Source of the DNA: Candidatus Latescibacterota bacterium
GTDB taxonomy: Bacteria > Latescibacterota > UBA2968 > SICM01
Assembly (NCBI GenBank): GCA_965217865.1
Contig: CBDCJO010000002.1
Coordinates: 5,152,001 to 5,216,000 of the forward strand
Reading direction: 5' to 3'
Length of the DNA stretch: 64,000 bases
A model generated the notes under the pieces. That model was given only the letters and a program-made list of their open reading frames with translations, was not told where the DNA came from and searched no databases. Positions within the stretch are counted from its first letter, which is position 1; each line of letters opens with the position of its first letter. Both the position numbers and the translations under genes were made by a program. Positions 1 to 64,000 of the stretch are shown here, in pieces.

Positions 1-291
1 CGCCCGGATGAACTCTCCAAGACGGGCCGGCAAAACATTGTTGGCCATGAAACCGATCATGGTGGCAGCGAAGAGAATTTTGGTCGGGATCCACTTAACC
101 GGAGCCAACAGGATCTGCCATCGATAGGCCCTGACCCAGAACGAGGAGATTAGAAGGATGGCAGATGGTAGGACGAGGAGATAGTTGGCCTGGTCCAGGG
201 CAGTCTTCATCTCGTTCAGATCGACCTTACGGACCGATAGATAGAGAAAGACCGCGCTCACCAGGATGCCGATCCAGGCTTTCCAGCGCAT
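1..291 (-). CDS. Lysylphosphatidylglycerol synthase TM / flippase-like membrane protein (5' part; runs off the window)
   Basis: Not in the ORF track. Read manually from ATG at 291: MRWKAWIGILVSAVFLYLSVRKVDL...VRAYRWQILL...IGFMANNVLPARLGEFIRA, which carries the RAxRW and NNxLPARxGE motifs of the UPF0104/LPG synthase TM family. Confidence 0.8.
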   Translation of the reverse strand, partial: MRWKAWIGILVSAVFLYLSVRKVDLNEMKTALDQANYLLVLPSAILLISSFWVRAYRWQILLAPVKWIPTKILFAATMIGFMANNVLPARLGEFIRA

Positions 292-451
292 AGGATGTTG
301 GATGAAGCGTTGCCGTTATGAAAAAAACAAGAACCTTATGATGGGGGAGTCGTCGATCTGTTTCTTGTACGGATTATATCCATTCACCGTGGGGCACCAA
401 AAAAAGGCTTACCAATATAACTTGAACCGATTTTAAAGACAACTTCAATTT

Positions 452-1204
452 ATGATTAACGGGGTGATTCAAAACCTCTCCAAGGCCTTAATAGGGTTGG
501 GATCGTCGTTGGTGGATCTGGCCTTCCCGCCGGTATGTTCCGGCTGCAGCGTCGGGCTGGAGGAGGGGGAGCGGATTGTTTGCGAGGGGTGCTGGTCCGG
601 GGTGAACCTCCTTTCCGGTCCACGATGCCCGAAGTGTGGGGCCGCCCTTCAAGATCCGGTGGGGGAGTGTCCGTGCTGCTCGGGGCGTAGCTATCGGTTC
701 AGCCGGGCATGCGTGTTGACCTCATATGATGAGAGCACCCAACAGCTGATCCATCTTTTAAAATACCGGGAAAAGACCAGTGTTGGGGTGCGGTTGGGTC
801 GAATGCTGGCAGAGGCGATGGCGACGGATCCCGAGTTTGCGGAGGTGGATCTGATCGTGCCGGTTCCACTTCATCATAGCCGGGCTCGTGAACGAGGATA
901 TAATCAGAGCGCTCTGATCGCGAGGGGAGTGGGACAGACGTTGAACATACGGGTGGATAAGCGGACCCTAGTGCGGAGGAAGGCGACGCGGACACAGACC
1001 GAACTCTCCGCTGAAGAACGGATCGACAATGTGGCAACGGCGTTTGGGGTCCGGCGTCCGGAACGGGTGGCGGGCCTTCAGCTATTACTGGTGGACGATG
1101 TGTTTACAACGGGTGCCACGGTCGACGCCTGCGCTGCAGTTTTGTTGGATTCCGGGGCGAAAGTGGTTTTTGTGGGAGCGATAGCGAGTGCGTTCAAGGG
1201 ATAA
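452..1204 (+). CDS. comF: ComF family protein (double zinc ribbon + phosphoribosyltransferase domain)
   Basis: CxxC pairs, VPVPLH, RGYNQS and LLVDDVFTTGAT PRPP-binding motif. Confidence 0.9.
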   Translation: MINGVIQNLSKALIGLGSSLVDLAFPPVCSGCSVGLEEGERIVCEGCWSGVNLLSGPRCPKCGAALQDPVGECPCCSGRSYRFSRACVLTSYDESTQQLIHLLKYREKTSVGVRLGRMLAEAMATDPEFAEVDLIVPVPLHHSRARERGYNQSALIARGVGQTLNIRVDKRTLVRRKATRTQTELSAEERIDNVATAFGVRRPERVAGLQLLLVDDVFTTGATVDACAAVLLDSGAKVVFVGAIASAFKG

Positions 1205-1275
1205 GCGTTCCAGAAAGGGGGTACCATCGGGATGACGGGTAGGTACCCGGCAGGAGAGGCGGACCGGGCAGTCGC

Positions 1276-2673
1276 TTATATGTGAATCCCTCTGCCTGCG
1301 ACTGCAAGCGCGGCCTCTTTGATGGCCTCGGGTAGTGTGGGATGGGCGTGTACCGATCGGGCGATGTCTTCAGAGCTGGCCGAAAACTCGATCGCCACCG
1401 CACCTTCTGCGATGATCTCCGAGGCCCGAACACCCAGGATATGCATCCCAAGGAGGCGATCGGTCCTGGAATGGCTGATCACCTTGACCAGGCCTTCGGT
1501 GGACTCCAGGGCGTGGGCACGTCCGTTGGCGATAAATGGAAACTTTCCCACCCGCATCTGGATGCCTTTCTCTTTTGCGATTTCCTCGGTCATCCCGACC
1601 GAGGCCAATTCGGGGGATGTGTAGACCACGTTCGGAATGGCCTCGTAGTTCAAGTGGCCTCCCTTTCCGGCCATGAGTTCAACAGCGGCAATTCCCTCTT
1701 CCTCGGCCTTGTGTGCCAGCATCGGACCGGGGATCACGTCTCCGATCGCGTAGACTCCGGCCAGATTGGTCTCGTAGTTTTCATTGACCATGACGCGGCC
1801 CTTTTCGTCCATATCCACCCCCACCTGCTCAACCCCCAATCCCTCGGTATGGGGACGCCGTCCCACCGCGACCAGGACATGATCGCAACTTTCATCCCGG
1901 GTTTCCGAACCGTGTTCCACGATCAGATGGAGCTTTCCTTTTCGCACGGCCGATGACTTTGCACGCGCGCCAAGCCGGAAAACCAGGCCTTGTTTTTCGA
2001 GAGATTTCTGCAACTGGCGCGTCATTTCGAGATCCATCCCGGGCAGAATGTGATCCATCAACTCGATCACCAGTACCTCAGAACCGAGTCTGCTCCAAAC
2101 GGAGCCCAGTTCCAGACCGATGGCCCCTGCGCCGATGACCACGAGGCGCTCTGGGGTTTTGGGAAGGGACAGGGCTTCGGTTGAACTGAGCACGTGGACT
2201 CCGTCAAACGGGAGATCGGGCAATTCGACCGGGGCGCTTCCGGTGGCGATCAATATCCGATCCCCTTTGACCGATTCCACACCCCCGTCCCTTTCCACCT
2301 CAACCGATCCCGGCCCCGTGAGCCGGGCGTTTCCCTCGATATGCTCAACCTTGTTCTTCCTGAACAAGCCCTTGACCCCTCGGTTCATGGTTTTCACGAT
2401 CCCTTCCTTGCGCTTCATCATCGCAGACAGGTCGTGGTCGACGGGGCCGGTTTTGATCCCGTGGCGTGGGAAGGTGGTGCGGGCTTGGTATAACAGTTCA
2501 CTGGACTCAAGGAGGGCTTTGCTGGGGATGCAACCCACATTCAGACAGGTTCCCCCCAGGGCTTCTTTTTCGATACAGGCGACGTGCATCCCCAGTTGGG
2601 CCGCACGAATGGCTGCGACATAACCTCCCGGCCCCGCCCCTATGACCAACAGGTCAAACTTTGTCTTGTTCAA
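1276..2673 (-). CDS. lpdA: Dihydrolipoamide dehydrogenase (E3)
   Basis: GAGPGG, GGTCLNVGCIPSK and HAHPTLPE motifs; follows sucAB. Confidence 0.97.
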   Translation of the reverse strand: MNKTKFDLLVIGAGPGGYVAAIRAAQLGMHVACIEKEALGGTCLNVGCIPSKALLESSELLYQARTTFPRHGIKTGPVDHDLSAMMKRKEGIVKTMNRGVKGLFRKNKVEHIEGNARLTGPGSVEVERDGGVESVKGDRILIATGSAPVELPDLPFDGVHVLSSTEALSLPKTPERLVVIGAGAIGLELGSVWSRLGSEVLVIELMDHILPGMDLEMTRQLQKSLEKQGLVFRLGARAKSSAVRKGKLHLIVEHGSETRDESCDHVLVAVGRRPHTEGLGVEQVGVDMDEKGRVMVNENYETNLAGVYAIGDVIPGPMLAHKAEEEGIAAVELMAGKGGHLNYEAIPNVVYTSPELASVGMTEEIAKEKGIQMRVGKFPFIANGRAHALESTEGLVKVISHSRTDRLLGMHILGVRASEIIAEGAVAIEFSASSEDIARSVHAHPTLPEAIKEAALAVAGRGIHI

Positions 2674-2747
2674 GGTAACCTCTCTCGATGTTCATCCGAT
2701 TCCGTTAACGCAAGCCGGATCCGTATCGAGCCTGTGTTGGCGGCTTT

Positions 2748-3992
2748 CTAAATTCCCAACATCATCCTTGCAGGATCCTCGATCAACTCCTTGATACGGA
2801 CCAGGAAGGTGACGGAATTCCTCCCATCCACAAGCCGATGGTCATAGGTCAGTGCGAGATACATCATCGGACGGATTTCAACCCGGTCCCCGACGGCCAC
2901 GGGCCGTTTTTGAATGGTATGCATTCCAAGGATACCCGTCTGCGGGGGGTTCAGGATGGGTGTGGAAAGCAGGGATCCGAACACCCCCCCGTTGGTAATC
3001 GTAAAGGTCCCCCCGGAAAGCTCGTCGAGGCCCAATCTTCCTTCGCGAGCGGCCCCGGCAACCCGCTTGATCTCCGACTCGATTTTGGAAAAAGACATCG
3101 CCTCGGTGTTTCGCAGTACCGGCACCACCAGGCCACGATCCGTGCTGACCGCGATTCCCATGTTGACGTTTTGATGGTAGACGATATCCTTCCCCTCGAT
3201 ACTGGCGTTCACATCGGGGTGGGCATCCAGGGCGAGTACGCAGGCACGAACAAAGAAGGACATCAGCCCGAGAGAAACGCCGTGGGTTTCCTGGAAGCGG
3301 TCCTTGTAGCGCCCCCGAAGGGCCATCAAATTGGTCATGTCGACTTCGTTGAAGGTGGAAAGGAGTGCGGCGCCCTGCTGTGCGGCGACCAGACGTTCAG
3401 CGATCCGAGCCCGGATTCGGCTCATGGGTACGCGCCTTGTACCCGAATCGTCAAACGGAGTATCACTCTTTTCTTCGGGGACCGGCTTCTTCTCGACTTC
3501 GATTTTTTCGACAGGTGGCTCCTTTTCTTCGGGGGGTTCTTCTTTTTGGGCTTCCACGTAGTCCAGAACATCCTGTTTGATCAGGCGGCCTCCTCGGCCG
3601 GTCCCCTTGATGAGCGCCGGATCCAATTCGTGTTCCGTAACCAGTCTCCGAACGGCGGGGCTCAGTTCATCAGCAGCCACGTGTTCCCCCGGGCCCTCGA
3701 CCTCTCCGGCCTCGGGTTTTGCCCCTTCGGATACCGGTGTGGGGGGTGATTCGGAATCGGATTCCTCGATTCGCGCTATAGCCTCCCCGACCTGGATGGT
3801 GTCCCCGTCGTGTTTCAATGTCCGAAGGATTCCCGACGCCGGGGAGGGGAGTTCAACATCCGCTTTGTCGGTCTCGATGACGCAGATCGGGTCGTCGGTT
3901 TTGACCGAATCGCCGTCGGACTTCATCCACTCCACGAGTATCGCCTCTGTCACCGACTCGCCCAACTCCGGAATTTCGACAACGGTTGCCAT
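2748..3992 (-). CDS. sucB: 2-oxoglutarate dehydrogenase E2, dihydrolipoyllysine succinyltransferase
   Basis: Lipoyl domain ETDKA, E3-binding SPAVRRL..GTGRGGR, catalytic YDHRLVDG. Confidence 0.96.
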
Positions 3993-3994
3993 GA

Positions 3995-6745
3995 TTATCT
4001 CCCGCTTCCGTTTAATGCCTGAGAGACCAATTTATCCTGTTCGGCCAGGTGTGCCTTGTGAACGCCCGTCGCGGTGCTAGCGGAAGGCCCCCGTCCTATG
4101 AAGGGCATCGCTCTTCCATCCTGAATGACTTGACGAAGCCTCGGCTCGATGAAATCCCACGCCCCCTGATTTTGAGGTTCCTCCTGAGCCCAGCAGATCT
4201 CCTTGGCCCGAGAGTATCGGGCAAGAAGCTTCTCAGCTTCCTTGAAGGCGAAGGGATAGAGCTGTTCGATTCGGATCAGAGCGACGTCGTCTTTTTGAGC
4301 CGCATCTCTCGCTTCCAGGAGGTCAAAGTAGATTTTCCCCGTGCAAAACACCAACCGGTTTACTTTTTGAGGTTGGGCGGCAGGGTCGTCGATAATTTCA
4401 CGGAACCGACCCTCCGCGAGTTCCGAAACATCTGAGGTGGCCTGCTTATGCCTCAGCAGGCTTTTGGGCATCATCAGGATGAGCGGCTTCCGGAAACTGC
4501 GGTGCATCTGTCGACGAAGCATGTGGAAGTATTGGGAAGGGATCGTGGGATAGCACACCTGGATGTTGTTCTCGGCGCAAAGCTGCAGGTAGCGCTCCAG
4601 GCGGGCGCTGGAATGTTCTGGGCCCTGACCCTCATACCCGTGGGGGAGAAGCAACACGATGCCGCTCATTCGTCCCCACTTTGCTTCACAGCTGGAGATG
4701 TACTGATCGATGATCGGCTGCGCCATGTTCGCGAAATCCCCGAACTGGGCTTCCCAGATGGTCAACCGCCACGGGTCAGCGGAGCTGATGCCGTACTCAA
4801 AGCCCAGCACGGCCAGTTCAGAGAGCATCGTGTTCATCAGGGTAAACTTCCCCTGCTTGTCCGACAGGTTGGCCAGGGGCCAATACGGCTTTCCCGTCTT
4901 TACATCGTGCCACACACCGTGTCGATGGCTGAAGGTTCCCCGTTGACTGTCCTGTCCGGTCAGGCGTATGGAGATGCCTTCCAACAGAAGGCTGCCCAGT
5001 GCGAGCATTTCGGCGCATCCCCAGTCGATCGGCAGCTTCCCTTCCACCATCTCAATTCTCGATTTCAGGAGACGCTGAAGTTTTCTGTAGACTGAAAAAT
5101 CGGGGGGGGCGGTCGTCGCCTTTTTCACGATCTTTGTGAGGATCGTTTTTTTCACCGCGGTATCCGCCCTCCCGTCCCCAGACGCACGGCCGAGACCTTT
5201 CCAGAACCCTTTCAGGGAGGACATCCTCGGCTGGGCGGACTGGTTGTGGACGACCTCGAGTGACTCGTCAAGGCGTCGTCGGGCATCACCCCGGATCTTA
5301 TCATATTCCCCCTGGTCAATCAGGTTGTGTTCCCGCAGGGACTTGAAATAGAGATCGCATACGGATGGATGTTTATCAATTTCACGGTAGCGGCCGGGTT
5401 GGGTAAAACTGGGATCATCCGCCTCGTTGTGGCCGTATTTTCGGTAACACCATAAGTCTATCACCACGTCCGCTTTGAAGGCCTGTCGAAAGGACATCGC
5501 GAGACGTCCGATCTGGACCACAGCCTCCGGGTCGTCCGCGTTGACGTGGAAGACAGGGGCCTGAATGATTTTTGCCGAATCCGACGGATATGAGGTGAAC
5601 CGGGTCTGTCTGGGGGTGGCCGTAAAACCGATCTGGTTGTTGATGATGATGTGAATGGTTCCCCCGGTATCGTATCCGTTCAACTGGCAGAGGTTAAGGG
5701 TCTCATCGACGATCCCCTGACCCGTAAACGATGCATCCCCGTGGATCAGGACGGGAACGACACGGCTGCGCTGCTGGTCGTTCCGATTTTCCTGCTTGGC
5801 ATAGACAATGCCTTCGATTATGGGGTTCACCAGTTCCAGGTGGCTTGGATTAGGACTGAGGGAAAGGTGTAATTTGTGTTCCTGTTGTGTGATGTAGTCG
5901 TGCGAATATCCCATGTGATACTTGACGTCCCCGGAACCCTCCGAACTCTCGTGAATGGCGGAACCCTCGAACTCAGAGAGGATCGATTCATAGGGTTTAT
6001 GCATCAAATGCGTCAGGACATTCAGACGGCCCCTATGGGCCATTCCCATGACGATCTCTTCGACCTCCAACGCAGCCCCGGTCTCGACCAGGTTGGTCAG
6101 AAGCGGGATCAGGGATTCTCCGCCTTCAATCGAAAAGCGTTTGTGGCCGACGTATTTCGTATGTAAAAACTGTTCGAACCCCTCCGTAGCGACCAGATGG
6201 GACAGGATGTTATGACATTGTGATTTCGAAAACTTCGGGCTGTTTAAAGTGGGTTCAATCCGTTTTTGAATCCAAAGGCGCTGACTCATGTACGGAATTT
6301 CAACGTACTCGTACCCGACGGTCCGACAGTAAGTCATACGAAGCTTTTCGATCAGATCCCGCAGTGTGCCATCCGTGGGTCCCAGGAAACCTCCCGAGCC
6401 GACTTTACGGTCAAGATCCTTTTCGGAAAATCCATATTCGGAAATCTCCAACAAGGGCTGGAGGGGTCGTTCGTAACCGAGGGGATCGAGCCTTGCCTCC
6501 AGATGGCCGAATCCACGATAGGCGTTGACCAGTCCGTGAGCGCCTTTGCCCATCCCGTTTTCGGCATCAAATTTGTGGGATTCATCCGCAGATGCGTCCT
6601 GTTGGGCCCCACCCGCCCCGAGCTCGAATCCTTTAAAAAAGGCAACCCAATCTTTATTCAGGGTACCTGGGTTGTTCCTGTAGCGTTCGTACATCTCCTC
6701 GATGTAGGCGACATTGGCGATATTGATCGGATCGAATGATTCCAT
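3995..6745 (-). CDS. sucA: 2-oxoglutarate dehydrogenase E1
   Basis: [30 protein letters not shown] and [14 protein letters not shown] motifs. Confidence 0.97.
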
Positions 6746-6789
6746 ACCAGGAATAGCCTCTTGGTAAGTTGGATGGGTTAGTTAGTCCT

Positions 6790-7767
6790 TCAAGCCAACC
6801 GCTGTCTTGCAAGAACCGATGCCCCGAGCACGCTCGCGTCGTCTCCGAGTTCGGCCGGCACGATCTGTACGAGATTCCCGGTAAAAGGGAGCGCCTTTTT
6901 TTTGACGGTTTTTCGGACCGGGGGAATGATGTGGTCTCCAAATGCTTCCACAACGCCGCCCCCAAGGACGATCATCTCCGGATTCAGGATGTGAATGATG
7001 TTCACGGCCGCGATTCCGAGGGCTACAGCCGCACGCTTGACGATCTTTTCCACGTCCCTGTCACCCTGCTTCAGGGCTCTGGAGATGTCGCTGCTCTTTA
7101 TGGAAGCCGGGTCGCTGAGCCGTCGCTTGATTTGTTTGGATTTCTTCCCTTTCCCGATCGCGGCGGCTATGTCGCGGGAGATTGCGCTGCGGCTAGCGAT
7201 GGCTTCGAGGCATCCCCGGTTTCCGCAGCCGCACCTGGGGCCTCCGATCTCGACGATCATGTGGCCGATTTCACCCGCGGTCTTGTTCAATCCGCGATGC
7301 AGACGGCCGTCCATGATCACGCCGCCCCCTATGCCCGTCCCGACGAAGATACCGACAAGGTCCCTAACCCCTCTCCCCACCCCGAGGACGTGCTCGCCCA
7401 GGGTACCGACATTGACGTCGTTGTCGAGGAACACGGGCTTTTTCAGGGCTTTTTCAATGACGGCCTTAACCGGGACGTCCTTCCATCCTGGAAGATTCGG
7501 TGCGAATATGACCACGCCGTTGTCGGGGTCGAGAGGCCCGGGGGCGCCGATACCGACGCCTCGGATGTCGCCCATCCCAAGGCCACCCTTCTTCAGGGCC
7601 TCCCGGGCACAGGCAACCATCCGTTTCATGACATCACGGGGACCCTTTGCACCGGTCGGCAGCTTGGCCCTTCCTGTGATGCGCCCCTCCGGGCCCACGG
7701 TTGCGGCGAGAATTTTCGTGCCTCCGAGGTCGATGCCGATCACATACTTTGAGTTTTTACCTGCCAC
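6790..7767 (-). CDS. ROK family sugar kinase (glucokinase-like)
   Basis: IGIDLGGTK, NDVN, GTGIGGG, GEIGH and CGCGNRGCLE motifs; no N-terminal HTH. Confidence 0.92.
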   Translation of the reverse strand: MAGKNSKYVIGIDLGGTKILAATVGPEGRITGRAKLPTGAKGPRDVMKRMVACAREALKKGGLGMGDIRGVGIGAPGPLDPDNGVVIFAPNLPGWKDVPVKAVIEKALKKPVFLDNDVNVGTLGEHVLGVGRGVRDLVGIFVGTGIGGGVIMDGRLHRGLNKTAGEIGHMIVEIGGPRCGCGNRGCLEAIASRSAISRDIAAAIGKGKKSKQIKRRLSDPASIKSSDISRALKQGDRDVEKIVKRAAVALGIAAVNIIHILNPEMIVLGGGVVEAFGDHIIPPVRKTVKKKALPFTGNLVQIVPAELGDDASVLGASVLARQRLA

Positions 7768-7823
7768 GAAGATCCTTCCAAAATAAAGATGAAGGATGAA
7801 ATCAAGGATATTCTTTTATCCAT

Positions 7824-8183
7824 TTACCAAGACTCGGTCTTCCGCTGAATTTCCTGGACGAGGCTGTGGATCTCTTTGATGTCTCTCAGCCTGCCTTTCT
7901 CCGGTTTCGTCTTGATCCCTCGAACCGACGACAGCAGTTTCTGAAGTGATTCCTCCCGGTTCTTTCCACCACTGTGTTCGCGGATCACCTCCTGAAGCTG
8001 TAGGATTCGTCCCTCGACTTTTGATGCGTATGCGTCGACGATATCCTTGAATACCGAACGGAGTCGGTTCAGCTCTGTCTCCATCGATTTTCGGGTTTTG
8101 CTCCCCATAACGATGCCGGGCTTTTTGCGCACAGGTGGGCGTGACGATGATCTCTTCGCTCTTTTTCGGGGTTCGTTTGGCAT
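7824..8183 (-). CDS. Hypothetical basic, helical protein
   Basis: 119-aa ORF co-oriented and closely spaced between the Tmk pair and the ROK kinase; Lys/Arg-rich with coiled-coil character. Confidence 0.7.
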   Translation of the reverse strand: MPNEPRKRAKRSSSRPPVRKKPGIVMGSKTRKSMETELNRLRSVFKDIVDAYASKVEGRILQLQEVIREHSGGKNREESLQKLLSSVRGIKTKPEKGRLRDIKEIHSLVQEIQRKTESW

Positions 8184-8198
8184 CAGGCTCAGACCTTT

Positions 8199-8897
8199 TT
8201 ATAGGATAGGTTCCACGAGGGCCTGGATGTTATTGGCAATCGTTCGTGTGGCGCGGTTTCCGTTGATGATGTCGAATCCGTAGACCTTCTGCATCCTCTT
8301 GAACTCACTCTGCATATAGCCCTGGTACTTCATGAAGCTGTCGAACATATCCCTCGAAATCCCGATGTCCATTCCGGATTCCCAGTGGTCGAGGGTTGCC
8401 TGTTTCTGGAAATTGCGCTCTACCAGTTGGCGTGGGCTGACCTGAAGGTAGAAAACGGTATCCGGAACGATGGCGATGCCGTAGAGGGATTCCAGCCAGG
8501 GACGGTCGGCACCCCGGACGACATCCCTGGCGATGAGCGTGTAGATGTAGCGGTCTGCAAGGACGACGAATCCTGCCTTGAGGGCAGGAATGATCCTGTT
8601 TTCCAGCTGGTCCGCGAAGTCCGTTGCGTAGAACAGGCTCAAGGTCGTCTTCGTGAGGATGTTTCCCTGTTTGGCCTCGCTGAGGGCATTGCTCACCAGC
8701 GTGGAGCGGTTCAATCCTACGTTGACGGTGGCGTGCCCTTTTCGCTCCAGCCATTCGGTCAGAAGCTCGGCCTGGGTGGACCGGCCAGAGCCGTCCGCTC
8801 CTTCGATCACGATGAGTTTTCCGATCAGGTTTTTCAGATCGACGCCCGGCAACCCATCTCCATAAAACCGTTTCATGTCTACCTCCTCGTCCGCCAT
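8199..8897 (-). CDS. Thymidylate kinase-like protein (second of a tandem pair)
   Basis: LIVIEGADGSGRSTQ P-loop (Lys replaced by Arg), ADRYIYT motif. Confidence 0.88.
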   Translation of the reverse strand: MADEEVDMKRFYGDGLPGVDLKNLIGKLIVIEGADGSGRSTQAELLTEWLERKGHATVNVGLNRSTLVSNALSEAKQGNILTKTTLSLFYATDFADQLENRIIPALKAGFVVLADRYIYTLIARDVVRGADRPWLESLYGIAIVPDTVFYLQVSPRQLVERNFQKQATLDHWESGMDIGISRDMFDSFMKYQGYMQSEFKRMQKVYGFDIINGNRATRTIANNIQALVEPIL

Positions 8898-9577
8898 CGG
8901 AAGCTGGGCAGATCGATCCGGTCAGCGATGATGGATCGAACCATCTCCTGTTGGACGTCGATGCTCTTATTTGCGTCGATCACGGTAAATCCGAACTCCC
9001 GGGAGAGTTTTTGGTAGCCGGCATTGATCCGTTTCTGAAAGATGCTGAAGCTCTCATAGGGGTCTTGTGAGAGGCCGAGGTCCATCCCGGCCTCGTGATA
9101 TTTTAGGGAGGGACGCCCGTCGAGAATACGGTCGAGGGCGATGTTGAGCGGAACTTTAAAGAAAAAGGTGATATCGGGATCTACGGCGAAGCTGTAGAGA
9201 TTGTAGACCCATTTCCGGTTGCATCCGCGGACGATGTCACGGGCGAAAGCCGTGTAGATGTATCGATCCGCAAGGACGATATATCCTGCCTGGAGCAGGG
9301 GGAGGACTTGGCGCTCGTAGCGGTCTGCGAAATCCGTGCAGTGGATGAGGGAAAAGGTAGTCGGGGTGAGGAGCTGCTGCTTTTTGCCACGCTTGGTGAC
9401 GTTTTTTACGACGACGGAGGAATTCCATTCGGTGAAGTAGACCTTCAGGTTTTGAAGTTCCAGCCAGCGTTTTACCAGGTAGATTTGTGTGGACTTGCCC
9501 GATCCGTCCAAGCCTTCCACGGCTATGAGTCTCCCTGGAAATGGATGGCCTTTGCTCCGTTCCGGCATGGGCTTCAA
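8879..9577 (-). CDS. Thymidylate kinase-like protein (first of a tandem pair)
   Basis: LIAVEGLDGSGKSTQ P-loop, ADRYIYT motif; overlaps the next paralog by 19 nt. Confidence 0.88.
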   Translation of the reverse strand: MKPMPERSKGHPFPGRLIAVEGLDGSGKSTQIYLVKRWLELQNLKVYFTEWNSSVVVKNVTKRGKKQQLLTPTTFSLIHCTDFADRYERQVLPLLQAGYIVLADRYIYTAFARDIVRGCNRKWVYNLYSFAVDPDITFFFKVPLNIALDRILDGRPSLKYHEAGMDLGLSQDPYESFSIFQKRINAGYQKLSREFGFTVIDANKSIDVQQEMVRSIIADRIDLPSFRWRTRR

Positions 9578-9615
9578 CTCTCGTTTGATTTTTTAAGTCA
9601 TTTTTAAGGACACTA

Positions 9616-9645
9616 TTCATAACAATTTATGCGATTATTTGTCAA
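9616..9645 (-). promoter_or_regulatory. Putative sigma-70 promoter for the tmk-tmk-hyp-ROK(-suc) transcript
   Basis: Minus strand TTGACA-18 nt-TATGAA, about 40 nt upstream of the first Tmk-like ORF. Confidence 0.45.
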
Positions 9646-9714
9646 CAGAAAAATAAGGGATCGTTGCCAGCGCAATGGGAATATTGGATTTGGTGATGGT
9701 CCTTCTTTTTGTTA

Positions 9715-9750
9715 CAACCCAATTTTCCACACGTGTGGAAAATTGGGTTG
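9715..9750. repeat. Perfect 36-bp palindrome
   Basis: CAACCCAATTTTCCACAC|GTGTGGAAAATTGGGTTG is its own reverse complement. Confidence 0.95.
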
Positions 9751-9919
9751 GATTCACTGCCGGATCCTAATGAGCTTTCAACTATATTAAATTCAACATA
9801 GTTACAAATATTCTGCGTTTCGGATTTGGAGGCGTGTTCGGGAATTGAAGGCTTGGGTTAGTCCGCATTTTCCGGGTTCGACTCGGGAGGGGGGTGATAT
9901 TTGGGCGGGCTATCGTGTT

Positions 9920-9976
9920 CCCTCACCCCACCTCGCGTTGCTCGGCACCCTCTCCCGGGTGCCGGGAGAGGGGAAG
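9920..9976 (+). repeat. REP-like element (CCCTCACCCC...CCCTCTCCC..GGGAGAGGG type), copy 1
   Basis: Near-identical reverse-complement copy at 53385-53442; internal hairpin CCCTCTCCCGG/CCGGGAGAGGG. Confidence 0.85.
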
Positions 9977-10279
9977 TTCATGAAAGTATTTGAACTTGGA
10001 TACCCCTTCCTTTGGAAGGGGAGGAAAAGTTTAGCTTGCTGAGGGTAAGCTAAAAGGCTGTTTTGTCCGTACCGTAGTCGAAAAGGTAACTTCTAAAGTG
10101 ATCAGAGGATATATTCGGTTTCATCTTCAAGAGCAGAAAGGGCCCCTACAGTTGGATCTGTTTGGGGAGGGGAGTGGTTAATGCCCCGCCCTTTGGGCGG
10201 GGTGATTTACTAGGCTTTCCCAAAAAAAAAAATAATGGTAGGAGCCGCCTCCTGGCGGCGAATATGATAAAGGAGGTGA

Positions 10280-10462
10280 ATCTGTCGATTTTATGGCATC
10301 ATTATCAAAATGTATTTTGACGATCACCTTGCAGGGGAACTACCGTCCAGGGCATTAGGTCTTACTATCGAATGGGCGTCAGTTCATCAAGGTGAACTGA
10401 AAGACTTGTGGGAAAAAGCTCGAAATAATAAAAAGCTGGACAAGCTAGATCCTCTAGATTAG
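10280..10462 (+). pseudogene. DUF4160 (HicA-like toxin) remnant with internal deletion and no start codon
   Basis: Manual translation ICRFYGIIIKMYFDDH|LAGELPSRALGLTIEWASVHQGELKDLWEKARNNKKLDKLDPLD*. The usual PPHFHA middle segment is missing. Confidence 0.75.
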
Positions 10463-10464
10463 AA

Positions 10465-10580
10465 AAGTCTCCGAACAAACATTATCCATAATTCCGCAAT
10501 AACTGAAGCCAAAGTTGTTGCGGATTTTTATTTGAGGGTGGCCTGGACTGCGATTTTACACCAGACCGTTGGGCGGACTT
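10465..10580 (+). other. attC-like imperfect hairpin
   Basis: Begins just after the DUF4160 stop with ..CCGAAC and ends GTTGGGC (matches GTTRRRY); the ends are complementary (AAGTC/GACTT); inner stem TCCGCAATAACT/AGTTGTTGCGGA. Confidence 0.4.
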
Positions 10581-10588
10581 AAAGACCG

Positions 10589-12706
10589 TTACTGATAGAG
10601 CTCCAGGTTTGAGCTTTTTCTGGCCGGGCATGACTGAAAATCAGTATCCGGGATACCGACGCCGAGTTTCTTCCAGTCGATGTCCTGGAACATCAAGCGC
10701 AGAAAGCCTCTTTCCGCCTTCAACTTATATATACGGACATCATTGGCGGGCACCCCACAGTGCAGCGCACCGTCCTCGACGACCGCTTCCGAATGCCCAA
10801 GCCAGGCCTCAAAGGCTTCTATTGGGGCATCCTTGATCCGCAGCCGCCCTTCCCACTGCAGGTCGGGAGAATTGTTGCACAGGGTCACAATCAGTTCGTC
10901 TTCTCTGTCCGTCACATTGACCAGGTAGTAAATCGGCCGGCCTTCGACTTCCAACGGGTTGAGATTGTTCAACACGTCGCCTAAAACGTACTTGATTCCT
11001 TTCAGAAACTCGTGGCGTTTCTCGGTCCGTCCCCAGCATTTGACCGTGACCATAAAGAGTGTCCCATCACCGACGGAGTTCCGTATCACCAGGGGGTCAC
11101 CCTCGTCTGTTTCAAGCAGGACTTCACCCGTCGTCACCAGAGCCTTGTGGTATTCGAATGGGCCCTCGCGAAAGGTCCGGCCGTCCGCTGACCGGGACTC
11201 GCCGGCGTGACTTTGGACGGTCTCGGACACTTCGGCGCCGGCCACCTCGGGGGTGATTCCCGGCCACTGATCGACTGCTGCGATCACGATCCCGCCGTCC
11301 CGGAGGAAACCTGTCAAGTGCTCGGCACCGTCACTGGCGATCTGCTGTTCGCCCAGGAGCACCACGACCCGATACTTGTTCAGACAGGCCGAGGAGGCGT
11401 TGGAGAGAATCACTTCGAACATGTCGCCGAAAGGCGTGTTGGTAATGTAGCCGCGTTCATCGCGGTAGTAGCTGGCCTGTTCGTAGCCCGGATAGACCCA
11501 GCGGAAGAAGTTGTCGATCTGGTAATCACCCCTGGCATAAGGGATGTTGCCCCAGACGCGATCTCTCTCGGTCCGATAGTAATCCCCCGGGGGGTTCCAG
11601 CCGTGGTCGTGATCGAGCATAATGGCCAGTGGCATGTAGCACGTTCCTCGCACCGGATGTTCAGCCGCGAACTCCTGACATTGTACGTGAGCTCTGCCCC
11701 GGGGGGTTAGATTAGCTTCCAAAAGCCCATAGCCCGCCTCATTTGGGCCCCCAGCCATGATGAACGACTCATATTCTCCGCTGACCTTGCCCCCATATTT
11801 GACGTAAGGAAAAAGCCCTGCCGAGAAGGCAACAATGGAAGCCCCGTTCATGTAGGCAAGATACCACTCCCGCTTGTCCAATCCCTCGCTGGGACCGTAA
11901 TCAGGGCCCACGATGGCGTCCCCGGAGGTCACGTTTTGCCCGTCTCTGAAATACGGTCTCTGACCCCAACGGCTAACGGAAGAGATGGATGTCGTCATAA
12001 GCAAATCGTATTGTTTGGAGGCCCCGCGGCAAAATGACCAGAGAAGTGTGTCAGAGGGCAGTTGTTCCTCAGCCTCGATGCCGAGCATCCGGGTCTCGTG
12101 TTCGGCGGCGTAATGGCAGCCGTAGCCCAGAGAGCTTATCGACATGCCACGATGAAAGGCACGTCCATAGAACCAGTCCAATACTCGATCGTATTCCTGT
12201 CGCGCCTCGGCACGGGAACGCTGAGGTGACGGCACCCCTACCCTCCCCATCTCCTCGGCGTAGTGTCCGGTCCAGCACCAGCCGCCGGTGTACCCGCCGT
12301 CCAGCTCAGAATCCCCTTTCAGGCCGATAAACTTCTCTCCGAACGTGTCGAGCAAAAACTCGAAGTAGCCGCGCGTTTCTTCCTCGCCGTACCAGGTCAT
12401 ATTCACGTGGAAAATGTAGATTCCGGCACCGGCCAGCTTCCTCAAACTGTGCTGCCAACCATGCCACTCGGTTCCATCTTTTTCCTTGATCCAGTGGCGG
12501 GTGTAGAAGAACACGGCGGAGGCCATCTTGTATCGCAGAATGGCCTCCCAGCAGGCCTGCGAGTCCGGGTGTTTCATCATGAGGGCATTACGAAAGTCAC
12601 ACTTCATCTCTGCCCGTGTCATGGGCTTGGTCGCGCACTTCCTGTAATGCTCTCCCTCTTCAGGGATGACCGGGAGGTTGTAGATTGGTCTCATGTGCGC
12701 ACGCAC
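10589..12706 (-). CDS. Hypothetical 705-aa protein, possibly glycoside hydrolase-like with a class-I glutamine amidotransferase-like (trimerisation) C-terminal domain
   Basis: Long ORF rich in aromatic residues; 'LNKYRVVVLLGE...FLRDGGIVI' resembles the beta-galactosidase trimerisation domain. Confidence 0.6.
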   Translation of the reverse strand: MRAHMRPIYNLPVIPEEGEHYRKCATKPMTRAEMKCDFRNALMMKHPDSQACWEAILRYKMASAVFFYTRHWIKEKDGTEWHGWQHSLRKLAGAGIYIFHVNMTWYGEEETRGYFEFLLDTFGEKFIGLKGDSELDGGYTGGWCWTGHYAEEMGRVGVPSPQRSRAEARQEYDRVLDWFYGRAFHRGMSISSLGYGCHYAAEHETRMLGIEAEEQLPSDTLLWSFCRGASKQYDLLMTTSISSVSRWGQRPYFRDGQNVTSGDAIVGPDYGPSEGLDKREWYLAYMNGASIVAFSAGLFPYVKYGGKVSGEYESFIMAGGPNEAGYGLLEANLTPRGRAHVQCQEFAAEHPVRGTCYMPLAIMLDHDHGWNPPGDYYRTERDRVWGNIPYARGDYQIDNFFRWVYPGYEQASYYRDERGYITNTPFGDMFEVILSNASSACLNKYRVVVLLGEQQIASDGAEHLTGFLRDGGIVIAAVDQWPGITPEVAGAEVSETVQSHAGESRSADGRTFREGPFEYHKALVTTGEVLLETDEGDPLVIRNSVGDGTLFMVTVKCWGRTEKRHEFLKGIKYVLGDVLNNLNPLEVEGRPIYYLVNVTDREDELIVTLCNNSPDLQWEGRLRIKDAPIEAFEAWLGHSEAVVEDGALHCGVPANDVRIYKLKAERGFLRLMFQDIDWKKLGVGIPDTDFQSCPARKSSNLELYQ

Positions 12707-12789
12707 CCTTCCTGTGATCGAGAGGTTTCCCTAAAACACGAACCGGTCCGTCCTTAGTCGAGTTTTTATGCTACTTGTCATCAAAGCAA

Positions 12790-13683
12790 TCAGCCCACAC
12801 TTGCGGCGAGCCTTTCGGGCAGCCGTCCCACCTTGGGGATCGGGTTCTCCGAGTACTGTTTCCCCGGGAGCGGTTCGAACATGAAGACCCCCTGATAGTC
12901 GATATCGTTAAGGGCAGAGAAGATTTCCGTCCACGACATGTCGCCGCCCTCTTCAAAGGGAGCGAAATGATCGTGTCCGTAGGGCGACTTCGGTCCGATG
13001 GCGCTGCTGATCCAATCGTGAAGATGGAGGTGGTGCAGCCGATTTCCGATGCTCCCTATGATTCTGGCCGGTGCTCCGGGATGGATCATGAGGTTCTGTT
13101 TCTGGGTGTTGCACTCGTGGCCGACATCCAGGCAGATGCCGATCTGCGGATGCGAGATGGAGTCAACCCATTGGATGCAGGCCGAGACGTTCTGCTCCTC
13201 CCTTGGAGCGTTTTCGATAAGCAGGTGGATATCCTGGCCTTCGCAGTGTCTGGCCAATTCGCAGTAACTCTTTCTGGTCGCGTCCTGGATGATCGGAAGG
13301 TGCGTCACCCACGCTTTGCAACCGAGCGAGACGAAATAGTCGATGACGCGTTTGCATCGATCTACTTCCTTCAGTCGCTGAGTCTCGCCCCCCGTTTCCA
13401 GGCTGTTGCGGTCTGACCAGTTCAGGTGGCCACGCACGTCGAAGAACCTGGCGTGGAAGGATACGATCGACAGGCCCAGATCCTTACACGCCGAGACGAT
13501 CCACTCCATGGTCTGAGGATCGTCTTCCTTGAACTGATTGATGGGATGCTCCATGATCTCCAGATTGGGGATCCCCGCACGGCTGATGTCTTCCAAAGCC
13601 TTCAGGTCGAGTGGCCTGTTGGCCACCACGCCAGTAGAGATGCCCAGACGGGACCGCAGTTCCTCCACGCTATAGGGTAGCAT
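12790..13683 (-). CDS. Sugar phosphate isomerase/epimerase (xylose isomerase-like TIM barrel)
   Basis: IEN, CLDVGH, HLHLHD, DHFAP and FMFE metal-binding motifs. Confidence 0.88.
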   Translation of the reverse strand: MLPYSVEELRSRLGISTGVVANRPLDLKALEDISRAGIPNLEIMEHPINQFKEDDPQTMEWIVSACKDLGLSIVSFHARFFDVRGHLNWSDRNSLETGGETQRLKEVDRCKRVIDYFVSLGCKAWVTHLPIIQDATRKSYCELARHCEGQDIHLLIENAPREEQNVSACIQWVDSISHPQIGICLDVGHECNTQKQNLMIHPGAPARIIGSIGNRLHHLHLHDWISSAIGPKSPYGHDHFAPFEEGGDMSWTEIFSALNDIDYQGVFMFEPLPGKQYSENPIPKVGRLPERLAASVG

Positions 13684-13813
13684 CGTCGCTCCTTGTTTTC
13701 GTTGCAGTGGATCTAATTCGCAACAGTCTGCTTTTGGTTATCTCGTTACAACCTGCAAAGTAGTTCCGTATCGCAATAACGGGCAAATGAATTCTCTCTG
13801 TAACAGCGATCGA

Positions 13814-14585
13814 TCAACAATACCTGTCTCGGAACTGGTCAACGACAATCCGGAGGTCTGATGTGAGAACCCGGATAACTTGCTGCTCCAGCTCAGCCGG
13901 TATACCTCCATAGAAGGCCTCCGGCACAGCCCCAGCGATACTTGCCATAGTATCCGCGTCACCCCCCCCCCAGCGAGATCGCGGTCCGGACTGCATCCTC
14001 AAAATCTTCGGACTCCAGGAATGAGATCAGCGACTCAGGTACCGACCCCTGACACGACACGTCGAATCCATACGTCTCGCGGATCTCGTCGGCACTCCGA
14101 CTCAGGTTGTATCCAAACCGCTGTTCAATCGTCTCACGAATCTCGGTCCGGGAAGCACCGTTCCGGGCCAAAAACACGGCCATCGAGGTTGCCTGGGCGC
14201 CTTTGACGCCTTCCGGGTGGTTGTGCGTGATCACTGCAGTATGTTCTGCTTCCTTCAGTACGCTTTCAACACTCTCGAAGGCCCACCCGACGGGGCTCAC
14301 GCGCATCGCCGAGCCGTTACCCCAACTGTTGTAAGGTGCTCCGCCGCCGGCACTCGCCCATTGGATGAAGTGGCCCCCGTAGCCCGCGTATGGAAATTTC
14401 ATGGCGTAATCACGCACCACAATCCTGTAGTCCGTCCCGTGCAAGATCGCATCCGCGATGGCCACGGTCAGGACTGTATCGTCGGTGAACCGAGACTGCT
14501 CGCAGATCAGGGGAAAGGACTTGTGCTTAATCGGGGACAGTTCGAAAACCGATCCGACGATGTCCCCCGCAATGGCCCCAAGCAA
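13814..14585 (-). pseudogene. ADP-ribosylglycohydrolase family protein, frameshifted in a G10 tract
   Basis: GAIAGDIVGS, FTDDT and GNGSAMR in 13959-14585; the C-terminus GDADTMASIAG...FRDRYC continues in another frame after the run at 13962-13971. Confidence 0.85.
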
Positions 14586-14649
14586 AAGAAGATCTGTTCC
14601 CTATGTGTCTCGATGGAATTATCGATTCCCCCGTGTCGGAAAGGTGAGC

Positions 14650-15906
14650 CTAGCTCGCAAGCGCCGTGGCCGCTCCAAACTGACCCCGGTAATGTTTCCT
14701 GCCGAACTCGGAGAAGTCCTCTCTCAAGAAAAACATGCCCCCGCTGCGCAGACGCTTCCCGGCCTTTAGATGGTCCAGAAACGCCCGGCGCAGGGTCGTA
14801 TCTCTGGGTGCGGAGTCAGGGTCAACCTCGTGGCTGTCGAAAACGAAATAGAGGCCGTCCTTACCGTTCGAAGGCCGTGGAAAGAGATAGAGCTCTTCCT
14901 GGTATTTCACCAGATTGGAGTTTTCGTCCAGCATCTCGGCAAGCTGCGTGTTCAGAATCCAGGATATGCATTCGAAGCCGACAAAGAGATGCTCAGGGTA
15001 GTATCGAGGGAAAAAATCCAGCGCCTTAGCCATCGAATCCCGGCAGCAGTCCAGGCTCATGGCCTCGCCCTCGGGAATGTGCATGCCGAGAACCGTATCG
15101 CCCAATTGGAGCAAACAGTCCCAGGAATCTGTCCTCAGCGTCACGGGCCTTGGGAGGGCCTTTCCGGTCGGACAAACGGGAGTCCCGGTGACCCGATCTC
15201 CAACATCCGTCAGCACAGATGTCCACGAAGTGACACCATCCGACCACGCCACGAAGCCTTCCTTATCGTAGGCGATTCCGGGTTCCGACAGCGCAAGCAC
15301 CCGGCCTTCCAGGTGATGCCGGTAGGCCATGAGCTGACCTTGGAAGGGCCGGAAATGATATTGCATGCGCCCCAGCAGGTGAAGGTCGCCCGATCCGACC
15401 AGTCGGTACCAGGTCAATAGCCTTCTTTCGATTCCGGGTCTTCCGCCAGTTATGCGTCCGTACCGCGTGAGTCCGTTGCGGATGTCGGCCCCCGTCCCGC
15501 GCGTGACCGCCTCGGGGATGCCGCGCGCCCGGTGGGTTTCTCGAAGTCGGCCGAGGCCCGCCATCCCGAGTAGCAAATAAAAAACACCCCCCGACCCGTT
15601 CAGCGCGTGGTCCAGCTCGGGCCATGCATAGAACGATCGACTTTCGGCCGTTTGATAAGCGAGACGGTAGGTGTGCCAGGCCAGGTTGCGAAGCGATGAA
15701 CGCTTTTGAATGGTCTCCGCAGTCTTCTCAAGAAGCGGCTCAAGAGCTTTCGGCAGACCGGTCCAGGCCCGGTTCTCGAGAAAGACTTCCGGAGTCAGGA
15801 AGTCAAGCGAATCCGGACAGGTGGCGACCGAGATGTCCCAACCCGGCTCGAGAGCGTCGCGTCCACTGGTCTCACCCAGTTCATTCAGGACAGATGTTAA
15901 ATCCAT
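14650..15906 (-). CDS. Acyltransferase (GNAT-like N- and C-terminal domain) protein
   Basis: LGRMQY, LGMHIP and CISWIL motifs. True start probably MDLTSVL (ATG 15906) with GGAGG upstream; the longer track ORF overlaps a real gene. Confidence 0.75.
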   Translation of the reverse strand: MDLTSVLNELGETSGRDALEPGWDISVATCPDSLDFLTPEVFLENRAWTGLPKALEPLLEKTAETIQKRSSLRNLAWHTYRLAYQTAESRSFYAWPELDHALNGSGGVFYLLLGMAGLGRLRETHRARGIPEAVTRGTGADIRNGLTRYGRITGGRPGIERRLLTWYRLVGSGDLHLLGRMQYHFRPFQGQLMAYRHHLEGRVLALSEPGIAYDKEGFVAWSDGVTSWTSVLTDVGDRVTGTPVCPTGKALPRPVTLRTDSWDCLLQLGDTVLGMHIPEGEAMSLDCCRDSMAKALDFFPRYYPEHLFVGFECISWILNTQLAEMLDENSNLVKYQEELYLFPRPSNGKDGLYFVFDSHEVDPDSAPRDTTLRRAFLDHLKAGKRLRSGGMFFLREDFSEFGRKHYRGQFGAATALAS

Positions 15907-15977
15907 TGGCCAGTCCGCGGTATCGCCCTCCTCAACCCCCTCCTGTATTGTGTGGCGACAACCATCGGCATTGTATA

Positions 15978-16448
15978 CTACGATGTCGGTTTGATTAGTC
16001 GGAAAAATATCATGAAGTGCGTAACCAAAAGCAACGGAACTAACATCGTCGGAATGTACCAAGTTGCTCCTAGGTTCGGCGCTATTTCGATATGGCGTAA
16101 TGCATTGAGCAGATCTACCGTACCGACGATGTTGAATAACCAGACCAATGCCAATGATCCAGCCCAATTTGCCCGCAAGGCAATGAGTGCCAACAACGCA
16201 AGGACACCAGTAGCTAAATCCCCGTAAGCCGCATAAGTCGCGAAATCTTCGGGCAACGGTTGCGCCAAGAGGCCAGGGACGAGGAACACCATGCCAACGT
16301 GGCGGAACGCATGTGGTAGAGCAAGCCAGAAGAGAGCTGTGTGATGCGGCTGCTTGTCCAACCAGGGCGTTAACGTCCACCTTGCGAGCAGGCCGATCAC
16401 AAGCAGACTTAGGAAAAACTGTAGTCCGAAAATGGCTTGAACGTCCAT
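15978..16448 (-). CDS. Hypothetical membrane protein
   Basis: 156 aa, about four hydrophobic segments, RBS AGGAGG before the ATG. Confidence 0.8.
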   Translation of the reverse strand: MDVQAIFGLQFFLSLLVIGLLARWTLTPWLDKQPHHTALFWLALPHAFRHVGMVFLVPGLLAQPLPEDFATYAAYGDLATGVLALLALIALRANWAGSLALVWLFNIVGTVDLLNALRHIEIAPNLGATWYIPTMLVPLLLVTHFMIFFRLIKPTS

Positions 16449-16515
16449 TGCATTACCTCCTGTTTTTTTCCACCTCCAGGGTGGGTATAAGGGTGGTTTC
16501 TTGGGTCTATGGGGC

Positions 16516-17860
16516 TTAATCGAACGACAACGGAAGTCCTAGAAGTACCCACAAACCCCACACGACGGCCAGGACCGAGATGCGGGCGATGGATTCGCGG
16601 AAGACCTGGACCCACCGGTCCGGTGGAACCCTCCACAGTCGGATAGTGATCACTAAGAGCATTAGCAATGTAACGATGTTCCAGCCTAAAACAGCGTAGC
16701 GGTTTGGAGTCAGACCAAGTTCAAAAGTCCGGCTTATGATCGCTGCCAAAGCATATACGTTGAGGAGCCAGGTTATCCCCCCCAATGTCAGGACGGCATA
16801 CCGCAGGATAGAATTCCGGCGAGGGGACTGTTCATCAGGGGCCGTCGCGGAAACGGTCAGTAAGACCAGGATGGCCAGAATAGTGGCGTTGTAGACAATA
16901 AGGACCTCCCGCTCCTGAAACGGTCGCCAGAAGTATAAGGGGATGAACACAAAGACATAGACGGCTAGTAGTCCAAGGGCCAAAGGCAGCATGAGCCGGG
17001 TTAGGATTCTGAGGATGCGGGCAAGGCCGGTCGTCCAGTTTTGCGCCACCGGCTCAAACGTGGGGTCGTATACACTGGCTATGGCGAGGATCGGAATGGC
17101 GCCAATGCCCCGATGCCGCAATGGTTCGAACTCCATCTTGGGGAAGCTTGATTCCTAGCACGGAGAATATGCCGTAGGTTAATCCCAGGAAGATTACGCC
17201 AGCACCGAAATAGATGCCGCCGGTCAGAATGGCTTCCACCGTCTTTATAAAAAATGCGTAGCATTGCCTGGCAGGATCAGGACGCCCCAGGGTTAGACCG
17301 ACTCCTACCGCTGCCCAGGCAACAAACGGAAGGTGGAAGGCGATTAGAGTCGCAATGTGGTCAGTCCTGTCCCAGGCTATCAGTGCCGAGTACACGGCAA
17401 TCAGTATGACAGCAACGGAGGGACCTCCGTACCGACGGATGCGCTCCGCTGTGCGCTCAACCGATCCTAAAAAGAAAAGGACGCCCAGGGCCGTCAGTGG
17501 ACCCCACCCGATCCAGAACAGAGGCCGGGCTTCACCGGGGTCCGGAACCGGGGGCTTGTCCCCGGCGAAAAGCGCATACAGAATTCCCAAAACAACGCTT
17601 GTCGCAACGGCCGTTCGCCAGTGCCGGGTCTGGCTCTCCTTGACAATTTGACCTTCCGACATCTCTGCGTCAGCTGGAGATTGGACGTTGAGCCGGCAAG
17701 CCCATGCCGAGAAGAGGATGTCCTCCGGGTGTTCCCCTGCACATTGTCCGATTACCTCTATGAAGGCTGGCTCATCTTCGGCGGCCACGGCCTGTCTGTA
17801 GAGCCGTTCCAGTCCGCCTGCATCACCCATTGCCCCTTCGATCTGACTTTTCAGGCTCAT
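16516..17860 (-). pseudogene. DUF4153-like multi-pass membrane protein split by a +1 frameshift near 17112
   Basis: ORF 17054-17860 and ORF 16516-17136 join as ..TIAA(W)GIGAIPIL.. if one base in GCATCGGGGCATT is removed; C-terminal GLTPNRYAVLGWN motif. Confidence 0.75.
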
Positions 17861-17888
17861 GAACCACCCCCCGGATAGTGTATGTCAA

Positions 17889-18674
17889 TCAAAAAAACTC
17901 ATAGAGATCAACGAAAAATTGCAGCTCATCCTGCGAAACAGGCTTAGTACCATACCCCTGGAAAAAGGCTTGATGATCGGACTCACTCAAGTTTGGGACA
18001 GCATCTTTGTTTAACACCAAAGCCATGTCGTATCGGGGATCACCTACTGCTCCTCCGGACCAGTCTATAATCGAAACCTCCCCATCATCAGCCATCAGGA
18101 TGTTCTCAAGATTGAAATCGCCATGGATCAGTCGTGCTTGGACTGCGTCGGGGCGGTCAACCTTAAGTCGAGAAAGCAGTGCCTCATCCCCATCGACCTC
18201 GTAGTTTCGCAGATTAAATTCTGCTTCGGAGAGTGTGGCATCGAGCCAATCCATTGACGATTGGTGCTTCAACCCTAGGGGAATGGGGCATTGATGCAGC
18301 ATATGAAGTGTCGAGCCCATGATCTCGAACACTTGCTGTCGTTTTGACCCACGTATGTCAGGCAGAACATCTTCCACTTGCTGACCTGGTTTGAAGTCCA
18401 TTATCAGCCACGACGCACACCCCGCATCATCCACAATGAAACGATGGGGCCTGGGAACAGGCAGATCGGTTGCTGTCAATGCAGTTAGGACTTCATACTC
18501 CCGTCGTAGCCACTGTCGATATGGCTCTCTGCGACTGCGCTTGAGGACAAGATTTTTATTTGCTCCGTGAACGAGCGCAATATCAGAAGTACAGCCTTCC
18601 CCCAGTTCAGCCAGTGTATAGGTGTCTGGCAGGACTTCTGCCAGTTCAGGTGGAATGTCTGAGAGAGTGATCAT
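17889..18674 (-). CDS. Aminoglycoside phosphotransferase (APH)-family kinase
   Basis: LIHGDFNLENIL, IIDWS and GDPRYD motifs. Confidence 0.88.
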   Translation of the reverse strand: MITLSDIPPELAEVLPDTYTLAELGEGCTSDIALVHGANKNLVLKRSRREPYRQWLRREYEVLTALTATDLPVPRPHRFIVDDAGCASWLIMDFKPGQQVEDVLPDIRGSKRQQVFEIMGSTLHMLHQCPIPLGLKHQSSMDWLDATLSEAEFNLRNYEVDGDEALLSRLKVDRPDAVQARLIHGDFNLENILMADDGEVSIIDWSGGAVGDPRYDMALVLNKDAVPNLSESDHQAFFQGYGTKPVSQDELQFFVDLYEFF

Positions 18675-18684
18675 CCTGGCTTAT

Positions 18685-18813
18685 CAATAACCTAAGTATT
18701 ACGACAAGGGGCGGTAACGTTTTTATGTCCCTGAACCGCGCAGCGGTTTGGCGAATAGCGAATGCCCGCAACCGGGAACGCTGCTGTTACTCGCTGTACG
18801 ATTCTTGTTAGCA
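18685..18813 (-). other. attC-like imperfect hairpin between co-oriented genes
   Basis: Minus strand TGCTAAC...GTTATTG with arms AAG/CTT and GCG-GTAAC/GTTAC-CGC; starts about 12 nt after the upstream stop and ends about 10 nt before the APH ATG. Confidence 0.35.
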
Positions 18814-18825
18814 CCTTCGGACGAC

Positions 18826-19605
18826 CTAACTTGATTCGTTTAAGGCGTTAATCAGTCGTGATGCGACCAGGTGGTCATCGGAGCGCTTTAGGGTGGAAAC
18901 ACATTTATAAACATAGTTGCTACCAGAGCTGAATTCGATCGGAGGGTTCTGATTTCGACAGGCAGTCACGACGTTCACGTGAGTTGATTTCCGATCCGCG
19001 TCGAAAAGAATGCGGAGGCCAAAGTCGTCACCCCACCTTCCATGCTCTACAACTTCGAAGTCTAAATAAGGAAAGACAGAGAGTTTTTCACGAAGTTCCT
19101 TGATCCGGGACAGGAAATCTCTTTCAACGGATCGCTTATCCCGCTGAAGTAGCTCACGGATGGCGACATAAATACCCACAAACTCCTCTTTTCCTACTTT
19201 ACAGCTTAAACCTATGCCACCGTTCTGCCGGTCGTTGAGCTCACACGCTGCAATCAGGTCTTTTCGTCCGACTACGATTCCCGTAGATGCTGGTCCACAT
19301 ACAGCCTTGCCGCCGCTGAAAATTTCCAAATCTACTCCCATCTCTTGAGTGAAATACCAAAAATTCTCTTTGGGAGGAACCTCATATGCCGCGTCAACTA
19401 TGACAGGAATACCTCGCGCCCGGCCGACAGCAACCGCTATGTCCAAAGGAATCATTAGCTCTCTCGCAAATGAGCACATAAGGATGGCTGCCGTCCGGTC
19501 GGTTATTGCCCGCTCAAGTTCTGTTTCCATGTCCTTTCGATTGGCACCGCCAATTACGCGTACAGAAACACCCGTAGGGCGAATGGATACACGCTCATCC
19601 CATCC
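18826..19605 (-). pseudogene. SelA-like/DgaE family PLP-dependent enzyme, C-terminal fragment fused in frame to a PKD/HYR fragment
   Basis: IPVIVDAAYE, FSGGK (PLP lysine), GPASTG and KVGKEE motifs; N-terminal part absent. Confidence 0.75.
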
Positions 19606-20504
19606 GAGGGTTGTAACCGCCAGGTCACCGTCGCAGGCATCATTGGCAGTTGCGCCGGGATCGGTGTAAGTACCCCCGCACTCCACCTTCAGGGTGTCAC
19701 CGATCATTGTCACCACCGGATCTGTGGTGTCCTCGATCGTCACTTCCACCGAATCTGTGGCCGTGGCGATCCCATCGCTCACAATCAAATCGATCGTATG
19801 GGTTCCAAGCGGGAGGGTTATTGTAGGGCTTACCCCGGTGGCGGATCCTCCGCCTTCTGAAAAAGGACCGGTCCAGTTATAAGACAGGGGAGAGGGGCCG
19901 TTGTCCGGATCACTCGATCCGGAGCCGTCCATGGTAACGGAAGTCCCTGTGGGGGATATGCATTCCACCGCGTCGTCCCCGGTCTGGTCCGGTCCGGCGT
20001 CGGCTGATCGTCCCACCAAGTCGAGACGTAGAGATTGCCGTTGAAGACCTGGTTACGGTCAAACCGAATGCCCTCAGACCCTCTACCCAGGCTAACGAAA
20101 ACTGAGATTGGACCGTTTGGTTCATCGAGTCTTCTCACCGGGGCTGCGACGGTACTGTTGACGATAAACATACTGTTGTCAAAACCGAACTCGAGGTAGC
20201 CGAAATTTGGTGACAGTCCCGACGCAACTAATGTTCCCTTGTCGCCAGCCGGAAGACCTTCAGGAGGTACGCGGTAGATTGATCCGCCGGTCAGAAAATA
20301 ATAAACATCAGTCCCAAAATCGCCACCCTGTCCCACCGAAACGTCAGTAATATCTGCCCCAACGCCGGATACAATCGGCTGGATCTCCCAGTCCCCCGCC
20401 GCGATAACAGAAGGCTGTGTCACGGCCGACAAGGGGGCAAACAGGATCGAGACCAGCGCGATAGCTGACAACCCAAACCACTTGGATGTTGATAAGCTCA
20501 TCAT
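19606..20504 (-). pseudogene. Secreted beta-propeller / PKD / HYR-like domain protein, internally deleted and truncated
   Basis: RBS AAGGAGG, signal peptide, propeller-like repeats to ..YVSTWWD, then a frame change at about 20008 into ADAGPDQT..DGSGSSDPD (PKD) and DTTDPVVT..DPGATANDACDG. Confidence 0.7.
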
Positions 20505-21076
20505 TAGTTCCTCCTTAGTTTTTAGGCGTCCTCGATTTACTTTTTAAATCCTGAAAATCATTCTGACCGTTCGATCCCAATCCACAGGACGGACTGTAAA
20601 CCAAACGCCACACAAACAAATAGCCGCACCTGTAAGATGCGGCTCCTAAACCGTTTCCCCGACGGAATTGGTGTTGGCGTGCATTGGTTCCTCCCCGGAC
20701 CAAAAACACGTAAATCAATAACTTACTACCTTAGCCGATTGGCATTTCAAACAAAAAAACCAGACAAAGCATCCGCAGTCGAATGGCTGAGTCTGGCAAG
20801 TCCCTGACACTTACCGATACCAGAAATAGCATCTGGATTATATCTTTTTAATTATTCTCAATATACATCACGGCCAGGGGAAAGTCAATTGGTACAATTA
20901 CGCAATTTTAATAAAAAAATAACCTAATCTGGATAGGGTATATATACCTATTGAAAGACGGGGGCCAGAGGCCAGAGGTCAGGAGTCGGGATAGTCAAAA
21001 CCGGTGCCCAAAAGTAAGGAGCAAGAGGTGTAAGGGTCAGGTACTTACCCTTACACCTGGCTTCCGGCCCCTATTT

Positions 21077-21718
21077 CTATCCCAAAATCTCGAATCGTAT
21101 CTTTTCGCTGGTCTGGAGGATATCCGTGAAATCGGGAGGGAGGAGGATCTGGAGGAAGGGACTGATCGAGAAGGTATCCTCAATGACTTCCCTATTATCA
21201 TCGCAGACAATTCGGAATTTCCTATCGGAATCCTTCAGCTTTTTATTCCTTTCGATGAGGGACTCAGGAACCGTAAAGACCCTCACGTCACCCCATTCAT
21301 TCAGGACCAGCCAGGAGGTTGGCGAAAGGACCCGGATCCGGCTTGTCCCCGCGGTTGCAAGGGACTGTTTAGCCGGTATGGGTACTGGGACAACAGCCTG
21401 GGGTTTCGATGGCTGTTTCTTTCCGTGCTTCGAGCGTATCTTCCTGCCAGATCCCCTGGTGGGTCGGACATGCCGAGGCCTTGTAATGAGCCGGACATTG
21501 GCCGCGATGGCGAATATCAGGAAAAAGGCGAGGAGAACGGTTAAGACGCCTCCGGAATAACCCGGGAGATCCAACCCCAGCCGAAGCCCGCCGATCATCA
21601 CAGCCACCGTGTTTAGAAAGATGGCCGAACCCGCGAGGTGTGCCGTGGAGAGAAGATACAGTATCAGGAGCGGGGAGAGGATGGCGGTGGCGGAGATTGT
21701 AAATGCTGAGGAGTCCAC
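21077..21718 (-). CDS. Hypothetical membrane protein
   Basis: 213-aa ORF with a hydrophobic N-terminus (about 3 TM) and a basic linker. Confidence 0.65.
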   Translation of the reverse strand: MDSSAFTISATAILSPLLILYLLSTAHLAGSAIFLNTVAVMIGGLRLGLDLPGYSGGVLTVLLAFFLIFAIAANVRLITRPRHVRPTRGSGRKIRSKHGKKQPSKPQAVVPVPIPAKQSLATAGTSRIRVLSPTSWLVLNEWGDVRVFTVPESLIERNKKLKDSDRKFRIVCDDNREVIEDTFSISPFLQILLPPDFTDILQTSEKIRFEILG

Positions 21719-21885
21719 GATATGCAGCTCTTAATCAGTGTTGAAGGGAATGGTTCTGGATAGAACGTGGGGATTTTTACTACTAGAATATATATAAATT
21801 AAAAATCAAAAACAAGAGAGAGATTTTTTTTGAGCCAGTTCCTGAGCCAGTTTAACAGGGGTTCTTCTTTTAGCTAATGGCCTTA

Positions 21886-21911
21886 TTCCCCGACTGGAGT
21901 CGGGTCCCACA
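21886..21911 (-). repeat. REP-like element (TGTGGGACCCGACTCCAGTCGGGGAA)
   Basis: Exact 26-bp reverse-complement copy at 56565-56590; related copy at 56651-56676. Confidence 0.85.
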
Positions 21912-21969
21912 AGTCTAAGGGGTCATTTCATTCATCTAAATCCCTGGCTTCTGACCCATGACCCCCGTC

Positions 21970-22341
21970 CTAATCCCTTGGGGGGACGGCACAGAGAAAC
22001 CCGAAAGGCTCATCTCCGATGTTCTCGAATTGATGCTGTTCGTTGGGCGGAATGTAGACCACGTCTCCAACGCCGAGCTCCGCCACTTCCCATCCCATCA
22101 TCACCCGGGCTTTCCCCCTGAGGATGTAGACCCCATGGTCGTGGTCGTGTCGATCGAAAGAGGTCTGTCCACCTGAAGCGACTTCGTAATACCGAAGGCC
22201 GAAGTTCACCGCGCCATCCTGGCTGCCGATCAGAACGCTTTTTGTCCCTCCAACGGCTCCTCCTTCCTCGTATTTCTCGATCGAAACTCCCTCCCATTCA
22301 AAATCCCCTTTTTCCCCCTTGAATCTGTGCAGGACGCCCAT
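21970..22341 (-). CDS. Cupin domain protein
   Basis: HDHDHG..G..VYIPPNEQHQFEN cupin motifs. Confidence 0.88.
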   Translation of the reverse strand: MGVLHRFKGEKGDFEWEGVSIEKYEEGGAVGGTKSVLIGSQDGAVNFGLRYYEVASGGQTSFDRHDHDHGVYILRGKARVMMGWEVAELGVGDVVYIPPNEQHQFENIGDEPFGFLCAVPPRD

Positions 22342-22362
22342 GGGTTTTCCTCATAAGAAGCC

Positions 22363-22507
22363 GTGAGACGTGAAACGTCAAACGTGAAACGGAAAAGCAG
22401 TAGCAAGTGGCAGTGGCAGGAAAAGCAGGGGTCAGAGGACCGAGGTCAGGGGTGGGAATGCGACCCTCCGCTTCACGCTTCACGCTTCACGAGATACGCT
22501 TCACGGT
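22363..22507. repeat. Composite 6/7-mer repeat mosaic with inverted arms
   Basis: CGTGAGA/CGTGAAA heptamers, GCAGTA/GCAGTG hexamers and GGGTCAG heptamers, then the complementary (CGCTTCA)n. Confidence 0.85.
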
Positions 22508-22508
22508 T

Positions 22509-23552
22509 TTACATAAAGTTTCGGACTCCGCTTCCGTGGAGCTCGGAGATCTTCTCAGCTGTTGGACCATCGAATCCCACCTGGATCAATTCGCGGACTC
22601 TCTTCTTGTGCATTGTATCATAGAGCTCGCGGACGCGTTCTTTTCCCCTCGCCAACCGGTCGGAATCCTCGCCGCCACCCGCCAATACCATCAGGGCTTT
22701 CTGCACAAAGGGACTCGCTCCCGAGGCCTGTTGAAGGAATGCAGTTCGTTTTTCAGTTGCCTGACTTAACTTTTGGACGACTTCGGGGTCGTGCTCGATG
22801 TGATATCCGATATGAGAAAGGCCGTATCCGACGTGCCGGCCCTCATCCTGTCTCGCCATCTTGAAGATCTGACGCGTTACGGGATCAGGGGCGGCTTCTT
22901 CCAGGAATTTAAGCAGTTCCATGAATGTCCCCTCCCCAAGTACGTGGAGGAGGAAGGATGCGTCGGTAAAGTCCTCCTGAGAGAGGAGGCTTTGCAGGGA
23001 CCATTCGGTGGCGGAAGAGACGTACTGCAGCCCTCCGCCGTTTGCGAGGGCTCGTTTCGTGAAGACTTCCACGTGCCTGGCTTCGTCCATCACCTGGCTG
23101 GAGAGGAACATCACGACTTCGGAGAAGCTGGGATCGATCCTGGAAAGAAACTTCGCCGGGATGTAGAGCGCCAGGTATTCGTTCTGGATCAGGAAAGTCA
23201 TAATCTGACAGACCGCCCGTTCCATGTCTTCGGGAAGCTCGGGAAGGTCGCGCCAGGGGATGTCCGTCGTCGCGTTCCACTGGCCTGATTTGGCCTGTTC
23301 GACAAGGTCCGCGATGTTGTCCGACTAGACATCGATCTTCCGCCTGATAGGAAAGCCGAAATCCGGGGTTTTGGGGTCCACCACCGCCCCCCGCTGGGCC
23401 AGCCCGAAATTGGGGGGGGCCGTGTCGGGTACGTCAGCCGAACGACCTACAAAACAGTCGATCAGGTTGATTCCCTTCTGATCCTTTGGGTTGATTTTGA
23501 TCCCCCAGTCCGGCTCTCCCCATCCGGAGGTATCCGGGAGTTCGATATCCAT
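22509..23552 (-). pseudogene. Ferritin-like domain protein interrupted by an in-frame TAG at 23325-23327
   Basis: Continuous frame ..RRKIDV*SDNIADLVEQAKSGQWNATTDIPW..; di-iron motifs DEARH and DEGRH downstream. Confidence 0.8.
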
Positions 23553-23829
23553 GATATCGATATCCTTTCGAATCGTATGAATAGGCAACTATTATGAAAG
23601 TGGATGAAAAAATATAACGGAATACATAAATGGGAGAAAGGATAAAAAGGATTCAGAATGTCAATGATTCATGGGTCTGGAGTCGAGAGGTCAGAAAAGC
23701 AAGTGAAACGGCAAACGGAAAGTCGAAAGCTTAGCTATACGGGTAAGGTAATGAAGGAAATTTATTGATCAGAAAAGGTCACATTAGGTGAAGATCGCTG
23801 GAAATTAACTTGGATTCAATTCAAGTAAA

Positions 23830-23899
23830 GAGATCCTTCGCGCACAGAGTTCGGGGGAAGATCGAAGCTTCGGCGGGGGGGGCGCTCAGGATTACATTT
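23830..23899 (+). repeat. REP-like element GAGATCCTTCGCGCACA...GCGCTCAGGAT(T/G)ACA
   Basis: Second copy at 46316-46384; related partial copies at about 25046-25093, 36677-36717, 53552-53585 and 63194-63210. Confidence 0.8.
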
Positions 23900-23952
23900 T
23901 TCACACATCGATTGTCGAAATGAGAAGCCTCCCTTTAAGCCCGAACGACAGA

Positions 23953-23983
23953 AAAGCCCGGCAGATCAAATCCGCCGGGCTTT
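23953..23983 (-). terminator. Rho-independent terminator of the oxidoreductase gene
   Basis: AAAGCCCGGC..GCCGGGCTTT hairpin about 35 nt after the stop, followed by a U-run on the minus strand. Confidence 0.75.
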
Positions 23984-24016
23984 GAAATCATTCAAAAAAG
24001 ATTGGAGTCCGTTCCC

Positions 24017-24907
24017 TTAACCCCTTCCCGGGAAGGTGAGCTCGGCAACGCCGGATTTATCGAGCTCCCCTTTGCCAAGCTCGATCATTCGATCGTACTG
24101 ATCCTTGGTCGCCTGGGCAAGCGGGAGGTTGAGTCCGGCGGCCTTTCCGAGTGCGAGAGCGATCCCGGAGTCTTTTGAGGCGTGCGCAGAAGAAAAATAG
24201 CATTCGTGGTCACGGTTCTGCATGTCCTCTCCGTCTGTCTCCAGCACGCGGGAATTGGCCCCTGTCTGAGAGAACACCTCCTGAAGCATCCCCAGGTCCA
24301 GTCCCAGGGAAGCCCCCAGTCCCAGCCCCTCGGCCAGGCCCGCTGTGTTGATATTCATCACCATGTTCACCAGCGCCTTTACCTGGGCAGCCTTTCCGGC
24401 TTCACCGATGTATGTCAGGCTCGTGCTCATCGAATCCAGAATGGGCTTCGCGTTATCGAATGTGACGCGCTTTCCCCCGCACATCAGATAGAGCGTGCCA
24501 TCCCTCGCCTGGGTGATGCTGCTGGCCATGCACCCTTCGAGGCTCTCCCCGCCGGCCTTTTCCGCAAGGGACTGGACATCGACGTGTACCTGAGGAGAGA
24601 TCGTGGCACAGTTGATGAAGACTTTCCCGCTTGCCCCCTGCAGGAGGCTGTCCCCATCTCCGGCGAAGATGTTCCGCATGGACTCGTCGTCCGTGACGAC
24701 CGTTATGATATAGTCGGCGGAATTCGTGACTCCGAGGAGGGAATCGGAAGCCTCGATCCCGAGCTCCGAGGCCAATTTCTTCGCGACTTCAGACCGGGTA
24801 TCGAAGACCGCTGTGATTGAAAAACCATCGTCTTTCAGGTGGCGTGCGATGTTGGCACCCATCCTGCCCACCCCAACAACCCCGATTTTATAGTCAGAAT
24901 TGGCCAT
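24017..24907 (-). CDS. NAD(P)-dependent oxidoreductase, 3-hydroxyisobutyrate/6-phosphogluconate dehydrogenase family
   Basis: GVGRMGANIA, KALVN; start MANSDY (ATG 24907) after GGAGGG. Confidence 0.9.
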   Translation of the reverse strand: MANSDYKIGVVGVGRMGANIARHLKDDGFSITAVFDTRSEVAKKLASELGIEASDSLLGVTNSADYIITVVTDDESMRNIFAGDGDSLLQGASGKVFINCATISPQVHVDVQSLAEKAGGESLEGCMASSITQARDGTLYLMCGGKRVTFDNAKPILDSMSTSLTYIGEAGKAAQVKALVNMVMNINTAGLAEGLGLGASLGLDLGMLQEVFSQTGANSRVLETDGEDMQNRDHECYFSSAHASKDSGIALALGKAAGLNLPLAQATKDQYDRMIELGKGELDKSGVAELTFPGRG

Positions 24908-25195
24908 CTTTCCCTCCAATCGCGAGTTTCGCTTCGCCGCAGCCAAAAGAGATGTAAGTTTCTTACAGAGAAGCATCGCGCGGGAATGAATTCCCGCGCT
25001 ACGAATATAAAGTCCGGCGCAACCGGACTACCTAGCCTATACCCGTCCTTCGACTGCGTTCCGCAACAAACGCGGAACTCCGCTCAGGATGTCTTCATCA
25101 TGATTTATGACTCCCTTAACTATCGCAGGCTTCGAATCGCTCAGTCGCAACTAATATCGCCCCACGGGGACTCTACCCGAGGATTGAAGATGCCC

Positions 25196-25224
25196 AATTT
25201 AAACGGACCCATTATGTATGTCAA
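25196..25224 (-). promoter_or_regulatory. Putative sigma-70 promoter preceding a long structured leader
   Basis: Minus strand TTGACA-17 nt-TAAATT. Confidence 0.5.
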
Positions 25225-25247
25225 GGTTTTTGGAGGGGTACCAGACA

Positions 25248-26010
25248 CTATATCAAACGCAGCATAGCCAGGGTTGAAGCCTTCCGTTCGTCGAACCGGA
25301 CCAATCCGACTTCACGGGCAATTCGAAAGGCCTCTTCCAACTCATCTGTCGTAATGTGACGATTGATCTCCTGGTATTTCTCCCCGTTCACCTTTCCTGC
25401 CGGATAGTATTGCGCCATCAGATTGATATAGGTGTCCGGTGAAATATTTTCGGACAAAAATCGTACGATTTCCCGGGTTTCTTCCAGGCCGTCCGGCATG
25501 ACCAGGTGACGAACAAGCACTCCCCGTCTGGCCATCCCGTGCGAATCGAACCTCAGGTCACCCACCTGGCGATGCATTTCCCTGATGGCCGCCCGGGCTG
25601 CGGATGGGTATTTCGGGGACTTGACATATCTTTTGGCCTGATCCTCATGCCAGTACTTGAAATCCGGCATGTAGACGTCCACGATGCCTTCCAAATGGTA
25701 AAGGCTGTCGAGCGAGTCAAACGCGCTGGTGTTGTAAACGATGGGGAGATTAAGCCCGCTTTTTATGGCAAAGGGAAGGGCTTCGAGGATTTGGGGAACC
25801 ACGTGCTCGGGAGTAACCAAGTTGATGTTATGACAGCCCATCTCCTGAAGTTCAAGCATCATCTCTGCCAATTGTTCAGGTCCGACTTCCGTTCCAGCTT
25901 CCTGCTGGCTGATATCGTAGTTTTGACAGAAAACACATCGCAGGTTGCACCAGGCGAAGAAAATCGTGCCGCTGCCGTTCCAACCACGCAGGCAATCCTC
26001 CTCCCCGAAG
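25248..26010 (-). pseudogene. Radical SAM protein (PflX-like), 5'-truncated at a repeat tract
   Basis: FGEEDCLRGWNGSGTIFF..CNLRCVFCQN; upstream of about 26010 the frame reads through repeat DNA (ATANCHCY) instead of the usual N-terminus. Confidence 0.75.
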
Positions 26011-26093
26011 TCGGAGGCCAGAGTCGGGGAAAAACGGTAGCAGTGGCAGTTGGCAGTGGCAGGAAAAAGCATAGGCCTTCCACCACTGGAATT

Positions 26094-27281
26094 TCATGAT
26101 TCATGGATCTTTTGGTAACTCCTTTTTAGAAAATGATCCAGGACGAGGGAAAGGCATCCGACGAGCGCCGCGATAGCCAGCACTGCGTGGATCGTATCCG
26201 CAGAGCCCGCAAAGATATCATTCCGGCCCCGGACTTGGTCATAGATTTCCAGAAGCAGCAGCCCCTGTGGAAGGACGGCTATTCCGGCCAGCCGACCATA
26301 TGGATGGGCTTTGCCACCGACCAGCACCCCGCCCATCAATTTTCCCCCGATCATTGCGCATAGATAGATTGCAGCGATCGCCCAAACCTCGTTCGGTACG
26401 TCCGGGAGCCTTTCAACGGCGATCTGCATCCCGAACACACTCAGAAGAAGGACGCTCATTGCCTTTCCCGTGGGATCAAGGATCCTACTGAGCCTGGCCT
26501 GAACGTTCGCTCTCAATGATATAAGGAAACCGACCATCAAAGCGGTCAGGAGAAGATTGTGTCCAAGAGTGGCGGAAGTCCACTGCAGGAGGATGACCAT
26601 GCCGAAGAGCAGGACGAGCAGGGGAGTATCCCCTTTCAATGCGGACTCCACCCAAACCAAAGTTCCGAACCAGAAACCTGCGACTACAACCGCGAATCCT
26701 ATCCCCGATATAAATGCCGTTCCGGTTCCCAAATAGGTTGTGGTCAACCCATAAAGCAGGAGGCTGATCCCGCAGCATAACATTATCACCAGGCGGGTTT
26801 CGGGAAAACTTTTCGAGGATGCGAAGTTCAACATGGGAGCGGTCAACGAAGCGGCCACTCCCAAAGCCATCACAGCGGGGGTGGGAAGTTCGAAGAGGAC
26901 CTTTAGGAAGAGGACTGCAAAGAGACAGGGCAATAGGACGCAAAGACTCGCGAGGGGCAGGTGGGAGATCCGAAGGTGATTTCGAATCCTGCCGACCTCA
27001 AACCCAACGCTGAGGCCGACCCATCCGAGAGCGATAGAAACCAGGGGGTCCCCCACGGTGAGTAAATGGCTGGGAAGGACGCCCGAGCCCCTTGCGATCA
27101 CGCCAGCGGCGACGTAACCGACCTCAACGGGGAGTCCACAAATCTGCAGGAGCTTGCCCCCGAAATAAGACAGAACTATCAGGAAGCCGATATAAAAAAC
27201 GGGCTCGGTTACCGGTGAAGGCCCTTGCTGAATCCAATAGGAAAGGCCGATCACGCAAATGGGAAGGATCAGGTTTCTCAT
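26094..27281 (-). CDS. Cation:proton antiporter-like membrane protein (second of a tandem pair)
   Basis: About 12 TM segments; 'LPVEVGYVAAG', 'ALGWVGLSVGFE', 'GKLMG' and 'LPQG' resemble the Na+/H+ exchanger family. Confidence 0.7.
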   Translation of the reverse strand: MRNLILPICVIGLSYWIQQGPSPVTEPVFYIGFLIVLSYFGGKLLQICGLPVEVGYVAAGVIARGSGVLPSHLLTVGDPLVSIALGWVGLSVGFEVGRIRNHLRISHLPLASLCVLLPCLFAVLFLKVLFELPTPAVMALGVAASLTAPMLNFASSKSFPETRLVIMLCCGISLLLYGLTTTYLGTGTAFISGIGFAVVVAGFWFGTLVWVESALKGDTPLLVLLFGMVILLQWTSATLGHNLLLTALMVGFLISLRANVQARLSRILDPTGKAMSVLLLSVFGMQIAVERLPDVPNEVWAIAAIYLCAMIGGKLMGGVLVGGKAHPYGRLAGIAVLPQGLLLLEIYDQVRGRNDIFAGSADTIHAVLAIAALVGCLSLVLDHFLKRSYQKIHES

Positions 27282-27350
27282 AAATGAAGCAGAATACAGA
27301 ATATAGAATACAGAATGAAGTCAGAATCAAAGTCAGACTTCAGAATCAGT

Positions 27351-28547
27351 CTATTCGGGGACGGATTGGCTTATGGGTCTTACGGTCGCGGTTGTGGCCT
27401 GGGTAAAGATTATGGCAAGTGCCATACCTCCAATAATCGTGACTGGTGGGATGGATCCGTTCGAGGCCAGGTAAAAGGGCTGCATACAGATGGCAATCGA
27501 CAGGGTGCCCAATGGAAAAAGACCCATCCCGATAAAATTAAAATCCCGCTGATACGGACGTATAAGTCGAAACAAGAGCCCGATCCCCAATGTCCTGAGT
27601 ACGGCGCGCGCAAGGAAGATCAACATGGCGAGGGATAGCATCCCCTGAATATTCAATTGGAGGGGAACCCAGACTCCGATCGTGATGCCGGCAACCCATA
27701 AAAACAGGCATTCTATTACGGGGGACAAACGATTGGAAACGGCCTGAACATCCTGTCTCCTGAGGGTAGTGTTGATCAACCAAACCCCGGCGATGAATCC
27801 TGAAAAAAGGGCCGGCAGATCCAGGGCCACACAGAGCCCCCCCGCGGCAGCGACCAAGGCGACGGCCAAATAAGATATTTTTTCCAGGGCTGGCTCAATG
27901 CGAAGGGCAATGTCCAGCAGGACTCCGGTGAAGAGGCCGATTAAAATCGAGATTAGAAGGGGATCGGTCTCTCCGACAAATAATCCGGTTGCAACGGAGA
28001 TCGGGGGGCGCGTTACAAGCAGTGTGGAGATACAACCAAACAGGATAAGACTGACGCTGTTGCCGAGCACGTGTTCCTTTAAACCAGAAGTCTTATCAAG
28101 GCCCCCATGTACTGCTATAGACGCTGCGGTGCTCAATGTCAGGGCCAGAACAGTCAGATTCTCCCCTAAATTTAGATCCTGGGAAATTTCGGGAAGGAGG
28201 ATGAAGATAACGATCAGGAGGAGTATGAAGGTAACGGCACTCTGAGTGATATCAAAAAGGATGGACCTGGGTGACAGTTTTCTCAGCATCCGAAATTCAA
28301 CGTTCACGCCGAGTTGAAGTCCGATCCATCCAATGAACAGGTTGGTCAGGGTCACCTGAATGTGTTGGAAAAACTGGCGGCCTTCGATCTCTGAGGAGAA
28401 TCCGAACCCGATGAGAAATCCCACGACGAGGTACTGAGTCTTTCCCTTGAAGAACAGGTTAAGGGGCTCGGGAAGGTGTCGACCCCTTGTCAGATGGAAC
28501 AACAGGGAGAAGGCGAGTAGAGAGATTCCCAGGACCAGCAGGGCCAT
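27351..28547 (-). CDS. Cation:proton antiporter-like membrane protein (first of a tandem pair)
   Basis: About 12 TM segments; 'YLVVGFLIG', 'IGWIGLQLG' and 'GLFPLG' motifs. Confidence 0.7.
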   Translation of the reverse strand: MALLVLGISLLAFSLLFHLTRGRHLPEPLNLFFKGKTQYLVVGFLIGFGFSSEIEGRQFFQHIQVTLTNLFIGWIGLQLGVNVEFRMLRKLSPRSILFDITQSAVTFILLLIVIFILLPEISQDLNLGENLTVLALTLSTAASIAVHGGLDKTSGLKEHVLGNSVSLILFGCISTLLVTRPPISVATGLFVGETDPLLISILIGLFTGVLLDIALRIEPALEKISYLAVALVAAAGGLCVALDLPALFSGFIAGVWLINTTLRRQDVQAVSNRLSPVIECLFLWVAGITIGVWVPLQLNIQGMLSLAMLIFLARAVLRTLGIGLLFRLIRPYQRDFNFIGMGLFPLGTLSIAICMQPFYLASNGSIPPVTIIGGMALAIIFTQATTATVRPISQSVPE

Positions 28548-28668
28548 ATCAAATTCTTTCTACAAGAATTTTGGAATGTGTGCGTCCGTGCAGGACAGGA
28601 GGTTAGCAAAGAGGCGAAGCCGGTTGTCTGGCTTCGCCTCCGTGTGTTGAATGGTATTCGGGAAAAGT

Positions 28669-29100
28669 TTAGAAAGGGAGATCGTCGTCTTCTTTGCTTC
28701 CGGACGGTTCGAGTGCGGGAGACGTTACCTCGGATCTTCCTTCCCAGTCTTCTCGTGGGACGTCCCGCCCGTCGAGCATTTGCATATCACGGGCCACGAT
28801 TTCCGTGGTATAGCGTTTGTTCCCATCCTGTCCGTCCCACGATCTGGTCTGAAGACGGCCTTCGATATAAATTTTACTCCCCTTCTTCAGGTACTCGTTG
28901 CAGATTTCTGCCAGCTTACCCCATACCACGATCCGGTGCCACTCGGTTTTCTCCTGGCGTTCTCCCTTTCCGTCCACCCAACTTTCGTTGGTTGCAAGGT
29001 TGAAGTTGGTCACGGAGGAACCCGAAGGGGTGTACTTTAGCTCGGGATCTCCTCCGAGGTTGCCGATTAGGATGACCTTGTTAATTCCGCGACGACTCAT
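28669..29100 (-). CDS. ssb: Single-stranded DNA-binding protein
   Basis: [27 protein letters not shown], acidic DDDLPF tail. Confidence 0.98.
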
Positions 29101-29174
29101 AAGATAACTCCTTATAAATAAAAGTTATATATAAACTATATTCGCCCGGACTTCAGCCAGAGCGCACCTGATAT

Positions 29175-29203
29175 AGTATACATATTTGCCCCTAATAAGT
29201 CAA
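29175..29203 (-). promoter_or_regulatory. Putative sigma-70 promoter of ssb
   Basis: Minus strand TTGACT-17 nt-TATACT. Confidence 0.65.
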
Positions 29204-29739
29204 GCGGAAAATAAATGATTATCATATTGTAATTAATTGACTTAACGAATATCCGTGATTAATTACGATGCGTAGATGCGTTTTTTGAGGATCGCACCGC
29301 GATCCTGAAGAAAATCAAAGACCAATATCGCTGGCATGCCAAGGATGTCAGGTGAATTATATGAAAAGGTGACGGGATTAGATGGGAGGGACGCCGGCCT
29401 CGGCGTCCACCACGAGGAACTTATTGCAAACTGAAAATTGTAAAATGGAAAATGCAAATTTTAGGGTAGACAGGATACGCGACGGGTCTCCGATCCCCGA
29501 ACCACGAACCACGGATTTTTGAGGCCGCGAGCCCTCCCGGAAAAGGTCGATTCTAGACATGTCGCAGGTGGTCTTGTTTGCTCCCGCCGAAAACGCCGCC
29601 GAGGCCATGGAAATGGAAAATGAAAAATGCAAAATGGAAATTGCAAGGTCGCGCTCAAAAGCAATGGTTCAGGACCTGAGAATACAGTTTGACTTGATGA
29701 GGTTTTGCCTTATTGACACGACTCTTTGGGGGGGTTAAG

Positions 29740-30114
29740 TTATGATGGGTCGATCTCCGGGGAATTTTCAAGCAGGTTTGAAATCAGGGCGTCGAAGGCC
29801 TCCTTCCCCTGGGTTTCTCCACCGTGGAGAGACGCCAACTTTTCAAGGATTTCGGCCTTGAGGCGTGGCATAATATCCTCTGCTTTTTGAGTGATAACGG
29901 GATCGTCGAGGAGCCTGAAAGCATCGGTTGCATTAAGCTGGCTGGGATGCGTGTGGGCTCCCCCGAGGAGGACGCAGACCTGATATATCAGATCGAGGAA
30001 TTGTGTGTAGGTAGTGTTCGAGGCGAGATTCAAAAATTTATCTTCAGCAACGGGATCGTAATAGTTATCCTTGATGGCTACGATCAGCCGTTTCGTTTCA
30101 TAATCCAGGGACAT
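29740..30114 (-). CDS. Hypothetical helical protein
   Basis: MSLDYETKRL.. 124 aa; the track's upstream extension is repeat DNA. Confidence 0.65.
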   Translation of the reverse strand: MSLDYETKRLIVAIKDNYYDPVAEDKFLNLASNTTYTQFLDLIYQVCVLLGGAHTHPSQLNATDAFRLLDDPVITQKAEDIMPRLKAEILEKLASLHGGETQGKEAFDALISNLLENSPEIDPS

Positions 30115-30364
30115 AATATTGAAGATTGAAGATCGGAAGATTGAAGATTTCCCCTCAACACCCCACAAGAATACAGAATACAGGAGAAATCAAGTCATTC
30201 AGTCCACAGTCAGGAACCATTAGAAGATTGAATATTGACGATTGGCCGGAGTAAAAGGTTTTTGAGGATTTAAATCATTCCCGATAAAAATAATCAAGAT
30301 GATTAAGGATGACAAGTCCGAAAATTTTGGATGGGGGCGTCACAGGGTTTGGTTGACTCTATAA

Positions 30365-31150
30365 GTGGAGTCGCTATTCACCCTTGCGATTGGAGGAACC
30401 GTTTTGAGGTTATCTGAAGAACAAATTGGATTTTTTTACCACCGGGGATATCTTCCGGTCGAAGACCAATTTTCTTCAGCGCATACCTCGCGGTTGACTC
30501 AGAGGATCGAGGAGCTTTGCGAAGACTGGCGGGGGGATGCGGCGAGGGAGGTGGGAATCCTGCACGAACGGGAGGTGTTAGCGTCGTTAGGAAGAATAAC
30601 ACCTTCAAATGAGACGGTGGGAAGTATGGCCAACATCGCGGCTTCCGAGAGTCTCTTTCGAGATCACGCTGCGGACCCCGACCTGATTCGCATGGTCTCG
30701 GATCTGATCGGGGAACCCGTCCGACTTTTCTCGGACCGCATCGTTCTGAAACCACCCCGGCTCGGATCTGAAAAGCCTTTCCACCAGGACAATGCGTATT
30801 TCCACGTGCTGCCAGAGGATGCGTTCATCACCTGCTGGTGTGCCCTGGATGATGCCACGTTGGAGAACGGATGCCTGCACTATTTCCCGGGGTCCCACAC
30901 AAAGGGAACCATCGACCACGAGAAGATCCCGAAAACGCCACACTTGGTTCCGAGGGGCATTGATCCGAAAGGGTGCGTTCCCGTTTCCATACGATCCGGG
31001 GGTGTCATCTTCCATCACGGCTTGACGATTCACACCTCAGGCCCCAATCGATCTGAGCGATGGAGAAGGGCTTACATCTGTCACTATGTCCGAACGGACG
31101 CGGAGTATCCCCTCAAGCCCGGATATCCGGTTGATGTAAAAAGTAATTGA
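30365..31150 (+). CDS. Phytanoyl-CoA dioxygenase (PhyH) family protein
   Basis: HQD, WCALDDATLENGCL..PGSH, H.SGPN.S..RR motifs. Confidence 0.92.
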   Translation: MESLFTLAIGGTVLRLSEEQIGFFYHRGYLPVEDQFSSAHTSRLTQRIEELCEDWRGDAAREVGILHEREVLASLGRITPSNETVGSMANIAASESLFRDHAADPDLIRMVSDLIGEPVRLFSDRIVLKPPRLGSEKPFHQDNAYFHVLPEDAFITCWCALDDATLENGCLHYFPGSHTKGTIDHEKIPKTPHLVPRGIDPKGCVPVSIRSGGVIFHHGLTIHTSGPNRSERWRRAYICHYVRTDAEYPLKPGYPVDVKSN

Positions 31151-31787
31151 AGCTCCGGAATATGTGATTTTCGATCTTCCTGGTTTATAGTGGCGCGTAA
31201 TAGGATTATCCTTGCATTTAACAACGCTGGCCTGGGATGGATGTCCGGACATGAGTCGCGAGTCATCTTGTTTGCTCCCAACCCCGCCCCCAAGTTCGCC
31301 CTTTTTCTTGCTCATCCTAGAAAAAGGGCTGAAAAAGAAGGATGCCGCTCAAACGCCGCGGAGGCTGGGCGCGCCGAAGCCGAAGTGCAAGATGGCAATC
31401 AGGATTTTGTGTGGTCCCGAGAGGGCTTGTGGTTTTACCGTGCTTTGGGTGGAAGGTTAATAAGGAGGGACAGCGTCGCGCCCAAAAACCGATAATATGA
31501 CTCATGTACTGAGAGTACAGTTAGACTTCCGTAAATTGGAGAATCATCTTGTTTGATTCCAACAGATCCCCTAAAGTTGCCCTTTTTCTTGCTACCACCC
31601 CACTGTTTCTTGCTCAGAATATATCAAAGGTTTGGAGATCCACAATACCTGACTGAAAATAGCTGTAACCCGCATTTTGATCCTCCTTTCAGACTCACAA
31701 ATATTGCCCTGAAGGAAGAAGCTAAACTAATCCATCAAAAACCAGGAAGAACCGTGATTTTCGATTGCGTCGTGGACGGATGGCGTT

Positions 31788-33809
31788 ATGAGAGAAAAAT
31801 TGAAACATCCCACTCCTCAAATCGCTCTAGGCCGGGCAGATTGGGGCAACTTCGATAAGGCCGTTGCTAAAGAATGGCTGGTCACAAACGGAATAGGGGG
31901 GTTCGCTTCGGGGACCCTCTGCGGAGCCAATACCCGCCGTTATCACGGTTTGCTCGTGGCCGCCCTGCGTCCACCTCAAGAGCGGACCATGCTGGTTGCA
32001 AAGATCGATGGGTCCGCAATCTACAACGGTAGGGCCTATTCTCTTTTTTCCAACGAGTTCGCTGACGGCACCATCGATCCACACGGATACCGGTACCTCG
32101 AAATGTTTCATCTGGAGGGGCTGATCCCGGTATGGACGTATGCGCTGGCCGATGCGCGCCTGGAAAAATACGTCTGGATGGCACACGGTCACAATACGAC
32201 CTATATCGTGTATTCCCTGAATCGAGCATCAAATCCGCTCTCTCTGCGGCTGACCCCCCTGTGTACGTACCGCGACTATCACAGCCACACGCACGGGAGT
32301 TGGCCTTTAGGCGTATCGTCTGTCGCCGGAGGGTTTGAAATCAAGGCCTTCGACAACGCCCAGCCCTACCGGATCCTGGCCGGTCCGGGTGATTTTAGCC
32401 CCGATGAAGCCTGGCACTGGAATTTCAAACATCGGACCGAGAGCGCACGCGGACTTGACGACACAGAGGACCTGTTCGCACCAGGCCTTTTTTATGCAAC
32501 CCTCCATCCAGGTGAGACACTCACCCTTATCTGTTCGACCGAGCGGATCGAGCCCCATACTGGAAACGAACCCCTCCGGCAGGAGCGGGAACGTCAGGCA
32601 GCTCTTTTACGGGATTTATCGCCAGATGATCCGGGATGGATCAATCAGCTGACACTGGCGGCGGACCAATTTATCGTGCAGCGGGAGGCCGGGAGAGATG
32701 TGAAACAAAGGGGCGCGACCGTCATCGCCGGCTATCCCTGGTTTGGAGACTGGGGACGGGATACCATGATCGCCTTGCCTGGCTTGACCCTCGCGACGAA
32801 ACGACCCGAGGTCGGTGCCAGCATCCTGCGAACTTTTTCTGAACACGTCACCCGTGGGATGTTACCCAACCGCTTCCCTGATGTTGGTGAGGCCCCGGAT
32901 TACAATACGGTTGATGCCACGCTCTGGTACTTCCACGCGATCCATAGGCACTTGCTCCACACCGATGACATAACTCTGGCTGAAGAACTCTACCCGACTC
33001 TGGTGGACATCATCGACTGGCACGAACGGGGCACCCGTTTTGACATTCACGTGGATCCTGAGGATGGCCTGCTGTTTGCCGGTGAGGAAGGAACTCAACT
33101 GACGTGGATGGATGCCAAAGTGGACGACTGGGTGGTCACCCCCCGAATCGGCAAGCCGGTCGAGATCAATGCTCTATGGCACAATGCCCTGAGGGTGACT
33201 GCAGATCTTTCGAAGCGGCTGAACAAAGCGGAAGCTGCGGATCGCTACCACGAACAGGCGGACCGGGTTGCCGCCAGCTTTAAAAAGGCCTTCTGGTTCG
33301 AGGCGGGCGGGTATCTATATGACGTGATCGACGGTCCGGATGGAGACACTGTTGAAACGGGGAAGCGGTGCGACCGGAGCCTGCGACCGAACCAGATTTT
33401 CGCAGTCTCTCTGCCTTTCGCCTTGCTGGACGACGATCAGGCAAGGGCCGTGGTCGATGCCTGCGACCGTCATCTGCTGACTTCTCACGGTTTACGCAGC
33501 CTGGCGGATGGAGACCCGGCATACGTCGGGCACTACGGTGGTGATCCGCTCCAACGCGATGGGGCATACCATCGAGGGACGGTCTGGGCCTGGCTGCTCG
33601 GACCGTTCATCGCCGCCCACTATCGGGTTTACGGCGATGTTGCGGTTGCCCGGTCTTTCTTGAGGGGCCTTGAACACCAGCTGGGGGACGCCTGCCTGGG
33701 CTCGATCAGCGAAATCTTTGACGGGGATCCCCCAAACACGCCGGAGGGATGTTTTGCCCAGGCCTGGAGTGTGTCGGAAGTGCTGAGCGTATGGCGGGAG
33801 CTGACCTGA
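31788..33809 (+). CDS. Glycogen debranching enzyme / amylo-alpha-1,6-glucosidase (archaeal-type GDE)
   Basis: EWLVTNGIGG, AGYPWFGDWGRD, TWMDAK, AYHRGTVW and QAWSV motifs. Confidence 0.93.
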   Translation: MREKLKHPTPQIALGRADWGNFDKAVAKEWLVTNGIGGFASGTLCGANTRRYHGLLVAALRPPQERTMLVAKIDGSAIYNGRAYSLFSNEFADGTIDPHGYRYLEMFHLEGLIPVWTYALADARLEKYVWMAHGHNTTYIVYSLNRASNPLSLRLTPLCTYRDYHSHTHGSWPLGVSSVAGGFEIKAFDNAQPYRILAGPGDFSPDEAWHWNFKHRTESARGLDDTEDLFAPGLFYATLHPGETLTLICSTERIEPHTGNEPLRQERERQAALLRDLSPDDPGWINQLTLAADQFIVQREAGRDVKQRGATVIAGYPWFGDWGRDTMIALPGLTLATKRPEVGASILRTFSEHVTRGMLPNRFPDVGEAPDYNTVDATLWYFHAIHRHLLHTDDITLAEELYPTLVDIIDWHERGTRFDIHVDPEDGLLFAGEEGTQLTWMDAKVDDWVVTPRIGKPVEINALWHNALRVTADLSKRLNKAEAADRYHEQADRVAASFKKAFWFEAGGYLYDVIDGPDGDTVETGKRCDRSLRPNQIFAVSLPFALLDDDQARAVVDACDRHLLTSHGLRSLADGDPAYVGHYGGDPLQRDGAYHRGTVWAWLLGPFIAAHYRVYGDVAVARSFLRGLEHQLGDACLGSISEIFDGDPPNTPEGCFAQAWSVSEVLSVWRELT

Positions 33810-33957
33810 GGTTTACATGGAAGGTGTCACGCGGGAAGAGTTGAAAGTCATGGATTGTGATGAAATATACTGGACAAAAACGTCCTATCACGCCTTTTCG
33901 CACAAGTCGAACGGGTAAAAGCCACCCTGTCTGACCGGGTGCCGAAGGGAGATTTCA

Positions 33958-34970
33958 ATGCAAACAATAGAGCGATATGATGCGATCATCATCGGCACGG
34001 GACAATCCGGACCTTCCCTGGCAGCGGACCTGGCCGACGCAGGAAAACGGGTGGCGATTATCGAGCGGGGGCGGTTCGGGGGCACCTGCGTGAATACCGG
34101 CAGCACCTGATCATCATCGGCGGGAGCTATATCGGGTTGGAGTTCGCTCAAATGTATCGGCGATTTGGCAGCGAGGTGACAGTCGTCGACAGGAATTCAC
34201 ACTTGATCGCAAGGGATGATGAAGACATTTCCGATGCGGTCCGCGACATCGTGGAAAACGAGGGGATCAACATCCGGCTAGAGGCTGAATGCATTACGGG
34301 GGAGAATCGGGGAGATCAGGTCCTGGTCAAACTCGATTGCGAGCGTGGGGACAGGGCGGTGGCCGGATCGCATCTCCTGCTTGCGGTTGGGAGGACGCCC
34401 AATACGCAAGACCTGGGGTTGGAAAAGGCGGGGATCGAAGTCGACGAGCGCGGTTACATTGTCGTGGATGACCAGCTCCGCACCAGCGTGCCCGGGGTCT
34501 GGGCGTTGGGCGACTGCAACGGGAAGGGGGCTTTTACCCACACTTCATACAACGATTACGAGATCGTTGCCGCCAATCTGCTCGAGGAAGATCCGCGCCG
34601 TGTGAGCGACCGTATCCTCGCCTATGCCCTGTACATCGACCCGCCGTTGGGACGCGTCGGGATGACGGAAGCCGAGGTCCGTAAGTCCGGGCGCAAAGCC
34701 CTGATCGGGAAAAGGCCGATGACGAAGGTGGCCCGGGCGGTGGAGAAGGGAGAAACACAGGGTTTTATGAAAATCCTGATAGATGCCGAGACCAAGGAGA
34801 TTCTGGGTGCGGCGATACTGGGAATCGGGGGGGACGAGATCATCCATTCGATCCTCGATATCATGTATGCCAGGGCACCATACACGGTGATCCAGCGAGC
34901 CATGCACATCCACCCTACGGTGTCAGAACTGATCCCGACTATGCTGGGCGAGCTCAAACCCCTGGAATAA
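33958..34970 (+). pseudogene. FAD-dependent pyridine nucleotide-disulfide oxidoreductase (RclA/MerA-like) with an internal frameshifting deletion
   Basis: MQTIERYDAIIIGTGQSG..GGTCVNTG is joined directly at about 34100 to HLIIIGGSYIGLEFAQ in another frame; the C-terminus ends HIHPTVSE. Confidence 0.85.
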
Positions 34971-35282
34971 CGCACATCGGGTCCGGAAAACGTGCAACTT
35001 TCAGGATTTCAAAGCGTTTATACTTCAAATCACTCTTGTTGTGAACGATCGCGCAAATGTTGTGCTGAAAATCACACAACCATATAAGTGATTGTTAACA
35101 AAAAAATAACGAATTTAAAGATCTTAAAATTGTGTGATTTAAAACTTTAGGAGAAGATCCACGACTCAGGATGGTCTGGCTTTTCCTTTATGGTTTTTCG
35201 TATAAATAGTATAGTTTTCAAATAGATGAACTCCACCTACTCCTTCTTCTGACGAAATGTCGGAATCCGGCATAGTTTTTCC

Positions 35283-36485
35283 ATTCTGTATTCACTTTCC
35301 AATTATCTCGGGAAGGTGGTGTTCGTCAACTTCATCGGGTGGAGTTGACCGCATTGCATCACGGACGGTCCGCCCGTGGAAAAGAACATCTGGCAGAGAT
35401 TTAAGGATGAGGAGTTCCAGGCCCTGGGCGTCGAGATATGGGATGGGGGGGCCGCAGATGTGAATAGATTTTTCGTTGGGCTTACGAAAACAACTTACCC
35501 CGTCCTGTTAAAGGGAGGCCGCGTTGGGGCCCAATATGGTGTGGATCGTGCCACTTACATGGTAATGGACCAGGAGGGCATCGTTCGTTACCGGTCGGAA
35601 GGGAGACTCGGGCAACGCTACGACGAAGAGACTCTGATTTCAGTTATTCAGATTCTGTTGACCCCGGCGAATACCCCCCCGCGTATCGTCAATCCAATAC
35701 CGGACCAGGGCGGGGTCGGGATCAATACCATCAGGATCGACCTGGAAGGTTTCGTAGAGGACACGGAGGAGGGTCCCGCCAATCTGAACTGGCACGCAGA
35801 TGGGTTCGATCCCGAACTGATCATTGTCGGAGGACAGATGTCTGCAGGTCCACTGAAGTTCACACCCAGGCAGGATGCGCTGGGTCGAAATTTCAACATC
35901 TTGTTGATCGTGACGGACAGCAAGGGGGCCACGGCGGAGCAAGAGATCGCGCTTCGTCGGCTTCCGGCCGTTTTGTCCATCTCATCGGAAAATTTGAACT
36001 TCGGAGATGTGTTTGTGGGTTCCTCCCAGACCCTGAAGTTGAAGGTGTCGAACGAAGCTGAATCCGACGGGGAGGACCTGACTGTCGATCTGGCTTCCGT
36101 CAGTCCGACCTTCAGCGTTCCGGGCTCATCGGTGACGGTTCCTGCGGGAGAGTCCCGGGAGATCTCGATCGTGTATCGGCCGACAGAGGCGATATCATCC
36201 TCCGGAGAGCTGACGTTTTTGACGAACGATCCGGACCGAGAGTCGTTTGGAGTGTCTTTAACGGGGGTGGGATTGACCCCTCTGGATCTCCAGGTGGCCG
36301 TCACGGATTCGGATTTCGACGGGGACGGAAGGATCGACTTCGACGATTTCTTTTTGTTCGCAGGGGCGTTCGGGGGAACGAATCCTCTGTTCGACCTGGA
36401 CAGAAGCGGTCGCGTGGACCTGGACGATTTGTTTATCTTCGCGACTGATTTCGGGAAGATGGCAAAACCAGACGATGGACGATAA
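35283..36485 (+). CDS. Selenoprotein redoxin (UPHC) + Ig-like + ASH/choice-of-anchor D + EF-hand/dockerin-like tail; 5' end truncated or frameshifted
   Basis: In-frame YSLSNYLGKVVFVNFIGWS-TGA(35346-48)-PHC continues into track ORF 35376-36485; paralog of 36845-38182; no clean start or signal peptide. Confidence 0.75.
35360..35378 (+). promoter_or_regulatory. SECIS-like hairpin
   Basis: CACGGACG-GTC-CGCCCGTG starts 11 nt after the UGA. Confidence 0.7.
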
Positions 36486-36844
36486 AACCCTTCCGCTCAT
36501 CCCCACCGGAATACAGAATACAGAAGACAGGAGTCAGAAGAAAACCTTAATTCAAATCAGTCGGCGAGACATGAGAGTTCAGACGTGAGACGTGAAACGG
36601 CAAAAGGCAGTAGCAGGTGGCAGTGGCAGGAATGGCAAAGGCAGGGGTCAGAAGTCGGAGGTCGGGGAAATCGTAGCTTCGACGGAGTTTATCCTGAGCT
36701 AGTCGAAGGGCTCAGGACGTGGCTTTCCCAGAACGGGAAGGGGAAAATGGCCGTTAATTTAGCAAAATGTCAACCACAAGGTCGGAGGAAATCGAAGATC
36801 GACTTTAGACCAGAACGAGTACCGATAAGGGAAAACGGTTCGGT

Positions 36845-38182
36845 ATGAAAAGGGTCATTTGGTTATTCATAGGGCTGGTCTTCTGGTCTGCAGGACCGAA
36901 CGCACCTGCCGTCTCCGCGGTGAGGGTTGGGGAAAACGCTCCGGATTTCACGTTGAAGGGGTTGGATAACAGGAATTATTCCCTGTCCGACTACCGTGGA
37001 AAGGTGGTGTTCGTCAACTTCTTCGGGTGGAACTGACCGCATTGTATAACGGACGGTCCGTCCGTTGAGAATAAAATCTGGCAGCGGTTTAAGGATCAGG
37101 AGTTTCAAGCCATCGGCGTTGATGTGTGGGACGGAAATCCGGATGGCGTAACGAAATTTTTCGTCGGGTTGACCAAGTCGACCTATCCGGTTCTAACCAA
37201 AGGCGGCCGGGTGGGGAGCCAGTACAGATTGGGCAACAATCACTTCATCGTTATCGATCAGGGGGGAGTTGTCCGATGGGTGTCGTCGGGAAGTCTTGGC
37301 AGTCGCTTCAATGAGAATGCCATCGTCTCCACCATCCAGTCTTTGCTTCCTCCTCCGAATACCCCACCAACCATCACCTCGTCGATTCCCGACCAGTCCG
37401 GTTCCGGGACAGAACCCATCGAGATCGACCTGGCTTCATTCGTTTCAGACGAAGAGGACGGCCCTCAAGATCTAATGTGGCGCGCCGAGGGATTCGATCC
37501 GGAGTTGATCGGGGTCACGGAAAATGGAACCGAAGGAGGGATGCTGAGTTTCACACCCAAGCCTGAGGTGCTGGGCCAGGATATTTCGGTTCTGTTGATC
37601 GTATCGGATACTCAGGGGGGTACCGCGGAGCAGTCGATCATCCTTCGGTGGACATTCCTGCCCGCGGTCCTGTCGGTCTCGATGGAGGATCTTAACTTCG
37701 GGAGCGTTTACGTCGGTTCCTCTCGGACTCTAAATTTGATCGTATCGAATGGAGCAGGTCCGGGTGGGGAGGACCTGGAAATTAGACCCTCCTCCGAGAG
37801 TTCGTCCTTCAGTATCGGGGACTCGTCCGTCTCGGTTCCGGCCGGAGAATCCCGGGAGATCTCAATCGTGTACCGGCCGATTGACGAGGTCATGTCTACC
37901 CACGAATTGACGTTCTTGACGAACGATCCCGAACACGAAGTGTTCGGGGTGTCCTTAACGGGATCGGGTCTGCCCCCGCTGGACATCCAGGTTGCTGTTT
38001 CGGATACTGATTTCGATGGGGACGGGAGGATCGATTTCGACGATTTCTTTATGTTCGCGGCGGCCTTCGGAGGAACGGATCCGGTTTTTGATCTGAATAA
38101 GAGCGGCCGTGTGGACTTCGACGATTTTTTTATCTTTGCGACTGACTTTGGAAAAATTGCGAAACCAGACGATGGACCATGA
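36845..38182 (+). CDS. Secreted selenoprotein: AhpC/TSA-TlpA redoxin (U64xxC) + Ig-like + ASH + EF-hand/dockerin-like tail (445 aa)
   Basis: Signal peptide, APDFTL..GKVVFVNFFGWN-TGA(37034-36)-PHC; the frame continues uninterrupted into track ORF 37124-38182. Confidence 0.88.
37048..37066 (+). promoter_or_regulatory. SECIS-like hairpin
   Basis: AACGGACG-GTC-CGTCCGTT perfect stem starting 11 nt after the UGA, with G in the loop. Confidence 0.8.
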
Positions 38183-38350
38183 AAGGCTGTCAAACGTGAG
38201 ACGTGAAACGGTAAAAGGCAGTAGCAGTAGCATGTGGCAGCAACATTCATTTGCCGGGAGAAGTAAAGTGATTTATATTATCGATAACCTCCTTCCCGTT
38301 CCTCATACCCTTGGGATTTCAAAATAGCCGGGTATCAGGAGGGCCGTCAA

Positions 38351-39259
38351 ATGCGGACAATGTTGATCGCTATTTCGACGATTCTGATCGGGTTCTCGGT
38401 TGCACAAGCATCCCCGTGGACATTGCCCAGGGGGGAGTTTTACGCACGGGGAACCGCCCTGGGTTCCCGATCCCGATGGCAGTTCAATAACGACTCGAAC
38501 AGGGTGAAGTTTCTGAATAATGGGCTCAGTCGAATGGTCGGGACTGCCGTCGACGGATCCTTCGGACTTCGTGATGACCTGATGGTCTCGATCGGAGTTC
38601 CCGTCATATTCTACGGTCTCCGGGATGATGATATCCAGGAGGAGGGTTTGAGCTTGGGGGATATCCGAATTTCAAGCCGATATCGTTTGTTTTCCAAAGG
38701 CCTGGTCGTGTCCCTGGAGGCGGGGGTGAAATTTCCCTCGGCCACACAGGTGGATCCTGCACGGGTACAGGTTGGTGAGGGGCAATACGACTTCGACGGC
38801 CTCGTTTCCTTCGGGTTTCTCTGGCCTTCAAAGGAAGGGTATTCAAGTATTGATGCGGGATATCGCATCCGCCGGAGGAGTGAGAAGACTGCGTTTAAAC
38901 CGGGAAATGAATTTATCTACCGGTTCGAAAGCGGATATCAGGCTGGCGACCGGGTTTCAATGCGGTTGAGCCTGGACGGATTCAAGAGTGAGATGGGGAA
39001 TACGGAGGTGTTCGGTGTTGCCGTTCCTACCCGCTTCTCAAATCGAAATCTCCTGGCGGTTGTGCCCGGCATCACACTGGCTGTAAAGGATAAACTTGGC
39101 CTGGATATGAACATCAACATCCCGGTTCTGGGACGGAACTATTATGCCGGAAGTCAGTTTTTTATCGGCCTTTCGTATAACAGCCTCGGGGTCCGGGCGT
39201 CGCTCAATCAATCTACCATCTCCGCTCCCCAGGGAGGATCGTGCTGCAGGATCCAGTAA
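38351..39259 (+). CDS. Outer-membrane beta-barrel 'transporter' (MetA-pathway/COG4313-like) with Cys-Cys C-terminal extension
   Basis: Signal peptide (AQA), alternating amphipathic strands, 'SLGDI', 'GEGQYD' and 'PGNEF' motifs; ends GGSCCRIQ. Confidence 0.65.
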   Translation: MRTMLIAISTILIGFSVAQASPWTLPRGEFYARGTALGSRSRWQFNNDSNRVKFLNNGLSRMVGTAVDGSFGLRDDLMVSIGVPVIFYGLRDDDIQEEGLSLGDIRISSRYRLFSKGLVVSLEAGVKFPSATQVDPARVQVGEGQYDFDGLVSFGFLWPSKEGYSSIDAGYRIRRRSEKTAFKPGNEFIYRFESGYQAGDRVSMRLSLDGFKSEMGNTEVFGVAVPTRFSNRNLLAVVPGITLAVKDKLGLDMNINIPVLGRNYYAGSQFFIGLSYNSLGVRASLNQSTISAPQGGSCCRIQ

Positions 39260-39315
39260 TCGGAAGGATTCCGGAGAAAATTTGTAGAAGGCAATTCATC
39301 AGATCGGAGGTTATT

Positions 39316-39843
39316 GTGAAGTTTCCAAAGGTGATGGTGATTCTTCTTTTAATCGGGATGTTCTCCGTGCTTGGGGCACCTGTCTGGGCAAAGCCGTCGG
39401 TCTCCCGGGGGGATACGCTCACGGATTTCTCACTGAAGAGCATCGACGGCAAGGCCTTCCGACTGAGTGAAACCTATGGCAATAAAAAGGGACTCATCCT
39501 GACGGTGGGTGCGAGCTGGTGAGGGACCTGCCGGGCGGAGGTCTCCATCCTGAAAGATGTTTATAAGAGTTATACTCCAAAGAATATCGAGATGCTGTAT
39601 ATCAGCGTGGAGAGCAGGGAAAAAGCATCCGCTTACGCGAAGAAGAAAGAACTTCCCTATACCGTGCTTGTTGACGAGAATGCGGCGGTTGCGAAGAAAC
39701 TGGGTGTCTCGGCCATCCCCGCCCATTTCATACTCGATGCAGAGGGAAAGGTCCTCTTCAGCAATGTCGGAAAGCTCAAGAACCACGAAAAGTTGCTGAA
39801 CGAGCTGGTGGCGGAATTAGAAGCCGATAAGGAAAAGGGCTAA
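39316..39843 (+). CDS. Exported TlpA/redoxin selenoprotein (U69GTC, 175 aa)
   Basis: GGAGG RBS + GTG, signal peptide, DFSLKSIDGK..GASW-TGA(39520-22)-GTCRAE continues into ORF 39592-39843 (GVSAIP..ILDAEGK). Confidence 0.88.
39523..39545 (+). promoter_or_regulatory. SECIS-like hairpin
   Basis: GGGACCT-G-CC-GGGC-GG-AGGTCTC stem-loop immediately after the UGA. Confidence 0.65.
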
Positions 39844-39867
39844 CCCGCATTCCTGCGTCTCCTTTCG

Positions 39868-39922
39868 AAAAAAAAGGGTTGTTGATCTCAGGCTGAACGG
39901 CCGGATGAACGCCCTTTTTTTT
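39868..39922 (+). terminator. Probable (bidirectional) intrinsic terminator closing the selenoprotein cluster
   Basis: A-run-GGG...CCC-T-run flanking an imperfect stem. Confidence 0.6.
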
Positions 39923-40060
39923 GTGTGTGACGAAGGTCCGTTTTTACATAAGGTTTGAGTGAAAGGTGTTATATTCTGGTTAGCCGAAGCTCTTCAACTA
40001 TTCAGATATCGATGTCGTGGCCTTTGGCCCTTACAGATAAACTTGCAGGAGGACGCGAAA

Positions 40061-41353
40061 ATGTCCGGATGGAAGTACAATACGATCGTCTACCAGCGGG
40101 AAGGCTGGTTGACCGATTTTCCGAGGATGTCGGTGGATGAGAACGACAGGATCACGGTTTGGTTCAATTCCCGAAAGATTATGCCCGGGTGGAACATGCA
40201 CGCAACGGCTGGGCGAGAGTGCTTCTCGGTCCGTATGCGCTCTCTGGACAAGGGCCTCACCTGGGAGTTGGCGTCAAAAGAACCTCTGCCCGGCCCTGAC
40301 GATGGGGGCAGACCTCGAAAGGATCTCTCCATTGCAACGGCTCGACTCTCGGACGGCTCCCTTGTGTATCTACAGTCCAGGTGGATATTCACTTCCGAGT
40401 CTGAAGCGGAAGAGTTGAAGAAAACAACCCACGTCCTGGAAGGAGCTGGACCCGGACAGGTGGCATACATGTCAAGAGTACACTGCTACCGGTTAACCGA
40501 CGGGGGCAGGACGTGGGACGATCGAGAACTGACGGAGATCGAGCCTTTCTATGTACTATCGGCGTGGGGTGGTGCCACCGGTACAGGCTGGATTGTGCTG
40601 GACGACGGCACGGTGATGGGCACGATGGAGGGAAAGTCGTCTCGTGATCAGGAACGCTGGATGACGTACATCCTTTCTTCAGGCGACTTCGGGAAGACCT
40701 GGAAGGCGAGTCCGGTCCCTTATGATCCGGCCGACCCCAGAGAATATGTGGAGTGCAGTATGATTCGGCTGAAGAGCGGCCGGATCCTGCTCGCGGCACG
40801 GAACCACGTGAAAGGCGTGAAGATTCAGGTGGCGTGGTCGGACGATAATGGAAAGACGTGGAGGCCTTTCCGCGAGACGGAAATGCTGGGCTACCCACCC
40901 CATTTGCTGGAGCTGAGGGATGGGAGGGTGCTGTGCACGTACGGGCGGCGCTTTCGTCCGTTCGGAATTCGGGGGTGTCTCTCCCCAAACGGGGGGGAGA
41001 CCTGGGACGCCGATAACGAGATCGTGATCGAGGACAACGGACCGGAGACCTACCTCATGTCGGGCGGGGTCGGGTATCCAATGTCGGCGCAGCTTTCGGA
41101 TGGGACGATCGTTACCGTGTACTACGACACAAAACCTGCGGAGATCGAGGGAGAATACGTTGCCAAGGGATGGAGACCGCAACCCGGACATGACTATTCT
41201 TTCTGCGGTGTCCCGTACATCGGCCTTGCCCGTTTCACCGCGGAATATGTGCGTCCCATCGGTCCGGAACCTGGAGACCCCACGGCACTTCCGTCCACGA
41301 AGAAAGAGATCGCACCGGATCAGGCGAAGATCTATGCCGCCACGGATATGTGA
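40061..41353 (+). CDS. Sialidase/BNR-repeat family protein
   Basis: Asp-boxes SLDKGLTW, TDGGRTW, SGDFGKTW, SDDNGKTW and SPNGGETW; RBS GGAGG before ATG 40061. Confidence 0.88.
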   Translation: MSGWKYNTIVYQREGWLTDFPRMSVDENDRITVWFNSRKIMPGWNMHATAGRECFSVRMRSLDKGLTWELASKEPLPGPDDGGRPRKDLSIATARLSDGSLVYLQSRWIFTSESEAEELKKTTHVLEGAGPGQVAYMSRVHCYRLTDGGRTWDDRELTEIEPFYVLSAWGGATGTGWIVLDDGTVMGTMEGKSSRDQERWMTYILSSGDFGKTWKASPVPYDPADPREYVECSMIRLKSGRILLAARNHVKGVKIQVAWSDDNGKTWRPFRETEMLGYPPHLLELRDGRVLCTYGRRFRPFGIRGCLSPNGGETWDADNEIVIEDNGPETYLMSGGVGYPMSAQLSDGTIVTVYYDTKPAEIEGEYVAKGWRPQPGHDYSFCGVPYIGLARFTAEYVRPIGPEPGDPTALPSTKKEIAPDQAKIYAATDM

Positions 41354-41586
41354 TCGGCCAGGGTCAGGGGTCGGAGGCCGGAGGTCAGGGAAGGAAAAGC
41401 CGTGAAACGTGAGACGTAAACGGGAAAAGCAAAAGGCAGTAGAAGGTGGCAGTAGCAGGAGAGGCAAAGGCATGGGTCAAGAGAGGAAACAGGGTTTAGA
41501 GGTCGGGGGTCAGGGGTCAGGCAAAAGTTCAGTTGTGGCGGGATTCAGATTTGCCAGGCAATTAGCGTGCAAAGGAGGATGTGATT

Positions 41587-42852
41587 ATGCCCGAGAATTC
41601 GAAGACTATTGAACTCTCCATTCTGGAGCCTCTGGGCATCGATAGACCCGCCTATCCGATCACCACGGGCGTTCCGTTCCCTCAGGGTGTCCTTCGGACA
41701 GAAACAAATTTACGTGTAGAGTCCGGTCGCAAAGAACTTCCTCTTCAGACCCGCACCCTTCTCGCCTGGCCGGATGGCAGCATCAAATGGGTCCTTCTGG
41801 ACTTTCAGACCGACCTGGAGGCGGGGAAGGATAACCGCTGTCATCTATTTTATGGCGACGAGGTCTCGTCGACTGAAAAGGCCGAGCATGAAATAACAAT
41901 AGAGCAGGATGAGGACAGGCTCACCGTGACAACCGGACCTCTGGCATTCTCTGTTGACTCAATTGGCACATTTCCCCTTCGTTCTGTCGCGTGCAATGGC
42001 AGGACGATCGTTCCTGAAGGCGCTCTTCGGTCGGAGATTTCTGTTGACGGCCGTCCCTACGAACTGCGCGTGACATCACTCCCGGTACTGGAGGAAGCGG
42101 GTTCTCTCCGAGCCGTGGTCAAGGTGGATGGAAAGGCCGTCTCGAAGGCCGGCGAAGAGAGCTTCGATGTAACGGCCCGCATCTATGCTTATGCCGGACA
42201 TCCCACGCTGCGGATATATCTCACCCTCACGAACCGCATTCCCAAAAGACTGGTGCATCTGGAAAACTGGAAGATACGTCTGAAGCCCCGGCTCAAGCCC
42301 GGTCCGGATGGGTTCATCGTTCTATCGAGCGAGGGAAAGTCCACCCAAGGGCTCCTGGGGGGTTACCGAAAGCTTCGCATCGGATTGGTTGATACAGATT
42401 ATGCCCCATGGCTTCCGGAGACCCATGGAATGGAAGCCTACGAGACGCCTGAGAAGGTCAAAAGGGCGGACCCCCAATGCACCGTCATACCAGGTGAAAA
42501 AGGCGAGTCAGAACTGCACCGACCCGGGGCCAACTGGACCACCATGTTTCCCGGGGCTGGAGTTCTCGGAGATGGCGAGATCACCGTGACATTTTCCTGC
42601 CGTCACCCGTGGCACAATGCCCCGAAGGAGATGGAGGTCAACACAGGGGCCATCGAATTGAGCCTGTATCCCGATTGGGCGGAGCCTCTGGAGTGGTACC
42701 GGGGTGTGGCCAAGACGCACGAACTCCTTCTCGACTTCCGTCCGGGGAAGCCTGATCCGGAGGAAAGGCTCGCGTTTACGTGCGGATTCGAGAAGCAACC
42801 GTATGTCCAGGTTCAAATAGCCATTTCGCCATTGTTAATTCTCCTTCGTTAG
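41587..42852 (+). pseudogene. RIFT-barrel / PcRGLX-YetA-like protein, 3'-truncated
   Basis: PITTGVPFPQG..WPDGSIKW N-terminus as in 47418-50051; homology stops at about 42810, where a convergent gene fragment begins. Confidence 0.65.
42800..42832 (-). pseudogene. YceI-like gene 5' remnant
   Basis: AAGGAG RBS + ATG MAKWLFEPGHT, then abrupt junction with the convergent ORF. Confidence 0.45.
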
Positions 42853-42984
42853 GTTTCTCTTTTATCCAGGGATTTAGTGGTTTCGTGTGCTTGTAGATCG
42901 TTGGGTGGCATAGCTGAAGAGGTTCGAGATCTCTAAAGTTAGCCCAAAGCGCAATTTTTTGCGTTAGAAAACTGACGGTGACTC

Positions 42985-43449
42985 TTATTCCACAAGATAT
43001 TCGACACCATACTTTTTCCCCAACTCGCTCAATGACTCGATCACGGATTTCAAGTCACTTGCCGGTTCATCCATTTCAGCGAACTCGTCAAATAATTTTT
43101 CAATTCCGGCCGGGGCAAAGAAAAACAGCATCCTCGCCGTCTGATCTCCATTGTTACGAAAGCGATGCTTGGCCCCCTTGGGAATGTTTAAATACGTTCC
43201 AGGCCCTGCGACGATTTCCTCATGTTCACCGTAAAACGTCAGCTCTCCGTCCAAAATGAAGAACGCTTCTTCCTCTCGGGTTTGAATATGGAACGGAGGT
43301 CCACCCCCCGGTGGGACAATTGCCTCAACGAGGAAATATTTTCCGTCCGTGTCGTTCCCCGTAGCAAGATATCGATATTCATCCCCGGCTCCGAATGTGA
43401 CTTTTACAGGGTCGGCAGGATGAATGACCCTGATGTTTCGTTTCGCCAT
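42985..43449 (-). CDS. Cupin domain protein (quercetin dioxygenase-like)
   Basis: GGGPPFHIQTREEEAF..IPKGAKHRFRN. Confidence 0.85.
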   Translation of the reverse strand: MAKRNIRVIHPADPVKVTFGAGDEYRYLATGNDTDGKYFLVEAIVPPGGGPPFHIQTREEEAFFILDGELTFYGEHEEIVAGPGTYLNIPKGAKHRFRNNGDQTARMLFFFAPAGIEKLFDEFAEMDEPASDLKSVIESLSELGKKYGVEYLVE

Positions 43450-43513
43450 TTGATGTTCCTTTCAATCCCGTAGGGACAGATGGCCGTTCACGTTACACTG
43501 GTCGGTTTGGCAA

Positions 43514-43713
43514 CTACGAAACTGAACTGCGGTTCTGATCGGGTTTGGTGAGATCCGTTGGCACGGCCAGCCCTTTACCGCCCTCGCTCCCGATCCGTTC
43601 CACGGTTTCCTCTAACCGCTCCTGCCGCCGGCCGCAACAAACAACCCTGGCTCCGTGGTGTCCGAATTCGAGCGCCAGGGCCCGGCCGATGCCACTTCCC
43701 GAGCCGGTCACGA
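43514..43713 (-). pseudogene. SDR oxidoreductase fragment cut by IS3
   Basis: VTGSGSGIGRALA..GRRQERLEETV..VPTDLT; both ends missing. Confidence 0.8.
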
Positions 43714-43770
43714 TGGACTTGACCCGGTTTCGTGGATACCTTATTACTTGGCAGAAAGGAGGATGCTACG

Positions 43771-44066
43771 ATGCCGAGGTCACATTCGCCGTATCCACCG
43801 GAGTTCAAGCGGCAGATTGTAGAACTGGTGCGAGCGGGTCGCACGCCCCATGAGTTGTCCCGTGAGTTCGAGCCGTCGGCCCAGGCGATCCGGATCTGGA
43901 TGAGGGCCTCCGCAGTGACGGTCTGATCACCGAGGAGCGGGAGGAGATCAGACGACTGCGCCGCGAGAATAGGCAGTTGCGACAGGAGCGGGAGATCCTT
44001 GCAAAAGCCGCGGCCTGGTTCGCTCGGGAGACCAACTCGGTGCCAGGGGAGTCTACGAGTTCGTGA
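43771..44066 (+). pseudogene. IS3 orfA (HTH) with a small frameshifting deletion near 43890
   Basis: MPRSHSPYPPEFKRQIVELVRAG..AQAIR, then a frame switch to DLDEGLRSDGLITEEREEIRRLRRENRQLRQEREILAKAAAWF. Confidence 0.8.
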
Positions 44067-44923
44067 AAGCCAATCAGGCCTTCTATAAAGTAGCCACGAT
44101 GTGCCGGGTCCTGGAAGTCTCCACCAGTGGGTACTACGCGTGGCTCAAGCGGCCGCTGTCGGCACGAGCGCAGGCCGATGTGGCTCTGACGGAACGGATC
44201 GTGAAGATTCACAAGTGTTCTGATGGCACCTACGGTGTCCCGCGCATATACGAGGAGCTTGTAGCCGAGGGGGAGCGGATCGGTCGCAAGCGCGTTGCGC
44301 GGTTGATGCGTGCTGCAGGCCTGGAGGGCGTAAGTCGTCGCAAACGGCATCGAACCACCTACCGTGATCGCGATGGGCGCGTCGCTGCTGACCTGGTCAA
44401 TCGAGATTTCACGGCTAACGGGCCAGACCAGCTCTGGGTAGCCGACATCACTTACATCAGTACGTGGGCCGGCTTCCTGTATCTCGCGGTCGTTGTGGAC
44501 GCCTGGAGCCGCCGCGTCGTTGGCTGGGCGATGGCGACCCATCTGCGCGCCGAGCTGGTGCTCGAGGCGTTGAATATGGCGCTCTGGCAACGACAGCCGG
44601 AAGCCGTCATCCATCACTCCGACCAGGGATGTCAGTACACCTCCATTGCCTTCGGTCTACGGTGCCGCAAGGCCGGTGTCCGGCCCTCTATGGGCTCCAC
44701 CGGTGACTGCTACGACAACGCGTTATGCGAGAGCTTCTTCGCCACGCTCGAATGCGAACGCCTGGATCGCCGAAACTACCGCACACAGGCCGAAGCCCGG
44801 ATGTCCGTATTTCAATACATCGAGGGCTGGTACAACTCCCATCGGCGACACTCAGCACTCGGATATCTCTCTCCAATGAACTTTGAGCAGACCTCCAGCG
44901 CTGTTGCCCATGAAGCCGAATGA
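44063..44923 (+). CDS. IS3 transposase orfB (DDE integrase core)
   Basis: WVADITY, HHSDQGCQY and DNALCESFF motifs. Confidence 0.95.
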   Translation: MKANQAFYKVATMCRVLEVSTSGYYAWLKRPLSARAQADVALTERIVKIHKCSDGTYGVPRIYEELVAEGERIGRKRVARLMRAAGLEGVSRRKRHRTTYRDRDGRVAADLVNRDFTANGPDQLWVADITYISTWAGFLYLAVVVDAWSRRVVGWAMATHLRAELVLEALNMALWQRQPEAVIHHSDQGCQYTSIAFGLRCRKAGVRPSMGSTGDCYDNALCESFFATLECERLDRRNYRTQAEARMSVFQYIEGWYNSHRRHSALGYLSPMNFEQTSSAVAHEAE

Positions 44924-45019
44924 ATCGCAACTGATAAACCGTCCGCTAAACCGGGGTAACTCCAGTTTCGCGTACAAAGGTCGGATACAAATGGGACCTC
45001 CGGCTCCTTCGACTGCGTC

Positions 45020-45265
45020 TCCGAAGTGGAAACGGAAGAAAAACGGAAGGTAAACGGAAGGTTTTTACTGAACAGGGTCGGGAAAAGCAAGGGGCCAGGG
45101 AAAAGCAGTAGCAGTGTAGCAGGTGGCAGGAAAGTCAAAGGCAGGGGAACCAAAGGCGGAGGTCAGGGAAAAGCAGTAGCAGTAGCAGGTGGCAGGAAGA
45201 GCAAAGGCAGGGGCAGGAAAGCAAAGGCAGTAGCAGTGGCAGTAGCAGGAAAAAGCAAAGGCAAA
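45020..45265 (+). repeat. Long purine-rich 6/7-mer repeat mosaic
   Basis: Multiple GCAGTA/GCAGTG/GCAGGT units and AAAGGCA/AAACGGA units. Confidence 0.85.
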
Positions 45266-45558
45266 CCTAAGCTTGGCTGAGCAGAGACACCGTTTTTCCA
45301 ATTCTGCACGCGCGTGCAGAATTAACCTAGGTCGGGGTCGAGGGAAATCAAAATCATAAAAAAACCAAAGAAATATTGACTCAAATGCTTGGTTCAACCG
45401 GAGGTTCTCCATCATTAATAATGTGCTTTTATTCCCCTTGACTTAAGAACTGCCCCCCCCTTACATTGTCCGGGAACGCCTCTAAAACGGGTGGGTTAAT
45501 TTCCTGAATGTGCCGAGATTGGTGAATTGGTATTTTACAGATTGGAGGACGGGGTCGG

Positions 45559-46293
45559 ATGATTTCTGATCAGTGCATGAAGTTTTTGACCCAGGGATAC
45601 ATTGTCATGAAAAATGCTCTCACCCCGGATGAACTTCGACGGGCTCAAGAGGCCTTTGAACGGGGAATGGCACACGCAGAGGATCGGGACAGCGACTACT
45701 ACGGCATCGGGAACATTTTTGACCTCGATGAAATCTTTGTGGAAATGGTGAATCATCCTGAAACGTTTCCGGTGGTCCTGGAATCGATCGGCCCTGATGT
45801 CCAGCTCGAAGGATGTGGTGGTGTTGTTTACCAACCGGGAGGGAACATCTTCAACTGGCATCGGGACACACACGGATTTCTGGGAATAAACCTCGAGATG
45901 TCCCCTCGCTTTCGAGCGAAGCTCCATTACTTTATGGACGACGTAACCGAGAACGGGGGCTGTCTGGGTTATGTTCCGGGCAGCCAGCGATACCGGCCTG
46001 ACGACATGCCGGAGGTGGAGAGGATGGAGGACATGCCCGGGTTTGTCCGGCTCCCTATGAAGGCGGGGGATGCGCTGCTGATCCACATTCACGGATGGCA
46101 TACTGTTTTTCCGAACACCAGCGACCGGCCGAGAAAATCCTTGATCTACTGTTACTCCCATTTCTGGATGAAACAGAGTGAGTCAGGCAGACCCACCCAC
46201 ATCGAGAACTACCTAAATGACCCGGTTAGGAGACAGCTATTCGGGGTGGGTGACGGAGGGTCTTATAAAGGCCAGCGACTTTCGGCTGAGTGA
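45559..46293 (+). CDS. Phytanoyl-CoA dioxygenase family protein
   Basis: WHRD, NGGCL..PGS, WH..PN.S..R motifs; RBS GGAGG. Confidence 0.9.
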   Translation: MISDQCMKFLTQGYIVMKNALTPDELRRAQEAFERGMAHAEDRDSDYYGIGNIFDLDEIFVEMVNHPETFPVVLESIGPDVQLEGCGGVVYQPGGNIFNWHRDTHGFLGINLEMSPRFRAKLHYFMDDVTENGGCLGYVPGSQRYRPDDMPEVERMEDMPGFVRLPMKAGDALLIHIHGWHTVFPNTSDRPRKSLIYCYSHFWMKQSESGRPTHIENYLNDPVRRQLFGVGDGGSYKGQRLSAE

Positions 46294-46470
46294 AGATTCA
46301 TTAAAATCAACCCAAGAGATCCTTCGCGCACAAAGTTCGGTTGCAGGTCGAAACTTAGGTGGTGGTGCGCTCAGGATGACATTTATGTCACGTGGTATTG
46401 GGCCAATTTAAAAAACCAACCTTTTCATGAGCCCCACCACTGCTCAGGATGAATGACAGGAGACCATAGT

Positions 46471-47358
46471 ATGGAGAGACGAAGGCTCGGAAAGACAGAC
46501 CTCGAAGTGACCCGATTGGGATTCGGAGGGGCAAGGATCGGGTTCGAGGATGTCGATCCGGATCGTCTCCAGGCCACGCTCAACACCGCTCTCGATCTGG
46601 GCATCAACTTTCTGGATACCGCAGCGTGTTATGAAGACGGGGAGGAGCTGATCGGCCGTTACGTCAGCGAACGTCGGGACGAGTATGTCCTTGCCTCCAA
46701 ATGCGGTCACGTGACAGGGGACGCCAGGGGTAAGGCGTGGTCGCCCGAGGTCATTTCCGAGAGTGTTGATCGATCGCTCACAAGGCTCCGGACGGACCAT
46801 CTGGACCTGCTCCAGCTTCACAGTTGCTCTGCGGACGTTCTTAAGGCCGGGGAAGCCGTCGAGGTCGTTCAAAAGGCGCAACAGTCGGGAAAGACCCGCT
46901 ATATCGGGTACAGCGGAGATGGGGAGGGGGCCCTGGAGGCGATCCGTATGGGCGTCTTCGACACGCTTCAGACTTCATTCAACTTGGTTGATCAGCACGC
47001 CCTTGGTGAGGTTTTGCCCGCGGCCCAAAGGGCCGGCTTGGGGGTGATCGCAAAACGTCCTATCGCGAATGGCGCCCTTGGAAAGGCCGCAGCGCCGTAT
47101 GACTACGCTGAAACTTACTGGAAACGCGCCCGACAGCTTCAGATCCCGGAGGGCGCACCTCAAAACCCGGTAGAACTCTCCATCCGCTTTACGTTCTCTC
47201 ACGATGTCATCGACACCGCGATCGTGGGAACCACGAACCCGGTGCACGTCCGTGAGAATATCGATATGACCGCCCTTCCTTCGCTTCCCAGGCCGATCCT
47301 CGATTCCCTTTACGAACAGTTTCAGAGACTTGGACAAGACTGGGATCCGCAGGTGTGA
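46471..47358 (+). CDS. Aldo/keto reductase
   Basis: GINFLDTAACY, SKCG, SLTRLRTDHLDLLQLH. Confidence 0.93.
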   Translation: MERRRLGKTDLEVTRLGFGGARIGFEDVDPDRLQATLNTALDLGINFLDTAACYEDGEELIGRYVSERRDEYVLASKCGHVTGDARGKAWSPEVISESVDRSLTRLRTDHLDLLQLHSCSADVLKAGEAVEVVQKAQQSGKTRYIGYSGDGEGALEAIRMGVFDTLQTSFNLVDQHALGEVLPAAQRAGLGVIAKRPIANGALGKAAAPYDYAETYWKRARQLQIPEGAPQNPVELSIRFTFSHDVIDTAIVGTTNPVHVRENIDMTALPSLPRPILDSLYEQFQRLGQDWDPQV

Positions 47359-47417
47359 GATCCTCGAATTCCGAGGTTCCGATTGAAACACGTGAATAGA
47401 ACTGGAGGCATTTCCCC

Positions 47418-50051
47418 GTGGCCAAACGGATCGAACTGATTGTCGAGAACGCAGGAGATGTGGACCGAACGGCGTGGCCCATCACACAGGGTATCCCGTT
47501 TGCAGATGGAGAGCTGGAGCGAGGAGACCCGGTCCGTGTGGTGAATGCGAAAGGCCAAATCCTGCCGACCCAGTCGATGTGCACGGCTGCCTGGTCCAAG
47601 AACCTCTCATATATCAAGTGGCTCCTGGTGGACTTCCAGGCGGATCTGGCCTCGGGCGCAAAGGAGACGTTCTTCCTGGAGTACGGTGCGGGGGTGGAAG
47701 AGGCCCGGCCGGAGCAGGGGGTCTCGGTGGAACGCGGAGACGGGTACTTGAGCGCAGACACCGGTACGCTTCGATTGCGTTTTCGCACGCCCCCGGCAAT
47801 GCCCCGTCCCCCCGTCGCAGAGGTGTCACGATCGCGGGACTTTCTGGCGGGTTGCCAGGTCAGGACGGAGGAAGGTTGGCACGATGTGTTCAGAGGCAAT
47901 CCGGGACCCTATCTTTATATGGTGGACGAAGACGGTGAAATTTACGATTCGTGTACATCCACCCCAACCCCTCAGGTGACGGTGGAGGCAAAAGGTCCGA
48001 TGCGGGCTTGTTTTTGTGTCAAGGGATATCACGCGTCTGATAAGGGCATCCACCTTTGTCCGTATGCGCTTCGCATTCACGTGTACGCGGGAAAGAGCGA
48101 CTTGAAGATGTTTCACACCTTCGTGTTCGACCAGGAGCCGTCGATCCTGAGGTTTGATGAGGTGGGGATGCGGTTCCCCCTGGACCTGGGAAGGGATCTG
48201 AGGATGGGATTCGGCGGACAGGATGGGGCGCACTGGGCGACGCGATGGGAAGAGGGGCATTTCCTTCAGGATTCGGACCTATCATATCGGGTGGAACGGG
48301 ATGGTGAGCCTTTCGGAGAGGGGGAAAAGACCCGCGGATGGGCCACGCTTTGCGGGAGCAAGGCATCGACCTTCGTAGCGCTTCGGGATCTCTGGCAGCA
48401 GTATCCGAAAGGCTACCGGTTGACGGACCAGGGGATCGACGTCCAGTTCTGGCCTTCTGAGTATGGTGATCCCCTGGTTTTCACCACGCTGTGGACAGAG
48501 GACTGCGTCTTTTTCGGAGGGACTCGGCACGAGGCGGAAGTCAAACGCCTGATCGAAGAGAAGCCCACCGCTCCGCTCAACCTGAAGAGTTTCAATGTCT
48601 CTACAACGGAGGAGGTCAGGTGGGTGGAGGAGATGGTAGACAAATATGCCCCGGACCGACCGGCCTCCCACAACGATACTGGGACGAACGACGGTCTGGG
48701 CGCGGCCAAGACGCATGAGTTCCTGTTGCGTTTCTCAACCGATCCAATTACGGATGATGATGCCGAGACTATGGGCGTTTGTGTTCAGAGTCCCGTCATC
48801 GCACCTCCTGATCCGCACTATATGTGCGGGACACGAGCGGCAAGGGATCTTTTCGGAGGTGAGGATCCGCGTTTTGTGGAACTGGATGGTCTGTTGGACA
48901 GGATTGTGGAACGGGTTGCGATCGAACCGATGGAACGAAGCCGCCTCTGGGGATTCTGGCGCTTCGGGAACATGTGTTGCTCACATACCGCGGGTTCCGG
49001 GTTGGCCTACATCCTCCATTATGATACGGATCCAGTGGAGGGGATGCGGCACGTCGGTCCCTACAACAACGAGGCGGATGACCCGTGTTGGGGGTTATGG
49101 ACGCAGTTTATGAGGACCGGAAGGCGGGACTTTTTCCTGGCGGCATCCGGACACAGCCAGGCGATGGGGGACGTGGGCATCTGTCACGCAAATCCCTCCC
49201 GTCACGTTCCCAGACTCTGGGCGGCCGCCGGGTTCGACAAGCTGATTGGGGAAGTCGAATGCTACCACGACTATCCCCACCGGGACTCGAAGGGGATTGT
49301 TCATTATCATAACGCGCATGAATGGTCGGGGGGATACAGCCCTTCTCACACGTTGAATACCACCCTGTTCCTCCACTACTATTTCACGGGTAACCGACGG
49401 ATGTACGACATCGCACTTGAGGTCGCCGACTGGGCGGTGCGAACTCAGGAACCGGCTGGCATCATCTCCTCGCGAAAGGAACACGGCGGGTGGAACCGGG
49501 AGTTCACCGGACCCCTGGTATGTCTGATGGAGGCCTATGTCGCCACCTGGATGCCTAAATACGGGGATCTGGCCAGAAGGAGCCTGAACTGGGTACTTCG
49601 TGTTCAGGAGAAGGTGGGGACCTTTCCGACGCGGATCTTCACGGCGGGGGCAAAGGGTGACAAAGCCGTCATCCTTCCGACCGACCAGCCTCTGTCTCAC
49701 GGCGGGACTGTGTATCCCATCTACTACGAGGGGCTTCGACATTTCGACAGTCCCCTTCTGAGGGAGACGATCCTAGCTGAAGCGGACCACGTTATCGAAC
49801 GAGGCTCCGGAAGCCACGTGACCACCGCCTGTGCCCTTGCGTATGAGATGACCGGGGATCCTATCTACGCAGCCATGTGCATGAAGGCCGTCCTTGACTA
49901 TCGCAAGCACGGCCGGGAGATCGTAGCTTTCCAGAACGCATCCATCTTTTCCGGAATCCGAAATGGTTACCTTTCGGTGTTGAAGGCAACGGCAGAAAGA
50001 GCCCTGGCAAAGGACCCAAAGGTTTCGCAAAGGCGGAGGAGCGCCTGTTAG
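47418..50051 (+). CDS. Large RIFT-barrel / PcRGLX-YetA (exo-rhamnogalacturonan lyase-like) protein; C-terminus probably frameshifted (natural stop 50147-50149)
   Basis: PITQGIPF N-terminus, GAAKTHE, HYHNAHEW..SHT; the alternative frame after about 50017 reads GFAKAEERLLAAIKQ..*. Confidence 0.7.
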   Translation: MAKRIELIVENAGDVDRTAWPITQGIPFADGELERGDPVRVVNAKGQILPTQSMCTAAWSKNLSYIKWLLVDFQADLASGAKETFFLEYGAGVEEARPEQGVSVERGDGYLSADTGTLRLRFRTPPAMPRPPVAEVSRSRDFLAGCQVRTEEGWHDVFRGNPGPYLYMVDEDGEIYDSCTSTPTPQVTVEAKGPMRACFCVKGYHASDKGIHLCPYALRIHVYAGKSDLKMFHTFVFDQEPSILRFDEVGMRFPLDLGRDLRMGFGGQDGAHWATRWEEGHFLQDSDLSYRVERDGEPFGEGEKTRGWATLCGSKASTFVALRDLWQQYPKGYRLTDQGIDVQFWPSEYGDPLVFTTLWTEDCVFFGGTRHEAEVKRLIEEKPTAPLNLKSFNVSTTEEVRWVEEMVDKYAPDRPASHNDTGTNDGLGAAKTHEFLLRFSTDPITDDDAETMGVCVQSPVIAPPDPHYMCGTRAARDLFGGEDPRFVELDGLLDRIVERVAIEPMERSRLWGFWRFGNMCCSHTAGSGLAYILHYDTDPVEGMRHVGPYNNEADDPCWGLWTQFMRTGRRDFFLAASGHSQAMGDVGICHANPSRHVPRLWAAAGFDKLIGEVECYHDYPHRDSKGIVHYHNAHEWSGGYSPSHTLNTTLFLHYYFTGNRRMYDIALEVADWAVRTQEPAGIISSRKEHGGWNREFTGPLVCLMEAYVATWMPKYGDLARRSLNWVLRVQEKVGTFPTRIFTAGAKGDKAVILPTDQPLSHGGTVYPIYYEGLRHFDSPLLRETILAEADHVIERGSGSHVTTACALAYEMTGDPIYAAMCMKAVLDYRKHGREIVAFQNASIFSGIRNGYLSVLKATAERALAKDPKVSQRRRSAC

Positions 50052-50221
50052 CCGCGATCAAGCAGGCCGAACCGAGTGGGCCGGAGACTTACCAGGAGAA
50101 AAGTATCGGGATTCCTGAGGGGTACGATGAAGACGTGAATCGTGGATAGGGGATCGCCACATGAGTTCGCGTATTGCAAATAGTCACCGAATCAACGAAT
50201 CACTGAAATAGGGTGAATCGT

Positions 50222-51436
50222 ATGGCCAATAAGCGTCATCTCGCCCTGATCACGCAGGAAACAAACGTCTGGAACCGATGGCGAACGGAAAACCGTAACG
50301 TACGGCCGGATCTTTTTCAAGCGGATCTTTTTGAAGCAGACCTGGCCGGTTCCTATCTTCGGGGTGCGGATCTCAACGCCGCGAATCTGAGCAGGGCGAA
50401 TCTCAACAGGGCGAACCTGAGCGGATCGTACCTCAGCAGGGCCTACCTGAGCGGGGCATATCTCTTCCAGACGGACTTTTTCGAAGCTTACCTCAAAGAA
50501 GCGAACCTGAGCCGAGCTTTTCTTAGAGATGCGAACCTCAGCAAGGCAGACTTGAGTGGGGCGGATCTGCGAGGCGCCCATCTTCGCGGCGCGGACCTGA
50601 ACGGGGCGAACCTGAGCGGGGCCGGGCTGAGCGATGCGGACCTCAGCGGGACGGAAATGAATACGGTGAACCTCAGTGAAGCGGATCTCAGTGGTGCAAA
50701 CCTCCACGGGGCATCCCTCGGGGGTGCCGACCTTCGAAAAGCGGATCTGTGTCGGACCGACCTCAGCGCCGTGGATCTCACCGATGCGGACCTCACGAAG
50801 GCCAAAATCGGGTGGACGGTTTTCGGAAATGTAGACTTGAGAAGGGTGGAGGGCCTGGAGACTCTGGTCCACCTCGGTCCGTCGACCATCGGCGTGGATA
50901 CCATCTTCCTTTCTGGCAACCGAATTCCTGAGGTTTTCCTCCGGGGGGCCGGCGTCCCCGAGGATTTTGTGGTTTATTCTTCCTCGCTGGAACAACCATT
51001 GGATCCTCAATTATGTTTCATCAGCTACATCCGGTCAGACAAAGCCTTTGCAGAACGTCTCTATGCGGACCTGGAGGCAGAGGGCATTCGTTGCTGGTTC
51101 GCCTCCGAGGAAACACTGGTCGAGGATCGGATTCAGGAATCTGTTGATATATCGATCCGTATGCCTGAAAAAAGGCTTCTGATTCTTTCGGAGAATTCGG
51201 TCGAAAGTGAATGGATGCGTAAGGAAGTGGAGAGGGCTTTTAAAAAAGAACGAACGCGCAAAACCAGGGTCCTCGTCCCGGTTTTCCTGGATAAGAGTTT
51301 ATTGAATTCGGATCGTGATTGGGTGCCCAAAATCAAGCATAAAAGATCTATTTTTGATTTTTCGGGATGGGATCGAGATGCTGATATTTATAACAACACG
51401 TTACGGCGTGTGCTCGAACAACTGACGGCCAAATAA
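50222..51436 (+). CDS. Pentapeptide-repeat protein with C-terminal TIR domain
   Basis: About 30 A(D/N)LxG repeats, then CFISY..DKAFAERLYADL..GIRCWF..LSENSVESEW..EV. Confidence 0.9.
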   Translation: MANKRHLALITQETNVWNRWRTENRNVRPDLFQADLFEADLAGSYLRGADLNAANLSRANLNRANLSGSYLSRAYLSGAYLFQTDFFEAYLKEANLSRAFLRDANLSKADLSGADLRGAHLRGADLNGANLSGAGLSDADLSGTEMNTVNLSEADLSGANLHGASLGGADLRKADLCRTDLSAVDLTDADLTKAKIGWTVFGNVDLRRVEGLETLVHLGPSTIGVDTIFLSGNRIPEVFLRGAGVPEDFVVYSSSLEQPLDPQLCFISYIRSDKAFAERLYADLEAEGIRCWFASEETLVEDRIQESVDISIRMPEKRLLILSENSVESEWMRKEVERAFKKERTRKTRVLVPVFLDKSLLNSDRDWVPKIKHKRSIFDFSGWDRDADIYNNTLRRVLEQLTAK

Positions 51437-51620
51437 GGATATAATTATCGTATTATCAAATAATTAAAAATTATTATAAAAATGGAACACCCTGGTTTGT
51501 CAGGCGTTTCCATAGATAGAGGCCCCTGAAGGATTGATTACCCCACCTGTGTACCCAAGCGAGCCAGGCGATTCCTTCAGGGGTTTTGTGTAAAAACACA
51601 AAAATCAGGATGGACATCAC

Positions 51621-52487
51621 GTGGACCCAACAGAGACCATGACTTTCAATGCCCCGGTCGAACCGGACCGATCTCTGAAGCACTATATGAAGGAGATTGC
51701 CAGTTCGCATCCTCTCTCATCAAAAGAGGAGGCGGACCTCGCCAGTCGCATACAGATGGGTGACATCCGTGCCCGGAACAAGCTTGTACACGCGAACTTG
51801 CGATTTGTTGTGAATGTTGCCCTGGGATATCGACATCGGGGCCTCTCGTTGGGAGAACTGGTCAGCGCCGGGAACATCGGTCTCTTTTCGGCCGCGGATC
51901 GGTTTGACTCATCACGGGGTTACAGGTTTATCACCTATGCTGTCTGGTGGATTCGTCAGGCGATTCTTAAAACCCTGATGGAGAAGAGGACCGTCCGGCT
52001 TCCGGTCAACCGGTTCGATCTCCTTGCCCGCGCCTCGAAATCCTTTTCAATCCTTCAGCAGCAGATGTATACCGATCCCGGCCCGAGAGAGATGGCTGAG
52101 GACCTGGGCGTTACGGAAAAGGAGTTGGAACGGACGCTGATGGATACCCGGTCTTCACTTTCTCTGGATGCGTCACTGGATCTGGATGATGACTCAGGAA
52201 ACAGCGGGCATCACATCCTGCCGGATCCCGTCGAAGGATCCCTGGAGGAGGAGCTTGATCGAAAGCAGCTTCAGGAGGTCATCTCCTCCGTGCTCGGTAC
52301 TTTGAAGGAGCGGGAGGCGATCATTCTTCGGCTCTATTTCGGGTTGGACGGGGGTGAGGGGCATACGCTTGAACAGATCGGTGCGCATCTCGGAATAACG
52401 CGGGAGCGGGTTCGCCAGGTTAAGAAAACGGCCATCGATAAGCTGCGTGTGGCGGTCAGGGCCAGGCGGCTCAAGCCCTATTTTTGA
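51621..52487 (+). CDS. RNA polymerase sigma-70 factor, RpoD/RpoS-like (group 2, no region 1.1)
   Basis: ANLRFVV, FITYAVWWIRQAI, TLEQIG..TRERVRQ. Confidence 0.93.
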   Translation: MDPTETMTFNAPVEPDRSLKHYMKEIASSHPLSSKEEADLASRIQMGDIRARNKLVHANLRFVVNVALGYRHRGLSLGELVSAGNIGLFSAADRFDSSRGYRFITYAVWWIRQAILKTLMEKRTVRLPVNRFDLLARASKSFSILQQQMYTDPGPREMAEDLGVTEKELERTLMDTRSSLSLDASLDLDDDSGNSGHHILPDPVEGSLEEELDRKQLQEVISSVLGTLKEREAIILRLYFGLDGGEGHTLEQIGAHLGITRERVRQVKKTAIDKLRVAVRARRLKPYF

Positions 52488-52582
52488 CTCGAATAGCTAA
52501 GCGTTATTTTCAAAAATTAAAGGGATATCCAGTTTGGGAAGCCGGGTTTCGCATTTTTAAGCCGGACGAAGGAGCAGTCACC

Positions 52583-53257
52583 ATGAAACCCATTATCCGT
52601 ATCACGATCGGATCGATCGCAGGGATTCTGTTGATCTTCGCCCCGGTCGGGGCCGAGGGCGAGATCGAAGTCGGTACGGAATGGACCGGGACACTCAGGG
52701 ATAAAACCACGCTTACCCGTAAAGGGCTCGATGAAGTCCTGGACGAACATAAAAAGTGGCTTTCCACGAAGGGGAATGAAGGTCGCCGGGCCGACCTTCA
52801 AGAGGCCGACCTTCGCGGAGCGAAGATGGTGGGTGTGGATCTCAGGAAGGGAGATTTAAAGAAAGCCAATCTGAGCAAGTCTGACTTGAGGGATGCCAAG
52901 ATGGGCGGGGCGGAATTGAAAGGGGCCAACCTGAAAGGTGCGAACTTGAGAGGAATCGACCTGCGCCGTGCCGATCTCAGCCAGGCCGATCTGAGCCTTT
53001 CCAACCTGGGGGGGGCCGATCTGAGCGGCGCAAATCTGAAGTTTGCCAACCTGCAGAGCACTCGAATGATCCGCGCCTATCTGATGAATGCGAACTTGAG
53101 CGATGCGGATTTGACCAACGCAGATCTGAGCTTTTCCAATCTGAATTTCGCCGACATGAGCTTTTCCAAACTCGTGGGTACTGACCTTAGCGGTGCCGAT
53201 CTCAGCCAGACCTACCTGTGGCGTGCCAAAATCTGGAATGTAAAACGATTCCGTTAA
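52583..53257 (+). CDS. Exported pentapeptide-repeat protein
   Basis: AAGGAG RBS + ATG 52583, signal peptide MKPIIRITIGSIAGILLIFAPVGA, 'LDEHKKWL..G.RADL', then pentapeptide repeats. Confidence 0.85.
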   Translation: MKPIIRITIGSIAGILLIFAPVGAEGEIEVGTEWTGTLRDKTTLTRKGLDEVLDEHKKWLSTKGNEGRRADLQEADLRGAKMVGVDLRKGDLKKANLSKSDLRDAKMGGAELKGANLKGANLRGIDLRRADLSQADLSLSNLGGADLSGANLKFANLQSTRMIRAYLMNANLSDADLTNADLSFSNLNFADMSFSKLVGTDLSGADLSQTYLWRAKIWNVKRFR

Positions 53258-53384
53258 AGCTGGGGCCACACGTCAGAGGTCAGGGCAAGTGAAACGTGAG
53301 TCGGGGAAAGCAGTAGCAGTGGCAGTGGCAGGAAAAGCAAAGCCAGTAGCGAAGCCGAATTAGACAATATCAAGTTCAACCGGA

Positions 53385-53442
53385 CTTCCCCTCTCCCGGC
53401 ATCCGGGAGAGGGGTGCCGAGCAGCGCGAGGCGGGGTGAGGG
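53385..53442 (-). repeat. REP-like element, copy 2 of 9920-9976
   Basis: Reverse-complement near-identity. Confidence 0.85.
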
Positions 53443-53651
53443 AGCAAAACGGCGTACCAAAATATCATAGCGCCTTCCGGATCGAGGTGGTTACGCCAGA
53501 GCGAAGCGAAGCCCGCGATAGATAGGAGATCCTAGAGCACAATGAATACCTCCTGAACCCTTCGACAAGCTCAGGACAAACTCCGGTCCGCGTTTTTTGC
53601 GGAACTCTCGAAGGATGGGGATCGGGATGATGGCTGGAGATGGAATTGTTG

Positions 53652-53680
53652 TTGACTTCGTATTGATTCCGCGATATCAT
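53652..53680 (+). promoter_or_regulatory. Putative sigma-70 promoter
   Basis: TTGACT-17 nt-TATCAT. Confidence 0.6.
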
Positions 53681-53738
53681 TCCTTCATTCTAAACCTTCT
53701 GCCGGTCCTTTGATGAGAGCGTGAGATTGAGAAAACGG

Positions 53739-53771
53739 AAAAAAACCGCACCGGACCGGTGCGGTTTTTTT
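53739..53771 (+). terminator. Intrinsic terminator within the leader of the CutA genes
   Basis: AAAAAAACCGCACCG-GAC-CGGTGCGGTTTTTTT. Confidence 0.8.
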
Positions 53772-53853
53772 ATGTCTGAATAAATCAGATATGATCTAGA
53801 TCTTCTGTTCGAGGTAATGGGTTTTGTTTTCCTTTCTAAGAGGTGATTACTGC

Positions 53854-54819
53854 ATGATCATCGTGTTTCTGGTCCTGTTCGGAATAACCGTCAACGGAGA
53901 GACAGGATCTCCTGAAAAACGGGGAGACTCCGTGATCGTCGAGCCTGCTGCGATTGACTCTCAGTCCGAAGTCCGGAAAAATGGTGTGAAAGAAGAAGGG
54001 GGGAAGATCATCAAAGATGTCTGGGGCAACCTGCTGAAGGGACTGGGTATCATCGTCGTGCTGCTCGCCATCCGCGCGATCCGGGGAGCGGTCAGAAGGG
54101 ATGTGTCGACAAAAGAGGGCATCGGTGTCTTCGTGACCGCGAGTTCAGCGGAGGAAGCCGGGAAAATCGAACGGGTCGTTTCAGGAGAGGGCCTTGCGTC
54201 TTCTGGAAACCTGTTTCCGCAAATTCGATCCATCTACCGCTGGAATGACAAGATCGAAGACAGGCCTGAGTCCCTTTCGATACTCTATACCACACAAGTC
54301 CATCTGGAATCCCTTATCGGGAGGATCGAGGAAATTCACAGTTATGATGTTCCCGCAATCATCGCACTCGCAAGCCCCTATTCACCGGAAAACAAACCTT
54401 TTATGGATTCTGTTATGGTTTTCATCACGTGTGGATCGGATGATGAAGCCTTGCGAATCGGTCGAACCGCGGTAGGGGAACGCCTGGCGGCAAGCGTTAA
54501 CATCGTTGGACGGATTCGATCGATCTACAGGTGGCAACGATCCGTTCAGGACCAGCCGGAAGTGCTGATGATCGCAAAGACGACCCAGGGCCGGATGGAA
54601 CAACTCACCGAGCGGGTGATTGAACTGCACACCCACGACGTCCCTGAAATTTTCGTGCTTCCGATATTCCAGGGTTCCAAACCCTATCTGGATTGGGTGC
54701 GAGAGAGCACTCACTCCGAAGGATGGTGGAAGCGAATCTGGCGAACAGCTCCTAAGGCCACAAACAAGGTGCCGGGAGCTGTGACTTCTCAAAAGATGTC
54801 AATAATGCATAGAGGGTAG
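53854..54819 (+). CDS. Membrane-anchored protein with two tandem CutA (divalent-cation tolerance, PII-like) domains
   Basis: Signal-like N-terminus, TM GLGIIVVLLAI, two IRSIYRW...E...H(S/T)(Y/H)DVP(A/E)I repeats. Confidence 0.85.
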   Translation: MIIVFLVLFGITVNGETGSPEKRGDSVIVEPAAIDSQSEVRKNGVKEEGGKIIKDVWGNLLKGLGIIVVLLAIRAIRGAVRRDVSTKEGIGVFVTASSAEEAGKIERVVSGEGLASSGNLFPQIRSIYRWNDKIEDRPESLSILYTTQVHLESLIGRIEEIHSYDVPAIIALASPYSPENKPFMDSVMVFITCGSDDEALRIGRTAVGERLAASVNIVGRIRSIYRWQRSVQDQPEVLMIAKTTQGRMEQLTERVIELHTHDVPEIFVLPIFQGSKPYLDWVRESTHSEGWWKRIWRTAPKATNKVPGAVTSQKMSIMHRG

Positions 54820-54824
54820 ACAAC

Positions 54825-55484
54825 GTGATCGTGATTTACGTGGTCCTGGCCGCACTGTTATGTACAGCGGGGGCCGACGCCGACTCTGAGAATCCGGGTC
54901 CATCTGTTCTGAAGGCCGCAGAGAGCGACGGAGAGGGAACGGAAGAAGCGGTATTTCGGGGCAAGCTTTTCTCCTGGATCGCCCGCAACCTGGCCAGGGT
55001 TGTGTTTGTCGTGGCGGCATTGCTGGGGTTGGCCCAGATCCTGAACAGGTTTACCGGCGTCAGCATCGTATTGACCCATACAAAATCCGAGGAGGCTGCA
55101 GCCAGCATCGGCCGCAGCCTGGTGGGAGAGCGCCTGGCGGCCAGCGCGAACATTATCAAGGGGCTCGGATCGATCCCTTCAGTACAGGAGATCGGATTCG
55201 ATAAACCGGATTTCGTCCCGTTGGTTCTCCAGACCACACGTCTCCGGATGAAACGCCTTTCCAGGCGGGTGGAGGAACTACAAAGGGATGATGTCCCCCA
55301 GATCATCGAACACCCTATCCTGGAGGGTTCCAGGCATTTTCTTGCGTGGGTACGGGAGGAGGTCCATAACGGACCCTGGTGGCAGCTCTATTGGCGAATT
55401 TTACGATTTTTAAGAATCTCACCCAAACCATCAGAGCGACCCTTTCACGGGGTGGGACGGTCGCGGTTGGAAAGAAGAGGGTGA
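54825..55484 (+). CDS. Membrane-anchored protein with one degenerate CutA domain
   Basis: Signal peptide, TM VVFVVAALLGLA, LVGERLAASANII..DDVPQII..ILEGS..FLAWVRE. Confidence 0.78.
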   Translation: MIVIYVVLAALLCTAGADADSENPGPSVLKAAESDGEGTEEAVFRGKLFSWIARNLARVVFVVAALLGLAQILNRFTGVSIVLTHTKSEEAAASIGRSLVGERLAASANIIKGLGSIPSVQEIGFDKPDFVPLVLQTTRLRMKRLSRRVEELQRDDVPQIIEHPILEGSRHFLAWVREEVHNGPWWQLYWRILRFLRISPKPSERPFHGVGRSRLERRG

Positions 55485-55510
55485 CAAAGTGAAACGCGGG
55501 AGGTAACTTC

Positions 55511-56272
55511 ATGCCACAGAAAAGGGTCCTGATCACGGGGATGTCGGGGTTAATCGGAGGTGTGGTTCGGAAGCGCTTGGAGGGTCGATATGAGCTCAGT
55601 GCGCTGAATCGTCGAGACGTACCGGGGGTGGTCCCCTGCCATCGGGCGGATATCGCAGACCTCGACGCGATTCAACCGGCGTTCGAGGGGGTGGATGTGG
55701 TCGTCCATCTGGCCGCGTACGCGAAAACGGAGGCAACCTGGGAAGAGATCCTCAATAACAACGTCATCGGTACGTATAACGTCTTTGAATCGTCCAGACG
55801 GGCGGGGGTAAAGCGTGTCATCTACGCCAGCAGCGGTGCGACGATTTCGGGTGTGGAGAAGGAATCTCCGTACCGGGAAATAGCGGGAGGCCGCTATGAC
55901 GAGGTCCCCGAGAACTGGGGCAAGGTGACGCACGAATCGCCCACGCGACCGGTTGAGCTCTACGGATGCAGCAAGATCTGGGGTGAGGCCCTTGCCAGAC
56001 AGTTCACGGATGACTACGATCTCTCGATTATCTGTGTGCGCATCGGGGCGGTCAATCGGGAGGACCGGCCGTTGTCCCCACGCCAGTATTCCGTCTGGTG
56101 CAGTCAGCGGGATATCGCTCAGATGATCGAGAGGTGCATAGAAGCCCCCGAACAGATCCGGTTCGACATCTTCTTTGCGGTTTCGGACAACCGATGGAGC
56201 TATCGGGATACTGACCATGCCAGGGAGGTCGTCGGTTTCGTTGCACAGGATTCGGCTGATTCCTATCGGTGA
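55511..56272 (+). CDS. NAD-dependent epimerase/dehydratase (uronate dehydrogenase-like)
   Basis: ITGMSGLIG, VVHLAA, YGCSK. Confidence 0.9.
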   Translation: MPQKRVLITGMSGLIGGVVRKRLEGRYELSALNRRDVPGVVPCHRADIADLDAIQPAFEGVDVVVHLAAYAKTEATWEEILNNNVIGTYNVFESSRRAGVKRVIYASSGATISGVEKESPYREIAGGRYDEVPENWGKVTHESPTRPVELYGCSKIWGEALARQFTDDYDLSIICVRIGAVNREDRPLSPRQYSVWCSQRDIAQMIERCIEAPEQIRFDIFFAVSDNRWSYRDTDHAREVVGFVAQDSADSYR

Positions 56273-56844
56273 GAGAAGTAGAGGCCGGAGGCCAGAAGTC
56301 AGGGATCAGGGAAAAAGAAAACCGTGAAACGTGAGATGTCAGACGTGAGACGGGAAAGCAGTAGCAGGTCGCAGGTGGCAGGAATTTCATAAGCAGGGGT
56401 CGAGGAAAATTGAAGATTGAAGGTTACATCGTCGATTAAGTGCAGATGAAATTGGAGCCGTTTCCTGGCGGCGAATACCTCGAGAGAAAGGGGTCAGATG
56501 TCCGAGCTCATGAGATGAAAATACAAAAGGCAAGTCATAGGTGATGGGAAAACCCCTTAGATTCTGTGGGACCCGACTCCAGTCGGGGAACAAGGTCATC
56601 GTCGAAAAGAAAAAGTTCCTTCAAGAGTGATCCTGGCCCTTCAAAGCCAATTCCCGGTCTGGAGACCGGTCCCACAACTTGTGGCCACATAAGGCCAGGG
56701 GTTAATGTTTTGACAATCTCTTTTGATTTACAGGAGCCACCTCCTGGGGGCGAAAGCCAGGGGATCGTGATTCGGGACTCGGAAACCCGAATCCTATCGG
56801 TTAAAATCCTTGACCCTTCCTCAGATGATTCGCATCGCTTTTTA

Positions 56845-56911
56845 ACGAATCACGAATCACGAATCACGAATCACGAATCACGAATCACGAATCACGAATC
56901 ACGAATCACGA
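56845..56911 (+). repeat. Perfect tandem heptamer (ACGAATC)9
   Basis: Nine exact units plus ACGA, just past the stop of the minus-strand PLP gene. Confidence 0.97.
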
Positions 56912-56918
56912 TAGATGT

Positions 56919-58016
56919 CTACTGCAATTTCCCCCTTCCCTCCATCTTCCACACGACCTCCACACGATCATTTCGAATTCCCACGAGCTCGTTGTGCAAG
57001 ACCATGGTGCTGTCGCTGTAGCCGGGGATGAATTCCACCTTATCGCCGATTTTCAGCTTCTGGGCGTCGCCCGTGAGATTCAGTAGACCGTGTTCAGCCG
57101 ACAGGCTTTTGACTTCCACTCCCTCGGCCCCAATCGGGGTGGGTAGCCCGTGGCCAACGCTCATGGTCTTGAAGCCGGCGTCGACCACTGCGCGGCCGGG
57201 TCTCCGACGGCTGGAGACGCTCGTGAGAACGGTCAGGGCGAATTCCAGGCCGGTCACCTGAAACTTATCTGCGTAGAGCAGATCCATAAACGTGCCTCCT
57301 CCGGCCTGGATCTCGGTGATTCCGGGAAAGGCCGAAGAGATCCGGAAGCTGCCCGTGGCCCCGGCGGTGACGATGTCCACAGGGAGGCCATCCTTGAGAA
57401 CCAGGTCGGCGGTGTCCGTGAGAAGCTTGAGGGCCTTGTGAATGGCGTCTTTTTTCTCCTCCTGATCGGGAATCCCTAACAGATGGCCCTCATAGCCCAT
57501 GACCCCTGCGAATGACAATCCCTTGGTTCGATCGATCTTCCTTGCGAGGTCGAGCGCCGGTTCGCCAGGATCTACTCCAACCCGATCCATTCCGATATCA
57601 AGCTCCGGGATGACGCGGATGGTGACGCCGGCCTCCACAGCAGCAGCGCCGAGGAGATCTGCGCCTTCCGGGCAGTCAACGACCGCGACGGGGTCGGCCT
57701 GACTGCGGAGGGCAACGAGTCGCTTCGCCTTCTGAGAGGTTCCGAGGGGGTTTGCGATCAGGATGTCGCGTACCCCGCCAGCGGCCATGACTTCGGCTTC
57801 ACCTAGCTTAGCACATGTCACGCCGATGGCCCCCGCGGCGATCTGTCGATGGACGATAGCAGGAGTCTTGTGACACTTGGAATGGGGACGCCAAGTGACC
57901 CCATTCCCTTTCATGCAGGAGGCCATTTCGGCGATATTTCGATCCATGATGTCCAGATCGACAAGGAGAGCCGGCGTGTCGATGTCCTGCTTATGTGTAC
58001 CGATAGGAGGGGGCAT
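56919..58016 (-). CDS. DSD1/D-threonine aldolase-like PLP-dependent enzyme (alanine racemase fold)
   Basis: TPALLVD, RPHSKCHK, CAKLGEAE, GYEGH, DAGFK and SAEHG motifs. Confidence 0.9.
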   Translation of the reverse strand: MPPPIGTHKQDIDTPALLVDLDIMDRNIAEMASCMKGNGVTWRPHSKCHKTPAIVHRQIAAGAIGVTCAKLGEAEVMAAGGVRDILIANPLGTSQKAKRLVALRSQADPVAVVDCPEGADLLGAAAVEAGVTIRVIPELDIGMDRVGVDPGEPALDLARKIDRTKGLSFAGVMGYEGHLLGIPDQEEKKDAIHKALKLLTDTADLVLKDGLPVDIVTAGATGSFRISSAFPGITEIQAGGGTFMDLLYADKFQVTGLEFALTVLTSVSSRRRPGRAVVDAGFKTMSVGHGLPTPIGAEGVEVKSLSAEHGLLNLTGDAQKLKIGDKVEFIPGYSDSTMVLHNELVGIRNDRVEVVWKMEGRGKLQ

Positions 58017-58029
58017 GAAAGGCTCCAAG

Positions 58030-58133
58030 TTGAATATTGAAGATTGAATATTTAAGATTGAAAGGATCCATAAGGACTAAAGAAAGCCCTGAGTTGTTCA
58101 ATGTTCAATTTTCCGATATTCAATATTCAATGA
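58030..58133. repeat. ~105-bp heptamer fold-back element, copy 1
   Basis: TTGAA(G/T)A arm versus TTCAAT arm; tail TCCGATATTCAATATTCAATGA shared with 60123-60230 and 63079-63180. Confidence 0.85.
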
Positions 58134-58364
58134 AGTTTGGTGGGGATCGCAAAATATAGCCGAACTCAAAAGGTTGAGCAAGGGAAATGATCGCAGGACC
58201 GTCAAGCGTGATGCAGAAGGGCGAAATAGAGATTTTGAATTACGAGATGCGCTTCACGATCTTTATTTCTTGATGGGCCTATTAAGTAAAGGTATATTGG
58301 GGCCTTCGAATGAGATTTTCCGAATCGGATATCATCAGATTATTCAATTGAAAGGAGATCTCCA

Positions 58365-59294
58365 ATGGCGATCAGTAACTCTGATATCGGTGATTTGCTG
58401 AAGCGGCTTGAAGGGTTTTCAGTGGCGATTCTTACGCCGCTTCAAGAGGACGGCGATCTGGATGTCCCTGCCCTGGAACGGATAATCGACCGGGTTCTTA
58501 CGGCCGGTGCCCGGGGGGTGTTCCCCCTGGGATGGATGGGAGAGGGGCCCCTCCTGACGGATCGCCTTCAATCCCGCGTCGTGCAGGAAACCGTCCGAAT
58601 CGTCAACGGACGAGCGCTCGTGATCAGCGGGGTCACGGACCAGAGTCTTCCAAGGGTCCTGGAACGGGCGGACATGATCAAGAAAGCCGGTGCGGATATC
58701 ATCCTTTCCACCCCGCCTTACAGCTACCATATCGGTTCGGACGCGATCCATGAGTATTTCAAATCCCTGGCTGAGAAGAGCAACATGCCGGTCATCGTAT
58801 ATCACAACAACGAACTCACGGTGCGGCCCGACTTTCCCCTGATGCTTCGGCTCTCCGAGACCCCGGGGGTTATCGGGGTGAAGGCGTCTTGCGATTTCAA
58901 TCTGTTTCAGCGGTATTTTTTCAGGGCTGGCAAGCCGGGCCGCTTTGCGGTGTTCTCATCCTCGATGTACCACATCGCGGTTGTCCTGTTCCTGGGGGTA
59001 AGACACCTGATGCTGGGAACTCCGGGGAATCTGACGCCGGGTATGTGCGGGCGATTGTTTCGCCAGGCGGAAGCGGGGGAATGGGAGGCTGTCGCGAAGG
59101 ATTACAGGCGAATGGTCGCGCTCTACAACACCCTGGCCATCGAGACAAGCGGAGGGGACGTGGGCGTCAAGCTTGCGCTGAGTGAGTTGGGTTTCTGCAA
59201 ACCCTACGTGACGCCTCCGCTCAAACAACTTCCTCCTGAAGAACAGGCGGTCATGAGGAAGGCGGTGGTGGAATTTAAGGATATCGTAAATTAA
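58365..59294 (+). CDS. Dihydrodipicolinate synthase / N-acetylneuraminate lyase family protein
   Basis: ILTPL, LGWMGE, PPY, IVYHN, IGVK (Schiff-base Lys). Confidence 0.88.
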   Translation: MAISNSDIGDLLKRLEGFSVAILTPLQEDGDLDVPALERIIDRVLTAGARGVFPLGWMGEGPLLTDRLQSRVVQETVRIVNGRALVISGVTDQSLPRVLERADMIKKAGADIILSTPPYSYHIGSDAIHEYFKSLAEKSNMPVIVYHNNELTVRPDFPLMLRLSETPGVIGVKASCDFNLFQRYFFRAGKPGRFAVFSSSMYHIAVVLFLGVRHLMLGTPGNLTPGMCGRLFRQAEAGEWEAVAKDYRRMVALYNTLAIETSGGDVGVKLALSELGFCKPYVTPPLKQLPPEEQAVMRKAVVEFKDIVN

Positions 59295-59334
59295 TCTGGA
59301 TTCCCGGTCCGCCCTATGAAAGGAGTAAGCACGT

Positions 59335-60117
59335 ATGGAAATGAAGGATAAAGTTGCCATCGTAACCGGCGCGGGTCAGGGTATCGGCGAGGCCACCGCA
59401 AAATGTTTGGGGGGAGAGGGGGCGTCGATCGTGGTCGTGGATATGAATTCGTCCACGGGAAACGATACAGCCAAAGGCATCAAGGATGAAGGCGGAACGG
59501 CGAGTTTCGTGGAAGCGGACGTATCTGCCCCAGATGCTGTGAAAAAGATGGTGGATCACGCCGTTTCAACGTATGGAAGCATAGACACGCTGATCAATAT
59601 CGCGGGCATCCAGGGGATGGTGGCGGATATCGTCGACCTTCCTGAGGATGTATGGTACAGTGTCGTGAACGTCAATCTCACGAGCGTGTATCTCTGTTCG
59701 AAGTACTGCATCCCCCACATGCGGAAAATCGGCGGGGGGGCCATCGTCAATGTCGCATCGATGCAAAGCTATTTCAACATGCCGGGATCCTCTGCGTACG
59801 CGGCAGCCAAAGGGGGCATCGTATCGCTGACCAGGAGCATGGCGCTTGATTTCGCCCGTGAAAATATTCGAGTGAATGCCGTGGCTCCGGGGTACATCAA
59901 TACCCCACTGCTGCAAAGCTTCGCCGAGGAAACGGGTGATGCGGAGGCTGCGGTCGCAAAATGGAGCAGCCGTATCCCGATCGGACGCTTGCAGGAACCC
60001 GAGGAAGTTGCACAGGTGATCCTTTTCCTGGCGAGCGCCCGTGCATCGGCGGTGACCGGGGTGACTTATCCAGTAGATGGGGGCATCCTGACGGCTCAGC
60101 CAATGTGGGAACCGTAA
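59335..60117 (+). CDS. SDR family oxidoreductase
   Basis: TGAGQGIG, NIAG, YAAAK, NAVAPG. Confidence 0.95.
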   Translation: MEMKDKVAIVTGAGQGIGEATAKCLGGEGASIVVVDMNSSTGNDTAKGIKDEGGTASFVEADVSAPDAVKKMVDHAVSTYGSIDTLINIAGIQGMVADIVDLPEDVWYSVVNVNLTSVYLCSKYCIPHMRKIGGGAIVNVASMQSYFNMPGSSAYAAAKGGIVSLTRSMALDFARENIRVNAVAPGYINTPLLQSFAEETGDAEAAVAKWSSRIPIGRLQEPEEVAQVILFLASARASAVTGVTYPVDGGILTAQPMWEP

Positions 60118-60122
60118 GGAAA

Positions 60123-60230
60123 TTGAAGATTGAAGATTATTGAAGATATTGAAGATTGAAGATCGATAGAACCACAAATAGAGTCCTGGGTTTTCAAATA
60201 TTCAATTCTCCGATATTCAATATTCAATGA
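60123..60230. repeat. Heptamer fold-back element, copy 2
   Basis: As 58030-58133. Confidence 0.85.
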
Positions 60231-60284
60231 ATAGTAACAGGTGGCAGGAAATTCTCAAGGTGATTCTTTCCAGGAGAGCTCAGC

Positions 60285-60587
60285 ATGATCGATCAGGGTC
60301 AGGATTTTCCAATCGAGGAGGTCCGCACTTTTTGCCGGAGGTATGGAGTGCGCGAACTAGCTCTTTTCGGTTCGGCCGCGAGAGACGATTCAAATGCCGG
60401 CAGTGACGTGGATCTTCTGGTTGAATTCAATCCGGAAACAGAGGTCGGCTTTATCACGCTTTCCAGAATGCAGAGGGAGCTCTCGGAGATCCTGAGTCGA
60501 CAGGTTGATCTGGTGCCGAAACAGGGCCTGAAGCCCATGGTTCGCCAGGCCGTATTGTCCAGCGCTAAGGTGGTTTATGAGGCGTGA
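60285..60587 (+). CDS. MNT-family nucleotidyltransferase antitoxin (MntA-like)
   Basis: LFGSAARDD...SDVDLLVEF..VDLV. Confidence 0.9.
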   Translation: MIDQGQDFPIEEVRTFCRRYGVRELALFGSAARDDSNAGSDVDLLVEFNPETEVGFITLSRMQRELSEILSRQVDLVPKQGLKPMVRQAVLSSAKVVYEA

Positions 60588-60642
60588 GGAATTGTATTTG
60601 GCGGACATAGTGGAGGCAGCGGACGCGATCGAGCAATTCCTA
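60577..60642 (+). pseudogene. HepT/DUF86 toxin 5' remnant
   Basis: Overlapping ATG, MRREELYLADIVEAADAIEQFL, then heptamer repeat DNA and a stop at 60685-60687. Confidence 0.75.
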
Positions 60643-60884
60643 AGGTCAGAGGTCGGAAGTCAGAGGCAACTGAACATTGAAGATTGAAAGACCGTCAAAC
60701 AAGCAACTCGTGAGACGGCAAACGGGATCAAGGGTTAGAGGTTGGGTGGCGGCGACCGGGGAGACTCCGGAACTGCGGCGTATCGTCAGCATCATCATCC
60801 AGGATGAATACCAGTAGGCAGACCAGTCGGCGGAATTGGGCAATACGTTGAACAGAAGTCGAAAAAGAGAATGAGCGAGTGAAG

Positions 60885-61082
60885 ATGGAAGAGTCGCCAG
60901 ATCCCAACGAAGAGATGTGTCCAGGCTGCTCTGGCCAAGGTACAAATACCTGCACCGAATGTGGTGGGGTGGGGACAAGGTCGGTTGGTACTCATTCAGC
61001 GGGTGAGATGTGTCACGCGTGCAACGGTACGGGACGTGTTACCTGTCCAACCTGTTTCGGGACGGGAAGACGGGCCAGTTGA
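60885..61082 (+). CDS. Small stand-alone DnaJ-type zinc-finger protein
   Basis: Four CxxCxGxG repeats in 65 aa. Confidence 0.7.
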   Translation: MEESPDPNEEMCPGCSGQGTNTCTECGGVGTRSVGTHSAGEMCHACNGTGRVTCPTCFGTGRRAS

Positions 61083-61098
61083 TTCCGATAGATGTGAA

Positions 61099-61158
61099 AA
61101 ACACGGCGCGGCCCATCCGTTCTATTGGGGGGCGTTTGTGAGTGTGGGGGAACCGTGA
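61099..61158 (+). pseudogene. CHAT domain C-terminal remnant
   Basis: KHGAAHPFYWGAFVSVGEP* matches the HPxxWAxF..G terminus of CHAT proteases. Confidence 0.7.
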
Positions 61159-61214
61159 AGGGGAGAGGCAGTAGCAGTAGCAGTTTCAGGAAGAGTTTCC
61201 GAATGAGTGATTGA

Positions 61215-63082
61215 ATGGGCAGAAAGAGCAGTAGAAAAAAACCGGGTCGCAGGGTCCTATCCACGGGACCGGCCGGGCTCGTGTCGCCTCCCCTCCATAG
61301 AGTAGGACGGCAGGCACTCCTGGATTCCCTGCTGGTCCTGATCATGGAGTTTTGGTCTTCGCCAATTCACTCGGAAACGACTTCGTCTACGACGACATCA
61401 GCATGATCGTTGAGAATTCGCGACTCGACACGCCCGGAAACCTGGAACGCTTCTTCACGACTTCCTATTGGGGCGATGCGATCGCCGGGGACAAGGCCTA
61501 CCGCCCACTGACGGTATGGAGTTTCGCGATCGACCGCTGGCTGTTCGGACCTGGACCGATCGGCATTCACGTCATGAACGTTCTGGCAAACGGGCTTGTT
61601 GGAGCATTAGCCTATCTATTGATTCGAGCACTTACAGGGAATCGTTTCCTGGCGTTTGCCGCCGCTACCCTCTGGGTCATTCATCCGGTCCACACCGAAG
61701 TCGTCGCCAACGGTGTCGGACGGGCCGAGATATACGCCGCCGTGTCGGTTTTGGCAGCTGCGCTCCTTCACCTCAGATGGCAGCGAGGTATTCAGGGTCG
61801 GGAATTCTGGCAGGGTGAAAGGACGACGGATAGGCGACCAAATGTCCGTGGAATTCGGATTTTTCGCGTGTACCTCGGGGGTGCGCTGGTCCTTTACTTC
61901 GTCGGTCTGTTTTTCAAGGAGTCCGCGGTTGTCCTTCCCGGGCTGCTATTTCTCGCTGACTGGCTCATCTGCAGCAGGGGACGGTTTATTCCCGCAATAC
62001 GTCGTTTGAATGTGTACCTTCTCTATTTGATTCCACTGGGGGTTTTCCTGGTCATCCGCCATGGGATCGTCGGTGGCGGGCTGCCTCCCATTCAGGAGGT
62101 CATGGGGCATGCAACTCCCTTCGGCCGTGTGCTCTATTCCAGCGAGACGATGCTGCGTTACATCGGCCAGACCCTGGTTCCGTGGTGGCTTAGCGGGGAG
62201 TACTCAGACTATCGCAACTTCATACGGCCCTCACTCTCGGAACCGATGGTCGTTGCTGCAATCCTGATCTGGATCGGGCTGAGCGTCGCGCTCGTCCGGC
62301 TGTACCGCCGGGGCAACCTGGTTCCGGTATTCGGGGCTCTTTGGTTCTTCCTGAGTATGCTTCCCGTCAGCAACCTCCTGTTCCCGATCGGGACAATCCG
62401 GGCGGACCGTCTGCTCTACTTGCCTTCGCTTGGTATCATGATTGTTGTATCCTGGGCGATGGTGGAACTTGGACGATCGCACCGTCAGGAAGCAATAGCG
62501 GTTTTTACGATCGTGTTGCTTATTTACGCAACCCGGACGGTGGTTCGCAACCGCGACTGGCGGAATCCGGAAGTGTTCTGGACAAAACAGCTCGAGTTGA
62601 ACCCGGGAAGCCCCATCGGCTGGGGCCATATGGGCGACACGTTCAAAAAACTCGGCAAGACGGATCGAGCCGAGGAGGCATATCGCAAGGCGATTGCGTT
62701 GCGCGATGTTCAGGGGCTTTTCTACCCGGAGGCCCACACCAAGGTTGCGAAGATCATGATTTCCCGGGGCGATAGTGCCGGGGCCGAGGCCGAGTACCGT
62801 CTGGTCGTCGAAAAACGGCCTGAGCACTACGTGGCGCTGCTCAATCTCGGCGAACTGCTTTTACACGACCGTTCCACGGTCAATGAGGCCATCCCGCTCC
62901 TAAAAAGAGCAGCCGAGGTCAAAGCCAAGGACTTCCGACCGTATGCAAATCTGTCGCAGGCATATCGAATAGCGGGTGAGTTCGATAACTCCCTGAAGGC
63001 GATTGAATCGGCCATTCAGCTGCGCCCTGACATTCCCACCCTCCGGCAGGTAAAGGCAGAAATCCTTAGCGGGGGAAATTGA
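61215..63082 (+). CDS. TMTC-like GT-C glycosyltransferase with TPR repeats; probable frameshift near 61347 separating the N-terminus
   Basis: NDFVYDD, YRPL, HPVHTEVVA..GRAE, KE, ADRLLYLPS, RNRDW and TPRs; upstream ORF 61215 supplies the basic N-terminus and first TM. Confidence 0.85.
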
Positions 63083-63180
63083 AGATTGAAGATTAAGAAT
63101 GTTGAAGCGAGGTCAATAAGACAACAAGAAAGTCCTTGATTGTTCCAATATTCAATTCTCCGATATTCAATATTCAATGA
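63079..63180. repeat. Heptamer fold-back element, copy 3
   Basis: As 58030-58133; it overlaps the TGA stop of the TMTC-like gene. Confidence 0.85.
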
Positions 63181-63303
63181 TTTTAGGTAGTATTGCGCTC
63201 AGGATGACATATCCTACTTTCATAGGATTTATTTAGTTAGGAGAAAGGACACTGCCGACTTTTCAAGCAGGTCAATCTTAAACGGATTTTGAGAGGAGAC
63301 TTT

Positions 63304-63966
63304 ATGGAAACAACAAAGCCTACGATCGAATGCGCAGAAAACGGACCGTATCTCGTCAAAGGACTTGAAGATCTTCGGACTTCAGAGGAACACCCGATTC
63401 CCACCAAGAAGGTGATGGCCCTGTGCCGATGCGGGGCGTCGGAGAACAAGCCTTTCTGTGATGGCACCCACTCGACGATAGGGTTCAATGGAGAGAAGCA
63501 GGAGGGACGGACCCCTGACCGGCGTGACAGCTACGAAGGCAAAGAGGTCACCCTTCACGACAACCGGAGCTTGTGCTCCCACCGCGGGCATTGCACGGAT
63601 CACGCGGCCACGGTTTGGAAGTTGAAGTCCGAGCCGTGGATCGATCCCGACGGGGCGGGCACGGAGGAGATCATCAAGACCGTACGCATGTGCCCATCAG
63701 GCGCGCTCAGCTATTCGATCGACGGGGTAGAGCATCGCGATATCGAATACGATCCGGCCGTCACAGTCTCAAAGGACGGGCCGTACGAGGTTACGGGCGG
63801 GATCGATTTGCTCGACGTGGAATGGGGTGAGGGTGCTTCTCAGGAGCACTATGCGTTATGCCGTTGCGGAGCGTCGAAGAACAAACCGTTTTGCGACGGG
63901 ACTCACTGGTCGATCGAGTTCAAGGACGAACAGACCGATGCGATTGGGGATCGGCCTTCCGAGTGA
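63304..63966 (+). CDS. CDGSH iron-sulfur protein (CDGSH - divergent 4Fe-4S monocluster - CDGSH)
   Basis: Two LCRCGAS.NKPFCDGTH motifs flanking CSHRGHC..CPSGAL. Confidence 0.92.
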   Translation: METTKPTIECAENGPYLVKGLEDLRTSEEHPIPTKKVMALCRCGASENKPFCDGTHSTIGFNGEKQEGRTPDRRDSYEGKEVTLHDNRSLCSHRGHCTDHAATVWKLKSEPWIDPDGAGTEEIIKTVRMCPSGALSYSIDGVEHRDIEYDPAVTVSKDGPYEVTGGIDLLDVEWGEGASQEHYALCRCGASKNKPFCDGTHWSIEFKDEQTDAIGDRPSE

Positions 63967-64000
63967 GTCGCATCTCCCAAGAGCTTAAGGTAATTGTGTT

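What the first reader, a model, noticed from the sequence alone, without database searches (positions are those of the whole stretch)
35283..39922. Hidden cluster of three exported UxxC selenoprotein redoxins around an outer-membrane barrel
Seen: three thioredoxin-fold ORFs are each split by an in-frame TGA exactly at the first position of the CxxC motif (WS-U-PHC 35346, WN-U-PHC 37034, SW-U-GTC 39520). The frame continues cleanly each time and a hairpin follows each TGA. The four genes are co-oriented and closed by one terminator. Known: TlpA/AhpC-TSA proteins use CxxC, and Sec replaces the attacking Cys in bacterial selenoproteins. Inference: a dedicated envelope selenium-redox system that standard gene callers would fragment.
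Basis: partly seen in the sequence, partly recalled or inferred. Interest (0 to 1): 0.88.

Follow-up and report, generated by a model that had tools for sequence, protein, structure and literature searches.

The report
Selenoprotein redox relay through outer membrane
Three genes that annotation software cuts at a stop codon very likely encode selenium-containing thioredoxin-like proteins (one copy has lost its start in this strain), and they flank a predicted outer-membrane pore whose conserved two-cysteine tail likely hands reducing power from the periplasm to the cell surface.

Summary
Confirmed, with one correction. All three TGAs sit at the attacking-Cys position. The genome has selA/B/C/D, TGA is otherwise the commonest stop, and all 6 TGA-free homologues have Cys there, so these are very likely selenoproteins of two catalogued classes (Prx-like UxxC; UGC-TlpA). 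Gene 1 is not exported here: a 179-nt deletion removed its start, and intact alleles exist in other strains.

Relatives carry T9SS sorting tails; these carry dockerin-like tails. The family co-occurs with a DUF6029 barrel ending in CxxGxC (99 both, 5 redoxin only, 2 barrel only, 26 neither). This genome and its relative lack DUF6029; an unrelated FapF/COG4313-fold barrel with an invariant Cys-Cys tail sits there instead. Best model (about 45%): DsbD → Sec-TlpA → barrel tail → surface Sec-redoxin. Main rival: metal handling, since orthologous barrels also sit in mer-like operons. The scan noted the redoxin–barrel pairing before on other DNA (e1-9957785); the barrel swap is new here. Nothing is experimentally tested.

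The parts
35289..36485 (+). Gene 1 remnant: Sec redoxin (UPHC) + Ig + ASH-type Ig + dockerin-like tail; paralogue of gene 2 (65% identical); start and N-terminus deleted in this strain
   Evidence: (dN 0.265, dS 1.535 against gene 2)
35288..35295 (+). 8-nt scar of a 179-nt deletion; other strains carry the missing piece between two copies of this repeat
   Evidence: (X2 record 4 versus record 5; X9 record 18; X8 loose ends)
35346..35378 (+). Sec codon and SECIS-like hairpin of gene 1
   Evidence: p 0.063
36845..38182 (+). Gene 2, intact, 445 aa: signal peptide, AhpC-TSA redoxin UPHC without cis-Pro, Big_9-like Ig, ASH Ig, two-EF-loop dockerin-like tail
   Evidence: (pLDDT 90.4)
37034..37067 (+). 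Sec codon and SECIS-like hairpin of gene 2
   Evidence: z -2.25; p 0.003
38351..39259 (+). PF13557 outer-membrane barrel, predicted 12 strands, FapF/COG4313 fold, with signal peptide
39182..39256 (+). Low-confidence C-terminal tail of about 25 residues ending in a vicinal Cys-Cys (codons 39242-39247), invariant in close orthologues
   Evidence: (15 of 15)
39316..39843 (+). Gene 4, 175 aa: signal or anchor peptide plus TlpA/ResA-like Sec redoxin (W-U-G-T-C-R-A-E) with cis-Pro
39520..39552 (+). Sec codon and SECIS-like hairpin of gene 4
   Evidence: p 0.077; G001 orthologue p 0.027
39868..39922 (+). Terminator-like A/U-flanked hairpin
   Evidence: not listed by the simple scan

Best explanation
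The cluster encodes redoxins whose in-frame TGA very likely reads as selenocysteine, and these would form a thiol relay across the outer membrane: a likely periplasmic Sec-TlpA (gene 4), fed by DsbD, would reduce the Cys-Cys tail of the predicted barrel, which would reach through the pore and re-reduce a likely surface-tethered Sec-redoxin (gene 2; gene 1 is a truncated spare). Shown: codons, Sec machinery, Cys/TGA pairing, domain layout, gene order, tail conservation, co-occurrence pattern. Predicted: barrel fold, signal peptides. Inferred and untested: Sec incorporation (about 0.95), surface location of gene 2 (about 0.55), the tail as electron shuttle, DsbD as donor, and the final substrate (oxidised surface proteins or peroxides).
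For: Sec: selA, selB, selD and tRNA-Sec all over cut-off. 144 of 150 listed family matches in the phylum contain a TGA (counted by eye); all 6 TGA-free homologues have Cys there. Surface: 4 of 4 orthologues with FlgD-like tails score over cut-off for the T9SS type A sorting domain. G000 has SprA and PorV-family genes and 9 cohesin hits, 3 ending in a T9SS-like tail. Module: among 132 class genomes, redoxin and DUF6029 barrel are both present in 99, redoxin only in 5, barrel only in 2, neither in 26; within 5 kb in 71 of 99. The DUF6029 barrel has an invariant C-terminal CxxGxC (10 of 10) and often a Cys-TlpA beside it. G000 and G001 lack it and are 2 of the 5 redoxin-only genomes; both have the CC barrel beside the redoxins. 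The two barrels show no detectable homology (hhalign probability 0.3%). The tail keeps two Cys even when spacing changes (14 CC and 3 CxxxC among 150 hits). The fold matches FapF, a polypeptide channel (E 6e-11). DsbD is present; MerT was not found in G000 (96% complete). The full four-gene order is kept in G001, another genus; redoxin-barrel adjacency also holds in L063 and L067.
Against: No experiment, and no RNA data. The window's redoxins have no T9SS signal, and their dockerin score is below cut-off (18.6-20.9 against 29 bits), so their route across the outer membrane is unknown. CC-barrel orthologues in L065 and G099 sit among MerR-like, MerT-like, HMA and CopZ-type genes with no Sec-redoxin. 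G099 has both barrels and no redoxin match. The other three redoxin-only genomes show neither barrel near the redoxin (two of them are fragmented). The swap rests on few, related loci: L063 is 87-95% identical to G001. A fourth paralogue in G000 stands alone among mobile genes. The tail is unresolved in the model (pLDDT under 50). Cys copies keep the hairpin (2 of 2), so the SECIS test does not discriminate.
Confidence: 0.45

Rival explanations
1. Soft-metal handling: the barrel admits or captures Hg(II)/Cu(I) with its Cys-Cys tail, the Sec-TlpA keeps that pair reduced, and the cis-Pro-less UxxC proteins bind metal at the surface.
For: L065 has MerR-like, MerT-like and HMA genes, two CC barrels and a CopZ-N CC protein; G099 has HMA, CC barrel and CopZ-N. 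One library hit runs from a barrel into a MerT-like stretch (weak, E 0.008). 0 of 25 redoxins have the cis-Pro, which may normally prevent metal binding to CxxC (PMC2757866, passage). MerA's terminal Cys pair is a recalled precedent.
Against: No MerT in G000, and its two HMA hits lie elsewhere. No metal genes sit next to the cluster in G000, G001, L063 or L067. The MerR and MerT scores in L065 are below their cut-offs. This reading does not explain the DUF6029 co-occurrence.
Confidence: 0.25
2. Periplasm only: all the redoxins stay in the periplasm as ordinary thiol-disulfide or peroxide reductases, and the barrel is merely one substrate whose tail they keep reduced (for example to gate a small-molecule channel). 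No electrons cross the membrane.
For: No T9SS signal on the window's proteins. A 12-strand barrel has periplasmic termini (established). Closest folds are ResA, Bcp and AhpE. COG4313 (4RL8) is a channel match.
Against: Orthologues carry T9SS tails, and some cohesins do too. Two unrelated barrels with terminal dithiols accompany the same redoxin family.
Confidence: 0.25
3. The TGAs are nonsense mutations or reflect general recoding (Trp, Gly or Cys), so there are no selenoproteins.
For: Gene 1 is broken at its 5' end and the oxidoreductase upstream is broken, so the region tolerates decay. The hairpin test does not separate Sec from Cys copies.
Against: TGA is conserved at one codon across a whole class. 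The only TCA-anticodon tRNA is tRNA-Sec. TGA ends 973 of 1764 long ORFs. TGA aligned mostly to Arg in a paralogue test (24 of 54).
Confidence: 0.03

Closest known systems
Prx-like thiol:disulfide oxidoreductase selenoproteins (PF00578, UxxC) and redoxin family UxxC (PF08534), listed in PMC13188914 Table 1
   Same: AhpC-TSA domain, UxxC with Sec at the first position, downstream hairpin (genes 1 and 2).
   Different: Here fused to a signal peptide, two Ig domains and a dockerin-like tail (a T9SS tail in orthologues); no such architecture in the table rows I read; no NCBIfam model passes cut-off.
[quoted passage not shown]
   Same: Gene 4 has W-U-G-x-C, a cis-Pro loop and an N-terminal export or anchor segment.
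   Different: Motif is UGTC rather than UGC; 175 aa; 47 bits against a cut-off of 300 for NF041054.
DUF6029 barrel + TlpA + T9SS-tagged Sec redoxin module of other Latescibacterota (earlier finding e1-9957785; re-tested here)
   Same: Same redoxin family, a TlpA, and a barrel with two C-terminal Cys.
   Different: The barrel here is a 302-aa PF13557 protein with no detectable homology and a vicinal Cys-Cys; the TlpA is itself a selenoprotein; the redoxins are duplicated.
FapF (5O65) and COG4313 channel (4RL8)
   Same: 12-strand barrel fold (TM about 0.7).
   Different: 11-14% identity. The Cys-Cys tail is restricted to this subfamily (122 of 150 hits have no Cys in the last 14 residues).
DsbD/CcdA-TlpA relay, and the C-terminal Cys-Cys or Cys-Sec swinging arm of large thioredoxin reductases and MerA (recalled, from no call)
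   Same: Dithiol shuttles that carry electrons or metal between sites.
   Different: Those act across the inner membrane or in the cytoplasm and are not homologous; this is an analogy only.

Membership tests
Bacterial selenoprotein | In-frame TGA aligned with a conserved Cys of homologues | tested here: met
   6 of 6 Cys; PDB 2LS5 is the closest redoxin hit
Bacterial selenoprotein | selA, selB, selC, selD in the genome | tested here: met
Bacterial selenoprotein | SECIS hairpin just 3' of the TGA | tested here: inconclusive
   29 of 29 Sec sites z<0, 18 of 29 p<0.05; window sites p 0.063/0.003/0.077; 2 of 2 Cys copies also keep it
Bacterial selenoprotein | Selenium in the protein | not testable with these tools
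   needs 75Se or mass spectrometry
TlpA/ResA/CcmG (gene 4) | AhpC-TSA/Redoxin fold, xxC pair, cis-Pro loop, N-terminal export segment | tested here: met
   no named subfamily over cut-off
TlpA/ResA/CcmG (genes 1, 2) | cis-Pro before strand 3 | tested here: not met
   0 of 25 rows; the fold is still ResA-like
Peroxiredoxin (genes 1, 2) | PxxxT/SxxC motif and Arg at the cis-Pro position | tested here: not met
   motif is UxxC; Arg near that position only in some rows, not in gene 2
T9SS type A cargo (genes 1, 2) | C-terminal TIGR04183 domain | tested here: not met
   absent in the window; present in 4 of 4 FlgD-tailed orthologues
Dockerin | Duplicated Ca-loop-helix motif matching dockerin models | tested here: inconclusive
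   two loop-helix repeats; NF041540 below cut-off; PDB dockerin 2Y3N E 1e-5; cohesin binding untested
PF13557 / COG4313 / FapF barrels | Pfam over cut-off and 12-strand fold | tested here: met
DUF6029 barrel | PF19494 match or profile homology | tested here: not met
mer operon | merR, merT, merP, merA beside the genes | tested here: not met
   only a broken PRK06370-like oxidoreductase upstream

The most novel reading that the evidence does not exclude
Diderm bacteria possess a disulfide-reducing wire across the OUTER membrane (DsbD → TlpA → dithiol-tailed barrel → surface selenoprotein). It has been built twice from unrelated barrels (DUF6029, and the Cys-Cys FapF-fold barrel here), and it powers surface-displayed selenoenzymes.
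Probability: 0.35. Interest if true: 0.88.

Novelty: new variant of a known kind. Interest (0 to 1): 0.62.

Why it matters
How bacteria supply reducing power to thiols outside the outer membrane has no established answer that I know of (own knowledge). Two unrelated barrels, each ending in a conserved pair of cysteines, sit beside the same Sec-redoxin family in a largely complementary pattern. That names a concrete, testable candidate and suggests a function for DUF6029. Even if the relay is wrong, this is a class-wide selenoprotein family (104 of 132 class genomes) that public protein collections hold only as fragments, with export tags not listed in the catalogue rows I read.

Tried and rejected
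A naive genome-wide SECIS or read-through scan was too noisy to count the selenoproteome. My first reading of gene 1's 5' end as gradual decay was overturned by the contigs. The barrel is not PorV-like. No CC tail appeared among the tails printed for distant barrels. No PF13557 barrel lies within about 5 kb of the redoxin in 20 relative loci. No RNA holder was listed. Complex prediction (barrel with the Cys redoxin of G001) was not available, so binding is untested; the wide VIA-align search was not run. Haft and Tolstoy 2025 (PMC12013261) is not held; it describes selenoprotein neighbourhoods and could already cover this one. Literature searches: Latescibacterota + selenocysteine 0 papers; type IX secretion + selenocysteine 1 paper, listing only; DUF6029 1 paper listed, whose passages propose polysaccharide export; some searches gave listings with nothing on this module. 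Papers seen: PMC13188914 section 7 parts 1-2 of 3 plus passages; PMC9312934, PMC2757866, PMC9603273 and PMC13326102 passages only; no supplements were read. The search of earlier findings by sequence found nothing. Rows dropped: L031 was mis-oriented in alignment A3 and left out of later alignments; I left out G055 and four weak hits outside the class, and 20 unlisted matches could not be placed.
Full report
Observation. Genes 2 and 4 and the barrel have hydrophobic N-termini. Gene 2 is a 445-aa protein: AhpC-TSA domain, two Ig-like domains and a two-loop dockerin-like tail; its model has pLDDT 90.4 and matches 2LS5 and ResA. Gene 4 is a 175-aa TlpA-like protein. A terminator-like hairpin follows gene 4 (z -3.29). 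Co-transcription is not shown.

Selenocysteine. selA, selB, selD (itself with a TGA) and tRNA-Sec all score over cut-off, and tRNA-Sec is the only TCA-anticodon tRNA among 50. TGA ends 973 of 1764 long ORFs, and a paralogue test gave no Trp/Gly pattern (weak). The gene 1/2 family matches 108 of 168 phylum genomes; 144 of the 150 listed matches contain a TGA (counted by eye). All 6 TGA-free homologues aligned have Cys there, scattered among Sec rows on an unrooted tree, consistent with repeated Sec-to-Cys changes. A hairpin with a GG about 17-19 nt downstream is more stable than synonymous shuffles at 29 of 29 Sec sites (18 at p<0.05). Only gene 2 is significant in the window, and both Cys copies tested keep the hairpin. 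Public collections hold only downstream fragments.

Correction on gene 1. It has no start or signal peptide. Contigs show why. X1 matches the window. X2 holds both a 52-nt contiguous record and a 231-nt record with 171 extra letters between two copies of the 8-nt repeat at 35288-35295, at equal depth. X9 has the long form too. X8's loose ends show a Shine-Dalgarno-like end on one side and, read by eye, a peptide like gene 2's N-terminal strand on the other. The remainder shows purifying selection against gene 2 (dN 0.265, dS 1.535). So this is a recent, polymorphic 179-nt deletion. That the lost piece encodes a signal peptide is inferred.

Lineage and synteny. A member of the cluster of a 61%-identical barrel orthologue is named Candidatus Handelsmanbacteria (Latescibacterota by recall), although the record of the G001 contig is titled Gemmatimonas. 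G001, another genus of the same family, keeps the order Cys-redoxin, Sec-redoxin, barrel, Sec-TlpA. L063 and L067 keep redoxin(s) then barrel up to their contig ends.

The redoxins. 0 of 25 have the cis-Pro that gene 4 has, so they are not TlpAs by that feature. Tails are modular: dockerin-like here, and a T9SS type A sorting domain in 4 of 4 FlgD-tailed orthologues tested. G000 encodes SprA, PorV-family proteins and DsbD, 61 ORFs with the dockerin-like domain and 9 cohesin hits, 3 of which end in a T9SS-like tail. Surface tethering is therefore plausible, but the export route of a dockerin-only protein is unknown.

The barrel. It is PF13557, predicted as a 12-strand FapF/COG4313 fold with an unresolved tail of about 25 residues. 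The terminal Cys-Cys is invariant in 15 of 15 close orthologues (41-68% identity). Among the 150 best hits of a wide search, 14 have CC, 3 have CxxxC and 122 have no Cys in the last 14 residues. Only 3 of 168 phylum genomes carry the subfamily. In two loci it lies among MerR-like, MerT-like, HMA and CopZ-type genes with a TlpA-like gene nearby; G000 has no MerT.

The swap. Earlier finding e1-9957785 sent me to the redoxin's neighbours in relatives. There it sits by a roughly 520-aa DUF6029 barrel with an invariant C-terminal CxxGxC, and often a Cys-TlpA. Among 132 class genomes: 99 have both, 5 redoxin only, 2 barrel only, 26 neither; 71 of the 99 have them within 5 kb (kin are not independent). 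G000 and G001 lack DUF6029 and have the CC barrel beside the redoxins instead; the two barrels show no detectable homology. Against: the other three redoxin-only genomes show neither barrel near the redoxin, and G099 has both barrels, with a DUF6029 fragment on the same contig as the CC barrel, but no redoxin match.

Mechanism. The recurring trio (periplasmic TlpA, barrel with a terminal dithiol, export-tagged Sec-redoxin) is best read as an electron relay across the outer membrane (0.45). A tail of about 25 residues is long enough to span a barrel lumen, and swinging Cys-Cys arms are known from thioredoxin reductases and MerA (recalled). Rivals are metal capture (0.25) and a purely periplasmic role (0.25). 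No step of the relay is shown.

Novelty. Both Sec motif classes are catalogued (PMC13188914 Table 1, parts 1-2 of section 7 read). My searches found no paper on this architecture or module, but Haft and Tolstoy 2025 could not be read. Verdict: new variant of a known kind, interest 0.62; the relay reading has probability about 0.35 and would deserve about 0.88.

Noticed in passing
window 33958-34970 (+): PRK06370/RclA/MerA-like FAD oxidoreductase directly upstream is broken: 48-aa N-terminus, stop, about 135 residues missing; no close second copy in the genome. Not conserved at this place in G001, where the upstream gene reads like a carbon-nitrogen hydrolase by eye.
   Followed up: partly
L050 (G000:C2 about 4474500-4483900): Second redox cluster: multiheme cytochrome c, DUF255 thioredoxin protein, TlpA (CPPC), a second PF13557 barrel without the CC tail, two DUF3179 genes, arsenosugar ArsM over cut-off, and a TGA-containing DUF3179.
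   Followed up: partly
L051:6114-7454 (G000:C2:3522122-3523453): Fourth Sec-redoxin paralogue (UPDC), 89% identical to gene 2, standing alone among transposase-like and DNA-processing genes.
   Followed up: partly
G000:C2 4110522, 4319422, 1439694, 3955119: Further likely Sec codons recognised by eye (OsmC-like UxxT, AhpD-like CxxU, deiodinase-like, GHUSTC); not verified.
   Followed up: no
window 36579-36632 and 38190-38243: Intergenic repeat after genes 1 and 2; its core occurs 67 times in the genome.
   Followed up: no
L065:1096-9195 and G099:C452: mer-like operons containing one or two Cys-Cys-tailed barrels, a CopZ-N CC protein and a TlpA-like gene; a candidate outer-membrane component of metal resistance.
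   Followed up: partly
L067:2844-4172: Redoxin orthologue with a half dockerin tail, apparently a fusion of the two tandem genes by recombination between their dockerin repeats.
   Followed up: no

Follow-up and report, generated by a model that had tools for sequence, protein, structure and literature searches.

SECIS-type hairpins after in-frame UGA codons in tandem redoxin genes of a Latescibacterota bacterium: support from the gene family and the weak case for a compensatory pair

The 64,000-nucleotide stretch of a Candidatus Latescibacterota genome analyzed here (the window) carries two tandem paralogs on the + strand, copies 1 and 2, each of which has an in-frame UGA in the U-x-x-C motif of a predicted redoxin and a hairpin downstream of it. 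We regard both hairpins as very likely SECIS elements of the bacterial type, because the genome encodes a selenocysteine (Sec) machinery, TGA occupies the catalytic site in nearly all homologs, a bacterial SECIS model fits most TGA homologs but none of the Cys homologs, and the GGUC of the hairpins lies at the offsets seen in Escherichia coli fdhF. For the intact members of the family, we hold a SECIS function with high confidence. The initial annotation had proposed a functional SECIS in both paralogs; our results strongly support this for copy 2 and for the family as a whole, and make it doubtful for copy 1, whose N terminus is lost in this strain.

Table 1. Locations of the redoxin genes, their UGA codons and hairpins, and further candidate selenoprotein genes (hairpin positions counted from the base after the UGA, +1)
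Feature	Location	Strand	Description
Copy 1	35289..36485	+	5'-truncated UxxC redoxin + Ig-like + EF-hand/dockerin-like
In-frame TGA, copy 1	35346..35348	+	GWS-U-PHC
SECIS-type hairpin, copy 1 (very likely)	35360..35378 (+12..+30)	+	C-G outer pair; A35365·C35373 mismatch; GGUC 35367-35370
8-nt junction	35288..35295	.	Start of copy 1 similarity to family, from comparison with copy 2
Copy 2	36845..38182	+	Complete; 445-aa predicted selenoprotein
In-frame TGA, copy 2	37034..37036	+	Predicted Sec64 (GWN-U-PHC), aligned to the first Cys of the CxxC motif of ResA-like proteins
SECIS-type hairpin, copy 2 (very likely)	37048..37066 (+12..+30)	+	8 bp; A-U outer pair; GGUC 37055-37058
UGSC candidate (L163)	G000:C2:3955119
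DUF3179 candidate (L164)	G000:C2:4474866
AhpD/CMD candidate (L165)	G000:C2:4319422
OsmC-like candidate (L166)	G000:C2:4110522

A complete and a truncated redoxin gene

Copy 2 encodes 445 residues when its in-frame TGA is read through, and it ends with an ordinary TGA stop (38180 to 38182). In Pfam, residues 28 to 150 match AhpC-TSA (PF00578, 54.3 bits against a cutoff of 26) and Redoxin (PF08534, 43.1 against 26.6), residues 281 to 362 match an Ig-like ASH domain, and the C terminus yields subthreshold EF-hands. Among the NCBIfam models, the matches to ResA (NF002854, 59 bits, cutoff 170), TlpA (NF047696, 24.8 bits, cutoff 230), choice-of-anchor D, and the GC-type dockerin (NF041540, 20.9 bits, cutoff 29) all stay below cutoff, so that the tail is called dockerin-like only, and none of the NCBIfam selenoprotein models reaches its cutoff. 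The closest solved structures are ResA/TlpA-like, with the U opposite the first Cys of the CxxC motif (e.g., PDB 2ls5). At the N terminus, a basic stretch followed by a hydrophobic one suggests, from hydropathy, a putative signal peptide.

Copy 1 agrees with copy 2 at 257 of the 400 positions aligned. Its N-terminal part, about 45 residues with the signal peptide and the first strand, is missing from each of the three forward frames; no evident in-frame start lies upstream of its UGA, and an in-frame stop is found 13 codons 5' of the point where similarity to the family begins (35288 to 35289). Truncation through a frameshift error or a misplaced repeat was considered and rejected, because the 200 nt upstream of copy 1 occur only once in the genome and hold no N-terminal homology in the three forward frames. 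One 5,055-nt contig from run X1, which may be the source sample, crosses the junction as in the window, with one difference. Contigs from runs X8 and X14, which belong to other studies, instead carry in-frame coding letters 5' of 35288, reading FKLTGLDSKE in X8 where copy 2 has FTLKGLDNRN, and further contigs of both runs diverge from the window 3' of 35295. A pattern scan of metagenomes for other alleles gave no matches. In G038, a genome of the same family, the gene order is the same and both redoxin genes are complete. These comparisons make it likely that copy 1 lost its 5' end in a strain-level deletion reaching from one copy of the 8-mer to another, with the junction as its likely microhomology scar. 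Since such a deletion would have taken the 5' end away, copy 1 has probably become a pseudogene here, and we consider it nonfunctional in this strain with good, if not full, confidence.

Several features flank the pair. Upstream of copy 1, a pyridine nucleotide-disulfide oxidoreductase gene (33958 to 34970, +) appears internally deleted: its N-terminal part (GxGxxG...GGTCVNTG) breaks off near 34110, and in the next frame the Pfam match begins only at profile position 155 of 291, making it likely a second broken gene adjoining copy 1. Directly 3' of the redoxin pair lies a PF13557 family gene (38351 to 39259, +), in the same order as at locus L010 of G038 and with a CC motif at the end in both (GGSCCRIQ in the window, GACCRIQ in G038). 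The segments 36486 to 36850 and 38183 to 38250 belong to a family of intergenic repeats, of which many partial copies are spread over the genome and whose contig depth is high, and a reading frame at 44063 to 44923 (+) resembles an IS3-type transposase.

Sequence and geometry of the two hairpins

In copy 2, the arms AACGGACG (+12 to +19) and CGTCCGTT (+23 to +30) enclose the loop GTC, with a folding energy of about -11.2 to -11.3 kcal/mol; in copy 1, the arms CACGGACG and CGCCCGTG give -8.0 kcal/mol and contain an A17·C25 mismatch. The TGA codons lie at 35346 and 37034, each in a U-x-x-C motif, and the initial annotation had described both stems, their start 11 nt after the UGA, and the single mismatch of copy 1 correctly, base for base. 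It had left unstated that this mismatch stems from a nonsynonymous change (TCC Ser to CCC Pro), and that +14 is a paired C in both copies, without the bulged U17 of E. coli. One X14 contig (record 15, depth 2) with intact upstream letters is identical to the window from 35288 to 35429; because this allele carries the A·C mismatch as well, the mismatch appears to be older than the deletion, and the putative SECIS of copy 1 appears unchanged from the intact allele of another strain.

The likeness to fdhF on which the annotation relied also stands. The fdhF hairpin of E. coli (NC_000913.3) likewise sits inside the open reading frame, with its stem starting at +12 and GGUC at +19 to +22, that is, at equal offsets. 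In the E. coli numbering, as given in the part of PMC8659212 that treats it, the key bases are G23/U24 and the bulged U17 (equal to +14). Under a strict comparison, the window hairpins thus share the 11-nt spacing and have G20/U21 as equivalents of G23/U24, but they lack the bulged U; their arms are perfect in copy 2 or carry one mismatch in copy 1, and the register of the family shifts by clade. Both hairpins also fit the bSECISearch model set out in section 5 of PMC13188914, which asks for a loop of 3 to 9 nt at 16 to 37 nt from the UGA, a G in the first two loop positions, an upper stem of 4 to 16 bp, and a minimum free energy of at most -7.5 kcal/mol. The window hairpins have a loop of 3 (or 5) nt with G20 as the first base of GUC, a spacing of 18 to 19 nt, stems of 8 to 9 bp (copy 2) and 7 bp (copy 1), and energies of -11.3 and -8.0 kcal/mol; an in-frame UGA at the Cys position of homologs and SelA, SelB, SelD, and tRNA-Sec in the genome complete the agreement.

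Taken singly, neither hairpin is more stable than its dinucleotide shuffles (copy 1, z = +0.59; copy 2, z = -1.48), and shuffles among synonymous codons give a p of about 0.04 for copy 2 and about 0.12 for copy 1. An Rfam scan of positions 34900 to 39900 returned two chance-level matches only and no SECIS family. An alternative fold of 4 to 5 bp (pair sum 38) was rejected as far weaker (-4.6 versus -11.2 and -3.3 versus -8.0 kcal/mol).

Homologs across the phylum

A search of 168 genomes of the phylum detected the redoxin domain in 93, all from the class of the window; of the 132 matches, 127 have a TGA inside and five have no stop. Among the best 123 matches, which were read out after leaving aside the nine weakest (each with one TGA), the site aligned to CxxC is TGA in 118 and TGT or TGC in five, and no other stop type occurs there. 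SelB is present in 128 of the 168 genomes and in 91 of the 93 with the redoxin domain; the two domain-bearing genomes without it are 80% and 75% complete. Since kin are not independent, the underlying events are fewer than these counts suggest. A search for related loci among genome contigs found 42 distant relatives and no close one.

The public gene calls of close relatives (P0002, P0004, P0006, and P0007) begin 3' of the TGA, and therefore both signal peptide and catalytic residue drop out of their annotation. The C termini fused to the Sec-redoxin domain vary among the relatives L167, L168, L170, and L171: L168 has a T9SS-type tail and L170 five Ig-like repeats, and a serine-hydrolase/beta-lactamase-like domain occurs as well. 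One relative of family f4 ends with a T9SS-type sorting domain rather than a dockerin-like tail; the T9SS sortase match in the genome of the window is below cutoff. In genome G040, the gene forms a tandem array of three, of which two are Sec and one is Cys.

Constraint on the region after the UGA at the level of the family

For family-level tests, we used the 68 TGA and five Cys sequences that are distinct over +10 to +33. Shuffling synonymous codons in this interval gave a mean z of -1.98 for the TGA set, with z below zero in 67 of 68, compared with a mean of +0.06 in control windows of the same genes (n = 408); singly, p is at most 0.05 in only 33 of the 68. The hairpin signal is limited to the position after the CxxC-aligned TGA. 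The five Cys homologs had z values of -0.83, -1.31, +1.50, -0.06, and -2.14, so that one of them (L042, p = 0.04) folds well too. In our own implementation, the bSECIS model fits 61 of the 68 TGA homologs and none of the five Cys homologs, and it is loose enough to accept ordinary TGA stops (57 of 300) and control windows (89 of 272) as well. The initial annotation had named equal conservation of the hairpin in Cys homologs as evidence against its proposal; this applies, in part, only to the nearest Cys gene (L010 in G038), which keeps a 5-bp core and the loop, and not to the Cys homologs as a set.

At +15, the third position of a codon, 67 of the 68 TGA homologs have G, over eight different amino acids; in four-fold degenerate codons G occurs in 62 of 63 cases against a background of 32%, a stronger constraint than in any other of the 22 tabulated codon columns, and two of the five Cys homologs have G there. 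Position +19 is G in all 68 TGA and all five Cys homologs; since it is a first codon position and G in every Cys homolog, it may be fixed by the protein. Position +14 is U in none of the 68.

The best stem register varies by clade, with a pair sum of 36 in 31 sequences, 38 in 14, 41 in 15, 42 in six (the register of the window), and two others. The check for covariation across homologs that the initial annotation had suggested was carried out with tree clades as groups, and it came out positive, with few events, in clades f4 and f2/f3 and null in the clade of the window. In f4, 91.9% of cells are paired (31 to 54% in slid controls) and three pairs changed on both sides, as reached by 11 of 500 shuffles; in f2/f3, 82.1% are paired and two pairs changed on both sides (14 of 500 shuffles), with a second register (+11 to +16 with +22 to +27) doing no better than shuffles. 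In both groups the few events come from genomes that are related, and the same sequences served to derive the structures.

The outermost pair of the stem

The initial annotation had based its argument on two silent changes, ATA to ATC at +12 and GTT to GTG at +30, that replace the closing A-U pair of copy 2 with C-G in copy 1. The changes are synonymous and the pairs are as described, yet the inference of a compensatory change is not supported by comparison within the clade, which has five members: copies 1 to 3, the G038 Sec gene, and the G038 Cys gene. Here, +12/+30 is A-U in copy 2, C-G in copy 1, C·U in the third paralog and in the G038 Sec gene, and U·U in the G038 Cys gene, i.e., it is paired in two of five members and broken in the other three, two of which are Sec genes, and the covariation seen is equaled or exceeded in 401 of 500 shuffles. 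The part of the stem that is invariant in this clade lies further inside (+15, +16, +18, and +19 with +27, +26, +24, and +23).

In the tree, copies 2 and 3 form one group (100/97) and the G038 genes another (99/90), with the G038 Cys paralog nested among Sec genes. Parsimony over the five rows places C at +12 and U at +30 in every inner node; from this unpaired C·U ancestor, copy 2 would therefore have become paired through C12A and copy 1 through U30G, two separate single changes. With the codon usage of the genome, the probability that both copies pair, given that both sites differ, is 0.06, so that the pair is only marginally beyond chance, and the probability that two single changes from C·U both lead to pairing is about 0.13 with the same codon frequencies. 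The use of ATA, at 10.6% the rarest of the genome's Ile codons, makes weak selection for a longer stem possible. In sum, the +12/+30 pair is weak evidence and cannot carry the SECIS claim.

Sec machinery and further candidates in the genome

SelA, SelB, and SelD are all encoded in the genome above cutoff, together with a tRNA-Sec, which is the tRNA with anticodon TCA; the SelD gene contains one in-frame TGA of its own. The third paralog (L162, G000:C2:3523264, - strand) is complete, with the motif GWR-U-PDC and a redoxin domain 90% identical to that of copy 2, and is followed by an IS-like reading frame. Within the window, the cluster contains a third candidate selenoprotein gene, ResA/TlpA-like (39316 to 39843, +; TGA at 39520, GASW-U-GTC), with a hydrophobic N terminus and a hairpin that holds GGUC in its loop at +18 to +21. 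Four more genes with an in-frame TGA, a SECIS-type hairpin, and a confirmed domain belong to the UGSC, DUF3179, AhpD/CMD (CxxU), and OsmC-like families (Table 1); they were chosen by eye and do not make up a complete selenoproteome, and screening the whole genome de novo for TGA genes, with coding score and hairpin as criteria, gave noisy results. Among the nine candidate genes examined (the three paralogs, SelD, these four, and the TlpA-like gene in the window), eight have GU in the hairpin loop at +19 to +23, the exception being SelD (L005), whose loop is UCA, without a G.

DISCUSSION

In bacterial Sec insertion, SelB-GTP-Sec-tRNA binds the SECIS loop and brings Sec to the UGA, and a U-x-x-C motif within a ResA-like fold is a thiol-disulfide redox center. 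In the genes described here, the SelB/Sec-tRNA complex would thus read the upstream UGA as Sec in the active site of a ResA/TlpA-like redoxin. SelB would bind G19-G20-U21 in the loop, where G20 and U21 take the place of G23 and U24 in E. coli, and the conserved 5-bp core (+15 to +19 with +23 to +27) may serve to keep the loop at the right distance, leaving the outer pairs at +12 to +14 optional; the outermost pair may have closed separately in copies 1 and 2 from C·U, whether by chance or under weak selection. Copy 2 and the third paralog would then yield full-length Sec proteins, with a signal peptide, the Sec-redoxin, an Ig-like stalk, and a dockerin-like tail, that may act as extracytoplasmic thiol-disulfide reductases, presumably exported and displayed on the stalk.

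It would be a stronger claim that the +12/+30 pair is truly compensatory and maintained by selection, and that both paralogs are functional selenoprotein genes in this strain. We consider this unlikely: the synonymous nature of both pairing changes, the rarity of ATA, the probability of 0.06, and the presence of the copy 1 mismatch in the X14 allele with intact upstream sequence all speak for it, yet the pair is missing in three of five close homologs, Sec genes among them, parsimony explains it by two independent changes, and copy 1 has neither its N-terminal residues nor an evident start. Far less probable still is that the hairpins are a by-product of the peptide I-T-D-G-P-S-V and of GC content, with the TGA acting as a genuine stop, by which the genes are split or inactivated. 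A TGA found exactly at the catalytic Cys in almost every homolog, to the exclusion of other stops, its co-occurrence with SelB, the excess stability at a fixed peptide sequence, and the near-invariant synonymous G15 are hard to reconcile with such an origin, which could otherwise draw on the weak single-sequence z-scores, the database gene calls of relatives that begin after the TGA, and the roughly one-third of control windows that pass the loose model. We assign the least weight of all to a genome-wide reassignment of UGA to Trp or Gly, or to its readthrough as Cys without a SECIS; nothing specific favors it beyond the existence of Cys homologs, whereas TGA terminates ordinary genes here (copy 2 included), the TCA-anticodon tRNA is tRNA-Sec, and the hairpin signal is confined to the site after the CxxC-aligned TGA.

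With the SECIS reading thus preferred, recoding by SelB and a SECIS in a UxxC redoxin is a known, textbook mechanism, and the gene family fits the already known Prx-like/ResA UxxC class of selenoproteins as a new member. The tabulated selenoproteins in PMC13188914 include a Prx-like thiol:disulfide oxidoreductase (PF00578, UxxC/UxxU) and a Redoxin family protein (PF08534, UxxC), and a Prx-like UXXC family appears in the pertinent part of PMC1088965. Copy 2, assigned by domain and motif, matches these classes in PF00578, PF08534, and a UxxC at the CxxC position, but differs in its fused Ig-like stalk and EF-hand/dockerin-like tail. We found no paper on a fused dockerin-tailed Sec-redoxin family in a search of openly available articles; large selenoproteome supplements could list the family. 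The Cys gene of G038 recalls the remnant SECIS-like structures that, in the portion of PMC1794560 that describes them, follow Cys codons after a Sec-to-Cys conversion: like these, it keeps the 5-bp core and the loop, which fits a recent Sec-to-Cys change, but it differs in being one of a paralog pair in a genome that still has SelB.

Our results also caution that a "compensatory pair" seen in two sequences can be an artifact of two independent changes. A correction of the gene calls would affect a family present in 93 of the 168 genomes of the phylum, and the synonymous constraint on G15 across the family, together with the clade-specific registers, provides SECIS determinants outside E. coli that can be tested. 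It is tempting to speculate, as a tentative idea that we judge more doubtful than probable, that the SECIS of this family slides, with four stem registers by clade and loops at +16 to +22, while G15 (synonymous) and the loop base G19 stay fixed relative to the UGA. If true, SelB of this lineage would read G15 and G19 by their distance from the UGA, not by a fixed helix, and without a bulged U, and the family would be a natural mutagenesis panel for bacterial SECIS recognition, with 68 variants and five Cys revertants.

Follow-up and report, generated by a model that had tools for sequence, protein, structure and literature searches.

A predicted selenocysteine redoxin with an Ig/ASH stalk and a type II-like dockerin tail is common in one class of Latescibacterota

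We report a gene from a Candidatus Latescibacterota genome that encodes a predicted signal peptide, a redoxin domain with a predicted selenocysteine (Sec), a two-domain Ig/ASH stalk and a dockerin-type tail. This Sec-redoxin-dockerin protein is real and common in its lineage. From the sequence and the modelled fold, we consider it very probable that the protein combines Sec with a thioredoxin fold. We put close to, but slightly short of, even probability on the complete chain of events that we propose, in which the selenoprotein would be made, exported, docked on a cohesin that carries a type IX secretion (T9SS) signal (CTD), displayed outside the cell and engaged in thiol-disulfide exchange.

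Results

One frame encodes a four-domain protein when a single TGA is read through

When TGA is read as U, positions 36845..38182 (+) of the window (the whole 64,000-nt stretch of DNA analysed) form a single 445-aa frame, with its only internal TGA at 37034, corresponding to U64 in the motif NFFGWN-U-PH-C67 (Table 1). Reading with table 11 splits 36845-38182 into pieces of 63 and 352 aa, and database entries for close relatives of the protein begin after the UGA; this redoxin family is hidden in databases because gene callers cut at the UGA. Contigs from two sequencing runs keep the TGA, which is therefore not an assembly error: over 36943-37117 the contig from run X1, possibly the source sample, shows 0 differences, and the contig from run X4 spans the TGA region with 8 differences, 0 of which fall in the TGA. 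The sequencing runs listed as containing this DNA include no RNA run.

Pfam matches to the 445-aa protein were above cut-off for AhpC-TSA (residues 28-145, E 2e-14), Redoxin (28-150) and ASH (281-362, E 2e-10) and below cut-off for Big_9 (172-266, E 0.0015) and EF-hand families (373-428); in the ASH region, PF15780 scored above and NF012200 below cut-off. The Ca-binding repeat reads DFDGDGRIDFDDFF at 389-402 and then DLNKSGRVDFDDFF at 416-429. The protein begins with basic residues and is at its most hydrophobic in the N-terminal region, and the signal peptide was assigned from these features and from homologous N-termini. An AlphaFold2 model based on a 56-sequence alignment (mean pLDDT 92.8, pTM 0.61) has four well-resolved domains, namely a thioredoxin fold, a pair of beta-sandwiches and a tail of two loop-helix units with helices at 398-407 and 425-434; single-sequence AlphaFold gave an unusable model (pLDDT 35.6). 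Foldseek matched the stalk to ciliary central-pair chains. The first-pass annotation of this DNA had proposed the order signal peptide, redoxin, PPPNTPP, Ig, ASH and duplicated Ca loop, which is present in the frame, the Pfam matches and the AlphaFold2 model, and the structure prediction and HMM scans that it had suggested as a check recovered the redoxin, Ig, ASH and dockerin-like parts. Its description of the first stalk domain as cadherin/Ig-like held for Ig-like, with cadherin gaining no specific support.

Table 1. Features of the locus, in window coordinates, with the evidence for each assignment.
Feature	Position	Strand	Basis or remark
Sec-redoxin-Ig-ASH-dockerin gene, 445 aa	36845..38182	+	Frame, Pfam, AlphaFold2
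Predicted signal peptide, aa 1-25, ending ...AVSA	36845..36919	+	Sequence, hydropathy, homologous N-termini
Thioredoxin-fold redoxin domain (ResA/TlpA/DsbE-like), aa 25-169	36917..37351	+	Pfam, Foldseek, VIA
In-frame TGA, predicted Sec64 of U-P-H-C	37034..37036	+	Cys of CxxC in relatives; class-wide TGA
SECIS-like hairpin, 11-31 nt 3' of UGA	37047..37067	+	Folding, synonymous recoding test
PPPNTPP linker	37346..37366	+	Sequence
Ig-like beta-sandwich, aa 172-271	37358..37657	+	Weak Big_9; all-beta in model
ASH / choice-of-anchor-D-like Ig domain, aa 274-376	37664..37972	+	PF15780, NF012200, Foldseek
Type II-like dockerin tail, aa 389-436, a twofold repeat of Ca loop + helix	38009..38152	+	PDB profile matches, model, column conservation
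Predicted outer-membrane beta-barrel (PF13557), C-terminal Cys-Cys at aa 298-299	38351..39259	+	Pfam
Second predicted selenoprotein, signal peptide + TlpA/ResA-like redoxin, W-U-G-T-C, TGA 39520	39316..39843	+	
Tandem paralog, 65% identical, own TGA 35346 + hairpin	35289..36485	+	Without signal peptide and first ~20 redoxin residues

Selenocysteine is the likely reading of the in-frame UGA

The host genome has tRNA-Sec, selA, selB and a selD with a TGA of its own. We searched a sample of 151 genomes of the phylum for homologues at a redoxin match threshold of 1e-15 and found the redoxin in 80/151, comprising the host genome, 79/114 others in its class and 0/36 outside the class. By hand count from the resulting table, an in-frame TGA is present in 109/113 of the homologous places listed for this sample, of which the 30 best and two more were inspected directly; the weaker ones could represent different Sec redoxins. 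At the top loci, the TGA falls on the first Cys of CxxC in all Sec sequences extracted, and relatives outside the class carry Cys at the UGA position.

Bacterial SECIS (bSECIS) elements are hairpins that lie just after the UGA and have a G early in the loop. The hairpin of the host gene, with a 9-bp stem and a GUC loop, agrees with both the position and the loop G, and its stability exceeds that of 97% of synonymous recodings; the same hairpin test gave p≤0.05 for 15/23 Sec loci. A pair count on a 17-row alignment mixing two registers detected no stem covariation, a test that was blurred because the family of the host has a longer hairpin register than the other family, and single compensatory changes are visible by eye in the upstream paralog and in locus L126.

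These observations argue strongly that UGA 37034 is likely decoded as selenocysteine, with insertion inferred from sequence, and the selenoprotein proposed at first pass is upheld by the sel genes and tRNA-Sec, the hairpin, the class-wide TGA and the Cys of relatives. If the UGA were instead a stop, the gene would be broken, as the truncation of one neighbouring copy might suggest; this reading is scarcely credible, since the TGA at the catalytic position is conserved class-wide and answers to Cys in relatives, a hairpin follows it and the genome encodes a full Sec machinery, and we rejected a pseudogene on the same evidence.

The redoxin is ResA/DsbE-like and occurs with alternative C-terminal tags

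The nearest folds to the redoxin domain are ResA/DsbE-like, at an rmsd of about 1.9 Å over 136-146 residues: Foldseek superimposed it on ResA at 1.8-2.0 Å, and VIA aligned 139 residues with 3gl3 (Z 20.1, rmsd 1.9). A wide structure search with the whole protein returned matches to this domain. ResA, DsbE and TlpA share with it a thioredoxin-like fold with C/UxxC, whereas it is only 24-33% identical to them, has Sec for the first Cys, lacks W-C-x-x-C and belongs to a soluble protein with a multidomain tail. A search of 1.84 billion representatives recovered many Cys proteins of 250-280 aa that share F-F-G-x-x-C-x-x-C and G-x-D-x-W. The active-site context is F-F-G-x-x-U-x-x-C, with Trp before U in 0/23 active sites and a W-C-x-x-C context in 0/23. 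No full-length NCBIfam model reached cut-off for the 445-aa protein; NF002854, a model for the ResA/TlpA/DsbE subfamily, scored 59 bits (cut-off 170), and NF041054, a ResA-like WAxxUGC selenoprotein model, scored 16.8 bits (cut-off 300).

With AhpC-TSA as the best Pfam match, AhpE and Bcp structures at Z 18-19 and two database relatives named peroxiredoxin, the enzyme might be taken for a peroxidase, peroxiredoxin or glutathione-peroxidase-like, that clears surface peroxide. We judge this very unlikely, because the motif P-x3-T/S-x-x-U/C (P-x3-T-x-x-C/U in the available part of PMC13188914) is found in 0/23 active sites examined and NCBIfam peroxidase models fall far below cut-off, and a peroxiredoxin identity was rejected accordingly.

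Of 144 rows of the redoxin family, 98 have a CTD as C-terminal tag, 10 have a dockerin and 5 have a short W-G-x-x-K tail; the remaining 31 lack a tag or are incomplete. In a quick tree (140 columns; rows L120-L122 ignored, P0103 dropped), CTD, dockerin and short tails are intermixed in one clade of Sec forms with SH-aLRT 96. The redoxin proteins with a T9SS type A CTD from Bacteroidota-like and related lineages (P0010, P0053, P0046) belong to the same subfamily, with 33-46% domain identity and a barrel and TlpA neighbourhood alike in type, but they carry Cys and their own CTD where the host protein carries Sec and a dockerin. Scanning named genomes for the redoxin pattern by itself gave mostly distant TlpA-like genes, with L026 as the sole useful hit. 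In L107, L113, L125, P0038, P0064 and P0103 this redoxin ends in a short [ST]-W-G-x-[IV]-K tail in place of the CTD, which may be a minimal sorting tag of a third kind; the host genome offers no convincing case of this short tail.

The C-terminal tail is a diverged relative of type II dockerins

The tail is present in 121/121 genomes of the class and in 68 frames of the host genome, where it is C-terminal in 48, near the N-terminus in 13, before a cohesin and CTD in 5 and internal in 2. Against the PDB, a 63-row profile of the tail gave its best match to 2y3n_B, the type II dockerin of B. cellulosolvens Cel48 (E 1.2e-12, aligned over 55/60 positions), with E values of 3-5e-8 for the A. cellulolyticus dockerins 4wi0_B and 4u3s_B and about 1e-4 for calmodulin. 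It is a duplicated repeat of ~22 aa with conserved Ca ligands at positions 1, 3, 5, 9 and 12, each unit being a loop-helix without an entering helix; a canonical EF-hand sensor was rejected on the missing entering helix and on the lead of dockerins over calmodulin by about 8 orders. Position 10 of the repeat is F in 51/63 rows and L in 11/63, and position 20 of repeat 2 is F in 61/63. The cohesin-contacting dockerin residues named in the available text of PMC8063739 (Met17/Phe27/Phe60) align with the conserved Phe of the tail. Pfam Dockerin_1 (PF00404) did not match the tail, and NF041540 reached at best 25.3 bits (cut-off 29) for the tail of the 445-aa protein; with curated dockerin models below cut-off, we regard the tail as a diverged dockerin relative. 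An EF-hand/dockerin-like tail had been proposed at first pass and is supported by the profile homology to solved type II dockerins and by the Ca-loop repeats.

The dockerins of 2Y3N (B. cellulosolvens) and 4U3S/4WI0 (A. cellulolyticus) share with the host tail two Ca loops with D/N at 1, 3, 5, 9 and 12, two helices and hydrophobic positions 10 and 20, whereas the host tail has a shorter linker and Phe-rich helices and belongs to a diderm with T9SS parts, single-cohesin partners and non-cellulolytic cargo. The architecture is not the singular one that the first-pass annotation took it for: stalk plus tail is generic in the lineage (68 frames), the cassette also stands behind an unrelated Temptin-like domain, and the Sec redoxin is found in 79/114 other class genomes. 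The Temptin_C-like + dockerin gene at C2:5327400-5328083 seems broken, with a stop and without the Ig/ASH part; in other assemblies it is intact, encoding 380 aa (P0008) with the same Ig-ASH-dockerin cassette. In locus L185 (G155) another Sec redoxin (W-U-P-V-C) is fused with a repeat domain and an ASH-like domain and has this dockerin tail as well, so the tail carries more than one type of selenoenzyme. In one lineage (L188-L191 and L197, the last in G148), a Q-P-A-R-A-K linker follows the dockerin, and in L197 the CTD then comes directly, with no cohesin.

Single-cohesin CTD proteins are candidate partners for surface docking

Cohesin-like partners, which the first-pass annotation had suggested looking for, were found as nine matches in the host genome, one per protein. 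Five of the 68 tail frames are dockerin-cohesin-CTD fusions, and C2:5387701-5388450 encodes signal peptide-cohesin-CTD without a dockerin; judged by these layouts, fused and stand-alone forms make up a fusion/fission pattern. The cohesin-like profile matches solved cohesins including 3l8q, 2ozn_A, 4u3s_A and 2y3n_A, the last two of which are the partners of dockerins matched by the tail profile. The cohesin of C2:5387701-5388450 was matched in 86/121 class genomes (by family, f2 31/31, f4 22/22, f3 31/65 with weak matches, and f1 1/2), and the 30 best cohesin loci all read signal peptide-cohesin-CTD, one being cut by a contig end. No multi-cohesin scaffoldin was found in the host genome, where each matching protein has one cohesin match, and a cellulosome-type scaffold was therefore rejected.

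The host genome encodes several T9SS parts from the component list in the available part of PMC11611037, namely SprA, PorV, a C25+CTD protein that is PorU-like by architecture only, and 20 TIGR04183 CTDs; GldM, GldN and PorP/SprF gave 0 matches there, with controls also silent. The 445-aa protein itself has no type A CTD. Since the CTD fills the same slot on relatives and the genome encodes SprA, PorV, a PorU-like protein and cohesin-CTD proteins, docking on a T9SS-exported cohesin is likely, and we give dockerin-cohesin binding moderate confidence. The suggestion of a scaffold-docked enzyme is thus sustained in its docking part, by the CTD on the redoxin of relatives and by the cohesin-CTD proteins, and not in its scaffold part, no multi-cohesin scaffoldin having been found.

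One clear stand-alone cohesin-CTD protein and two weaker ones face about 60 tail proteins in the host genome, and G001 (91% complete) has 41 tails with no cohesin match at 1e-6. Median numbers of tails/CTDs are 37.5/11.5 in f2 and 6/41 in f3; over 25 genomes the two counts correlate weakly at rho -0.34 (p 0.10), a value that rests on one family contrast, and the anticorrelation is absent within non-f3 genomes. The excess of tails over cohesins and the lack of a match in G001 would suit a different role for the Phe-rich Ca-binding tail, as a signal for export or attachment in its own right, which the translocon would recognise or which would bind to the outer membrane, with cohesins incidental; the tail also replaces the CTD in the same slot and is very hydrophobic for a dockerin. 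A terminal sorting signal would not be expected right after the signal peptide, where 13/68 frames have the tail, or before cohesin-CTD, as in 5/68, and tail and cohesin match the same solved complexes. We find this role decidedly unlikely.

In the mechanism that we favor, a Sec-containing UxxC oxidoreductase of the thioredoxin fold would be made by UGA decoding and cross the inner membrane by means of its signal peptide. Its Ca-loaded dockerin tail would bind the cohesin of a partner with a type IX secretion signal, and this cohesin-CTD partner would tether the enzyme to the cell surface, with the two-domain stalk as a spacer. There the enzyme would act on disulfides of surface proteins or external substrates, reducing or rearranging them. 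The surface location has moderate confidence, and the first-pass annotation was probably right about display. An enzyme that docks on cohesins could instead stay in the periplasm and proof-read disulfides of dockerin/CTD cargo before export: the protein carries a signal peptide without a CTD, it is closest in fold to the periplasmic ResA/DsbE/CcmG, stand-alone cohesins are few, and the T9SS motor was not found in the host genome (GldM, GldN; controls silent). However, 98/144 family rows carry a CTD directly, an indication that the redoxin family acts outside the cell, and carriers of the tail include a peptidase and long ASH stalks, typical of surface proteins. Periplasmic retention is a serious reading but, in our estimate, an unlikely one.

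Neighboring genes suggest a possible thiol relay

The C-terminal CC of the downstream barrel is invariant in 13/13 aligned close homologs. The second predicted selenoprotein, beyond the barrel, has a counterpart in G002 with TGA at the same place; it scores 47 bits with NF041054 (cut-off 300) and has the WAxxUGC motif in part. The redoxin-dockerin/barrel order also occurs in G002 (= L244), L243 and L247. In 16/29 family loci, from kindred rather than independent genomes, the redoxin adjoins a DUF6029 barrel and a Cys TlpA within 1.5-kb flanks, and all six visible C-termini of DUF6029 barrels have C-x4-C; the same order of DUF6029 barrel, TlpA and redoxin is found in a Bacteroidetes MAG. Neither barrel nor TlpA was present in the flanks examined at 13/29 family loci, nor in those of the third host copy (C2:3522113-3523453). 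DUF6029 was not found in the host genome, where controls were silent and tblastn with the L026 barrel was also negative.

A relay is suggested by the occurrence of two unrelated barrels, both ending in a Cys pair and both encoded between a TlpA and a gene for a secreted redoxin. The downstream CC-barrel and Sec TlpA may possibly form an electron relay; this relay and any substrate are assigned with weak confidence. Against the relay stand the CC-barrels beside HMA and CopZ-like genes at L215 and L245 and the third host copy, which lacks such neighbors. With DsbD encoded in the host genome, electrons would most likely pass from DsbD to the TlpA-like selenoprotein two genes downstream, then to the Cys-Cys tail of the barrel and on to the redoxin. 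A broader proposal, which we regard as unlikely, is that in this class dozens of dockerin-tailed proteins pass through the T9SS by riding on a small cohesin-CTD carrier, one of them a relay-fed selenoenzyme; its trans-outer-membrane relay, from periplasmic Sec-TlpA through the Cys pair on the beta-barrel tail to the surface Sec-redoxin, would recur widely among T9SS-bearing phyla in the form DUF6029 + TlpA + redoxin-CTD, an unrelated barrel having taken over in the present genome.

Vicinal cysteines at a C-terminus are a known metal-binding device. The barrel ends in such a pair, and at L215 (G120) and L245 a CC-barrel without a host-type redoxin lies beside HMA and CopZ N-terminal-like genes and a TlpA-like gene; the locus might on this account handle thiophilic metals or metalloids, the Sec redoxin reducing Hg, Cu or As species or passing them to the Cys-Cys barrel for outer-membrane passage. 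We give this little probability, given that the 64-kb window has no metal genes at the locus and that the commonest neighbor in the family is a DUF6029 barrel (C-x4-C) with TlpA. Elsewhere in the genome, C2:4474000-4484000 (-) contains, by labels from sequence reading, a second PF13557-like barrel, without CC, beside a Cys TlpA, together with a thioredoxin-domain/glycoside-hydrolase-like protein, genes for cytochrome c and a methyltransferase whose last residues are GGCC.

Comparison with described systems

Selenoproteins of the UxxC redoxin type are known, as are dockerin/cohesin-CTD systems; their combination is apparently undescribed. Table 1 of PMC13188914, within the part available, lists UxxC selenoproteins as 'Prx-like thiol:disulfide oxidoreductase' (PF00578) and 'Redoxin family protein' (PF08534) and has no dockerin-, CTD- or surface-linked selenoprotein family; the host protein has the same Pfam domains and UxxC but differs from those families in its F-F-G-x-x-U-x-x-C context, stalk and dockerin. 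The nearest precedent is the proposal, in the available part of PMC8542988, that dockerin enzymes sit on a cohesin-CTD scaffoldin in Cloacimonadota. The Ca. Stygibacter system described there likewise has signal-peptide enzymes with C-terminal dockerins and a cohesin-CTD protein, but it comprises a 3,755-aa tandem-cohesin scaffoldin and hydrolases, in contrast to a ~250-aa single-cohesin-CTD protein and a selenoenzyme in the host; both systems are predictions. In their available portions, PMC13326102 does not mention the lineage, PMC4454575, on Latescibacteria, does not mention dockerins, and a preprint on giant genes does not cover the lineage. A full-text literature search, supplements apart, found no description of a Sec redoxin combined with a dockerin/cohesin-CTD system, and no functional study of redoxin proteins with a T9SS CTD was found in the literature.

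Known bacterial thioredoxin-fold selenoproteins have been described without a surface-display device, and the present Sec redoxin turned up in about 70% of the genomes sampled from one class. As a single enzyme swaps among three C-terminal tags, it can serve to test whether a dockerin stands in for the T9SS signal by way of a cohesin-CTD carrier. The three genes are a candidate for moving reducing power across the outer membrane, and the proposed relay offers a first hypothesis for the function of DUF6029.

Paralogs and genomic surroundings

The redoxin is present three times in the host genome: besides the gene at 36845-38182 there is a truncated copy in tandem with it, at 35289-36485, and a further one, intact, at C2:3522113-3523453. 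The tandem paralog is likely a 5'-truncated copy; a contig of run X1 covers 34700-36525 with 1 difference. Just upstream of it, at 34137-34970, the translation resembles the C-terminal part of a pyridine nucleotide-disulfide oxidoreductase, the N-terminal half seemingly being absent. In G002 a full-length Cys copy adjoins a stalk-less Sec copy, so stalk length and Sec vary freely, and in another family the stalk resembles two ASH domains at both loci inspected. The 90% cluster of the neighboring barrel from a same-family genome includes a protein of Ca. Handelsmanbacteria, a lineage that GTDB places under Latescibacterota.

The interval 36483-36700 is a repeated intergenic element: BLAST gave 173 pieces of it across the genome, its contig depth is very high, and a partial copy follows the gene at about 38181-38232. 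Translations from 43732-44923 indicate insertion-sequence-like transposase/integrase genes. Two further thioredoxin-fold selenoproteins are predicted in the host genome, one of the W-A-S-W-U-G-C form at C2:4920765-4922093 (+) and one of a deiodinase-like form at C2:1439299-1440207 (-).
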